DNA of 64,000 bases from Geosiphon pyriformis uo1 (lineage: Eukaryota > Fungi > Glomeromycota), in NCBI GenBank assembly GCA_016748015.1, contig JAAOMT010000070.1:364761-428760 (forward strand), given 5' to 3'. Position numbers and translations under genes: made by a program. The stretch's first letter is position 1, and each line of letters opens with the position of its first letter. Positions 1 through 64,000 of this stretch are shown piece after piece. The notes under the pieces were generated by a model. The model was not told where the DNA came from and made no database searches. It saw nothing but the letters and a program-made list of their open reading frames with translations.

Positions 1-685
1 GGGATACTTAGCAGACAATTATGCAATTTATCAACCACCCCAATGATGTAATAATTCAGGAAATGCAAATCATTTCCCAAATCAATTGTGTCCATTATCC
101 TCCACCAATCAGTCATGGCAGCCAGAAACACACGTTTGCCACAACTGTGGTAAACAAGGTCACATTAAAGCCGACTGTCAATTTTATAGCAACAATTCAC
201 GATCAGGAAATCAATATCAAAACCCCGATTGTAGATTTCAAACTCAAAATCACTACCCAAATCAAGACCAATATCAAACCACTTACCTGCCAATGACACA
301 GCAACCAATCTATCAACTACCAGTATATCAACCTCCAATTTATTAACTGCAGCCACCAGTAATTTATCAGCCACAGCCCCAATTAATTTATCAGCCCCAA
401 CAACCAATTCAAACACTACTCTAAAACCCCACTCAAATGATATCAGGAAACCCAAGACCTAGAATCACTCAAAACTAAAGATCGGTGATAGTTGTTCATC
501 AACTGATCCCCAGCTTTTTTCACCAACCATCAGGCTCTCGACAGTGGAATCTGGGTATTAGTTCTACTCAAAATTTGAATTTCCAGAACTATTTAAGTCT
601 CCTGGTTACCCCAGAAGATGCCACTACCAACAACTCGGAATCCAACCCATTCTAAACAACACTCACCAACAATATTCTACCAGCA

Positions 686-1366
686 ATGGTCACCGAAAAT
701 GAATCTCTCGCAGCCATCTTTCCTTTCAAATTAGAGGAAACCATCAACTCATCTTTGTTCAATGAAGCAGCACTTGAGGAGAAACTCATTACCATGATGT
801 ACACTGATGTGAAAGTTGATAATTACTTCATCAAACTGATCTTAGATAGTAGATCAGCTGATAGTATCATTACAAGACAACTCATGGATCAATTAAGTCA
901 CTGAGTTGATTGCGCTGTCAGCACCAGAATTATTACAGCCAATAAAATGACAAAAACACCCATTAAAGAGATTGATAATTTCCCCATAGAAGTGAATGGC
1001 ATCATAATACCAATCAAAGTACTCATCATAGAAGCCACTCAATACCAAGCACTCATTGGGAATGACTGGCTATCCAAAACCAACGTGACATTAGATTGGA
1101 ACACCCAAAAGCTTCAGCTTAGCCAGAATGGTCAACACACACGAATACCAACCATGTGTAGCCATTTCAAGCCCATTACCACACCATCAACACCACTTAT
1201 CAAATTCGAGGAAGAAAAAGTGAAACCCATCTGGGAAGCATACCAAGTCTTGTGGGCCAACGTCGACCACAACAAACTGCTGCCAATACTCGCCTGGGAC
1301 AACAATGACAACAGAAAAAAAAAACAAAAAAAAAAACCTATCTGGAAAGCCACCATTGATGCTTGA
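686..1366 (+). pseudogene. Retropepsin aspartic protease of element 1
   Basis: IKLILDSRSADSII (decayed DSGS motif) and ALIGNDWL; interrupted by a TGA at 902. Confidence 0.9.
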
Positions 1367-2439
1367 ACCGACAACAACCAAAGTGAGATGCCACCAATTC
1401 TAGATTAGGAAGAAAAGAACAAGGAAAAAGAAAAAAGAAGAGAAGAAAACATATCTGAAGAAACCACCACTGCAGAAGAAATAACTAGTGGCTGAGAAAA
1501 GGAATATTCATGTGAACCAATAAAAAAGCCACCATATATACCTCTCAAATACAAGGACTGTGAGAAGAAACTGTTCTCAATAGAAGCTTGAGTAGTACCA
1601 AACAAAGACTATTGGACGCAAACCCATTACTATTGTAAGTCCTACCATAAGGAACAATATGGCTACCCAAAAAGACAAGGCAAGTAGAACAATGAACCAT
1701 GTCTCACTTGCAGCAAACAATTACTCAATGAAGGAATATGAAATGACATTTCTGGTCGAAGAGAAACGTGCAATGCTTTGTGCCAGTACACAATTCTCAT
1801 TAGCGACTGGGTAAGTTATGGTATGCTCATCACAGCAGCATAGCACTGAGCTATATCCCACCTAGATAGCTATTTACATGACGAGGACAAAATCTGGCAA
1901 ATGGCCAATGCCAAAATAAAAGGCGCTTCACCCAGTGAAATTCTAGAGATCAAGAATAACCTTTCAGAACCAACAAACATTGTTTTGGTTCTCAATTCAG
2001 ACACTTTTATCAACTTAGAAAACAGCCCAGAAGAATTTTATGAACACTACCAGAATCTAGCACTCATGAAAGAAGAGCAAGAGCAATGCTTGGAAAAAAT
2101 CAACATCCAATTATGTGACCACTGTTTGATTCCATGTGACTTCTAATTCTGTAATGAGTATAACTTTATCTACAATTCACCACCACGCATGATCTACATA
2201 ATCTCCAAAGAGGAAGAACCAATCAGCAGCTGCACATCAGAATTGGAATCACCATTTGATTCCAATTCAAACTCTGACAACAATGATAATGAAAACACTG
2301 GTTCCAGCTCCATCTAATATGGCAATAATAACAATGACAATTTCTACTTAGATTCAAACTCCGATTTAAAATCTGAACAATATATCGCAATTTCTGACCT
2401 CACCAGAGAATTGGAACTAAAATGGTTCAGTGATAATAA

Positions 2440-2845
2440 TGAAAGTATCATGCTGGAACATGCACATGATACTGATGCCAGATTTGATCTGAGGTATCCA
2501 GGAAAAGATGCCATCAAATTGGAACCACATTTGCACACCTGCATAGATCTTAAAATAGTCTTGGAAATTTCAGCAATAACAATGATTTAACTAGCTTCGA
2601 GAAGTAGTTTAGTGAAAAGAAGAATAAACATCAGAGAAGAAATAATTGATGCAGGATATGTAGGAAATATCATTGCTATACTACAAAATGATTCAGAAAA
2701 GGCCTATGTTATAGAGCCAAATAAAAGGATAGCACAGGCAATATTTCTACCTTTAGTTAAAATAGCTCAATTAGTGTTAATAAGAAATAGAGAAGAGTTA
2801 GGGATAACAGCAAGAGGGATACAAGGATTTGGATCAACAGATAGA
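2440..2845 (+). pseudogene. dUTPase domain of element 1
   Basis: Motifs ARFDL, SRSSL, IIDAGYVG, RIAQAI and RGIQGFGST; one in-frame TAA at 2588. Confidence 0.9.
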
Positions 2846-3399
2846 ATAGTTGTACCAGTCAATATGGTGGAGAAAAAAATTATTGGCCAAAGAGAAATTA
2901 TCTCAACTGGTCAAACAATTTCTATTTCACCATATAGCCAATACATGTTAACAATAGAAAGGAGAGAGAAAGAGCAAAAACAGATTTTTGAAGCAGAAGC
3001 AACCCTTTGTGAATCAGGAAAAATTGGACTTATCAATCTACACATACCAGTCAAGAGCCATAACCATATCAAAATTTCCATCTACAACAATACCAGAAAT
3101 GTTGTAAAGATACTGGAAAGAACCACTCTCAGATATTTAACCACAGAAATTGAAGATCAAGCACCAAGCAGCATTCCAGATTTTTTACAGCTTTGTGAAT
3201 ATGTGGACATTACATCACAAACCATCTATGAACAAAACGAATGTTATCTGTTACAGCCAGAACAATTGGAACAGATGAATATGGGAAATTTAGACCCACT
3301 TCAACAGATACAACTAAAGATGTTACTCAATAATTTCAATAACATTTTTGCCAGTAAAAACAAATTTGGCAGAACTGATATTATCCAGCATCAGATCAA

Positions 3400-4664
3400 G
3401 ACTGGAGATGCAATGCCAATTAAACAGCAAGCATACAGGGTACCACCAGCCAGCCATAAAATCATTCATTAAGAGATCAACTGAATGCTTGACAATAGGT
3501 TAATTCAGCCATCAATGAGCCCATGGTTGTGACCAGTAGTACTTGTCTATAAGAAGAATAGAAAAATCCGATTTTGTGTAGATTACAGGAAATTCAATAG
3601 TGTAACTCGTGGAGACAGCTATTCAACTCTATGAATACAAGAACTATTTGACGCTTTTGGTGGAAACAAATGGTTCTTAACATTAGATTTGAATAGTGGT
3701 TACTGGCAAGTAGCCATAGATCCAGCCAACAAAGAGAAAACGGCATTTATCACAAGAGAGGGAAACTTTAAGTTTGAAGTTATGTCATTCTGCTTAACCA
3801 ACATTTTAACTATATTCCAATGGCTAATGGAAATTGTGTACACTAGCTTATTATGGAAATCAGTAGTTGTATACTTAGATGACATCAATGTGTTCTCAAA
3901 AACATTTAATGATCATTTACATCATCTCCAACAAGTGTTCGAAAGATTACAACAAGCAAGATTAAAATTGAATGCAACAAAGTGTTTTTTCGGCAAAACA
4001 GAACTAAAATTCTTGGAACACATAGTTAGCAAAGACAGCATAAAAACAGATCCAGAGAAAATAGAGATAGTAAAGAACTTTTCAATACCAACCAACATAA
4101 CCAAGCTGAAATCATTCTTGGGATTCACAAGCTATTATAGACACTTCATAAAAAACTTTTCAAAGATAGCATAACTATTCAATGATCTTCAAACCAAAAA
4201 TGCAAAATATGAATGAACTGAAACCCAGCAAAAAGCTTTTAACATCTTAAGAAGAAAGCTTATTCAAGCTCTGGTATTGATCTATCCAGATCATAGTAAA
4301 CCATTCATCATTATCACCAATACATCAGGCCAAGTATTGGGAGCAGTACTATCTCAGAAAGGACCAAATAGAAGAAAACATCCAGTTACATATGCCAGCT
4401 GAGGTTTAACACCAACTGAAAAGAACTATGGAACACCAGAATTAGAACATTTAGCAATCTATTGGGCAGTTATGAAATGGAAAAAATACTTGAGCCAAAA
4501 GTTTGAGGTATACACAGATCACAAAGGATTAATATCACTCTAAAAACAAGAATTTGGAGACAAAAGACAGTCAAGATAGAAAATGGCACTTTTGCCACAT
4601 ACATTATAAAAAGAGAAAAAACAATGGAAATGTTGATGGTTTGTTGCAAATGGGACAAATCTAA
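3400..4664 (+). pseudogene. RT and RNase H of element 1
   Basis: RFCVDYRK, DLNSGYWQV, KTAF, YLDD, LKSFLG; RNase H remnants LGAVLSQ, YAS, ELEHLAI, TDH. Confidence 0.93.
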
Positions 4665-4725
4665 GAACATTTCAACCCAAAAATATAACAAAACCAAAAC
4701 AATACTCACGAAAATATAACAAAAC

Positions 4726-6090
4726 ATGAACACACAAAAATATCAACAACTTCAATATTATATAGATACTTAACAGTCAAGGAGAAATTATTTCAACTGG
4801 AACAAAAGAGGATCAAACAACAATCCAAATATTTTATTACTCACCAAAATATACTTTATCAGAAAAATAGAAAAGATTTAGATCAACCAACCAGAGTAAT
4901 TACAGAACCAGAAAAAGAAACAATACTGTTTAACATGTACTCAGATCCAACTGCAATATATTTTCATAAAGAAGCAACCATAGAAAGAACCAAAAAGAGA
5001 TACTATTGGCCATCAATATATCCAGACATCATCTAATATGTGCAAAATTGTAATGCTTGTCAAAGAAGAGAAAGAACAAGACCCAACAAACCATTGAGAC
5101 CAATCAAAGTGGAACAACCATTTAACTGCATTGGAATTGATTTAGTTGGACCATTGACAATTACCAGCAGAGGCAACAGATATATTGCAGTAGCCATGGA
5201 CTATCTTACTAAATGACCAGAAGCCAAAGCACAAATACAAAATCCATTGCTGAATTCATCTATCAAGATCTGATTTGTTGACATGGATGTCCAAAAGAAC
5301 TATTATCAGACCAAGGAACCCATTTTGTGAATAAAACATTAGCAGAAATAAGCCAAAGATTCGGAATTAAAAGACCACTATCATTATCATATCATCTACA
5401 AACCAATGGATTAGTTGAAAGATTTAATAGAACATTGTGTAAAGCAATAGCGAAACTCAGCCAAGAAAACCAGGATGAATGGGATTTGTTTATACCATCA
5501 GTATATTTGCTTATTAAACAATAAAGCAAGACACAACACAAGCAACACCATTTAAGCTAGTATACGGTAAAACAGCAATATTACCAGTTGAGATAGAAGT
5601 CAATACATATCTAACTGAACCAATAACTGAAGAAAATTTCCAAGAAACATTGTTAAGAAGAACATATGACTTAATGGAAACATTGGAAAACAAACAAAGA
5701 AGAGCAGCTGATAACATACAAAAGTCACAAGAGAAACAGAAAGAAAGACATAATAATCAACTACCAGACAAACCAGTTAAATTCAAAATTGGAGACAAAG
5801 TACTCTTACATCATACCAAAGCAGAAAAACAATAGAGTAGAAAATTTGACCCCAAATAGAATGGACCATTTAACATAGAAAAAATTCTAGGGAATGGAGC
5901 TTACAAATTAAGACTGGATAACAAAATCTTAATCAAAGCAGCACATAGAGATCAACTGAAACCATATTACAACATTACACTACTATTTACCAGTAATATT
6001 CCACAATTAGAAGTACAGAGGATACTAGTCTAACCAAAGGAGATTCCACGAGATCTGGAACTAATCATCATCATTGACAACAACACATTA
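4726..6090 (+). pseudogene. Integrase of element 1, with its own ATG
   Basis: YYWP, CNACQ, IGIDLVGPL, LLSDQGTHF, TNGLVERFN, GDKVL and GPF (GPY/F module). No chromodomain recognised. Confidence 0.9.
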
Positions 6091-6119
6091 AATTAATCCA
6101 TAAAAGGAATATATAAAGA

Positions 6120-6778
6120 CATGATAGACACGATAATAAATATCAGAAAATAGAAATTATAGATAACATCTACTTACTAGCACAACAATTCTTTCAATTG
6201 ATTCAACACCAAGAAATGGAAATTACAATTAATCAACAAACCATCTGATATCAAAACACTAGAAAGACATTACCACATAGAACACAGAAAAAAACAAAAA
6301 ATACCATTGACAAAATCATTGTGAAAGTAAAATTAGCAATAAAAGAGTCAACAAAAGAGTTACTATATTAAGAGTTGACTAAAAAAACTTGGAATTGGTG
6401 GATACAACAATTTCCAAGAAACTATTGTTATTTTTACTTGGGACAACACGTAAATATCCAGAATCTATATACGGATAAAACAAAGTGATTATTTGACACA
6501 AGAATATTACAACAATTAGAACATTTTGTGGGAAGAACAACTTATCTATACAGGCCTGAGCCATATACCAAATACATACAGCATTTCAGGATCGACCAGA
6601 AATCTTACTCAACAAAGCAATGGATATGGTTACCAGTAATCAATTAGGTAAGATCACTAACACTCAATTTGAAGAATTACAGACTCAAATAACACAAGTA
6701 ATTCTCGAAAATAAAATTCAGGAAATATTTCAAGAAGGAGAATTAACAGAGTTAGATTTCAACAGAGCTCAATATTAA
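6120..6778 (+). pseudogene. Extra ORF of about 215 codons between integrase and PPT; function unknown
   Basis: Coding-like frame with a few TGA/TAA stops and one apparent frameshift near 6520; ends ...ELDFNRAQY* at the PPT. Confidence 0.55.
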
Positions 6779-6792
6779 AAAGAAGGGAATAA

Positions 6793-7671
6793 TGTTACTT
6801 ATAAAAATATAGAGAATATATATTAGCATAGTTATTAGCCAATCAGAAGTAGACATAGTAAAATGTAAAATTTCAGAATTTCTCTTAGGAATTGCAGAAT
6901 TCCAGAAATTACAGGATTCTTACAAAAAATCGCAGGATTCCAAAATTCCAGGATTCCTCTCAAAGGAATTGCAGAATTCCAGGAATCCCAGGATTCCTGT
7001 TGTAAAGAATTGAGGAATTGAGGAATTGAGGAATCTCAATTATGTATATATAGCAGTAGGATTAAAAGCTGAAAAGACAGATCTCTTAGTTTAGATTTCA
7101 TCTAGACAACTTTTCAAACCACAAATAAATAACTGTTTGTTATCTCAAATCCACTGTCACTATCAACACTTTATGTTGATAGTAATTGATACTTAACCAC
7201 ACTGGAACAATAGCTCTTGATCATGGTTATTGATGGAATACTAACTTGCAAATCACCTTGGCTTATTTTTTTTTTTTCTTTATTTTTTTTTCTTTTTTTT
7301 ATTTCTTGCTTTGATTTTATTGTTGTTTATTAACTCTATTAAGGATTAATGTGCGGGGTACTGATGTCAAAATAAATATGACTGGTAAAAGACCCAAAAA
7401 TAAGGGTAAAACACTTGATTGAGGATAGCTTATGAGGAGGAATACCGGCCATCAAGCTGAGAAAAAAATTGATGAAACTGCAGTTTCGGAAAGCTATGAA
7501 TAAAACTATTACTATTGAATCTCTGTCTATTATACAAAGAACTCAACCAAACCCTTCGGATACAAACTCTTCAAACACAAACCTTTAGATCACTATCAAT
7601 TGCAACTAGATTGGAGCACCAAGTTATGAATTTGTTACTTAATCCAACACCAGAAATAGTCACCTGTAACA
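6793..7671 (+). repeat. 3' LTR of element 1
   Basis: Preceded by the purine tract AAAAAGAAGGGAATAA; termini TGTTAC...GTAACA; TATA-like motif near 7046; homologous to the LTRs at 12215 and 17301. Confidence 0.88.
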
Positions 7672-8930
7672 ACACTTATTATGTACATACAAACTTAGAT
7701 TATGGCCAATAAAACAAGTTTTTTTACCATAAAAATCTAATAAATCAGAAAAATCATGAGCAGTAATTCTAACAAACAAAGTATACAACAAAATTTGATA
7801 CCAATTTTTTAAAACCCACAATTGTTTATTATTAATTATCAAAGTCACATGCACAGAATTTTTTCTATGAAAACTAACTATTTGGAAACAATCAAACTGG
7901 CAACATCTGATGATTCAATTCTACCAAGACTTTTTGCCAAAAACCGATCAACTATATCTTAATTGAAACCATCTTATTAATTTTAGAAAAAGCCAATTTC
8001 ACAGCCAATTTGAAAAGATCTACTGGAATCTTCTTGACAATTATTTTTCAATTCAAATGACTGTTTGGTTTTTTGACATCATTATTTACCAAGATTTTCT
8101 TACTGATAACCAGATTCTTAGCTTTTCCTAAACTTAATTTAAAAGTAAAAGTAGATCTTATGATGTTTGAAAATTTTGAGGAAATCAAAGCTTTTCCAAA
8201 CTCATCAATACAATAAAAAAATTTTTTAATAAACAGCAATTTATTCTTACTGGTTTTTTCAGGTATAGTTAATAATTTAACATCTAATGTAAAAAATTTA
8301 GCCAGCACAAAAATACGTTTTTTTAAAACTCATAACTTATCAATAAGCAAATGCTTAAAGCCAGTAAATCTGAAAGATAAAAGTTCTAATATGTTATTAT
8401 TATTACTTATTACATTAAACTTCAGTGTTTTTGGTAAATAACCCAATATATACATATGAATACAAATTTTTCTTAGCATAGTGTTATCTATAATCTTGTC
8501 ACCCATTGAAGTGTCTGAATTAGTATAACTGGTCTCTTTTATGACTGTGTTTTTTATATTTTCAATATCTAAAAGACCATTAATACTGCTTGTAATGCTG
8601 CCAATGTTACTTCTCCAAAACACCACAGGTTTAATGCCAGAATTTACTATATTCTCCAAACTAATAGGGCCAGTAAATAAGTTAATTACAACACTATCAG
8701 CTTCAGATTTTTTTAGCTTTTTATATGATGCATTACAAGAGTAGACATTTTCTATATGCTTTTTTTTGGTATTAGAACAGATTTCTAAACCAATTAAGCC
8801 AGAGCTAAAACTATTAACAAATAAAGGTATGTTTAAAGAAATAACTAAGAAAAAAACAGGAAAAAAAAAACTATATTTTTAGTAGATAATTTACTCTTAT
8901 TATGGTTAGAAGATTGACAAGAAAGCTTTT
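7672..8930 (-). mobile_element. LINE ORF1 (5' part), degenerate, interrupted by element 1
   Basis: ORFs 7660-7854 and 8048-8308 align with LINE ORF1 at 41352-43232 (ITAHDFSDLL..GKKTCFI vs TTVHDLGDLL..GGKTCVI; SKFSNIIRSTFT vs SKFEEIIKSTFT). Confidence 0.8.
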
Positions 8931-9049
8931 TTATAATTAAATTTAATAAATAATAATATTAATTCAAATTTTTTTTATTTAATAAGTATAACTCAATTAC
9001 TATCCAATATATAGAAGCAAACTAAATAATTTTAACTAAATATAACTTA

Positions 9050-10600
9050 TGTATTTACTATATATAATCAGCTATTCAGACTAATTAAAGCAATATTACA
9101 TATTTATACAAATTTTTATACTATTGTTTACACTTAAAAATAACAAATAAGCTTTATATAAACCAAAACTAACAACAAAAAATTCAACAATACTAAGCAA
9201 ACAAATAATTTTGGCTAATAAAAAATTAAATAGACTACAAAAAACATTGTATATTAATCTTATATCATCAATTAAGTTATTTTTTTATATATCTGTTTTG
9301 AATTTAAATCTAAATAATTATAACTTTTCATAATTTTCTTTAGCTAAATGATAAACAAAATCAACTGCCATTAATATAATCTTTTTTATATTACTAAAAA
9401 ACAATACTATCTTATTAATCCAGTTTTTAAAAACAAAATTTTTATACAAGACTGCATAAATATTTATATTTGATACTTTTAAATAAAAGATATATAATAT
9501 TGAGAATATTAAAAAGAAACAGACATTAATTAGAGACTTTTATAATTTAATATGACTAAACAAAATCTAAAAACATATAGAAATATTTTTAAAACAAGTA
9601 AAAACATGATTAAATAGCTTAATATTATTATATATCAAACATAAAACACTTTAATACTCTTTATTATAAAGTTTTTTTCTAATAATTATTAGTAATTTTT
9701 TATAAACTGCTTTTATTAGATATATATAAAAAGTAATTAAAACTTTGTTAGTAAAACCAAAAAGCATATAAAAGTCTGGATACTAAACTAAAACAATACT
9801 AATTTAATCTATATTCTAAATAAGTAAACTATCTATAATTTTTATATTTGGATCTATTTTTTACTAGACTTAATAAAAAGTTCAATAAATATTATAAATA
9901 AAATAATAAATATTGCTTAATATAACCAAATTATTAGTTATAATAAATTTTTTACAGATACTAACAAGAAAAATAAAACCAAAATATACTGTATTATATA
10001 TAAGATTATTTACTTAATTATTGTTAACTATCTCTAAATAGTTCTTAATTTTTATTTATTTAACACCAATGTTTTTTAATTTAATTAAATTAGTTATATG
10101 ATATCTTTTTATCTAATATTTATTTTAGATATTAAACAAATAAAGCTTAAGCTTTAAAATATATATATTTATAGTAATATAACTGTTTATATACAAAATT
10201 ACTAAATAAAAAAAAAGAATACACTTCAATATCAAAGTAATTGTTTACAATTTAGACAATATTAAAGACAAAAAACCATAAATTTTAATATTAATTTCTA
10301 TTTTAATATTAAAAAAATAAGTTATTATATTACTAGCTATTATTATAGTACTCAAACTCTTTAACAAACTATTGGTATAAACACAAATTGTCTTTGTTCA
10401 CAATTTATGTAGACATTTTTAAACATCAACAAATTTTTCTAAGCATAAAAAATTAGAACAAATAAAAAACAAAGCAATCTTATTAAAAACAACAAAAGAG
10501 TTACTTATATAAACTAAAGCCTTTATAAATTATAATAGTACCAATTTTTTAAGACTTAGTTTTTTTTAATAATAAAAAGTTTTTAGTTTATAATTAATCT
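9050..10600 (-). mobile_element. Heavily AT-eroded LINE ORF2 3' relic
   Basis: About 9570-9710 reads AVYKKLLIIIRKKLYNKEY*SVLCLIY..NHV, matching the C-terminal zinc-finger region ALHYRLPVAIRKCLYDRSYPNVVCLYC. Boundaries approximate. Confidence 0.6.
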
Positions 10601-12214
10601 ATGTTTGTTTAATGGTTTATTGCTAAAAACAAAACTTAAATACTTTAAAGAATAAATTACATTAAAATAATAGAAATTTTGAAAAATTTCAAATAATAAA
10701 AAATAGCCAAATAAATAAAAAGCATTAAGCAAATTATTTACTATTATAAATAAACTTAATAAAGTATTATGGTAATGTTTGATACTCTGAATTTGAATAA
10801 AAAAACTGTGAAATTTTTTTTAAATGCACAAAAAATGTGTTAGAAATATTAGTCTTTAAAGATTTTTGCTTATATATAAATTTATTTGTAAAGTTCTTTG
10901 ATTATAAGACACAAAAATACATTTTGGCAGTTTATAATTGTAGATATAAGCTATTTTTTGAGCTAGTTAAGTACAATTACTAATATTTAACATTGTTTTT
11001 TTGCTTTTTAAGTAAGCTAACAAGATAAAATTAATATCTAAACTTAAAAGAAGCTTTTTTTTATCAAACTATTATAAAATCTATTTTTAAATAGTTAATT
11101 TTTAATATTGCTATTCTACAAAAAAAATAAAAAAATTAAGAAAAAAAATAAAAAAATAAAAAAAAATTAGTATTATTAATTACTATAATTAAAAGCAATT
11201 GATCTAAGTTATTAGAGTTTTAAAGCTGTTTATATTAATAGTATCTGGCTTAAAATAAAAGTAAAAAAACAATTAATTTAATTTTAACAACACAAATTCT
11301 GGAATTATGTATAAGTAAATTAAAGAATATTTTATTTAATGGTTAATAAAAAAATATAAAGAAAATAAAATAAAAAAGTTTATCAAGTTTAAAAATAAGA
11401 TATTTAGAAAAGAATTGGTTTTTGTTTTTTGTTTGTTTTTTTTACTTACTAAAACTATTTGTTTTTATACATATTTTTTAGTTTTATAAGATTGCTTTTA
11501 ATTATTTGTTATTATTAATTATTTTATAGTATTATATTTTTTTTATGTTATTATATCTTAATTATGTTTTTTCAATAGTTTTGAATTGGTTTTTCTACTT
11601 GAATAATATTGCTAAAGAGATCTTATTATTTAAAAATTTTTTATAACATCTATTAAATAATTATTAACAGGATTAATTTTTAACTTAATTAAATACTACA
11701 GTAAATTTATAAACATACAATTTGTAATCTGTAAATTCAAAAAATAATGCTTAACAGATTACCAAAAACTTTTATTATATTAAAAAAACTAATTATTAAA
11801 GCTATCTTGTTTTTTGTTTATACTTATTTAAACAATTTTAAATTATATAAAGATAAGTAATATAAAGTCTTATTAAGAAAGTTTTTTGACAAATTGGTTT
11901 TAGATTTAAGTTTTTTTTTTATTATAATATCTTATTTTTGATATATATATTTGAATATAAAACTGAATTGCATTCAATAGTCAATTATAGACTGTAAAAC
12001 TGCTAAAACTAAAATAAGAAAACTATTTATTTGTTAACATTTTTCTAAGAATTATATTAAAAAAAAACTTAATATTTGAATTTACTTTAACAAAACTTAA
12101 TTTAAATATTTTCTTAATCAAAAAAAAATTTCTAAATATCTATGAGATTTGTTATATTTAACAATAAAAATAGTTTAATTACTAATACACAAAAAACTAT
12201 CTATTACTTTCTAG

Positions 12215-13013
12215 TGTTATAAGTGATTATTTGAAGTGTTAAAACAAATAACAAACTCATAATATTAGTACTTAATAGCTAATAATATTAGTAATTTCTA
12301 AAGATTTTAGAGTCTGAAAATTTTAGTTGAGTTCTTTGTATAATAAACAAAAATTCAATTAATAGTTTCTTTTATGAATTTTATTTTTCAGCATAATGAC
12401 CAGTTTATTTTAATAGTTGTGCCCTTCTGGTAAGCTATCTTTAAATTTCTACCTTTATTTACAGATCTTTTACCAGGCTATTTTTGATGTCAAATATTCA
12501 GTGCTTAATTTTTTTAATTAATTAATAAACAATAAAAAAATAAAACAAAAAAAAACAAAAAAAAATAAGAAATTAGTATTCTGTTAATAGTTATAATTAA
12601 GAGTTATTAATTTAGTGTGATTAAGTATTGAATTTTATCAACATAAAGTGTTGATAAAATAAAATGGATTAATATTTCTTTAATTAAGTAATAATAACAT
12701 AAATTTAATAATAATAGATAATTTTATTAATATGAAAATAATTTCACTTTAATTATAGAAAACTATCTTTTGAAGAAAAAAATATTGTTCTAAATTAATA
12801 TGAACTTTATTTAAATTCTCTTGGAATTACTTTTTCTGCTTTTAATACTCTCACTATATATATATAATTTATATTATACAAGATTTTTAGGAATTCTACA
12901 ATTCTTCAAAAAAATTCTAGAATTCTGGAATCCTGTAATTCCTTATTTTATTATGCCTATTTCTAATTGGTTATTTTATCTATTATTATAATTCTTAATT
13001 TCTATAAGTAATA
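12215..13013 (-). repeat. 3' LTR of element 2
   Basis: Direct repeat of 17301-18078 with decayed TGTTAC/GTAACA termini; adjacent PPT. Confidence 0.85.
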
Positions 13014-13916
13014 TTATTTTTTCTTTTAATATTAAGCTTAGTTGAGATTTTCTAAATTTTTTAAATCTATATTGGTATATAAGTAAGATTCCAATTTAAT
13101 GACAGTTTTTTTTAGATATTTGAAATTAAATTCTGTATTAGTATTATGTATATGTTCTGATATAATACTCCCATTATTATTGCTAAACTGTTTAAGTTTC
13201 TATTTTTGTAAAAGATCTGAAAGCACAATATATTGTTTAAAATTTTTATCAAAGTTTGAATTGTTATTATTGTTATTGCCATTGTAAACAGAGTTGGAAC
13301 TATTTTTGTTGTCATCATCAAAATCTGAATTGGAATTAAATTTCAATTTCAATTCCAAAACACAGTTGCTAATTGGTTTTTTTTTTTTTGGGAATTGAAT
13401 AAATTATGCATGATAGCAGATTGTGAATGAAATCACACTTATTACAATATTTGAAGTTACAGAGAATTAGACAATGTTTACAGAGTTTAGCATTTAATTG
13501 TTCTAAATACTGCTTTTGTTTTTCTTAAATAAATGTTAGATTTTAGTAATAAGATGGTTTTTTTTTGGTTCTGACAAGTATAAAATATGCCAACCATTAT
13601 TTATTTCTTTTGTAAAAGTAGTAACTTGTGGTTCATTCTTTTTTTTTCTTTTTTTCTTGTCATCCTAAAAAAGTATTAGTAATAACACATTATGCTTTTT
13701 TTCAGTCCACAAGACTTGATAAACTTCTTAGGTAGGTTTTTTTTTCCAAACTTAATTAGTGATAATTGAGTAGTAGTGTTTGTTTTGAAGTAATCATAGA
13801 TAGCTGGTACTTGAATTTGCTGATTATCTTGACTAAGCTATAGCTCTTAAGTATTTCAGTTGAGCATGACATTGGTTTTAAACAGCCAGTCATTACTAAT
13901 AAATACTTGGTACTGT

Positions 13917-14888
13917 TGTTACCAGTAAAATTTTAACTATTAATTAGCATGAAATTACTCTTATAATTCCTATTATTAATTAGCATATATTATTATTAAT
14001 TCGATTATCACTTATTATTTAATCAAATTATCAAATATCATTACTCAATCAATAATCCGATTTGTACTCTAGAAATTAAGATGATCAAATTACACAATAC
14101 CTTAAATCTTTTAACATAGTCAAAATTCGCCGAAATTAATGAAAATTCGCCGAAATAATCAATAGTTCAGTGAAATAACTTGTAAATTTGCTGAAATGTA
14201 TCTTTAGTTCACCCAAATTGTAGCAAAGAAAAAAGTGCAAGTTCAAAGACTAGTACTACAACAAGTTATATAAAAGAAGAGCTTCTTTTTTCAAAAAAAT
14301 GTATTTTCTCATAGTATCTTACCATAGTATCTTACTTTAGATATCTTAATTGAAAACAAATCACCTTTTGCACATTCAAATAAAAATTAAATATTCGAAA
14401 ACTAAATCCTTAAATTATTATACTTGAAATTTCCTCAACACAACTAGTGTTTTGAAATTGATTAGCTACCAATTTCAATAATCTGTTAGTGACTCCAGGC
14501 CTGGATAGAAAACATTTCTCTTAATAAATTCCATTTCTTTTACATTTTTTTTATTTTTTTTATTTTTCTTATTATAATTATTAGGGTAGCCTACAGACAA
14601 GATTCCTGTAGAAGAGTTGACTTTTTACAGCAAAGTAACTACACATTTTTAGTGAGCTTCCAGATGAGCAATTTTTAGAAAAAAGTTGACGTTTACTACA
14701 ATGTAACTACATAAAGTAACTGGCAAGGAATTGGCCATTCTACTTATAAGCCCAGCAGTTCAAATTATAGGAGATAATTTGAAGATAAATTCAGTTATTG
14801 GAGGTTCAACTACTTCTAGAAAACATGAATTTAAAACAAACAGACATTAATAACATTTAAAAAAAGAGACCGAAAACCTCCAGTAATA
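13917..14888 (+). mobile_element. Solo LTR of a different family, inserted in the protease of element 2
   Basis: Termini TGTTAC...GTAATA; 4-bp TSD CTGT (13913-16) / CTAT (14889-92); protease sequence resumes on both sides; TATATAAAAG near 14267. Confidence 0.8.
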
Positions 14889-17300
14889 CTATATAGCTTT
14901 TATAATAAAAACCTTAATAAGTGCAATAATACTATTAACTTTAAAAAAGAAGTTATTAATTTTGCCAATAGGAGTCTTTATTGTTTTATTTGTTGTAATA
15001 GATTTGGTATTGAGAGTATTTTTACTAAAAAGAGGCATTATTAAAGATTTTTTTAATTTGAAAAGAAAAATAGTGGTAAGTAACTTGTTTTTAGTAATGA
15101 TTACTAATAAAATATTGTTGATTGGTTTTTAAATTGTTAGATAAATTGGTTTCTAAAGTAACTAAAAGACTTAATTAGTTCTGAAAATTCAGGTTTTAGG
15201 TGTATCTACTTTTTAAACTTCTATTGACATGATTCTGATAACTGGTTAAAAAAACTAAAAATCAGCTGATATATTATTATTATTAATCTCCAATTCTGTT
15301 GAGTATAAGTAATTCTTGGTTTTGGATTTCTGGTGAGTGTTGACACTATAATTTAAGGTGGTATTTGAATTTGTTGGAATTAATAAATTACTTGTGGCTG
15401 TGACTGTTAATAAATTATTAAAACAGAAAATATGTATATTGGTTGTTATGTTATTTGGAAGTAATAAAACTGATATTGTTCCTAATTCTAGGTATAATTT
15501 GAAATTTGAAACCAGTGATCAGAATTTTTATATTGATTTTCCAATTATTAGTTATTAAGTTTAGAACAACAGTCTAATTTTAAGCATTTTTGTTTATCAC
15601 AATAGTAACAAATACACATCTTTTGCTGTTATAATTGATTGGCTAATGAAGATAATAGGATTAATTTTGGAAATAATTAGAGTTTTCAGAATTATTATAA
15701 CATTGTAAAAATTAATAAATGACTTGATTGTTAACTAAGTATTTCTTAATTTTTTGATTGATGACTTCACTAAATTGCTTCAATTTAGTATTCAATTTAG
15801 ATAATTTGTTCATTGCTAAGTTGACAACTTAAGTGTAATTGGCTTCAAGTTTGGCCAATTTAAAATTCCTAATGTAAGTAACTGCATCTTAAAAAGTATT
15901 TGGGTGTATTAAACATATTTATTGTAATAAACTGCTATATAATCTGTGAATAAACTGGTTTAAAATCTGTATTGCTGTAAAATAATTAACTTGAATTGCT
16001 TGAATCTGGCACAAATTTCTGTGGAAACATTCTAAATAAGTGGTAACTGTTTTAGCATTATCTTGTTTAATTGTGATAAAACTAGTTAATAAGCAATTTA
16101 GACTATTATTATCACTGAAATACCATAAAAACATAATTTTGAATATATCAAAATTTTGGAGTTTGTTTACAAAATTTTGATATCATAAGTTGGCAGTGTC
16201 TTAAAAAAATATGAGATGGCTTGAATTACTCTGGTATCATCTTATCTATTGACTGTAATAGTTTTTTCCATATTATTTAGACATGTCTGGATATTGTCCT
16301 CTTTGTTAGTAAATTTTTTTAATTTGACAATAAGTGCATATATTATTGGTATAAGTTGTTGTTATTACAGTTGTTGTTAAGATTATAGTTAAGGTTGTTG
16401 TTATTGTATAGCAATTAATACAACTGATGGAATAATTATAATAACTAAAGATAAGTTTAGTTGAATAATAGGAATAAAATTTAAATTGTTTAAGTTTTTT
16501 AGTGTTTAAATAATTGAAGTTTTTATTTTCAGATTATTTGAAATTGGGTTTTAATTGTTATTTTTTTGATTACTGTCTTCTTTTTCTTTTGAATCAATAT
16601 CTTTCTAATAACTAATAGATTCAAAATTTGGTTAAAGTAATAGTAATCAAAGTTCTGATAATGGTGTTAATTATGATTTAAATTCTTTAAAGTAATTATT
16701 ATATGTTTTTAATAATTTGGTTTTCTCTTGATTATTTTGAAATAATACTTTGAGTAATGATGTTTTTGCAGTTAATGATAATATAGATTCTAATAATATG
16801 TGTATAATATTTTCTGGTATATGATAGTATAATAAGTAAATAAATAAAACAACTTTTGGTTTTTTCTAATTAGATAGTTGTATTTTTTTTGGTGTTTTTG
16901 TTGGAGTTTGTAATTTTTTTTTGTTTGTAAAAGTAATAAAAAATTTTTGTTAAGTGTAATTTTCAATTTTTTTATTTATTTTTATAATTAATAATATAAA
17001 CAGATAGTTTGGTAAAAGTGTAGTAGTTTGGAATAATTTATTATAGAAATTGTTGAGAGTAGTTTTTAGATCTCCTTGGTCTTTCAAATAAGATTTAATT
17101 TTTTTGTTGATGTAGTAATTGAAAGCTAATTCTGCTGGCCAATAGTTATTTGTTAGTTCAAAGTGAATTTGGTAATGTTAAAATAAGAATTTTATGAATT
17201 CTAAATGATTTTTTTTTATGATTTCTTGGTCTGTCACTTTTCCAGATAGTTAATATTGGTGCTGGTTTCTGTTGAATTATACTTTACAAAAAGCACTAAA

Positions 17301-18078
17301 TATTACAGATAATTATTTAAAGTGTTAAAACAAATAACAAATTCATAACAATAGTACTTAATAGCTGGTAATATTAGTAATTTCTAAAGGTTTTAAAGTC
17401 TGAAGATTTTGATTGAGTTTTTTGTATAATGAACAAAGATTCAATTGATGATTTCTTTTATGAATTTTTTTTTCAGCATAATAGCCAGTTTATTCTAACA
17501 ATTGTGTTTTTCTGATAAGCTATTTTTAAATTTTTACTCTTATTTTCAGGTTTTTTATTAGGCTATCCTTAATGTTAAATATTCAGTACTTAACTTTTTT
17601 AATTAATTAGTAAATAACAAAGAAACCAAACAAAAAAAAATAAAAAATTAGTATTTTGTTAATAGCCATAATTAAGAACTATTGGTTCAGTATGGTTAAA
17701 TATTAACATAAAGTATTAATAAAATAAAATAAATTAATATTTTTTTAATAAAATAATAATAACATAAATTCAATGATAATAAATAATTTTATTAATATAG
17801 AAATGATTTTATTTTAAATTATAGAAAACTATCTTTTGAAGGAAGAAATATTGTTCTAAATTAATATGAACTCTATTTGAATTCTCTTGGAATTACTTTT
17901 TCTGCTTTTAATATTCTCACTATATATATATAATTTATGTTATACAGATTCTTAAAAATTCTGTAATTTCCCAAGAAAATTCTGGAATTCTGGAATCTTG
18001 TAATTCTCTATTTTACTATGCATATTTCTGATTGGTTATTTTATCTATTATTATAATTCTTAATTTTTATAAGTAATA
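17301..18078 (-). repeat. 5' LTR of element 2
   Basis: Direct repeat of 12215-13013, followed on the minus strand by a PBS remnant. Confidence 0.85.
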
Positions 18079-20996
18079 CTGATTAATGGAAATTGCAGTT
18101 ATATTGATATTGTTAATAAAAATATTATTAATTGTAAAAAACTTACTAGCAATATTCAAAATAAATTGTGTTAAAACCTAACTATTTTTTATTCAAATTG
18201 TATTAACAAAAGTGCCAACTGCAAAAAAGAAGATTTTTTTATTATTGACTTTAATTTTGTTTGTTTTTGCTACAAAATTAATATTAATTTAATATTTATA
18301 AAAATGTTTTTGCCTTTTGATCTTACACAATAAAAGATCATAAAATATTTTCCAAAAAAATAAGGGAAAACTTTGTTCTAATCCAGTTTATTATGTACTT
18401 TATAACTATCTAAAAGACCAAAATCAGTCATTATTTTATTAACTCTGTTTATGTAAATATTTTCAAGAAATTTAATAAATCTGGTACATATTTTAATGTG
18501 CTTTAAATTAGCTTTTAAATAATATTATCCAACTGAATTATATGTTTTATGTATATTTTATAGTACTAATTAGAGCTTTCAGTTTTTTTTCAAAATATTT
18601 TCTATTATTAAACCAATGTCAAATATCAATAATTAAATTAAAGTTTTTTTCAAAACCAAAAAATTATTATCATAAAGAATATTAAACTTATTATAAGCAA
18701 ATAAAATTTGATTTAACAGAATCTTAAACAAAAATTTTTTAATAGTCTTGATCAATATAATAGGTTGTGTATTTGTTAAAATGTCTTTTTATTTATATAA
18801 TTTGGAAATTATTGAAACTTAAATTTCTTTTTAAAGCATTAAAACATCACAAAATTTTAAATAAATTTTTAACAAATTTAAGAAACAGCTCAAACTATAT
18901 TACTATTATGCTTTTAAAATTCATTAAATATATCAAATAAATCTGTAACTTTGCTTTTAAACAAATTATTAACTACTTAAACCAATTTTTCTGTATTGAT
19001 TTTATTTATTATATTATTAAAAACATTATTTTTAATATAATTCAGAAAAACATATTAGTAAGACTACAAAACAAACAATATTAAAAGCATTTTATGTTTT
19101 TTTGTTTATTTTATCATAATTTTATTAACTCTAAGGTTTATTTTATTTGGCTTTAAAATTAATTTATTCTTAATTACTAAATAATCCAGTACTATCTTGT
19201 AAAAAAACTATTTCAACTCATTTTTTATTATGTCTCTTTTATTAAACTAAAATTTTTTGGTTATTTTTTGATTATTCTTTAATAGTGATATTTTTAACCA
19301 CTTTTAATTTATAATACTTAAACTTACAATAGCTTTTTTTAATTTTTAATAAATATTTAATTACATATATAGATTTTATGTTATTATAAAACATATTACT
19401 AATCTTAAAAGCTTTAGCAATATTAATAATTAACCAAACTCCAAAAAGACAATTAAACTTAGGTTTATTATTTAAATTCAACTTTTTAACTATTTTAGTT
19501 ATTAATAGCTCTAATTTAAAAAACTTAAAAAACTGTTTGTTTTTTGAACAATTAAATTTACTGTATTAATATTTAAAGAAAATTTTATTAGCTGAATTTA
19601 ATATTATTATTTTTAAATTTTTTATATTGTATTTAAATTCTCAAGATCTTTTGCATTTATAAATTTACTTATTAATATAAAAATTAATACAAAAGATTGC
19701 TTTTTAAAATATATTTATTTAATCTTATTTGCATTTTTTATCTTGTATTTTTAATGATTTTTATTAGTCTATTTGTAAATATTATTTAAATAAAAGTTTA
19801 ATAGATTTTTTAAATCAACTAAGACTATAATTACCTTGTAATTAGTGTTGAAAAATTCAGATATAGAACTAATTACATGATTAACAACAACTAATACTAA
19901 AATTTTACTTATAAATATATAATCAATAATCTTATTAACTTCTTTAAAATTATTTTAAGTAAATGTCTTGACTAAAAAATATCCACCAAAAAAATTATTC
20001 AATTCTAAATCCAAGTATTTTTTAAGACTTACAGATTTTTTAAAACTATTCTTATTAAAATTACTACTTAAAATCATAAAAAAAGCTAGAATTAGCCACT
20101 TTGAAAATAAAAAAGCTGATATTAAAGATTTAATTAAACCTAGTTTTAGTTAATACTCCAGTATATAAATCCAAAATTATAATTAAAATTTTATTTTTAA
20201 ATAAAAAACAAACCGAAATAATTTTGTTCAAAATTTTCTTAATCTTAAAATATATTGAGCCAAAAAACTGTTTATAAAAATAACTATATTAGTATTAAAA
20301 AAACTTTTATTTAAATCAAATATAAAAATCTAAATATTATTAAACTTATATTTAATTTATGGTTTAATATTAGATCTTAACTTAATCTTTATTATAATAA
20401 AAATTATATTACCAAATTTTATATGTCAATAAACAATGTTTTCTTGTTTAATAAAATTTTTTATATTTTTAACATTACATATAGTTATTTTTCAAATAAA
20501 CTTATTAAGAAACATAAAATACTAAAAAACTCAAGCCAATATACAATAAATCTAATTTTATTAAAACTAAACTAATTAAAACTTCTAAAGCAACTATATT
20601 TAACTTTAAACTACTTATCTTAAAGATTAAAATCTTTGAACTACTTAAAATTATAATTGAAAACTTTAATATATTTATTACAAAAAAAGAAAAAAGCTTA
20701 AATGAAATATTAATAATTATTTTTGAATTCAACTCTGAATTAAAAGCCAGCATATTAACTTAGAAAGAAAAAAAGACAATAGAATTATAAAAAATATTTA
20801 ACATCTGATTAGTTAAAAACTTTAAAAAATGTTCTAATAATACCAAGCAAATATTAATAGATAAATTTAAAAAACTAATATTTAAAAAAAAAACATTAAA
20901 GAAAGCATTAGCATAAAAACTACAAAAAACAACAAGTAAGATAATTATTAAAAAAACTTGTTTTCAAAAACTACAAATTACATAATATAGTTAGAA

Positions 20997-21158
20997 AGAT
21001 TTTAAATTTCATAGATCAATTCTGGAATAATTTACAAACAATTTTTGTAATCTAATTGGTGTTCAGTATTATAGTCAAGAAGATTTTAAATTTTATAGAT
21101 CAATTCTGAAATAATCCACAAAAAATTTTTGTAATCTAATTAGTGTTCAGTATTATTA
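20997..21158 (+). repeat. 84-bp tandem duplication (2 units)
   Basis: AGATTTTAAATT..ATAGATCAATTCTG..GTAATCTAATT.GTGTTCAGTATTAT starts at both 20997 and 21081. Confidence 0.85.
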
Positions 21159-21540
21159 GCATAAAAAATTTGATAATACTTTATTGATCAAATACTTAAA
21201 TAAAAATCGAAATTAACAGTAGAAACATACTTTTATAAACACAAAGTTTCAGAATTCATAAGAATTCACACAACTTTACATAGTAGTTTTTTATTAAATT
21301 GGATTTAAAATTACATATTGTTTTATAATGAATGCTAAAGACTTATTCTGTTTATTTGAATCTCTTACCAGTAAATATAATGAAAGTCAATTAGTAAAAT
21401 ATAAGACCAAAAAAAGTCAAAGATAGTAACATGTATTAGCTAGTGTTATAACAAAAAAAATAATAGAAATAACTAAGTATTTTCCTAGATTAACTATATT
21501 ATTTGACTCTCTAAACAATTACTCTTTATGTAAAAGACAT

Positions 21541-22315
21541 TGTTACGGGATGGTTTTCTTGTTATATTTAATTGCTGATATCCCGCTTTAATTGCAATTA
21601 GTCTTTCGTGAGTTCCTCAATTCTATTTGTGTGATAATGTCACTATTACATTGAAGGCTTTCTTTTTACTGTTGCGATGTAAGTTATTCTTTAATTCTTG
21701 ATTGTTGTGTGTGTTTATGTACTCCTTCTCAGAGGCTGAACTGAAATCTACCCACTGTCTAGGGTCTTCTCTGAGGCTATCCTTGCAATTGCCTGATGTG
21801 TTTCTCTAATCTAGAAACACAGAATGTTAATGGTCTTTAGCGCTTTTCTAATTCTTACAATAAAGCTTTTATCAATTAGTAACAACGTAAATAATCTTGA
21901 TCAAGAATTATTCTTCCAAGGGATTCAGTTGATGAATGATAGTTTCATTCAATAAATAATACAAGTAAGTTTCTTAATACTTTGGGTTGTGATAGTTCCG
22001 TTTTAAATATTTTTTTTCATTTCTTTTTGATTTTTAAAGGTTTCTTGGGATATTTAATTTGAAAGTATGATTTGATAAGTTATAATTTTTATTACTTGAT
22101 TGATTCTTTCCCAATATTAAAACTACTGTATATATACATGTTTGTAGTTCTATGAGAAAATACTTTCTTTTTGATATTTCAACCTGGTGCTTGCTGCTAT
22201 CACCAGTTGGTATTGGCTACTATTGTGAACTGGTGCTTGCCACTATCGCGAGATGGTGTTTGCTACTATGTTAATCATTACCTTTCTAAGATTATTACTG
22301 TGCTATATTATGATT
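21541..22315 (-). repeat. 3' LTR of element 3 (its start is in a gap)
   Basis: 21541-22167 aligns without gaps to 29747-30373, with 20 differences; begins TGTTAC on the + strand. Confidence 0.92.
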
Positions 22316-22335
22316 NNNNNNNNNNNNNNNNNNNN

Positions 22336-24047
22336 TTTTCTAAAGTTCCCATTAATTCGTATGTTCTTCTAAGTAGTGTTTCCTGGAATGTTGCTTCCGT
22401 GATAGTGTCACTCGGATAAGTTGGAATAATAAGTTCAATGGGTAATGTGGCTTTTCTTCCATAAACTAGTTCGAACGGTGTGAATTGTGTAGTATCTTGT
22501 TTTACTGTTCTATATGCTAGTAGTACTGCTGGTATGAACAAATCCCATTCTTTTTCATGTTTGTTACTAATTTTCGCCAGTGATTCGCATAATGTGCAAT
22601 TAAATCTTTCAACTAATCCATTTGTTTGAAGGTGGTATGGTAATGACAGTGGTCGCTTGATTCCAAATTTTTGGCTAAGTTCTTTTAAGATGCTGTTTAC
22701 GAAGTGTGTGCCTTGATCTGATAGCAATTCTTGTGGACATCCATGTCGGCAAATTAAGTCTTCATGTACGAATTGAGCTACAGAAATAGCATCAGCTGTT
22801 TTAATAGCTCTAGCTTCTGGCCATTTGGTGAGATAGTCCATGGCTACTGCAATATAATGGTTGTTTCTTGTTGTTATTGGTAAGGGTCCAACTAAATCAA
22901 TTCCGATTCTGTCAAATGGCTGTCCAACNNNNNNNNNNNNNNNNNNNNNNNNNNNNNNNNNNNNNNNNNNNNNNNNNNNNNNNNNNNNNNNNNNNNNNNN
23001 NNNNNNNNNNNNNNNNNNNNNNNNNNNNNNNNNNNNNNNNNNNNNNNNNNNNNNNNNNNNNNNNNNNNNNNNNNNNNNNNNNNNNNNNNNNNNNNNNNNN
23101 NNNNNNNNNNNNNNNNNNNNNNNNNNNNNNNNNNNNNNNNNNNNNNNNNNNNNNNNNNNNNNNNNNNNNNNNNNNNNNNNNNNNNNNNNNNNNNNNNNNN
23201 NNNNNNNNNNNNNNNNNNNNNNNNNNNNNNNNNNNNNNNNNNNNNNNNNNNNNNNNNNNNNNNNNNNNNNNNNNNNNNNNNNNNNNNNNNNNNNNNNNNN
23301 NNNNNNNNNNNNNNNNNNNNNNNNNNNNNNNNNNNNNNNNNNNNNNNNNNNNNNNNNNNNNNNNNNNNNNNNNNNNNNNNNNNNNNNNNNNNNNNNNNNN
23401 NNNNNNNNNNNNNNNNNNNNNNNNNNNNNNNNNNNNNNNNNNNNNNNNNGATCTGATAGCAATTCTTGTGGACATCCATGTCGGCAAATTAAGTCTTCAT
23501 GTACGAATTGAGCTACAGAAATAGCATCAGCTGTTTTAATAGCTCTAGCTTCTGGCCATTTGGTGAGATAGTCCATGGCTACTGCAATATAATGGTTGTT
23601 TCTTGTTGTTATTGGTAAGGGTCCAACTAAATCAATTCCGATTCTGTCAAATGGCTGTCCAACTTTTATTGGTCTTAATAATTCCATTGTTTTTGCTCCT
23701 CCTTTTCGTTGGCATGGGTCACAATTTTTTATGTATTGGATTATGTCTGAGCTTATTTTTGGCCAATAGTAACGGCTAGTTGCACGTTGGATGGTTGCTG
23801 TTTTTCCAAAGTGGCCTGAATGAATATCTGAGTGCATGTTAAATAAGATAGTTTCTTTTTCATCCGTGGTTATAACTCTTAATGGATTATCTGGATTTTG
23901 TCGATTTCGGTAATAAAGTATGTGATTTTGGATAAAATAGTGTTTTGCTAATTTTTGGAGCTTAATTAGCTCTTTTACTGGCATTTCTTTGTCTATTTGT
24001 AGTGTTTCCAAGTATTGGCTGAGGTTTTTGTAAAGGTGGTTGTTCAT
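22336..24047 (-). CDS. Integrase of element 3 (the apparent internal duplication is an assembly artefact)
   Basis: HHCC zinc finger, IGIDLVGPL, LLSDQGTHF, QTNGLVERFN and TPFELVYG. Confidence 0.85.
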
Positions 24048-24076
24048 TGTTGTTGTGGTGGGTGGGTTGGTGATTT

Positions 24077-27000
24077 TTATGTGTGTCTCATTCTTGACAA
24101 ACAGTCGGCATTAGCATTTTTGGTACCTTCTTTGTATTTGATAATATAATCGTATGGTGCTAACATTTGTGACCATCTGGCGTATTTTTCTTTTAGCCCT
24201 TTTTTGTTATTTAACCAGACCAGACTTCTATGATCTGTTGTAATCTCAAAGGGTTGGTACCATAAATATGTGTCAAAGTGAACACAACTCCAGACTACTG
24301 TTAAGCATTCAAGTTCATGTGCTGCGTAGTTTTGTTCTACCGTACTGAGACTTCTGCTGGCATAAGCGATTACACGTTCTCTTCCATTATCATCTTTTTG
24401 TGACAGAATGGCTCCAAGTCCAGTTCCAGAGGCATCTGTGGCCAAAATGAATTTCTTGTTGAAATTCGGATAGATCATTATTGGTGATTCAATGAGCTTT
24501 TGTCTAAGGTACTCAAAAGCTTTTTGTTGTGCTTCAGTTCATTCAAACTTCACATTTTTAGATAGTAGGTAATTAAGGAGTTTGGCAATGTTTGAAAAGT
24601 TTTCTACAAAGCGGCAGTAGTAAGATGCGAGTCCTAAAAAGCTTCTAACTTCTGAGACGTTTCGAGGTACTGGAAAATTTTTCACTTTGTCTATTTTTGA
24701 TGGATCTGGTTTTATTCTATCTTTTCCAACTACGTGTCCTAAAAATGCTAGCTCATTTTTCCCAAAGAAACATTTTTCTAGATTTAGTTTAAGTCCAGCG
24801 TGTCTCAATCTCTCAAAAACTTGTTGTAAATGTTGGAGATGATCCGTGAATTTTGACGAGAAAACATTTATATCATCCAAGTAGACAACAACGGATTGCC
24901 ACAGAATTCCAGAGTAAATTACGTCCATTAGTCTTTGGAATGTCACGGGAGCGTTTGTTAATCCAAATGGCATTACAGTGAACTTATAATTGCCATTTTG
25001 TGTTGTGAATGCTGTTTTATGCCTGTCCTTTGGGTCTATTTCCACTTGCCAATACCCACTGGTCAAGTCCAGTGTAGAAAACCATTTTGCTCCTCCAAAA
25101 ACGTCGAAGATTTCGTCAATTAACGATATTGGGTATGAGTCTTTGGTTGTTTTGCTGTTTAGTTTGCAATAGTCAATGCAAAATCTAATTTTTCCGTTCT
25201 TTTTCTTTACTAAAACAACTGGTGAGGACCATGGGCTCATTGATGGTTGTATTATTCCTTTTTCCAATATGCTTTGGACTTCTTCTCTGATAAAATTATG
25301 CTCCATTGGTGGGACACGGTAAGCGCGTTGTTTTTCAGGTCTGGCGTCTCCAGTGAGGATTTGGTGTTGAACCAAGTTGGTTCTTCCAAATTCACCATTT
25401 CTTGAAAATATATCAGAGTATTTTAAAATTAATGCTTTTAATTGTCACTGTTGGTCGGGATCCATTGTTCCAATGTTTAATTTGGCCAATTCTTCTGGCG
25501 TAAATTGATAGCATTTTACTGGCCAATTTATTGAAGTGAGTTTACAGTAGAGGGCGATTTCTGGGAAATTTAGAATTTCTTGTGGTGTTGACGCGTTTTC
25601 TAGCTCCGTTCCGAGATATCCAATGATGGTATCTTCCGGAATGTAGACGGGTTCTTCTGTGGTATTTGCGATAGGAATTTTTATCCATTGAGCTTTATCA
25701 GCTGAAATAAAAAGGTTAGTAAGTCCTATGAGAAACTGTTGGCAAGTTTCTGGGTAGGGCTCAAATATTAGGTCTTTTTCTTTAATTGTCCTTTTTATTC
25801 TTATTTCTGATTTTCCATATGGTAGGAGCGTGATAGACCGCTCATTTTTAATTACTTCGCTTTTTTCCCCTATTGTTTCAGCAAAATTTGCTTCAATTCC
25901 TTTTCCTGTTGATCCGAAACCAAAAGTTCCTCTCATTGTTTGTGACAATTCCTCACGATTTTCCACTGACACGAATTTCCCAATTTTTTTCAATGGTAGA
26001 AAAATTGCTTGTGCAATCTTTTCCTTAGATTCAATGGTATAAGGCTTTTCTGAATTGTTTTGTAGCAAAACCATCAAATTTCCAGTGTATCCAGAGTCAA
26101 TTACTCCTCCTTGAACGCTTATTCCTTTTTTCGCGAGGCTTGATCGCGACGCCATTTGAACCATTATTCCTGGCGGAATTTCAACCGCTATTTTTAGGTC
26201 GATTTTGGTGATGCTCCTGGGTGGTAACGTTGTGGATTGGTCTTCCAGATAACGTAGATCGAATCCGGCGTTGGTTGGATGGGCTCTTTTGGGTATTATT
26301 CCTAAGTGCCCGTTGTCGAAGTATCGGATGTTGGTCACCTGTTCTAGGTCAGTATAGGCTACAAATTTTTTTGACTCGGGACTGTCAGGTGAGTCTTGTT
26401 GATTTATTGATTGATTTTGAGACTGCTGATTCTCAATTTCCATTTTTCTTTCTAAGTTCCTTTCATCTTGACACTCTTCACAGCACTGACTTTGGCACAA
26501 GATGAGACAGTTTTCGCAGAGGTAAGTGTTGATTTGGGCGAGGTATTGTTCTTGCTTTTGTCGAGTGGGGCATAGTTGTTGGTAGTAGTCCTGGAATTTG
26601 TCCACTGGGTCGAACATGTTGTAGCTGGCGACTTCGTCGGCTACTTCGGCTGACTCTTTCCAACGTCGTATTTCTTCGGCGGTTTCTCCTCTTACTTTGG
26701 CTTGTGTGGTGTTGTACAACTTGTCCTCGTCATGTGGGTAGTGCTGTAGTCTTTTTAACGCTCTGTTGAACGCTGCTTCGAACGGCGTTCTTCCTCTTAC
26801 CCAGTTATAGATGAGGATCGTGTATTGGCAAGTTGCGTCACATGTTCCTCCTCTGCCTGGTAAGTCGTTCCAGTCGCACCCTCTTGGTAACGGTTCTCCA
26901 CAAGCGAGGCACGGTTCCTCGTCCTATTTTCCGTGTCTTTCTGGGTAACCGTATTTTTCTTTGTTACAATGGTTACAATAGTAGTGGGTGGGGTTTCTTG

Positions 27001-28723
27001 GGTCTTCGTCCGGTGCGCTGCACGCAGTCATAGACGAGAGTTTCTTCTTGCAAACCAAGCATTCTAGCTTTGGTCTGCATCGCTGGTGGTTTCTTCGTGA
27101 ACTTACCTGGTTCCATTTGGATCTTTCTTTGCTGGTCCACGTTGGTACGGCTGGTAGTCCTGTTTTTTGGTCATCAGCCCAAGAGAGCTGATAGGTTTTG
27201 ATGGCTGGTAGTGCTGGATTTTTCTCAAATTCGAAGGTAGGTCTTTGGTTGGCGCTGGGTTTTTGGAAGTGGCCACAGGTGGCTGGAATTTTGGCCTGGT
27301 GGCCATTATAATTGATCAGAAGCTCTTGGGTGGTCCAGTCTAGGGTGGCGTTGGCTTTTGTTAGCCAGTCATTCCCTACTAACGCTTGATATTGTGTAGC
27401 GTCCATTACTAATACTTTTGTAGGTATTACTATGCCGTTAATTTTGAAAGGGAATGAGTCGATTTCGCCATAAAGCAGCTTTGTACTTCTATCGGCTGTT
27501 ATGATTTGGGACGTCGTGGCATGATCAACTTTGAAACCCAGTTGGTTTACTAGTTGAAGCGTTACAATGCTTCCAGCGGATCCGCTGTCTAAGATAAGTT
27601 TGATTGGAGTATTGTTTACAGTGGCTTCCGTATACATAGCAGTAATTGGGCATTTTTCGTCCAATGCTGCTCCACTGAACATAGCCTCGTTTTCCTCTAA
27701 TTCAAAAGAAAAAATAGCTGCGAGGCTGCTATCTTCGGTGGCAACTGCTGGTGGNNNNNNNNNNNNNNNNNNNNNNNNNNNNNNNNNNNNNNNNNNNNNN
27801 NNNNNNNNNNNNNNNNNNNNNNNNNNNNNNNNNNNNNNNNNNNNNNNNNNNNNNNNNNNNNNNNNNNNNNNNNNNNNNNNNNNNNNNNNNNNNNNNNNNN
27901 NNNNNNNNNNNNNNNNNNNNNNNNNNNNNNNNNNNNNNNNNNNNNNNNNNNNNNNNNAATGTCCTACGCGTTTGCAAAAATGGCAGGCGCGTGTTTCTGT
28001 TCTGAATTCCTGGCACGACGGGCGATTATTTCGACTGTCGCTGACTTCCTGGCTGTGTCTTTGGGGTGGTTGGTATGTATTTTTTCTCGGATCCGGGATG
28101 AGGTAACTTTCTATTTTCTTAGAGAGTTCCTCCCCTAATTGCGTTACTCTTTTCTCTAATGTTTCTGTCTTATTTTCCTCCATTACCATGTTAACCATTT
28201 GACTATGGTTAGCTTCTTTCTCAGCCGATTCAAGGGCTCTGGCGAGCGTAACGGCTTCTGGTAAGGAATTAGAGTGGGCAGGGCGTACTCTTCCTAAAAT
28301 GCTGCTTTTTAATCCTCTAATAAACTGATTTAAAACCTGAAGATCAGTGTAGTATCCTTGTTCAATTGCTTCAATTTGACGGTGAATTCGATTGAATCGA
28401 GCAAGATATTGGATGACAGTTTCACTGGTATTTTGCTTGATAGTATTGAATTTGTTCTGTAGTTGGATTACGGCATTTGGGTCGCTAAAATACTTCAGGA
28501 GTGCATTTTTAAATTTGGCAAAGCTCGTGGGTTTTGTTTCCAGGCTTTGATACCACAAGTCGGCTGTGTCTTTCAGGAAGAAAGATAATGTTTGAATTGC
28601 TCTTTGGTCGTTCCAGTTATTTGCCTGGATGGCTTTTTGTGCTTCTCTGAGCCATGTGTGCATGTCCGTTTCTTCTTCCTCTCCTGAGAAATCTGTTAGT
28701 CTTGCAATGTATGGTGTGGTCAT
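24077..28723 (-). pseudogene. gag-PR-Cys domain-dUTPase-RT-RNase H polyprotein of element 3, with three nonsense mutations
   Basis: ORFs 26924-28723, 25445-26719, 24539-25375 and 24077-24478 share one frame. The internal stops TAG/TGA/TGA can be explained from TGG/CGA/TGG. The gag-PR frame across the N gap is unverified. Confidence 0.9.
25903..26300 (-). other. dUTPase domain of element 3, all five motifs present
   Basis: AGFDL, SRSSL, GVIDSGYTG, KIAQAI and RGTFGFGSTG. Confidence 0.95.
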
Positions 28724-29728
28724 TTTGTTGCCGTTTTCTGCTGGTGGGTTTATTGGTCTAAGAGGAGGTGGGATGATATTTCCTTGAGCGTTCCTAAAGG
28801 TGGCTTCCCTTATATCTGGTTCTTCCTCTTGATTATGAGTTTCTTGGTTTTTGGACTGGCTGCTTGTTCCAGTGACTGGTCTTGTGATTGTTTTTTCGCT
28901 GGTCTCTTTTTCGGATTCTGATTCAGACTCCTCTTCATGGTTTTCAAACCCCGTTCTAAATTTTGGCTGAAAAAGAGGGTTTTGGAATAGTGATGAATAT
29001 CCTCCTGTAATTGGTATGTCTCCCCAGTTACATTGTTTAATTTTATCAATATAACTAGGAGTTTTTGGCGTTTGTGGAGTTGATGTTGATGATGATGCAG
29101 CTCTTAATGGAATTTGTATCTTATTTTCTGGTGAAAAATGGTATGATTTATTTTCTGGTGAATAAATACATTGTTTTTTTTTATTGATTGAGTGACAGTT
29201 TTCTTTGGCGTTTGAGCTGGTGTTTCTAGTTTTTGCTGGTTACTTTCCTGATTAGTTTCTAAATTTTCTTTGGTTTTGTTGGCGCATTCCCTAGTGTTTC
29301 CTGTGAATATTGGAAAATTTTCGTTGGCGTATTGCTCAATTTCTTGATGGATTTTGACAATAGTTGTGGCTATTACTGCTACTTCTTTTGTAGTGTATTG
29401 TGATAATTCTCTATACAATCCAAGTTTTGCNNNNNNNNNNNNNNNNNNNNNNNNNNNNNNNNNNNNNNNNNNNNNNNNNNNNNNNNNNNNNNNNNNNNNN
29501 NNNNNNNNNNNNNNNNNNNNNNNNNNNNNNNNNNNNNNNNNNNNNNNNNNNNNNNNNNNNNNNNNNNNNNNNNNNNNNNNNNNNNNNNNNNNNNNNNNNN
29601 NNNNNNNNNNNNNNNNNNNNNNNNNNNNNNNNNNNNNNNNNAGATTAGGGGTTTTTGTCGCCACTTTTGTCTTTTCCTTTTTAGCAATGAATTATTGCTA
29701 ATTATTATTTCCTTTTTGATTTTCTTTC

Positions 29729-29746
29729 CTCATAGGGTTCACCAAA
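29729..29746 (-). promoter_or_regulatory. Primer-binding site of element 3
   Basis: TTTGGTGAACCCTATGAG directly follows the LTR end GTAACA. Its complement CTCAT-AGGGTTC-A-CCA has tRNA 3'-end geometry; the tRNA is not identified. Confidence 0.8.
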
Positions 29747-30373
29747 TGTTACAGGATGGTTTTCTTGTTATATTTAATTGCTGATATCCCGCTTTAATTA
29801 CAATCAGTCTTTCGTGAGTTCCTCAATTCTATTTGTGTGATAATGTCACTGTTACACTGAAGGCTTTCTTTTTACTATTGCGATGTAAGTTATTCTTTAA
29901 TTCTTGATTGTTGTGTGTGTTTATGTACTTCTTCTCAGAGGCTGAACTGAAATCTACCCACTGTCTGGGGTCTTCTCTGAGGCTATCCTTGCAATTGCCT
30001 GATGTGTTTCTCTAATCTAGAAACACAGAATGTTAATGGTCTTTAGCACTTTTCTAATTCTCACAATAAAGCTTTTATCAATTAGTAACAACATGAATAA
30101 TTTTGATCAAGGATTATTCTTCCAAGGGATTTAGTTGATGAATGATAGTTTCATTCAATAAATAATACAAGTAAGTTTCTTAATACTTTGGGTTGTGATA
30201 GTTCCATTTTAAATATTTTTTTTCATTTCTTTTTGATTTTTAAAGGTTTCTTGGGATATTTAATTTAAAAGTATGATTTGATAAGTTATGATTTTTATTA
30301 CTTGATTGATTCTTTCCCAATATTAAAACTACTGTATATATACATGTTTGTAGTTCTACAAGAAAATACTTTC
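29747..30373 (-). repeat. 5' LTR of element 3 (truncated by a gap)
   Basis: Copy of 21541-22167. Confidence 0.92.
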
Positions 30374-30461
30374 NNNNNNNNNNNNNNNNNNNNNNNNNNN
30401 NNNNNNNNNNNNNNNNNNNNNNNNNNNNNNNNNNNNNNNNNNNNNNNNNNNNNNNNNNNNN

Positions 30462-32950
30462 ATTAAAAGTCTTTTATTAAACTAATTACTAAATCAAATG
30501 ATTCAACTTTTTTAAATTTAAAAAAAACAGAAAGAAAAAAACCAAAACTTTCTAATAATAACAAGTTGTTAGAATTAGAAAAAACTTTCTAATTTTGGAG
30601 TTCAAGTATTTTTGCCAGATTCAATATATGAAGTTTATATAAAACAAATACAGAAGCTAAAAGATATTAATCAGCAATTATTATCTAAGAATATAATATT
30701 AAAGAAACAATTAGATAAAGCATTTAATAATTAACAAAGTCATATTAAATTTATAACAAAAATCACCAAAAAAGAATAAGATAATTTGTATAATAATATA
30801 ATAAGTTTAAAAAAAAATCATAAACATTTTAATCTAAATAGTCTTTTAGAGTATTATTCTTTAACATAATTTGTAAAATGAAATCCAGTTATTGTAAAAT
30901 TTATTAAAACTCTTACTTATAATGAAGATAAATATCAAAATAAAAAGAAAAATTTTTTTAAGTATACTATAGCAATTAATACTATATATGGATCAAAACA
31001 CTTAAAATATGTTTTCATTATTAATTTAGCTACTTTAGCAATCAAATATTCAGTAGTAAAATCAAAAATAGTCATTGATATTGATAATCATATTATAAGT
31101 TTTGATTGCTATAAAAAGTTTACTAATTGGTTAGAAAGTTTGACTATAGAACAGTCAAAGCTTTCCAAAGAATTTTTATTTTTAGTCTTTAAAAATGAAC
31201 AAAAAAGTCAAAAAATTACTTAGATCACAGATATAATACAATCATATTCAATATTATTATGAGTTTTGTTGCTTTTAATTATGATCAAATTAATAATATT
31301 CAAAATATAAATTCTTGATTGTATTCTGAACTTCTCAAAAAAGAATATGAAAAATTATTTTCTTTAACTTTAGGTATAATAAATGAAATTTATAAAGAAC
31401 TTACTAATTATTTTACTATTATTTTAGGAGAGTTTTGTGTAAAGAAAAGTCAAGAAACAAATATAATTAATAAATTAGTACAACATTAAAGCCAAATTGG
31501 TTCTCTAAAAAAATGCCCAGCTTGTCAATTGTCTAACATTGATAATAAGAAACAAGTTTGTTTTGTATGTTATAACAAATTACCAACAATTACCAAGATA
31601 AATCAATTGAATAAATCAGTTGACATTGTTGAAAAACTTATTCCTCATTCTTACACATTTGAAAATACACAATTGTATTCGGAAATTAAGATTTATATGC
31701 CATAATTATATGTTTCTGATCTAATAACCATAAATTCAAACTTAATTGCCAATATTCAAAAGGTTTTTGAGTATATTGAAGAACTATGAAGCATTAAAAA
31801 TAGTAGTTGTAAATAAATTGTAGTAATATATAATGGAGTATCTTATTATTGTGCATAAACAATCAAAAAAGATTTTTTTTGGCTTATATTGGTTCCAGAT
31901 GCTTTTCATGAAAAAATAAATATGCTAAAAACATTTGTTAAGCTAAATTAAAATATTAATATAAAATACTTTGCACAATGTTAAGGATATTAGAGTAAAA
32001 GTCAATTGCAGTTTTTTAAAAAATGTCTTGATTATTATAAGTTATAGAATTTAATATGTAATATATATAGGCATACAATGACTTTCAAATTAATATGGCT
32101 ATATATTGTTTTTAAAAAAAATTCATCTGTTAAAGATTACTTAAAATAGGCCCAAAATGAAACAAATACTATGTTTAGGTTAAAGTATGAACAAGTTTTT
32201 TTTTATTTACAAACAATTATTAATTTTTGCATTGAAGTTTATTTCAATAAATTTTCATTAAAACTTATGGTTAGACAAATGTTTACATCAATTTGGTCTG
32301 CTTAGTATTATTCTATTTATCAATTAATTGAAATTGTTGATGAAACAATAGTTATGATTAAAGCCTGAAGTTTGCAAGCTGATTCAAGAAAAAATTGTAA
32401 TTTTTCTCAATCTAAACTTTTAAATCAACATCAAAACCATGATGTAATACTTGAAGAAATTAACAAAATGCTTAAATTGTTAATTTCTTTTACATCTTCA
32501 CAATGGCATTGAGAAATTGTAGTACATAACTATATTAAATTTAAGAGATTGTGTATTAATCTCTTTAATGTTATCAGATATTCTAAAAGTAAAATATACA
32601 GGTCTTATATACATCCTAGCTTTATTGCTAAATCAAATTGATTTCAAGTTCAGATAAAAAAGACACAGTTTGTAAATCCAAATGTCTTTAATTGTGTTTT
32701 TCATAATATTGGCCATGAATAAATATTAAGCAAAGAAATAAAAAAATTCAGTAAAATTGCATGAATAAAAAAAATAGACTTTTTTAAAGCAAGACAAATT
32801 AAGAAAACATTGTTAAGTATTTAGAAACCAATTCCAGTAACAAATAAAGAAGCAAATCATCAAAAAATGTAAATCTGTTAATAAAATCACAACTATTATC
32901 TATTATTAACTCTCTAATATTTCTTTTAAGTAATTATGTTTTCAAAGCTT
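30462..32950 (+). pseudogene. Decayed DDE-type DNA transposase (Academ/DUF6589-like; tentative)
   Basis: Ordered remnants FKNEQKSQKNYLD, CPAC-x10-CFVC, YNGVSY, PDAFHEKINMLK and HDVILEEINK resemble the DN / DG / GxxH / DxxxExxN motifs. Many stops. Confidence 0.55.
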
Positions 32951-34329
32951 ATCAAGTTAATTATGTAACAGCTTAATAAATATCTTTTAAAAAGTTAGAA
33001 ATATATTGTATTGTGTACAGTTTTGTTTATATTGAGTTGGGTGTATTATTATTTATAATTAGAACTGTAATCAATTAATATACAATGTTTGTATTTTTGA
33101 AGATGTTAACTATAAACCCAATGTCTATAATGTAATTGTTTTTATGGTGGATGATGATTTTGATATATGCAGCTTAAAAGTTGCATGGAATATAAATTGT
33201 GATCATTATGACACTAATGCTTATATTGTTCAATATAATATTTGATAAAATTCTTGTCTAAAGCTGCAATGTAAAGATTATGGGTCAGGTCTTTTTGCTA
33301 ATACATGTCTTGTGAGATTTTAAACTCTATCCAGTTCTATTATTTAAACACATAGTTGAGGTATCTACCAGTTGCTAAAAAAAAGACCACTGGATAAGTT
33401 TTATAAAGCTTTGGCAACTACTATTGTTAATTGTTTGATAGTAATAATTTCCAATACATGGCTCTTTGCCACTTCTTCCTATTAACTCTTATTTACAACA
33501 TTTTTCACAAACTGAAGAATTCAAATCACATATAAAAATCTTATTGGCTATTAAAATTGGACTTAGTGCCAATACTGCTATTGTATTATATATACCCATT
33601 TTTAAAACATAATATGTTGAGTTTAGATCCAGATTTCTATTTTGTGTGATTATGTTTAAATTATGAAAAACATTTAACACATATTTATTTGTCCCAAAAA
33701 AGTTGATTTTTAATATATCTTTAAAACTATCAGTCAAACTTTTACTCACTAATACTAAATATTAGTCAAATGATAAATATGATTGCTAGTATAGTTTTTT
33801 TTAATTGCAGATGCCAAAGTTGATATGAAAACATATTTATTGGGTATATATTAGAATTTTTATGCTCTGAGTTTTATTACTGGTCATATTTTTTTTCCTA
33901 AAAAAAAAAAAATTTGAACTTTATTCTCAATTGATTTGCTTAAGCAATGTCTCATTAACAAACTTGTTTCTGAAGGATTTCATTGGGCCATTATTCTCAT
34001 TTGTAAGTTTGTTAATTCTTTCTCTCAATATGGAAAATAAGTAATCTTATTAGCCAAAGTTTGATTCAGAATAACTTTATTGATATCTATAGTAACAGCT
34101 TCCAAAGTACTACCAGTTTCTAAAGCACTACTAATTTCCAAAACACCAAGAACAGCAGTACTGTACCATATGTCAACTATTATTAAAACTCTTATAATAC
34201 TTACAAACAACAAACCAGATATAATAGTTCTATTATTGTCTTCTGATGACAATAGTAACTTATAAAAAAGAAGAGTAATTGAATGTTGTAATATTTCAGA
34301 AATTTTGTTTAGTGCTCTACAATTGTTTC

Positions 34330-35660
34330 CAAAAACTTCTCTACTTTTTTTTACTATTATAAAAAAAATAATTTCTATTGACAAATTAGGAAATCTCTCT
34401 GACTATAATAAAAATAAGTCAACTGAAAAAAATTTTTATTTAAAACAAATTTCTTATAACTTTTTTTGCAATAAAAACAAAAAACTTTTATATTTTATAT
34501 TCTTAAAAAAAGTACCAAAAACATCCATATTTTTTACAACAAACCAAATTTAATTTAATCCAAAAAAGTTTTATATTACCAAAAATTAATTTTATAAAAA
34601 AAACTAATTTTAGATTATTATCTAATTCAAAACCAATTACAATACAATAAGCTTTATTGCTAGTCTTATATAAATAGTTAATTATACAAATTTTTTTATT
34701 AGTTTTTTTTAATAAAACACCAAGATTATAAACAGTTGTTTTTATAGACAAAATAAATAAAAGCACTTTAAATTAATTCTTAAATATTTAAATATCTTAA
34801 TTTTTTATAGCTTTAGCCATATACACTGAATTTTTTTTGATTAAAATTAAAAAATCAACTTAATTTAATTTAGAAAATTCCATTATAGTTTTTTACTATA
34901 GCCTAATTAATTATAATTGAATTAACTTTATTCAATTAAACTTGGCTATTGTAGCAATAATCATAATTTTTAGCATATTTATAAAAAATTTTTTAATAAA
35001 CACAGTCTGATTTAAATAAAACTCTTGTTTTTTAAAATTATTGTTTATTATAATACTATTTTTACCAGCTAAAAACACAGCTTTTTTTATGTTTTCTTTA
35101 GAAATAAGCATAAATTTAATAATTTTTTCAAATTTTAAAAAAATAATATTCTTTTAAAACTATTTATTTTGAAAAAAAACTTTTTGATAATTTGTATTTT
35201 CATTATAGTCAAATTTTTTTTAATTATTAAAAAATTGATATCCAAAACAAAAAATTTTTTAACAGAAATTTTTACTTAATTTTTTAAAATTTTAAGATTA
35301 ATCTATTTTTTGTTTAAAGAAATATTAAGAAAAAATAAAAAAAATTCATTATTTTTTTCTATATTAAAATTAAGAAACTAAATAAAAAACCACAAACCAA
35401 ATTAGTATTTATTTTTTTGGCTTTGAAAATAGTAACTGTAAAATTCAGAAAAAACTTATTATTAAAACCAATTATAATACTGTTATTTTTATTATTATTA
35501 AACTTATTCTTCATATCTAAATAGACATCTTTATTAAAATTAAACTTGACCAAAAAAATATTTTTATTATTATAATGTTACCAAAAAAACTTTCTTCTTT
35601 TTAAAAAAAAAACTATTAACAAAATTATAAAAAGTCTCTTTAGATACTTTTTTTTTAGAT
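34330..35660 (-). mobile_element. AT-eroded LINE ORF1 relic
   Basis: ORF 34503-34766 (LLFILSIKTTVYNLGVLL..KKICIIN) matches LLFTLPVETTVHDLGDLL..GKTCVIN. Confidence 0.75.
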
Positions 35661-35664
35661 ATGT

Positions 35665-36478
35665 TATTTTTTTTATTTTTTATTAAGCATTTTATGAGTA
35701 AAGTCCAACCACTGTCTAGTATACAGAGCCAAACTAAGAGGCCCAAACTAAATACAGCTCATATACATACTACATGTGGCTAGCCACTTAGGCCAGACAA
35801 GGCAATACTATACACTTATAATGACATGAAGACTGAAATCCAAACCAGAAAAAAAAAGACTAGGTCTATGATGGCCAAAGCTAACAGAAAATAAACCCAA
35901 AACACCAAGCATCCAAACCATATCATCAGACAACACAGATGCCTTACAACGTAACAAACCTGATATTACTCTATTGTCTCCAACTGAACCAACTTTCTCT
36001 ATGCTTATTCTATAACTAGATCTTACTAGCCAAACTTTACAACGATGCATTTCAGCAATACTTCTTATAAAATTAACAACAATGCCAACAGCCATCTTCC
36101 TGTCCTCAAGGACCCCAACAGCTTCTGAGCACCAATCACTCATGACAAATCTCTTACACATAATTGAATACAAGCTGATATCTAAGAAACAACAACTGAG
36201 AAACCACAGAACAGCAAAAGAGGGCAAAACATGAGAACTCATCAAGGAAACCCAAGATGCAACAGTCTTAGCAAGGATCTCATTATGGACATCAGCATTC
36301 ATGACACAAAAAAACAAATGATCAGGCAACTCCACCTCTCTACACAATAAGCACAGCACACCAGGATAATTTCTGTCATACAATCTCTTTTGAACAGCCA
36401 CAGGGAGGCAATGGTGCACAGTTTTTATCAAATAAGACCACAGTACAGAAGACTTCCAGCTAGTAAACCCAGCAATAT
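35665..36478 (-). mobile_element. 5'-truncated LINE: C-terminal zinc finger, 3' UTR and A-rich tail
   Basis: ORF 35808-36431 contains CLLCREVELPDHLFFC; the 3' UTR resembles 36531-36663. Confidence 0.85.
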
Positions 36479-36663
36479 GTTATTACTTGAAGTAGTTTCC
36501 AAATTTACAATAAAAAGATTATTTAATTAATTTTTTTTTTTTTATATTTATTGAGTGAAGTTCAAACACTACCTAATACTATACATCAAATAATTGATCT
36601 AAATTAGGCATGAATCATGCACTTTCTACACGTGACTAGCCATTCAGACCAATCAGAACAACA

Positions 36664-39600
36664 CTATGCACCTATATGAATGGAAACTGCATTTAAAGTA
36701 CTTGAAATGAACAATTTAAATTTATGCAAACCAAACCTATTATCCAATGCATCATCAATACCCAACAACTTGACAACCCCAGCCGAATACAAGAAATACA
36801 GACCAGAAATAGTAACTGGCATAGAACTGTCTTGAGGAATTAACCCATGTTTCTCCATAAATACATGATGTTTGACATGGACCAACCAAACCTCATCTCT
36901 AAAAGCTAGGCAAAAATCATGGACAAAGTCCACAATTTTTGTACCAGCAAGTTTCAGATCACCAAAAACAGAAACCGCCTCAAAAAACCAATCATTAAAA
37001 ACAAAGCCTTTGTATAGAGCAACATGGACTGAGGTGTCAAAAACGCATGAAGAAAGAGTTTGTAGCATGTGAGAAAAAGAACAATGAAGGCCAGAAATAC
37101 CTTCCTATTTAACTGCAAAATCACCAAGCAGCCAATCATGACTAGCAGAGTCAGAATCACAGGAAAAGACATGGTTCAAGACCTCTACACACCCACAATA
37201 CAAGCAAACTACATTAGGGTAACTTCTATCATAAAGGCATTTGCGAATGGCCACAGGCAGTCTATAATGTAGAGCTTTCATAAAATACGTGCGCAAACCA
37301 GCAGTCCGCATACTGGTGAAGCCAGCAGCTATGTGTGAATCGGAATGCCAAACAGAAGAAGACCTGTGCCAATTGATATCAGTGAACAATTTGCCAGCGA
37401 CAGCTCTAGTACCCGAACTAAAACCCCAACGTGAACGGTGAATGGACTGATAAATGTCATGCACAAAATGCCTAGAATTACCCAAAACAGGACTACTACC
37501 AGCCAGGATAAACTGCTCATTCAGCTGGGGGGGAAAAACAAAATCAGAAAGAGCCACACAGCCAGCCAGTTCATTAGCCCAGTCATTACCTATAACACCA
37601 GAATGTCTTTTAACCTTACATCAGCTGACATCCAACTTCTTAGCATGAACAAGATCAGCAATATGATGACACTCCACCCAACAACTATTCCGAAAATCCA
37701 GATGCGTCAAACTCAATTCCGACCTGCAGGTGTTTAACATGGCCTGACTATCCGAAAATAAGCAAACTTTGCTAATTGCAGAAACACACTTGAGAGCAAG
37801 TGCAATAGCTTGCAATTTTGCCAAAGTAGATAATAACAAACCCGAGACTCTAATACCCAAACCCATATTAATATTATCAAAGAAAACCACCACACCCAAT
37901 TTAACACTGAGAGTACTCAAACCAGCCAAGGATCTATTGGTATAAACTGAAAAGCTATCAGCACCCAATCCCAACAAATAATTATGAACCAAATCAAAAT
38001 TAATGGATTCTAAGACATTAGGAGCAAAAGAAACGCCCACCGACCAGTCATAAACAGAAGAAAATAACTCTGCACTACCAAGATAACCAACAGAAACACT
38101 AAACCAATTAGAAATAGGGCCACGCAGGTCCAGCCTTTTCCAACGCTTGAAAGTCTTCCAATCAAAAACATTACCATTGCAATGACGTAATTGTTTCACA
38201 AAGGCAATTCCATACTGCCGAAGTAAAAAAAGACACTTAGAAAATTTCACCTTCCCAAGAACCAAAGACATAGGAATACCATGGGAAAATCGGAATGTAC
38301 TGGAGCCAAGACTACTAAAAAATAAACTGCAATCAGCAAAAATATGAACCACACTTGCCAGAAAATTGTTCGAGAGATTCAATTTTAAACAAGCTGGGGA
38401 GACCAAAGGGTGCACAGGACACCAGCTCAGAGTCTGTAAGTTATAAGATCTATGGAGAAACAAATGACCCAGGATTCCAACAGCATTGGCAAAACACACT
38501 ACAGACGCCAATTTACCCTCAGCCTAAATCTGTTCAAAAGTTTTTAAGCCATAAAGAGAGGGGTGATAAAAAGCATTATTGGGGAAGTCTGAAGGAAGAC
38601 CCACTTTGGATTTGAAGCCTTTATGAATCAAAGCATTCTATTTACAGCAAACACTAAGTGGAACAAAACTAAACTGCATTTTATAACTGACAATGGGGTG
38701 AAGAACTACTAAAACCAAATATGAGAACTGCTTATTAGAGATGGTCTTCTTCAGGACGAGATTGGTGAAAAACCAGACATCTGAATGTGCCTTGGCCAAA
38801 CTGGGCTTTGATAAACCATCCATAGACAGAAAGATGCCCAAATACTGGTGAGGTTCCCCTTTCTTGGCAAAAGAAATAAGTGCATCACTGATTGTCAGAA
38901 AGGGGCTTACAACCTTACAGTTAATGGGAATTGCCACTGTTTTATCATTGTTTATTAAAATATCATTAATTCTAAAAAATTCACTAGCAACATTGAGAAT
39001 GTGTTGTGTTGCAGTCTGACTGCTGCCAACCCAAATTGTATCATTCACAAAAGCACCAGCAGCAAAGAAAGAGGAAAAACCAGCCTGAGGTTTAACACAA
39101 CCAGTCTTAGCAACAAAATGAGAATTCAATCTATATCCACAAAATTCTTCTTGCCTCTTGACTTCACACAAAAGAGGATCATAAAATATATGCCAGAGAA
39201 GAAGTGAGAACACTTCCTCTTGATCGAGACCATCATGGACTTGATAACCATTAGTTAAGCCAAAGTCAATCATTACTCTGTTGACTTGGTTATCATGAAT
39301 GCCACCAAAAAATCAAATGAATCTGCCACACATTTTAATCCTAATCAGACTCTTTTTTAAATGCTCCCAGCTAACAGAATCATAGGTCTTCTTCATGTCC
39401 TGCAACACCAGCCAAAGCTCACGGTTCTTCTCTAGAGCATTTTAAACCACAGAGCCAACAGCAAAAATAGAAAACTGTGTTGTCGTACCTTTCAAAACTG
39501 AAAAATTGTTTCCATGAAGAATGTTGTGAGTACTGCATGCCAAAGAAATCCTGTCTGAGAGGATCTTTGAAAGGATCTTATGAGTGGTTTCAATCAAAGC

Positions 39601-41355
39601 AATAGGTCAAGTGTTCATAAGAACTCCCTCCCACTCATAAGGCTTGGAGATCATAGACACCCAGGCTTCCTTTCAAGGACTGGGAACTGACTCATGGAGC
39701 AAACAAGAGTTCAAGAGCACCAACAACATATTCAGAACCAATTCGTCACAATGCTTTCAAAGCTCATTCAAAATACCAGACAAACCAGCAGCTTTATCAT
39801 TAGACAATTCTGAAACAACACCAAGCAATTCAATAGAACTAATAGGGTCCATTATTCTCGAAAATACATCATCAAATACATACTCCAAGGGTTGGTACTG
39901 GCAACACCAATCAGCAGAGATATCAGTGACCAACTCGCATTTTCTGGTCCAGCCTTCTATGATAACATCTACCTTAAATTTAACTAAACTAGGATCCAAA
40001 ACCAGTTTATTATCGACAACCAAGTGATCCAATACTACCTTGTGAAAAGAGTGCTCTAACACACTCTTAATTGTATGACCCTTATCCACCTCAAAACTTT
40101 CCATCCTCCTACTAACTGCTGATCTAATACGAGATTCTTTAGCATGCTTCGACTCGGACAATTTAGAGAAACGATACAACTTCCTGACTCTGAACAAAAC
40201 AGATCTTATGACCTCAAAATGCGACCCTGAAAGAAAAAGAGACTCCACCACAGAAGTATTTGTAGCGTTCAACAAGTTCCACGTACCCAGTAATACAACA
40301 AATTCCTTAGAGAAAACCAAACATGATGCTTTAACTAGTTTAAACACCAAAAGTTCTAACTTGTGAAACTTAGAAGATTTCTTAGTAAACACATTATTAT
40401 AACCCTTGAACCATTTCTTTTTGAAAACATCATTTGCTGATAAGCACACAATTTTGTGGATGATGTTCCATATAGCATCCAGATCCAGAAACAATAGAGC
40501 AGCATCAAACTCGCACTTAAATATTGCCGTGGTGGCAGCAGAAGATTCCTTGAATGCAGCCCATTTGGCAGTTGTGGCATCTTTAAAGTTGAACCTCCAA
40601 CGATTCTTATTTGCCTATTTGTGAAGGAACATCAAATTAACATCCAAAAGACCTCTCAGGTCCACGAAAACAATAACAGTTCTATGATTAGTATCAAAAT
40701 ATTCATCAACTCTGGTTACACTACAATCTAAGATTGCATTGACCAAGCTTAATGACACAAACACATAATCAATAGTCTTGGTTACTCCTCGAGAATTGGT
40801 CCAAGTTACATTCTTTCCAAACAAGCTCCTTCCTAAGACATTGACCAAACCCAAATCAAAACATTTCCTGAAACTAGTACACTTGTGAAAGCCATCTTCA
40901 TTGAAATCACCACCCAATATCATGAAAGAAGACTCATTAACAGCTTTAGTAATCAAAGAATTTATCTCATCCACTTGTGAGAAGCATGCAGATACTGAAG
41001 CACCAGCATACAAACCCAGAATCAACACTGAAAGCTTATTTTTGAAAAGCAGTTTGACAGACAAAAGACGACTAGAAACCTCAAAAACTTTACATACATG
41101 TTTTGCCAAAGTGTTGTTCATAATAATTGCCACACCAGAACCAAGGTAACCAGAATCCAAACCAGAAACAAAAACCTAAACACTATTGAATTTATTAGCA
41201 ATCCAAGGCCAAACCTTATCTTTTAACTTTGTTTCAATAATAATTGAAACCAAATTGTTCATATCTCTGTGCCAACGTACAATGTCCACTTGCTTTGCTG
41301 AATTGTTCATTTCCCTGACATTACATGTGGCTATTTTCCATACTAAATTATTTAT
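36664..41355 (-). pseudogene. LINE A ORF2
   Basis: Consecutive fragments carrying APE, RT, RNase H and zinc-finger motifs. Confidence 0.9.
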
Positions 41356-43232
41356 TGAAGTACAGAAGAGACTGCAGAACCCGAGCCAGCACACATCTGA
41401 TTTAATTTCTCCAATACCGAACAAACCAAAGCTTTGAGAGCCATTAACTTCGACTCCAAACATCCCACTTTCAAAGTTAAAATTTTTGAACTACTTGAAC
41501 CTAAACTTGAGGCACCAGAGGAAACCGAAAAAGGAGGAAGAACCACAGACTTAGGTTCATTCAAAACCATATCCGAACCAAATTTCAAATTAACCGACCT
41601 AGGGACAACTAAGGACTGAGAGGAGAAGGCAAAAGCCAAGAACACCAGGTTTAAACTGTTAGGTTTGTCAACAATACCAGACATTTTATCCATGAAAAGT
41701 TTCAAAGAGTGCTCCAAAGAAGTGAGACAAGTTTCCAAAAATGAACTAACAGAACCCGTAGGAGACAAGTGATCAACCACACCTGAGGCACCAAAAGAAG
41801 AGCCAAAACCAGGACCAGAACCAAAGTGAGGACCATTAGACGAAGATACCAGAAAGACAACCTGGACCCATGATTTGCCGCCGAATGCAGCTGGTCTGGA
41901 AATAAGCACACTTTTTTTCACATACAGCTTGGCCAACTGGAGGCAATTCTCATCAGAGACAACTCTTTTAAATGACTTGGAAAGAGTAAGAGAGGTTGAG
42001 GTTTCAGCATCACACTTTAGAACAGAATGATCAAGTTTCCCATACTGTTCGCACTGAACCATGTCCAATCTAGCCCAAGACAGTCTCACTCTACCAAAAA
42101 TAGGCTCTGTACAAAATGCAGACTCCAATTCCTTGTCATTCTCAAAACAAACCACAGCACAATAAACCCTATTACCAGTGTCTAAGAATCGATTTATGAC
42201 ACAAGTTTTCCCACCAGCCCCTACCAAAAGATCGCCAAGATCATGAACTGTTGTTTCCACTGGCAAAGTAAATAAAAGCATCTTATACTGATCTCTAGAT
42301 GCTTATGTCTTATGATCCCTTACAGCTTTGACCACATGCACTGAATCTTTCCTGATTAAGAATGACTACTTAGTTGCCAACTGATCTGCCTGACTCGATT
42401 TGGCAAACTCTACTACAGCTTTCTGTCACAGCCCAATGAGTTACAATTGGATTGACACCATTTAACCAAACTCGGATACTGCGGCAACAATCATTTCTTT
42501 TGGCGTATCCATAGGAATTTCCTTGATGACTATGGCCCGATCTGAGCGAACTCCTTGTCTTTTAAGATCACTGTTTATTATGATGTTATTTTTCCCAGCC
42601 AATAAGACGGCTTTTTCCATGCTTTCTGATGAAGTAAATGTCGATTTGATGATCTCTTCAAATTTTGAGGCAGTAGTGGCCCCCCCAAAACCATTGATTT
42701 CTGAAAATAATTTTCTTATAACCTGAGTTTTGGCCATTGCCGATTTCTCTTCTACAGCTGAAAGATCAATGTCCAAAGCAAAAGATTTTTTCACAGACAC
42801 CTCAACCTGAGTTTTAACAATTTTAGGATCAATCCACTTTTTATCTAGAGGGATAGACACATGAAGGGAAAGCATAATTTCATCATTATCTATAGTGAAG
42901 TCAGGAGAGCCAAGTAGAGATCCAAACATTGTGCCAGTATTAACACGTTTTGCCTTGAGAGTGGTTGTAGCTGAACCCAAAAGAGACCCTCCATGTACAC
43001 CTGTTATGCCAACATCCTTATCATTACCAGACAAACTATCCACATTAGAGTACATACTATTACCAGGTTCAGATTTACCTAAAGAGATATCTCTCTCATC
43101 ACCAGAGTGTTTAACATTGCCAAGAACCACCCTTTTTTTCTGAGCAAAAGAACCACCAGCAGAACCATGGAAAGCACCTTTGGGTGCCTTTTTTTTTGAC
43201 ATATCACCACTCGAAGCAGTTTTCAAATCCAT
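41352..43232 (-). pseudogene. LINE A ORF1 (gag-like, with a decayed CCHC)
   Basis: ORFs 42462-43232 and 41352-42281; CEQYGKLDHSVLKC; homologous to 61534-63442. Confidence 0.85.
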
Positions 43233-43749
43233 GACGAAGAGGTTATTGTTTAAGGAAATGTTGAAAGAAAACTAACAAGAAAAAATAAAAAACTTCTTTT
43301 TCAGAAAATGCACTTTTTGAGGATTTTTGGAGGTAAGAGAGAAAGAAGTTTCTTTTTAATTAAAAAAATTGAAATAAAAATAATAAAAAAAAAACAAAAC
43401 AAAAAACTTTTTTTTTAAAAATATGCTTTTAAAAAATTTTAAATATAAGAAAAAAAAAAAATTTTTAATTTAAATAATTAATTATACATAAATAAATATA
43501 TTAAGTTTTGTTTATTTTAAAATATTTATTGTTATATTACAATAAATATTATTTATTAAAATAAAATAATATAAAATTTTAAAAATAAGATAAAATAATT
43601 AAAATATTAAAATTAATACAAAATATTTTGTATTATTAAAAACCTGTTTTTATTTTTAAGTTAAAATTGTTTTTTTATTTAATTAAAATATTTTTTATTA
43701 AATATATAAATTTAAATTATTGTTGTAATTTACTTTTATTTATTTATTA

Positions 43750-44660
43750 ATATTAACTTTAATTATAATTATTAATAAAATACAATTTTTATTTTTATTT
43801 ATTTTAAAATTAATTTATTAAATAAAAATAATATTATATATAGTTTAAGAAAAAACATATATATTTATAAGCATAAAATAAAATTAAATTTAAAAAAGTT
43901 TAAATAAATTTTAAAAAAAATTATAAATTAATTTATTAAATAAAACTTATATTTACAAATATGCAACTAAAATCAATAATTATAAAACATGTAAAAAATT
44001 ATTATTATAATTTTATAACTTAATAAAATCTTTGTTTTTTATAAAAAATTCAATATTTAAACTTTTAAACTTTTAAATATTTTAAATTTTGACAAGTACT
44101 AAATTATAAAAATTGATTCAAAAATAATACTTGTAATATTTGGTGCTTTTTATAAGATATAAATCATAAAAAACATAATATTACTAAAAAAAAATCAAAA
44201 AATAACAAACCAAGTTAATATTTTAAGATTTAATTAAGTATTATATAATTACTATAAAAAATTTTTTTTGGGTAAAATTATTATTTAATTAAAAAAAATT
44301 TTTACCAAAAACTTTTATAATATTTAATTTTTCTAACAATAAAAGTTTTTACAAAAACAATTATTTCAATTTATATTAGTAAAGTCAAAAACATCCAAGC
44401 TAAAAGTAAAAATAATTCTGAATTAGAATTTAAAACTGCAAATCAACAAAAACTAAAAACATTTGTTGCCATTCCAAAATAAAAATCAAATTAACCACTA
44501 GTTTTTAAACAACAAATCTATTCACCTGACAAACTGTTATATTACAAATTTGTTGAAAAAAATATTTTTATTATTAACAAAACCAACTCCAAAAACACTG
44601 AATTATCAGAACTCTCTGAAAAAGAATATCCCCGAACCCGATCTTAAATCCACTAGTAAT
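43750..44660 (+). mobile_element. Extremely eroded Gypsy relic: LTR end, PBS and start of gag
   Basis: TGTAATA (44132-38) followed by TTTGGTGCTTTTTATAAG; upstream sequence resembles 7530-7671; 44410-44540 resembles gag NQQKLET..QRIYSP of element 3. Left edge uncertain. Confidence 0.55.
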
Positions 44661-44739
44661 CTCGGATTATAGAGATTGTGAAAGTACAAATAAACATGCA
44701 GCCATAACCCTAGGGTCTTTAACATGCATGCAGTTTCCA

Positions 44740-44820
44740 TCATGCAAATGAAACAAACAAACAAGCCCTTGACCAATCATCCTCCGATAATCTAATTGGC
44801 AAGATTATTGAATAAAAATT
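44740..44820 (+). promoter_or_regulatory. Putative Pol II promoter of the structured ncRNA
   Basis: ATGCAAAT at 44742, CCAAT at 44773, ATTGG at 44795 and AATAAAAA at 44811, all just before the structured region. Confidence 0.35.
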
Positions 44821-44824
44821 GAAG

Positions 44825-46011
44825 CAAGCGAGTGTTCTTTGGTTCTTTGGTTCTTTCCGATGTTTCATTTGTTGCTGTACATAAGGTTAACGCGAATCGT
44901 AAAGCACTCTTTTAACCTAACCCTAACCAAGAGTTGAGTATACCCGCTCCCACAAGAGCATCAGAAGTGTATCGTTGTCCTTTTCAGGCCAAACGCATTT
45001 CATACTCGTCGGTCGCTTAGACCTGCAACGGTTGACTGGCCAGCAACCGTTTGTGGGTCTTAGACTGCATCTGTTCCCAGATTCGATCGATTTTAAGTCT
45101 TTACAATTCGCGTAAGGGCAAGATAAGGGTGGTTGCGCCAACTGTAGCTCTGCCGTTAGGTGTACTCTACGGTTGTCAGTCTCTCTTGATTTGCTACCTT
45201 TGAACTTGGGTAACTTTGTTTATTGGGGCTCACCAAGGATTTCTGAGCCTATTCCAAGGCTAGACGTAATCATCTGAATTGTCCAGACCTAATTTATGGT
45301 CCTCTTGTGGCTTGTCTTGTGGAGGTTTGTGAAACAAATCTTCATTCGGCTTGTCACTTGTTGGAGTTCTTCCATTGGGATAAGCATTCGATCAGTGAAT
45401 TGCCTTTCATTTATTGCTGTACATGAGGTTAACGGGAAACGTAAAACCACTCGTCGGTTGCTTAGACCTGCGATGGTATTTATAATTCGCGTAAGGGCAA
45501 GATAAGGGTGGTTGCGCCAACTGTAGCTCTGCACTTAGGTGTACTCTATGGTTGTCAGTCTCTCTTGGTGTGCTTCCTTTGAACTTAGGTAACTTTGTTC
45601 ATTGGGGGTCATCAGTGATTTCTGAGGCCATTCCAAAGCCAGACGTAATCATCTGAATTGTCCAGATCTAATATATGGTCCTCTTGTGGCTTGTCTTGTC
45701 TTGTGGAGGTTTGCGCCCTCTCCAGAATTGTCATTGTCACGATGAAAATAAAGGCAACTCAACTTAAACCATCAAAACCTGACATTCTGGCAGAAGCAGA
45801 TCTCTATTCGACTTGTCTGTCACTTGTTGGAGTTCTTCCAGTGGGATAAGCATCCGATCAGTGAATGGTAGGATTGGATCCTACCCAGTCTTTATGCTAC
45901 TACCTCATCGTGGTGACTGGTGACAACAGGATGATATCATTTCATTCTGGCTAAACGTAGCAATGTTTCTTCTCTTTGGATCGGAAGATGCGGGATCGTG
46001 TTTCCACATAT
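44825..46011 (+). ncRNA. Candidate telomerase RNA (long structured ncRNA)
   Basis: CCTAACCCTAACC at 44916-44928; boundary-type stem AGGTTAA/TTAACCT just 5' of it; many hairpins; no credible ORF; CpGs retained; P6.1-like AGGA-TTGGA-TCCT at 45870-82; possible H box at 45923-28 and ACA at 46006-08. No pseudoknot identified; ends are estimates. Confidence 0.5.
44863..45866 (+). repeat. Diverged tandem duplication: unit A 44863-45400, unit B 45405-45866
   Basis: Long shared blocks such as AATTCGCGTAAGGGCAAGATAAGGGTGGTTGCGCCAACTGTAGCTCTGC and AGACGTAATCATCTGAATTGTCCAGA, with block indels between the units. Confidence 0.95.
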
Positions 46012-46719
46012 CCTTTTCTTACAAATCAATAGCGATGGCCTGAAAGAATTACCGTAATTTGCTGCATAAAAGACTCCCCTTATTGTAGATCCAATTATGT
46101 ATCACAAATTGTTTAACTTCCAACATTTTAATTTACAATTCCAAGGTATTATTTTCAGCAAACACAAAAAGGTTGAGCTTTGTATGTAAATAAACAGGCA
46201 GTAAAACCGAAAAACCTACAGGCCTACTAGATGATTTTTAACTTCCCAAAGAATACGTGAAAGTTAAAGGAGCACACAAGTAAACAGGTCAGTGATGGTT
46301 CCGAAGCGCCTGCATAGACAGATGAATTTCAAGACTTTCATAGAGTAAATCAAAATTTTCAAGCATTGTATGAGCTGTTACTGTTGGTAAAAATTTACAA
46401 TATTGAACCATTCAATGTCACCAAATGATGATAAATGCCGAAACATTTATTAGAAGCTTTGGGAAAAATGTTATAAAACATTTGCCGTTTCATCAACACC
46501 ATCTGTCTAATACGTTACTGAACTGTCAGATATTATCATAGATCCTGGGCCATCTAATTTGAAGTATAAAAGTGAGAGACTAATCTTTAACTGGTTTGGC
46601 CGCCACTAAACTCTGATTACTCAAAAAATTTTAAATTCTGATTCAAGAAAACAGTAATATTGAATATGCTTCCGTAAGATTCATTATTTGAAATGAGATA
46701 CTAAATTTCCTCTAAATCC

Positions 46720-49700
46720 TTATTCCGCTTCTTCCTCTTCATCAAAATCAATGTCCCCCTCTTCTTCCTCTTCTTCATTCATGTCAAATATTAAAATCTT
46801 ACGCGAGTCTTCACTCAATAAACATATCTCTTTACCATTGCTGGTTGCTAGCTTTGTTGGCCGAAATTGAGTTATAGGGCGCGATTTGGAAAATTCAATA
46901 ATGGGACATTCATCAACATTCTAAGAAAGTAAAAAATTAAAAGGTTGAATTTTTAAGACAACCGTCTAATAGTATACAATGATTCGTAACCTACCAGTTT
47001 AGCTTGCTCTACGGGATTTTCAAAATCTCTTTGGGATATATAATTTAAATCCCTATAGTTTAACTCGGCCAAGTAATTTACCTCGATACCTAATAAAATC
47101 GAAACTTAGATCATGTTTGAATATTTTTATCAGGAAAATATAGTGTTGATTATACACCGTTTTCATCGTTTTGCCTCGTCAACATTATTAATCTTCTATC
47201 ATTAAAAAATTGAAGATCGATGACAGTAACGATATTATCCGAACCCGCTTCCGTTGTGAGTTTAAGGCAAGCCAGCTCACAAGTGTTATCTTTGTAAATT
47301 CCTTCAACGGGATTTTGGGCGTCACGAGGAAGTAGAAATCTTATTACCCATACTAAGAATGGGGCGAAATATTAAATCTTGACATAAAATAGTTAAAATA
47401 TTAAAATGATATTTATTACTTACACGTGTTTCCATTAAATTTGGAGAGAGAATCTGGTAAAAAAAAGGCAACGTATTGATGGATCACTAATTCCTAAATA
47501 ATAATTGGAAACTTAAAAAGATGTTAAACACCTAAGAAACAAGTTTTCCTTATTTTGAGAGTATACCTCGACAAAGATTTTTGCATCAATTATGAATTTG
47601 GTGCCTAAATGAGCATCCTGAGATTCACCGTCCTCATGCGCTTCAGCTTTCTCAAGATATTCATTAGTAGTTAAATTCAATATTGTGATCGACTTACTCG
47701 CCACTACAGATTTTGCCACCTTATTGGCAGTCGAAGCATATATAGTTGCACACTGATTGGCTATATTATCAATAAACCAACGAAGGTTGTTGGAAGTACC
47801 ATTTTCTCCATTTGGTATATTGATCTGGGTAAAGTCGTAAGGATATGCGCAAAAGCTATCAGCTAAAATTGATTGAAAAATTAAAGAATGTTGGAGATTA
47901 ATTCAATAAAGTTGAAAATTTTGAATCAGTTTATTGCTTGAAAAATATTTCACCCAAAATATCATCGACACTTTTTGATCTGGTGACTGGTGTAGTCAAT
48001 ATCGAAGCTTCTGAAAGACCCTCAATTTCAACGGCGGCTACGGTTGAGGAATTCTCAACAAAATATTGATCCAGCACGTCCTTTTCCAGTGAATTTTTCA
48101 AATATGAAGCAACTTTGTCAACATCACAATGTGTTGGCGCTTCTGGACCAGAACCATGATCCATTGATATTAGGTTTTCAAATTCTGTGATTTCAAAAAT
48201 GATCAACACTTTCTGCAAAAAGAAACATTTATATATGAAAATTTAGTTAATACTAGCCGGCTTGAAGCCATTCTTGAAACTCCATGAAATTTTGATATTC
48301 GCGCTCAATTGCCAATAGCAACTCTTCCAAACGGTTGATCATATATCCGGTTAGGAGTACACAAGAGTGGACAAATTTTTCTGTGAGCCCAAGTTGATCG
48401 AATTTTTGGGGCCTTATGAAGTTTCCAATTAATTAAAGAAGATACTAGCGAATAGCTTTACATCAATGATTATTTACCACTTACTATACCCGACAAGTGC
48501 GGTAAGTTGTAATAGCAGTCTCTCGCAACCAGGCCGCACATAGTCATGCACAAATTCACGGATTTGTTCGAGACTTTTGAGACCCTTGTTATCCCAATCT
48601 TTCAGCCCCTATTAATAATAAGAATCAGGTAAGAATTGAAATTTAGGATTTTCTAAGGATCGTTTACCCTTTTAGTTAACCGGTTTTCGATGTACTCGCT
48701 CAATATGATGCTTGGTTTCCCTGTTGCGAGCAAACGCGCGAATTCTGATGCCAAGGTAGTATTCGCTTTTAGCCCCATTTATGATCACACGCCACATCAT
48801 AAATAAAGCAAGTAGTTTTATCTGATTTTTGTTACGTATAGTCTAGTGTTCCTTAAAAAAATATTAAGAAGCCTTACAACTATGGTTTCCTAAAACCTCT
48901 TGAAAAGGAAATGTGTAAGCTTTGGCTGATTCTTTCATGTGATTGTATTGTGACTGCATTTGCTTAAGTCCTTCCACAATGTAATTGATTAAATACTTGA
49001 TTATTGTATATCTTTGGGACAGGATGCGTATTTCAGGTTTGTGAGAATGAAGCAAGCCAGTATCCAAGGTTAACTCAATGTAGTGATTCGGCCGTTTTAA
49101 TACAGAAGTCAATTGTGAAGAGTTGCTTTCGCCATCCATTAAAATCAAAAGGTTTAGAAGAGAGAGATCAGGTGTAACTGACGCATTTAAAATTCGTGCC
49201 CTCTGATGAAGATGGTACAGTTAAAATCAAATCAGCTGTTGCGAAGCAGATCAAAAATTTCAGACCAAGTCCAAGAGCTCTTACCATTGATTTAGTATGT
49301 TCTAGCAATGATATCGATTCAAGATTATATATTCCGTAAACACTAAAAATTCAATATTAATTTTATTGATTGAATAGGATGAAATTGAAGAACCGGTCAA
49401 TAGTTTAACTAACTCCGAAGAAAATGATTCTCACCTCAAATGCAAGTTGCCATCCGCATCCCCAGCTACAAGTAAATCAATCGATTTAGTTTTTTCGTCC
49501 TCAAAATTTTCCCCATCAACTTCAGACGGATATCCAAGTACTTTGCTTGAAGATTTATAAATTTAAAAATAATTGTTAGAAAATAGAAGGAATGAGGATT
49601 ATTATCCGGTAATCGATAATGGGTTACCTGATTTTGGATCCAGGGATAGTGCTCAAACGTGGCATGTATTTCTCAGCTGGATGAGTGCTCGAGTAATTTA

Positions 49701-50342
49701 TTTCCTATTTAAATGATCAGATGGTTGTCAAACAAACAACCATAGTTGAGGCAAAGTGTGCACTTTTGGTAGATTTTCAACCTCTGAAGGATAAAACATG
49801 CTTGTCGTTTGGGAATCATCATCGCCTTTATCTACTAGCCATGTAAGAAAATTTATTGCAGATATTTTTTCAGCATCGTTTGTCCATTGTGATGATGGTG
49901 ACAAAAGAAGTGACGCGGGTTTTTGAAATAATTCATGAATCATTTCGCTGGTGTCAACGTTAAAAAGTCTGACTATCCCGCTTGAATAACCAATTGCGAG
50001 AACTTTACCTTAAAGAGTAGAAGAACAATCAATTGATTAATAGGCCGTCATGAAGATTGAATTCAAAAAGTTTTTAAGACCAATTAGGAGAAAGAGACCT
50101 AGACACATACCATCAGGTCTCCAGGCTAACGCCTCAACTTTTTCCGAGTTAAAACTACGTGCTGGCAGCGTCCATATTTTCTCTAACGCCTCAAACCACC
50201 GGGCTATCCAAACCTCCCCACCTTGAGTAGAAACAGCGATCAGATCCATAGTTGGACATGTGGTTAAAAGTTGTATCGGCTCTTTCACACCATGTTGATT
50301 CATAAGACGATAGGCAACTCGGCCATCTTGAGGGGAATCCAT
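46720..50342 (-). CDS. APC4: Anaphase-promoting complex subunit 4 (multi-exon)
   Basis: N-terminal WD40 signature TCPTMDLIAV...LAWRPDG|KVLAIGYSSG; GT-AG introns; acidic C-terminus ..IFDMNEEEEEEGDIDFDEEEEAE* ending at 46720. Confidence 0.9.
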
Positions 50343-51200
50343 AATAAAAATCGGCTGAACACACTACCGTGTTTCCGCCTTCCACACGTCAAAATTAAAA
50401 CAATAATTAAATTTTTTTGTATAATTTTTTTAATTATTATTAACGTTATTATTTTATATAATAATAATTTTAAAATTAATATTTTATATTTAATAAAAAC
50501 TTTTAATATTATTATAAGTATTAAAATTTAAATTATTTGGTTTTAATTTATAAACTTCTTTTTTTAATTTAATTAAATGTATTTTTAAGCTGTTTATTGT
50601 GTTTAAAATTGTTATAACTGTTTTGTTAATTTTGTTTTTTATGTTTAAATACTTAATTTGTTATATTTTATTTTAAATAATAAATTTTAATTTCTTTAAA
50701 AATTCAAATGCAAAATTTAATGTACTTGGTAAAAACTAATTAATTGTTTAATAATATAAATTATCTTTTTTTTGGCTGTTAAAAAACAAGTTTAATTTAA
50801 AGATTAATAATTGGTTTTTTTTAGCAGTTTGCTTACTGGTTTAATAAAAGACTTTGTAGATAAAGGTAATATATTAAATTATTGTTATAATTATGTAACA
50901 ATTAATAATAATAATAATAAATAATTTTGGCATAAATGTATATGATTTAATTTTTTTTTGTTTAAAATTTTTTAACCAATTGCAATCAATTTTTATAAAA
51001 AGCAAATGTGTTTGTTCAAAAATAAAAATTAATTGAATATTATATTTTGACCTTTTGAATGCTAAGAACCTAGCTTGAACTTTTAACTATCAAAATTAGT
51101 GACTTTTACGTAACCAGCACTTTTTTTTACAACCAATTTTCATTATTTGCTCTTTCAAACTCAACCTTTTCGCTGCCCCTAGGGCTTTGGACCTTGAGCA

Positions 51201-52438
51201 ATGGCGGATATTGTAAAACCACTTTGTGTGCCTTCTTCATACAAAGACCAACAGTATCAAGTAATGTCAACAACAAGTCGGGAATTAAGAATTTTAACTA
51301 CATTCATTTTCTACCTTTTCTTTGGCAAGACCACACTAATAAGGTTCTATTTAGGGCTCTAACACAGATCTTGAGAAAGACATGGCCACCAGTACCACCT
51401 TATATGTTGGCAACTTATCTTTTTATACAACGGAAGAGCAGATTTATGAGCTGTTCTCCAAGTGTGGCGAGATAAAAAGGATTATCATGGGCTTGGATAA
51501 ATTTCAGAAGACGCCTTGCGGCTTTTGTTTTGTAGAGTAAGTTTTTTTAAGATCTGGTCGGGCTAATTATAGAATTTTTTGAAGTAAAGCCTCGGCTGGT
51601 AATACACAAAATTTATCTTTGAATACGAATGTATATAGAAATTTTTGTTTTGACGAGAGGTGCTTACATGTTAGAAGAATAGAGAGTTTGTATATATTTA
51701 ATTGTCACTTTTTTTTAAAAAAAAAAGGGAAAGTTAAATATAATAACCTGGTCATCTTCTGCTACTTTATAACTGCAGATATTATCATCATCAAGATGCG
51801 TTGGATTGTATGAAATACATAAATACTACAAAACTCGATGAGCGTATAATTAGGACAGATTTAGATCCCGGATACAGAGATGGTCGCCAATATGGCCGTG
51901 GAAGATCTGGTGGTCAGGTAGACTAGGAAAGCCAATTTTCCAGGAACACAATTTTGCAATAGAATATTTCAAAACCTTGTAACGTTCAATATGTACAGGT
52001 ACGTGACGAATATCGTCAAGATTTTGATCAAGGACGTGGCGGTTGGGGCCATGTTCGTGCTAAACAGTTGGAAGCCGAACGCGCGCGCCGACAAAAAGAA
52101 GAGTATGAACCAATAACCACAATCCCGGCAGGAGCCGGAGAATATAAAGGCAAACGTGAGTATTTTATCTCAAATATTATTGCTTTTCCTAAATTTTAAA
52201 AATAATATTTCCATATTTCTACCCTTTGGGTTCTCAAGAAGCTGCATCTCAAAATAAACGTGAAAGGATTGATGAGGAAGATATAGAAATACAAGGACGC
52301 GAAAAAGTATACAATCTTCATTCTCGAATATTTTAAGATTTTTCAAGTTTACTATTGATATATATCATAAAAATTCAGAATCCGCGTTTCAGAGAAGATC
52401 ACTCAGATGATGAAGATGAGATGCAAACGGATATATAG
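51201..52438 (+). CDS. CBC2: Nuclear cap-binding protein subunit 2 (CBP20/NCBP2), multi-exon
   Basis: [48 protein letters not shown]; [31 protein letters not shown]; ends [19 protein letters not shown]. Confidence 0.97.
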
Positions 52439-53048
52439 GTAACTAGAAAATTTTATTCCGTTTTTTAATTTTGTATCATTTGCTATTAAACTTACATATT
52501 TTGAAGCAGCTATTTTACAAGATAAAAAGTTTTGTTCGAATATGTCGGATTCATTATCAAGAGCTAAGTAAAAGAAACTTATCTTTGAAGAATTTGTGCT
52601 ACCCACAACTTAGCTCATACCATTATTTTTTGTTCAAAAAATGATTTTTAGGTGATCTATTGAAAAAATAATTTGGAAATAAAATTCTAATTCTTATAGA
52701 TTATACGTGTTTTGGAAAGTCTCTAATGATAGTATTAAACAGGGAACTTTATTTTAATAATCAGGCTTTATTTGAGTCAATTTTGCTAAAATTATATTCA
52801 GATCTCATCAAGAAAAAAGATGTGTTTAAAAACGTTGAATTCTTCGTTCGTTGACGTATGTGGTGTTACCTAGCCTTGATTGGAGGGATTTGTCATTATA
52901 ATGGATTGTATTTTAAAGTGAATTATCAACTTTACAAGCCTTGAATCCGCCGGAAAACAGCGAAACAGGTTCTCCAGTGACTCTCTTTTAAACTTAAACT
53001 TCATTAGCGTACCAATTTAAATATCCGCACACCTGTCAAATAATCACT

Positions 53049-56000
53049 ATGGCGACCCCACCAAGAAAACCATTCAAGCCTCAACCCCCAAGGACTTTGG
53101 CTCGCTTGCACCGTACCAGCAACCTGGGTAGGCAAAAGCAAAAAACCACTTCCAAAAACATTACTGCTTGATTCCAAAAAGAACTAATTTTGCCTTCGAT
53201 GGGTTGCATTTCATAGGCTACCCGGATTATTATCCGCCACAGCCAGGCCAAGAAGAAGATTCAATGTCTGAAAGCAATGTACGTCAAGGATTCATCTATA
53301 CCCAATTGCTTCCAGATGAGTTGGCCACCCGTCATGATACCGTCCACGCCAATTTGCAAGGGGGCCGGGCCCTCCAGAATATGGGTGACTTCATGTTGGA
53401 TTTGCTTAAACGCAAGAGATACGAAGATGAATCTGATGTTGAAGAGTATTTATCGCGTTCTAATATCCATAATTAGAATGTTAAATTGATATTTCTGATA
53501 CGATAACATTTTTAAATTAGCTTCCAACCTGTAAACCCGAAGCGCTTCTGGACGGACGAGGGGCTGACCCAAGAGTGGTACAAAAAAAGTGACACAGCGG
53601 ACTTGTATGATTTAATCAAGGATGGAACCCCATACCTGTATGTTGATATCAATCGAATCTCTATCAAGCTCAGTTTTTACTTCATCTGAATCTGATACAT
53701 TCGATCATTACCTGAAGCAAACGTGGTGACAGTTTGCTTGAAAATTTATGTAAACGACGTCCCACATATATTCGTGCCCTCGATTTAATAAAATTGGCTG
53801 CCCAAATTGAAGTGGTATGTGAGACCTTTAAATGCTATGAGTACTTTTTTTTAACATGAGTTTATAATTAACTAACTTATTATTTCTTTGGGATGCAGGT
53901 AAACCAAGGGCAAGCAAACCAAGACTGGACGGTGACATGCTTTGAATTTCTTAAATTTCAAATTCGACTTTTGGAGCCTGACGAGTGGCGTTATTGGTAG
54001 CGTATAGAATCTTTTCAATTAAATAATTATTTAAATGCACGTTTTTGAGTCAAAACTCGTTTTGCATTCACTCTACCCTAGCGTTCAGTTGGCACGCTTT
54101 CAATATGAAGAAGGTTTAATTGATCAACGGTTTCTTAAGCTGACCCTCGATCACTTGCAAACGCTCTCCGATCACAGTTATATTGCAATATGGCTCTATC
54201 TCGTACTCGAATTCTTGTCAATATATACGGGATCCGGAACTTTAATGCGATTACTGATTGATTATTTATTAAAAAAAATCAAAGATGTAAGTTATATTTA
54301 AATTCTACTGTTGATTTTTTCAATCAGCAAAAATTTAATTTAGACGTTTTGATATATTGAAAACAATTTAGATACAAATTTCTAATCTTCCAATTCCTCC
54401 AAGTCATGATGGCAATCGCGCCAGCACTTTAGCCGCTACCACCGGTAACGCACAAACATCTGAACGTCTTGTATCCACGATAAAGAAAATCCTCTGGGTT
54501 AGTAGAATAAGGTGTTGAGCCTTTATTAAGCTGATATTGTTTTTCAATTAAAATTATATAATTGGGTATTTTTGATTCTAAAATTCCTTGACCCATAGGC
54601 AAGCTTCGTAACACTTCCGGACATGTTTGTGTTTCCAAAGCACTGGAACACTTACAAGGATATATTACATAATGTGCTATTTGAATCACGTTTGACTGAA
54701 GGAAATGAGCCAGAAGAGAGCGGGCATCCTAGTTTAGAAGCACAAGAAACATCAAAAATCTGGGAGAGAGTAAAATTGCGTAATGAATTCTTTGGAGATC
54801 CGAAGGAGGACCTTTCTATGTTCAAAAAATATCTTTCGTCTGAGCCTCGTGCTCATCTGTTTAGGGTAAGCATACATAGGTTAAAGTCTTTTCATCTAGT
54901 TAATTATGAAAGATTGAAACTTTCTTTGTTATTTCAGATTCTCGATAAAATGGATCACAGCATGAACCATTTTGAAATCCTTGACGAATATTTTCCCATT
55001 AAAACACCTTCCTTCCCGACCTCTGAGGCTAATATTTTATTACGCCTTCAAACACTTTGCCATTGGGCCGTCACTAATTATCGAGTCGGTAACCATAGAC
55101 CCTATGTAGCATGCACCCTCTTAGAAAAATGGAAAAACAGCGAAGATGACGAACAGGAAAGATTGAGGCGACAATTGTTTTTGCAAGATTCGTTGCTACA
55201 ATTTTTGGATGAATATAACTGCGGCACTTCTAGCGAAGGTTTTTCTTCCTCCAACCTTTTCAAACACACTTACGGATGATGATGAATCTTCATTTTGATT
55301 TTGCTGTTATTCGTCTATGATCTTTGACAAAAATTAGGATATCAAGTTGTAGCCCATCTTTTTGGAGAGCTCATACGATGTGGACATTTTTCCCCAACTA
55401 AATATATGCAAAGGCTTATATCGCGAGGTGACACAAATGATTCAAAACGAAGCGAAGAGGTTTTTTATCTTTTTACCCATCCGAAATAAATATCCCTCAA
55501 TAATTGACCATTTTTCCATCTATTGTATTGATCAAAATAGAGAACATTAAGACATCTCAAATATGTAAAATGTCTTCCCCTATATAATGGAACTCGATAT
55601 TTATATAATCAAAGGCGTTGGATTTTATATGGAGTTGGTGGTCAAGTACGTTCAACTCTTGGTGCTAATGATGTGTCTGATTTCCCATCTCCAGATTTTA
55701 ATCGATTTATCAACACTTATTGCACAAGGATAAAAATGAAGAGTTGACTTACGAAAATCTCCTCCATAAAATAATGGCAAAATTGCCACGTATATTTGGC
55801 GAAGGAGGTTTGTGGGTTCGAAATTATAAATATTGAGTCTTGAGAAACTTGAATCATTTTACCCTTTTTTTCCAAAAGCTGATAAATTAGATGCCCCTGT
55901 TCTTGATGATGCGATCGATGACTTTGAACTATCACTGCCGCTTGATCATGACACATGCGATCTCATCAAAAATACCACAAGATTCACTCAAATGCGGTTG

Positions 56001-59000
56001 ACACAAATGTGGCTCTTGCCCAGAGTTCGAGAGTTTATTCAGAAGGCGCCGTGTGTAATTCTTTATATCCACTTTTAGTGTTTTTCTCCCGGGATTATTG
56101 ACTATAACTTGGTAATATTTCCAGAATTGGAGAGCATAACTGGCGAATGCCTACTCAGCCAGGATCAACTTTGCTAAATGCTAGACAGTTTTCAACTATA
56201 ATCCAGGTGTTGGAGCATGCCCAAGATTTTTATGCACTGATCGAAGTAAGAAAAAGCATTGCTTGATATTATATAACGTATTGTTACGAGAATTTATCAT
56301 TCTGAAAATGATTAAATAGATATCATTATGGGTGTTAGAGAACACCATGGAGCGAAGTTTATTTCCCGTCATTGTGGATACTTTTTCACGCCATGAAATT
56401 ATGTGGGCTGCCATGGGCAAATCAATGGAGGTTTTCCGTGCTTTACAGAATAAGGTGCTGTTATTAATGAAAATAGATTCATTTTCTTCTCGACCTTTAC
56501 TTTGTTTTTTTTAATATCTATCTGTATTCTGGCATATAGCATGAATCTTTGCGTGAAAAGAGTGCTATCGAGAGAAGTATGGCTGAATATATATGTCATC
56601 TTTGTGGGATAACAAAGAATGAAATTGTGATACCGGGCCGGCAGTCTACCAATTTTTTCATCCATGACTTGACTGAAGAACAAAAAACTCAAGTAATTAA
56701 TTGTCTCAATTTTCATGGATATCTTACAATCATAAATTAAATTTAAATTCCTAAACAGTTAAATGAAGACATAGGCGCTCGATTAAAGGTTTATAAAATA
56801 ATATTTTATATTTTATATTGCTCTTATTCTTTAATCACAAGAAACACTTTTCCCTTTAGATATCTCTTTCTTCAGCAATTACTCGACATAAACAAAATCT
56901 CGGAAACGATCTCCTCCCTTTGATAACGCGTGCCGATGGATTTAGATCACCTTGCCCTTCTGATGGGCCTGGATGGTTGCATAGCGACAACCCCTCTGTA
57001 ATGCTTAATTCCTCGATCGAAATAATTCATCAATATTCAAAAGAATGCTCTGATTATCGAGAAATTCGACGGGTGATATTGATTTTTGGTGACATGCTTC
57101 GAGATATATACGATCGAACAAAAGATGGTCGAATCGATGTAGTTTTTAAGCATTGCATAGAGCGGCATGTCATAGAAAATGGAGTTTTGAAACACCACAA
57201 TACCAATTGGTTCTTACATTTTCTAGTGATTTTAATTGTACGAAGGCTCTTGTCGATCGATGTTTTGTTATCAGAGATAGTTGGTAGCTTTCAACGGTTG
57301 GTAAGCAAGATACTTAACGCCGAGGAATTAAACGAAATGGATATAGAGCAAGCAACGAATTTGACTTTATTAGTTAGCATGGTATTTGCTCAAAAGGGGG
57401 ATTATCGATCAGAGTATTTCGGTTTGTGTACCATGGTAAATATTTTACGAATTTCAATTAGCATTATTCTATTTTTTCACACTGAATTCAGTTATTGTTT
57501 TCTTGTCCAGGATATTCAAATGCTTCAAACCCATTGTGCTATCCTATCACATCCAACTTTGGCATTACTCTCGGGTATAATGCGTGATCTGGTCATAATT
57601 GAGTCGACCGTTGCAATGACTAGCCCGTTAATCGAACATATTCAAAAACTTCGGAAAAATCTAGCCAACGCTTTATGGTTTCGACGATTATGTGCCGCAT
57701 ATCCGGCTAAAGCTTATAATTACTTCGTCATTTCTTCGAGAGAAAGCTCCTTTAAAAGCACCGAAAAAAATATGGTAGATATGATGCTAATAGCTTTTGG
57801 GGATGTTCATGGCATGGGTATGTCACATAGATGGTTATATTTGGCCTTGGAGAAAAAAAGATTGACTTGACTTATTCGGAGATTTACGTTCTTTAGATCA
57901 TCATGTCACCACTCGGTCCTCAGCAGTATTTTTGGAATACCTGAAAGATATGTTTTCCCAAATTAATATGTGGAATATTCATCAGATCAGTGTTCAATTT
58001 CGATTATGCATGGATAGTATAATATTATCGAAAAAGTCGTTGATTCTGCCCGAGAATAGTACAACTGCCACAAATCTTGAGGGAGATATAATGATGACTG
58101 AGAGTATCTCTCGAGATGATGTAGAATCAGATGAGCCTAGTGTGGAACTAGCGGTTATCAAATACGTTTGGGAACAGGTTATAAACCAGCAACAGCTTGA
58201 CGCTCATTTCATCAAAGAAATAATTGATGGGATTCGAAAAGATGTGGCCCAAGAGGTATATAACTCAGCAAGTCGTTTCCGCTTGTCTTTTCTGAATATA
58301 AAATTTTCCTTTCTCCTAATAATTAGATGTTAACCTATGGAATGTCGGTCCTGAGTCGATGTGAGCCTTTAATGAACGGAATCGACCTTATCTTTCGTGT
58401 ATTGCTTAAAGCGGTAAATGACGAAGAAAAGGATATCAAATTGTGCGAGGCATTGCTCCGTCAAGTCAAGTCTCTATATGAAAAAAGTGAGGCAGAATTT
58501 CAATCGACGTAAGTTATTTTAATTGGATCCCTAAGATGTTGGAATTTCATTTTATTTAATCAATATAAAATTTTAAAAGTGTGATGGCTCGCATCCACCT
58601 CTTGATACCTCTTGTCGATCCTTTGCTTTCGCGTGTAGTTGCTGTGAAACCCGAGAAAATTATTTCGCATGAGATGTTTGAGAAGATTCGCGAGTGCCGA
58701 TTGATTGAACAATGGATTTTTATTTTAGTGCAATTACTCACAAGTAATCGTATTCACGAACCGGATAACGATCCCGCAAACTTTGAAGTTTTATTGGATT
58801 TGGTATCATTGTTATTAGATGGTCAGTAAAATACATGAGATTTTCAAAATCAACTTTTGCATAACTTCAATCCTACTTGTCTTTTGATAGAAATGGGCAC
58901 AAAGCCTAGAGTGATAGTAGCATCTGAGCTAAAGGTGAGGGATCTTTTATCAGCCCAAATCTTCTATTAGCTTTATCACATATTTAACTCTTCAACTCTC

Positions 59001-59261
59001 TAAATTAATCAGAAAGCCAACTTTGTCGTGCCTTCAATGGGGGAAGATCGCGTTCGACGTATCCTACCGCTTAGGCCTTGTCAACGACCATTTGGGGTTG
59101 ATGGTAAGACCATAGATCCGTGGAAGGTGACCGAATATGTCGGCAATAATAAAGTTTTGGGAAATGACACAAACACGTTATGGCCTGGTGCCAAAATATA
59201 TCGTCGCCCAAAGTCGAGGAAACCAAGATTAAATAGAAAGCTCTCGGACTCTTCCTCATAG
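53049..59261 (+). CDS. MED12: Mediator subunit 12 (Srb8), multi-exon
   Basis: N-terminus LGYPDYYPPQPGQEEDSMSESNVRQGF matches the Med12 kinase-module activation segment; later LARFQYEEGLIDQ, LCHWAVT..R.G.HRPY and LFGELIRCGHFSP; many GT-AG introns. Confidence 0.85.
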
Positions 59262-61410
59262 ACTGTTCAACATTTCATACACAACTGTAAATATGTAAAG
59301 CATGTAATATGGTATGTAAAAATTTTACATTTAGCCTACTTAGACAGAGCCTGTTTTAGTGTTTTTTTTAATAGTTGTTACATCTTTGCGTGTTGCTCAA
59401 ATAACTGAGCAAGATAAGATTGGCCTAAGTATATAATTTTAAAGTAATGCTTCCATCCTTGAATCAAATAGCCCAATTTCCCACTGATGTGAGATCATAC
59501 CTTTTTTTTTATAAAATGAAAGTTTAATCTTGGGTTGTGTCTTAAGCATTTATCCTCACACAAAAATGTGGGTATTTCGGCTAGTAAATTTGTGAAATCC
59601 TAATTGAATCATTTAAGCTAAAACAAGTCGATCCCGCATCATAAAAGAATTCGATCTTAATAGCCATAGAGAAAACTATAGAGAAGATCTGGCAAGAGGA
59701 AAAGTAGGAGTTTTCGTATTTGTTACCACATCGTTGTTTGGAAAGTTTGAGTGTATAAATCCTATATATCCGGATTTATTTAACGGGTCAAAGATCTTGA
59801 AAAGAATCCCATATATAGACAATTTTTTGATTCTTTTAATGTGATTATTTAACCAATATCGTGCTTCAAGGTCTGAAACCAAATTAACAAGTTATTAAAT
59901 TAAAACTATTTTTTCATAAACGCTATACATTTTTGCCTTGAGTTGTAATTTATTGAAATTCTTAAAATTGGGAAAATACTAGATAATAATATAAAAGTTG
60001 ATAACATATATTATATAATAATTTTTATACACAAAAGTATTAATCATAAAAATAAAATATTATTTAATTTATTTATGTAATTAATATTGTATTATATATA
60101 TTTTTCTTGTTTAAGCAAATATAATTCTTTTATTATTTATTTTTATAATACATTTGTATGTTTAAAGTAAATGTAAATCATATATAACTAGTTGTTTAAA
60201 TCAGTATTGTCAGAAGTGTTTTTATTTTTATTTTTATTTTTATTATTATTAATAATAATGTTTTTGTTAATATTAGTAATTAGAAAAAATTACAATTTAA
60301 ATTTTTGTTGTTTGAAATACAAAAATAATTATTAATTAATTCAAAAAAATAATAGTTATTTAAGATTTCGCAATTTAAATACAAAAATAAATATTGATTG
60401 ATTGTTTTTATAAAAAAATTAATTTTTGTTTTTAAATATTATAGTTATGATTTATAAATAAATAAATTTTTTTTACAAAACTTTGTAAACTATTTGTTAT
60501 ATATATATATATATGTATATTAACACTATTTTTTTTTTGTATTAAGAAAATATATCTTTAATTCTTGTATTAAAACTATTTTTTAAAGAATTATTAGGTT
60601 AAACTATTTTTTAATTAAAAAATTTAAAAGTTTAATTTTTAATTTTTTCTAAATTAAACAATTTATGCTTTTAATAATTATAAAAATAATTATTATAAAA
60701 TAATTAAAAATAAATTTATTTAATATAAAATATAAATAAAATGATTACTATTTAATTTATGATAAGTTAAAAATTACTATTAATGTATTGTAATATGTCT
60801 TAACTGACTTAAATGACTAATTACATATAAAAAATACATGAAATATAATTATAATTGGACTATACTTGGTTAAAACATAATAAAAAAATATATACATATA
60901 AATAAACTAATTAATTTATTAAAATTAATAATTTTTTTTATTGTTTAATAAAATGTAATCCAATTAATATTTACATAAAATTAAAACATTTTATAATTAT
61001 GTTTTATTTATATATAATTAATTATTTAAGTCAATTAAGACAATCTTACACATTAATAAATATCTAACTAATTAACAAATAGATTTAAAAAATAACTTAA
61101 ATATTTAATTTAAAAGTAATATTAATATTTAGACTATTATTACATAAAATTTTTGGTATTTTTAAATTTGGTATAATCTGTTTTTTTAATTATTATTTTT
61201 TTATAATTTGTTCTTATTTTTGTATTTAATAGTTATATTTTTTTGTACATAATCAAAAATAATTATACAAACTTCATAATTTTTAAAATCTTTAAAATAT
61301 TATATCAATTTTTTAACATAAATTTTTTAATTAAATTATATAAAACTGTTGTTATAAATAAATATGTTAGATTATGTTTCATAATTTAACAATTAATTTT
61401 AAAAACAAAA

Positions 61411-64000
61411 TAAAAACTTCTTTCTCTCATACATCCCAAATTCCCTGAAAAGCACAATTTTGAAAGAAGTTTTTTGTTTTTTCTACCTGTTTTATTTCAC
61501 TATTTCTTTTACACATAATCCATTTGTTGTGGATATGGAGGCTGTCTCTAGTAGCAGTTCATTAGGTTTGAAGGCCCTCTTGGGTGCTTTTTCTGGTCCT
61601 GCTGATGGCTTTTTTTCACAAAAGAAAAGGGTTTCTCTTTGCAATGTCAAGCATTCTGGTGTTAAAAGTGGTGTTTTTTTGGCCAAACCTTATTCTAATG
61701 AGAGCATGTATTCTGATATAAAAAGTGATTCTAATAGTAGTATTGTTGATAATGTCCTGGTCAGTAGTAGTGATAAGTCTTTTTTTGGTTCAGCTGCTAC
61801 TACTTCTAAGGCAAAAAGAGTTAAAAATGATTTGGTCTGTGGTTCTCCTCTTGGTTCTCTGGATTATGACATGGATGACAATGATAGTGGTTTTCTCCCT
61901 CCTCCTTTTGGTATTTCTTTGGAAAAAAAGTGGTTAGATCCCAAAATAGTCAAAACTCAGGTGGAAGTTGCTGTGAAAAAATTTTTTGCTCTGGATATTA
62001 ATTTTTTAGCTGTGAAAGGCAAATTGGCTACAGCCAAAACTCAGGTCATCAGAAAATTATTTTCGAAAATTAATGGTTTTGGGGAGGCCACTACCCCCTC
62101 AAAATTTGAAGGGATCATCAAATCTATCTTCACCTCAGAGATCAACATGGAAAAGGCTGTATTATTGGCCAGAGAAGAGGGGATCACCATAAACACCGAT
62201 CTTAAGAAACAAGGAATTTGTTCAGATCAGGCCGTAATAATAAAGGAAATTCTCATGAATACACCAAAGAGAATAATCATTGCAGCTCTTTTTGAGTTTG
62301 GTCAAGTAGTGTCAATCTGATTACAACTCATTGGGTTGTGGCAAAAAGCTGTGGTGAAGTTTGCCAAATCAAGTTAAGCAGATCTGTTGGCAGCTAAGTG
62401 GTCATTCTTGATCGGAAAAAATTCAGTGTGTGTGGCCAAAGCTGTGAGAGATTGTGAAACATGGGCATCAAGGAATCAGTTCAGAGCACTTTTGTTTACT
62501 TTGCTTGTAGATACAACTGTGCATGATCTTGGAAATTTTTTGGAAAAGGCTGGTAGAAAGACGTGTGTCATTAATTGGTCATTAGAAAGTGGCAATAGGA
62601 TTCACTGTGCTGTGGTTGGCTTTGAGTCTGACGAAATGTTGGAGTCGGCTTTTTGCATGGTTCCAATTCTTGGTAAAGTGAAGCTTTCTTGGACTAGATT
62701 GGGTTTTGTTCAATGTAATAGGTATGGGAAGCTTGGTTATTTGGTTTTGGAGTGTGATGCTGAGATTGCTTTCACTCCCAAGCCTCCAAAATCATTTATA
62801 AAGTGGGTCACTTTGGATGAGAATCGCCTCTAACTTGCTAAGTTGTACACAAAAAAGAGTGTTCCCATCTCTTGCCCAGCTGCCTTTGGTAGTAAATTGT
62901 GGGCTCAGGTTATTTCTTTTGTGTCTATGTTTTTTGGTCTTTCTGTTGGTTCTAATTTGAGTTTCTCTTCCTCTAATAGTCTGGGTTCTGGTGGTCTGCC
63001 TCCTTCTATTTTTTTGCTTAACTCTGCTTTGAATGAATGCTTGTCGTCTTTGGAACAATCTTTGGGGCTTCTGTCAGACCAAGTGTCATGTATACTAAAA
63101 TGCCTAAATGGTGCCAGGTTGGTGTTTTTGGTGCCTGTTTCAAATGAAATCTCTGCTATGTCTGTCTCTTAACCTCTTGCTTTAGTTCCGTTTGTGGTTG
63201 CAAATTCAAATTCCCTTTTTGATATGGTCTTGGATAGTCCAGATAGTCTTTCTAATATCCCTTTTCCTATTGCTACTGATGATCTGGTTCTTGGCTCGAG
63301 CAGTTCTAAGGTCTTAACTTCTAAGTTGGGCAGTCTTGAATCTAAATTTGTGGCTCTGGAAGTTTTGGTAAATTCTATTTTAGTGAGGTTTGATCAGTTG
63401 TTTGCTGGCTCAGAGTTGTCATTGTCTTTTAAGTCTCAATGAACAGTTTGGTTTGGAAAGTTGCAATGTGTAACGTTAGGAGAATGAACAATTCTGTAAA
63501 ACAGGATGATATTATTTGTTGGCATAAAAAAATGAACAATGTGATTTCAATTGTTACTGAAACTAAGTTGAAAGGTAAGATCCATTCTTGGATCATGAGC
63601 AAGTTTGATGGCATTCAGGTTTTTACTTCTGGTTTGGATTCTGGTCACCTGGGTTCCAGGGTTGTAATCATTATGAACAATTTTTTGGCTTGGCATGTAT
63701 ACAAGGTTTTGGATATTTCTGACTGGCTTCTTTCTCTCAGGCTCCTTTTCAAAAATAATTTTTCTGTGTCAGTTTTGGAGCTGTATGCTGGAGCTTCTCT
63801 GGCAGTTTGTTTCTCTCAGGCAGATAATGTTAATTCTCTAATTGCAAGGGCAGTAAATGAGTCCTCTTTCATTATCTTGGGTGGCAATTTCAATAAAAAT
63901 GGTTCTCACAAAAGTACAAGTTTCAAAAAGTGTTTTGATTTAGATTTGGTTAACTCCTTGAGTGGGAGCTCATATGAAAAGGAAGCTATGTGGAACAATT
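61411..64000 (+). mobile_element. LINE B: 5' UTR, ORF1 and start of ORF2 APE; runs off the window
   Basis: Homologous to LINE A (KKWLDPKIVKTQVEV, TQVIRKLFSKING; ORF2 MNSLVWKVAMCNVR, LGGNFN) with the same 5' terminus AACTTCTTTCTCTC. Confidence 0.93.

Follow-up and report, generated by a model that had tools for sequence, protein, structure and literature searches.

Does the island at positions 44825-46011 of this window (the whole 64,000-nt stretch of Geosiphon pyriformis DNA analysed here) encode a telomerase RNA? Telomerase RNAs are known from vertebrates, other animals, Ascomycota, some Basidiomycota, plants and ciliates, but they evolve very fast and every new lineage has needed a separate discovery. 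The first-pass annotation of this DNA had read the island as the telomerase RNA locus. Our literature searches turned up no established telomerase RNA in Mucoromycota, Glomeromycotina or chytrids, and the sole earlier proposal that we found for an early-diverging fungus is a doubtful candidate in Lichtheimia corymbifera (PMC4133162).

The reading starts from a 13-mer in (CCCTAA)n register. We recovered it where it had been reported: CCTAACCCTAACC lies on the + strand at 44916-44928, all of its 13 nt keep the CCCUAA register without a mismatch, the vertebrate template CUAACCCUAAC is included, and the 13-mer occurs once in the 64-kb window, against 0.03 occurrences expected. The complementarity of AGGTTAA (44884-90) to TTAACCT (44912-18), noted at first pass, was also confirmed. 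Chromosome ends carrying TTAGGG repeats are a premise of the reading, and CCCTAA/TTAGGG arrays were indeed found at contig ends (865 24-mers versus 0 for the control). With its 13 nt, the candidate template covers at least ~1.5 of the genome's own telomere repeats. The telomere arrays also include CCCTAT units, which belong to a 24-nt subtelomeric satellite; these units cannot be encoded by the template at 44916-28, which counts against the telomerase-RNA reading. When a CCCTAT-encoding template was sought elsewhere, the sites of at least 15 nt that allow an A/T wobble proved to be almost all subtelomeric satellite.

The surroundings of the motif were examined next to the claims made for them. 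The island does lie between transposable-element debris and the 3' end of APC4: this gene is on the - strand with its last coding segment ending at 46723, and the upstream flank consists of non-LTR retrotransposon debris and a very AT-rich tract. The island had been called GC- and CpG-rich, and the first half of this description holds (GC content of 0.44 versus 0.30 in the window) but CpG enrichment is weak, with observed/expected ratios of 0.68 at the locus, 0.55 in the window and 0.90 in APC4. No credible ORF is present, as had been claimed (the longest is at most 81 aa, with no Pfam match), and neither terminal repeats nor TE protein matches were found at the locus. The DNA is single-copy from 44400 to about 45720-45837, with no second copy in the 128-Mb genome, and a whole-genome DNA search with 44825-46011 revealed no core paralogue and matched elsewhere only in short pieces from the 3' part.

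Folding predictions distinguish the two strands of this single-copy DNA. Positions 44840-45404 yielded a z-score of -4.09 on the + strand versus -0.29 on the - strand. Across 250-nt sliding windows from 44925 to ~45925, seven of the eight + strand windows had z-scores of -2.0 to -5.2 (the remaining one, -0.57), and the - strand windows of the same range had z-scores from +0.7 to -2.3. The core at 44885-45115 reached -6.13, and none of 200 shuffles was as stable; for comparison, 64 control windows had a mean z-score of -0.45 (sd 1.09) and a minimum of -3.43. In these predictions, there is an excess of structure over ~1 kb that is specific to the template-sense strand.

All features described below are on the + strand. 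Both minimum-free-energy and centroid folds place a long-range helix of 15 bp between 44890-44905, which is also the candidate template-boundary helix, and 45097-45113, closing a predicted domain of 224 nt; this helix persists in folds where the template hairpin is forbidden. The closing pairs proposed earlier, AAGCGA 44826-31 with TCGCTT 45013-18 and CCGATG 44857-62 with CGTCGG 45007-12, are complementary (the second with one G-U), but the folds prefer the closure at 44890-44905/45097-45113. The template hairpin at 44906-44934 has a predicted stem ACUCUU (44906-11)/AAGAGU (44929-34) and a 17-nt loop, UUAACCUAACCCUAACC (44912-28), which includes the 13-nt register. The single-strandedness of the template and the boundary and enclosing helices are purely thermodynamic predictions. 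The 6-bp stem clamps the template on both sides and this counts against the telomerase-RNA reading; to our knowledge, such clamping has not been described for known telomerase RNAs. Two predicted helical arms occupy 44936-45091, one at 44936-45007 and one at 45008-45091, the latter containing a 20-bp hairpin (45016-45063), and the pseudoknot, if any, would be expected in this interval. A crude scan for H-type pseudoknots with a U-rich loop returned six candidates versus a shuffle mean of 4.2, with scores within the shuffle range, and no U-tract/A-tract triple-helix motif was evident. The long hairpins listed at first pass (45016-45063, ~45113-45201 and 45867-85) are all present in the minimum-free-energy folds.

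How exceptional is such a site in the genome? We listed the genomic copies of the template, as the first-pass annotation had suggested, by surveying sites that keep the register for 13 nt or longer: 18 left-anchored sites were found outside perfect arrays, versus 14 for the reversed control pattern. The 13-mer by itself is at chance level genome-wide, and it is the context that carries the weight. Two of the 18 sites are array edges and 15 are rivals to the candidate. For 14 of these 15 rivals we folded the sense strand at five offsets; the remaining rival, a very AT-rich site on contig C654, was folded on both strands as far as ~+230 nt owing to an assembly gap. Four further sites of at least 15 nt (C371:237303, C714:1332656, C624:306126 and C646:460886) are additional to these 15. 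None of the 15 rivals presented extended structure comparable to the candidate. The rivals L050 and L062 had strong single fold windows that are microsatellite artefacts, and the one on C654, where the isolated 13-mer recurs exactly, is AT-rich, unstructured and adjoins the assembly gap. The telomerase-RNA reading is favoured because the rival sites lack similar structure.

The same counts bear on a different explanation, namely that the locus encodes a structured non-coding RNA, but one belonging to a different, unknown class (for example a small nucleolar RNA precursor or a long non-coding RNA), and that its 13-mer is coincidental. The folding signal does not depend on the motif, the motif is no more frequent than chance genome-wide and no pseudoknot stands out, all of which would fit such an RNA. 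Nevertheless, from base composition a sense 13-nt register is expected only ~3e-5 times in a given 1-kb RNA, extended structure surrounds none of the 15 chance sites that were examined, and the motif occupies a loop adjoining the closing helix, which is not a random placement. We therefore regard an RNA of another class as unlikely.

The internal organization of the island adds evidence on both sides. The island is an imperfect tandem duplication, in which copy A (44863-45404) and copy B (45405-45866) are ~91% identical. Copy A contains a structured module at 45097-45404, predicted to be multi-branched and closed by ~45116-45137/45265-45284. Copy B lacks 44906-45002, which includes the template, as well as 45031-45096, and it carries an extra segment at 45714-45792. 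It is strongly structured on the + strand despite having no template (sliding z-scores down to -5.19), and this equal structure again fits an RNA of another class. Among 59 predicted pairs, the substitutions between the two copies kept pairing in five of five cases and broke it in none.

Downstream of these modules, the folds contain a 45-nt P6-like hairpin at 45820-45864, with a second one at the end of copy A (45354-45398), followed by a P6.1-like hairpin, GGUAGGA-UUGGA-UCCUACC, at 45867-45885. The latter is ~950 nt downstream of the template and has its inner portion, AGGA-UUGGA-UCCU, at 45870-82; together, the P6-like and P6.1-like hairpins have a z-score of -3.27. The consensus P6.1 has a 4-bp stem and a 5-nt NUNGN loop (PMC3592445). 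The loop UUGGA matches NUNGN, whereas the stem has 7-8 bp versus the canonical 4, and this non-canonical form is compatible with an RNA of another class. Hairpins of 4 bp with a NUNGN loop arise by chance at a rate of 1.4 per kb, and no P5 helix was identified beside the P6-like and P6.1-like hairpins.

The 3' boundary of the locus had to be revised. The end given at first pass, 46011, falls inside an inserted segment of 124 nt, and the structured, locus-specific part ends at ~45885-45930. Directly after the P6.1-like hairpin, Rfam alignment (RF02682) and reading of the sequence indicate an HDV-like ribozyme fold at 45884-45962. Its predicted elements are P1 (45885-90/45915-20), P2 (45895-900/45957-62, read from the sequence and outside the RF02682 model), P3 (45902-04/45912-14), L3 (45905-11, UCAUCGU), P4 (~45927-31/45945-49) and J4/2 (GCUAAA), so that all elements of the nested double pseudoknot (P1, P2, P3, a 7-nt L3, P4 and J4/2 with the catalytic C) are present. 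The match scores 27.5 bits versus a gathering score of 44, with E-values of 0.032 (4 kb searched) and 0.16 (20 kb searched), and is the best sub-threshold Rfam match of the window (1-43700 and 43900 onward). The G-U wobble that closes P1 in HDV-like ribozymes is absent, the first pair being C-G with a 6-bp P1 or C/U with a 7-bp P1. If active, the ribozyme would be predicted to cut at 45884/45885 (or, with the 7-bp P1 in the Rfam alignment, one nucleotide earlier), leaving the P6.1-like hairpin 3'-terminal. We know of no HDV-like ribozyme directly after a telomerase RNA candidate or maturing a telomerase RNA.

The inserted segment provides a link to the other telomerase gene. The genome has a TERT gene on contig C572 and a decayed paralogue on C608, and elsewhere in the genome positions 45929-46051 match only upstream of these two (~86% identity over 124 aligned nt), with alignable similarity extending to ~46058. 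This segment, 45929-46058, looks like an insertion here because the partial copy of the locus on C379 lacks it; Pfam found no match on the flank of that copy. The telomerase-RNA reading is favoured because 45929-46051 connects the locus to the TERT upstream region; for an RNA of another class, this link would require a second coincidence.

More generally, ~45720-46090 is a mosaic of pieces with one or two copies on C618, C379, C572/C608 and C714, which counts against the telomerase-RNA reading. It could be argued that the entire island is non-functional, a mosaic assembled from low-copy fragments that were duplicated or captured, the relic of a ribozyme-bearing element among them, and that its folding is incidental. 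Such an origin would account for the internal tandem duplication with its large deletions, for the composition of 45722-46089, for the adjoining TE debris and for an HDV-like fold that is sub-threshold in Rfam and whose halves have different relatives (Rfam found no ribozyme match at the C379, C572, C608 and C714 loci). It accounts poorly for 44400-45720, which has no copy elsewhere, for a strong strand-specificity of structure that inverted-repeat DNA would not yield, for the pairs kept in both copies and for a locus free of ORFs, terminal repeats and TE protein matches. On balance, we consider a non-functional mosaic improbable.

A history of rearrangement also raises the question of whether this might be a duplicate or decaying telomerase RNA paralogue, with the working gene elsewhere and perhaps having a shorter template. 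Known telomerase RNA templates are often 8-11 nt long and our survey covered sites of at least 13 nt; moreover, TERT has decayed copies in this genome, and the locus itself underwent duplication, deletions and insertion. We judge such a paralogue to be very improbable: the whole-genome search reveals no second core, the core fold is exceptionally stable (the z-score of -6.13 given above) and the template register is uninterrupted.

We also searched for known families, transcription signals and homologues. No Rfam release 15 telomerase family matched at E-values up to 10 in 43500-47500 or up to 5 in 43900-64000, a result that is expected for a new lineage yet gives no support. Upstream of the island, consensus matches include ATGCAAAT at 44743-50, CCAAT at 44773-77, an inverted CCAAT at 44795-99 and a TATA-like motif, AATAAAAAT, at 44811-19; from sequence, these motifs at 44743-44819 are promoter-like. 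They precede a presumed 5' leader at 44825-44889, whose 5' end is putative and in which GTTCTTTG/C is repeated three times in tandem (44833-44856). In the U1/U2 genes of this genome, an upstream element TCCCACAATT is found at ~-75 in eight of nine copies and a 3' box like AGTGGGG follows most copies; both signals are absent from the candidate locus. A simple pattern revealed no Sm site in 44800-46300, but this pattern also misses the Sm sites of the genome's own U1 and U2 and is therefore insensitive. The search for a 5' splice site returned a single splice-like hexamer, at 46182. Finally, 78% of the sampled words of 44700-45900 are present in a small public run of presumed RNA (46 M letters, strand not distinguished), and this word content weakly favours the telomerase-RNA reading.

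Synteny in relatives was probed by searching APC4 exon by exon. The matches comprised a fragment of Ambispora leptoticha at 69% identity and Logan or ENA fragments. The conserved template that might have been expected near APC4 in related genomes did not appear: the relative's contig L028 is devoid of the template motif and presents, downstream of APC4, an apparent WD40-repeat gene followed by TAF6. Synteny is not kept on this contig, which is therefore uninformative. Using spurious ORFs of the locus to reach homologous loci yielded neither an exact record nor a homologue. A 21-mer around the template was found in three metagenome contigs of one sample, all of which are an unrelated tandem repeat. 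Overall, the APC4 neighbourhood, ORF and metagenome searches found no homologue of the candidate in any relative.

Taken together, these results suggest that the locus is probably the telomerase RNA gene of Geosiphon pyriformis, with an internal tandem duplication. The claim made for it is supported in part, by the telomeres, the single-copy core, the stranded structure and the template loop, and it is weakened by the pseudoknot signal not exceeding chance and by the lack of a homologue. The locus is the best telomerase RNA candidate found here, and the support for it is computational. A more specific reading, that this is a telomerase RNA of new architecture combining a core with a hairpin-clamped vertebrate-like template, duplicated modules, a terminal P6.1-like hairpin and an HDV-like 3' end, with a 124-nt element in common with the TERT upstream DNA, is tentative and rather doubtful as a whole.

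Transcription, RNA ends, TERT binding and template use are features that we infer for this candidate as follows. The telomerase RNA gene would span ~44830 to ~45885 on the + strand and may be transcribed by RNA polymerase II from a CCAAT/TATA-type promoter. The 15-bp helix 44890-44905/45097-45113 would close a catalytic core of 224 nt in which UUAACCUAACCCUAACC is held single-stranded and presumably copied by TERT into GGTTAG repeats. The 5' template boundary would be set by the closing helix and possibly also by the ACUCUU/AAGAGU stem. The two tandem structured modules might act as scaffold arms, and the P6-like and P6.1-like hairpins at 45820-45885 might constitute a second TERT-binding element, equivalent to CR4/5 or to the three-way junction. 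The 3' end of the RNA may arise from cleavage by the HDV-like ribozyme next to it.

How does this candidate compare to known telomerase RNAs? The human P6.1 loop is UUGGG, which the candidate loop UUGGA resembles. As in the vertebrate telomerase RNA, the template core is CUAACCCUAAC, the upstream DNA has CCAAT-box and TATA-like motifs, and the template is ~80 nt from the (presumed) 5' end, but the candidate does not match the covariance model of the vertebrate family (RF00024).

The predicted layout of the core, with its enclosing and template-boundary helices, is that of vertebrate and non-yeast fungal telomerase RNAs (PMC3592445). The RNAs of Pezizomycotina and Taphrinomycotina, such as those of Neurospora crassa and Schizosaccharomyces pombe, resemble the candidate in being ~1 kb or more, in lacking Pol III/snRNA-type signals, in having a TTAGGG-matching template with a core-enclosing helix adjoining it, and in presenting long variable arms followed by a template-distal hairpin pair near the 3' end with a NUNGN loop (Qi et al. 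2013, PMC3592445). Unlike these RNAs, the candidate has no recognisable pseudoknot or triple helix, its P6.1-like stem has 7-8 bp in place of 4, and no Sm site or 5' splice site was found for spliceosomal 3' end formation. Its template in a hairpin loop and its internal tandem duplication also set it apart, as does the absence of sequence similarity and of a match in Rfam.

The telomerase RNA of Ustilago maydis is reportedly matured from an mRNA-like precursor. This RNA of the Ustilaginales likewise comes from a fungus outside Ascomycota with TTAGGG-type telomeres and was found by template search and structure, but it was confirmed by gene disruption whereas the Geosiphon candidate is computational only (PMC10035886). 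The ribozyme-like fold at the 3' end is a further difference from Ustilago maydis. Relative to HDV-like ribozymes of the drz-Fpra type (RF02682), the locus possesses P1, P2, P3, L3 and P4 and fits the family consensus in J4/2 (GCUAA) and in the core string ACCUC..CGUGGUGA; it departs from the family in its score below the gathering threshold and in its first P1 pair, which is not the usual G-U wobble. The Lichtheimia corymbifera candidate is ~150 nt, ciliate-like and, according to its authors, without homologue in other basal fungi, in contrast to the ~1 kb and vertebrate/Dikarya-like layout of the Geosiphon candidate (PMC4133162).

If confirmed, the Geosiphon RNA would stand between the H/ACA type of animals and the Dikarya type, with its Sm site and spliceosomal cleavage, and would aid the reconstruction of the ancestral opisthokont telomerase RNA. 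Should the ribozyme prove genuine and serve to form the 3' end, it would represent a new maturation route for telomerase RNA, and the 124-nt element in common with the TERT upstream DNA, if true, would be a hint that the two telomerase genes are co-regulated or have a history in common. A confirmed gene would also be a seed for finding its counterparts in arbuscular mycorrhizal fungi.

The telomere-like motif CCTAACCCTAACC is found at positions 44916-44928 of the + strand, in the 13-nt template register proposed by the first-pass annotation, and it occurs nowhere else in the window (0.03 occurrences expected). Across the whole genome, with all six registers included, 18 left-anchored runs of 13 nt or longer were counted outside perfect arrays, against 14 for a reversed control pattern. 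By itself, the template motif is no more than chance genome-wide, and the case for a telomerase RNA gene therefore depends on context.

The motif lies in an island described as GC- and CpG-rich, which holds for GC content (0.44; the whole window has 0.30 and the DNA immediately upstream 0.06-0.2), CpG being only mildly raised. As had been proposed, no credible ORF is present (the longest has 81 aa and no Pfam match), and the island is flanked by retrotransposon debris upstream and by APC4 on the other side (50363 to 46723, - strand; 69% identity to Ambispora leptoticha for one exon). The debris is of non-LTR type (39757-43232, - strand), with a weak Exo_endo_phos_2 match at 40615-41160 and no Pfam match for its longer ORFs (41352-42281 and 42462-43232). 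The tract that follows it (43300-44300; GC down to 0.06) is AT-rich and multi-copy, its low-complexity sequence resembling dozens of genomic places. A whole-genome DNA search (128 Mb, 792 contigs) with 44825-46011 returned the locus itself and short matches to its 3' part only, and 44400-44900 was likewise unique, so that the core has no other genomic copy. CCAAT and TATA-like motifs upstream of the candidate are motif matches only. Within the presumed 5' leader, GTTCTTTG/C occurs in three tandem copies (44833-44856, +). The island is an imperfect tandem duplication with ~91% identity between copy A (44863-45404) and copy B (45405-45866); copy B is without two stretches, one of 97 nt that includes the template and another of 66 nt, and has ~80 additional nt.

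The pairings and hairpins named in the first-pass annotation are all present in the sequence. For the segment 44840-45404 (+), the predicted fold has a free energy of -181.7 kcal/mol (z -4.09 relative to shuffled sequence, with 0 of 100 shuffles equally stable), against a z of -0.29 for its reverse complement. Among eight sliding 250-nt windows from 44925 to ~45925, seven scored between -2.0 and -5.2 on the + strand and one -0.57, and the - strand ranged from +0.7 to -2.3; controls from the rest of the window (n = 64) had a mean z of -0.45 (sd 1.09, minimum -3.43). The core (44885-45115, 231 nt) reached -6.13, none of 200 shuffles being equally stable. Neither simple repeats nor long inverted repeats account for this signal, which is strand-specific, as expected of G-U-rich RNA helices. 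Five substitutions between copies A and B fall within the 59 predicted pairs of their shared module and the pair is kept in every case, which is only suggestive support for the structure because it had been fitted to both copies.

We surveyed 15 other genomic sites of at least 13 nt. For 14 of them, the motif-sense strand was folded between -250 and +940; a site on contig C654 was folded on both strands up to ~+230 nt, where an assembly gap begins. The survey was limited to templates of at least 13 nt, and four additional sites of 15-22 nt lie outside the folded set. An extended structure signal was found at none of the 15 sites, most of which are AT-rich and unstructured. Two had a single window near z -5, caused by microsatellites pairing with each other. 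A chance coincidence requires the motif in sense orientation inside a rare extended structured region. Since ~130 control windows contained no extended structure, such regions probably make up well under 1% of the genome, and ~18 chance sites would then yield at most ~0.1 coincidences. Another structured RNA holding the motif by chance, a reading compatible with the chance-level frequency of the motif alone, is rather unlikely. We put at about one in four the chance that the template of the true telomerase RNA reaches 13 nt or more; if it does, that RNA should look like the candidate.

In the predicted fold, a 15-bp helix (44890-44905/45097-45113) closes the core and remains when the template hairpin is forbidden. 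Immediately after its 5' strand, a predicted 6-bp stem (ACUCUU/AAGAGU) bears the 17-nt loop UUAACCUAACCCUAACC, and two more arms occupy the closed domain. Vertebrate and non-yeast fungal telomerase RNAs possess a helix adjoining the 5' side of the template and a core-enclosing helix (PMC3592445), and the candidate's predicted helices are similarly placed, although its stem also clamps the 3' side of the template, which is unusual. A pseudoknot scan of the candidate gave nothing above shuffles.

At 45870-82, AGGA-UUGGA-UCCU is the locus's only hairpin with a 4-bp all-Watson-Crick stem and a NUNGN loop. It forms the tip of a longer 7-8-bp hairpin and is preceded by a 45-nt hairpin that also occurs at the end of copy A. 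As modelled, the two resemble P6/P6.1, the template-distal hairpins of known telomerase RNAs, but the stem length (7-8 bp) is wrong for a canonical P6.1 and such hairpins arise by chance 1.4 times per kb. That the locus is a decaying duplicate, the gene proper being elsewhere, is very improbable. Neither an Sm site nor a splice donor was found at the candidate. Among the nine U1 and U2 gene copies in the genome, eight carry the upstream element TCCCACAATT ~75-85 nt before the start; a TATA-like box near -30 is also present in most, as is a downstream box like AGTGGGG. Together these features give a usable signature for locating snRNA-type genes in this genome. TCCCACAATT and the 3' box are both absent from the candidate, so it does not belong to the snRNA-type genes.

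An HDV-like self-cleaving ribozyme fold (45884-45962, +) matches Rfam RF02682 with 27.5 bits (gathering score 44; E 0.032 in 4 kb), the best sub-threshold Rfam match of the whole 64-kb window. Its core strings agree with the family and a perfect 6-bp P2 (45895-900/45957-62) is not representable in the RF02682 model; the cleavage site is without the customary G-U pair. Cleavage by the predicted ribozyme, if it is active, would fall at 45884/45885 (one base further upstream if P1 has the 7 bp of the Rfam alignment) and make the P6.1-like hairpin the 3' terminus of the RNA. This reading is complicated because the two halves have different relatives, and an Rfam search of the other copies of these halves gave no ribozyme match. 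A partial diverged copy of 45783-46089 (~87% identity) on contig C379 (42352-42511; stretch L002, 1481-1640) spans the end of copy B, a decayed P6.1-like hairpin, the ribozyme 5' half and 46054-46089; it may have arisen from the RNA 3' end as a fragmentary duplicate or a retro-copy. It is without 45805-45836 and without 45936-46055, the latter gap corresponding to a segment shared with the upstream region of TERT, the telomerase catalytic subunit.

The expected TTAGGG repeat was found, with CCCTAA arrays at contig starts and the complement at contig ends. The arrays also contain many CCCTAT units, in strict CCCTAA/CCCTAT alternation on contig C9 (examples in stretches L011, L047 and L007). The CCCTAT units form part of a 24-nt satellite, CCCTATCCCTATCCCTATAAATAT, of subtelomeric position and present at many contig ends, and we thus regard them as subtelomeric and not as products of telomerase; that they cannot be encoded by the candidate template leaves a loose end. 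TERT on contig C572 has a Telomerase_RBD domain in two exons and RT motifs recognised by eye, all retained in open exons, and C608 carries a decayed-looking paralogue. The two (L046, C572:750000-759999; L045, C608:674000-683999) share 71-84% identity over ~4 kb, and 1.7 kb of C572 missing from C608 contains a 209-aa ORF without Pfam match.

The shared segment of 124 nt (window 45929-46058, +; L046 9419-9542; L045 7554-7626) was detected by DNA similarity, with 86% identity between 45929-46051 and C572 and 85% between 45980-46051 and C608 (range ~84-86%). It has three copies in the genome only, those on C572 and C608 each lying upstream of a TERT paralogue; the distance to the 209-aa ORF of C572 is ~0.7 kb. 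Because it is missing from the C379 copy, it looks like an insertion at the window locus, donated by the region upstream of TERT. A random low-copy segment would have its sole relatives adjoining TERT with a chance of roughly 1e-5 by length. We take the segment as independent, if modest, evidence of a connection to telomerase; it may reflect a shared regulatory element, a templated insertion or common history. Such patchwork would suit non-functional mosaic DNA, a reading that is decidedly unlikely in view of the strand-specific fold.

No homologue of the candidate was reached through synteny near APC4, where a search of related genomes had been proposed, or through spurious ORFs or a metagenome scan. 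Metagenome Ga0126336 (L065-L067) has an unrelated tandem repeat with a ~150-nt unit that shares the 21-mer TTTTAACCTAACCCTAACCAA with the locus but is otherwise without likeness to it. Only one public sequencing run holds the locus (78% of words, 46 M letters), and we guess it to be RNA.

The proposal that this is the telomerase RNA locus is favoured by structure and copy number and strengthened by the layout and by the link to TERT. Weighing against it are the absence of a pseudoknot above shuffles, the odd P6.1 with its non-canonical stem, the clamping of the template, and missing evidence of expression or conservation. On balance, we consider the candidate to be probably a telomerase RNA gene. 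For Glomeromycotina, Mucoromycota and chytrids, our literature search yielded no established telomerase RNA, the sole earlier proposal found being a ciliate-like Lichtheimia candidate that its own authors were unable to corroborate. If confirmed, the Geosiphon RNA may have unusual features: duplicated modules, a ribozyme-made 3' end and an element common to the TERT locus.
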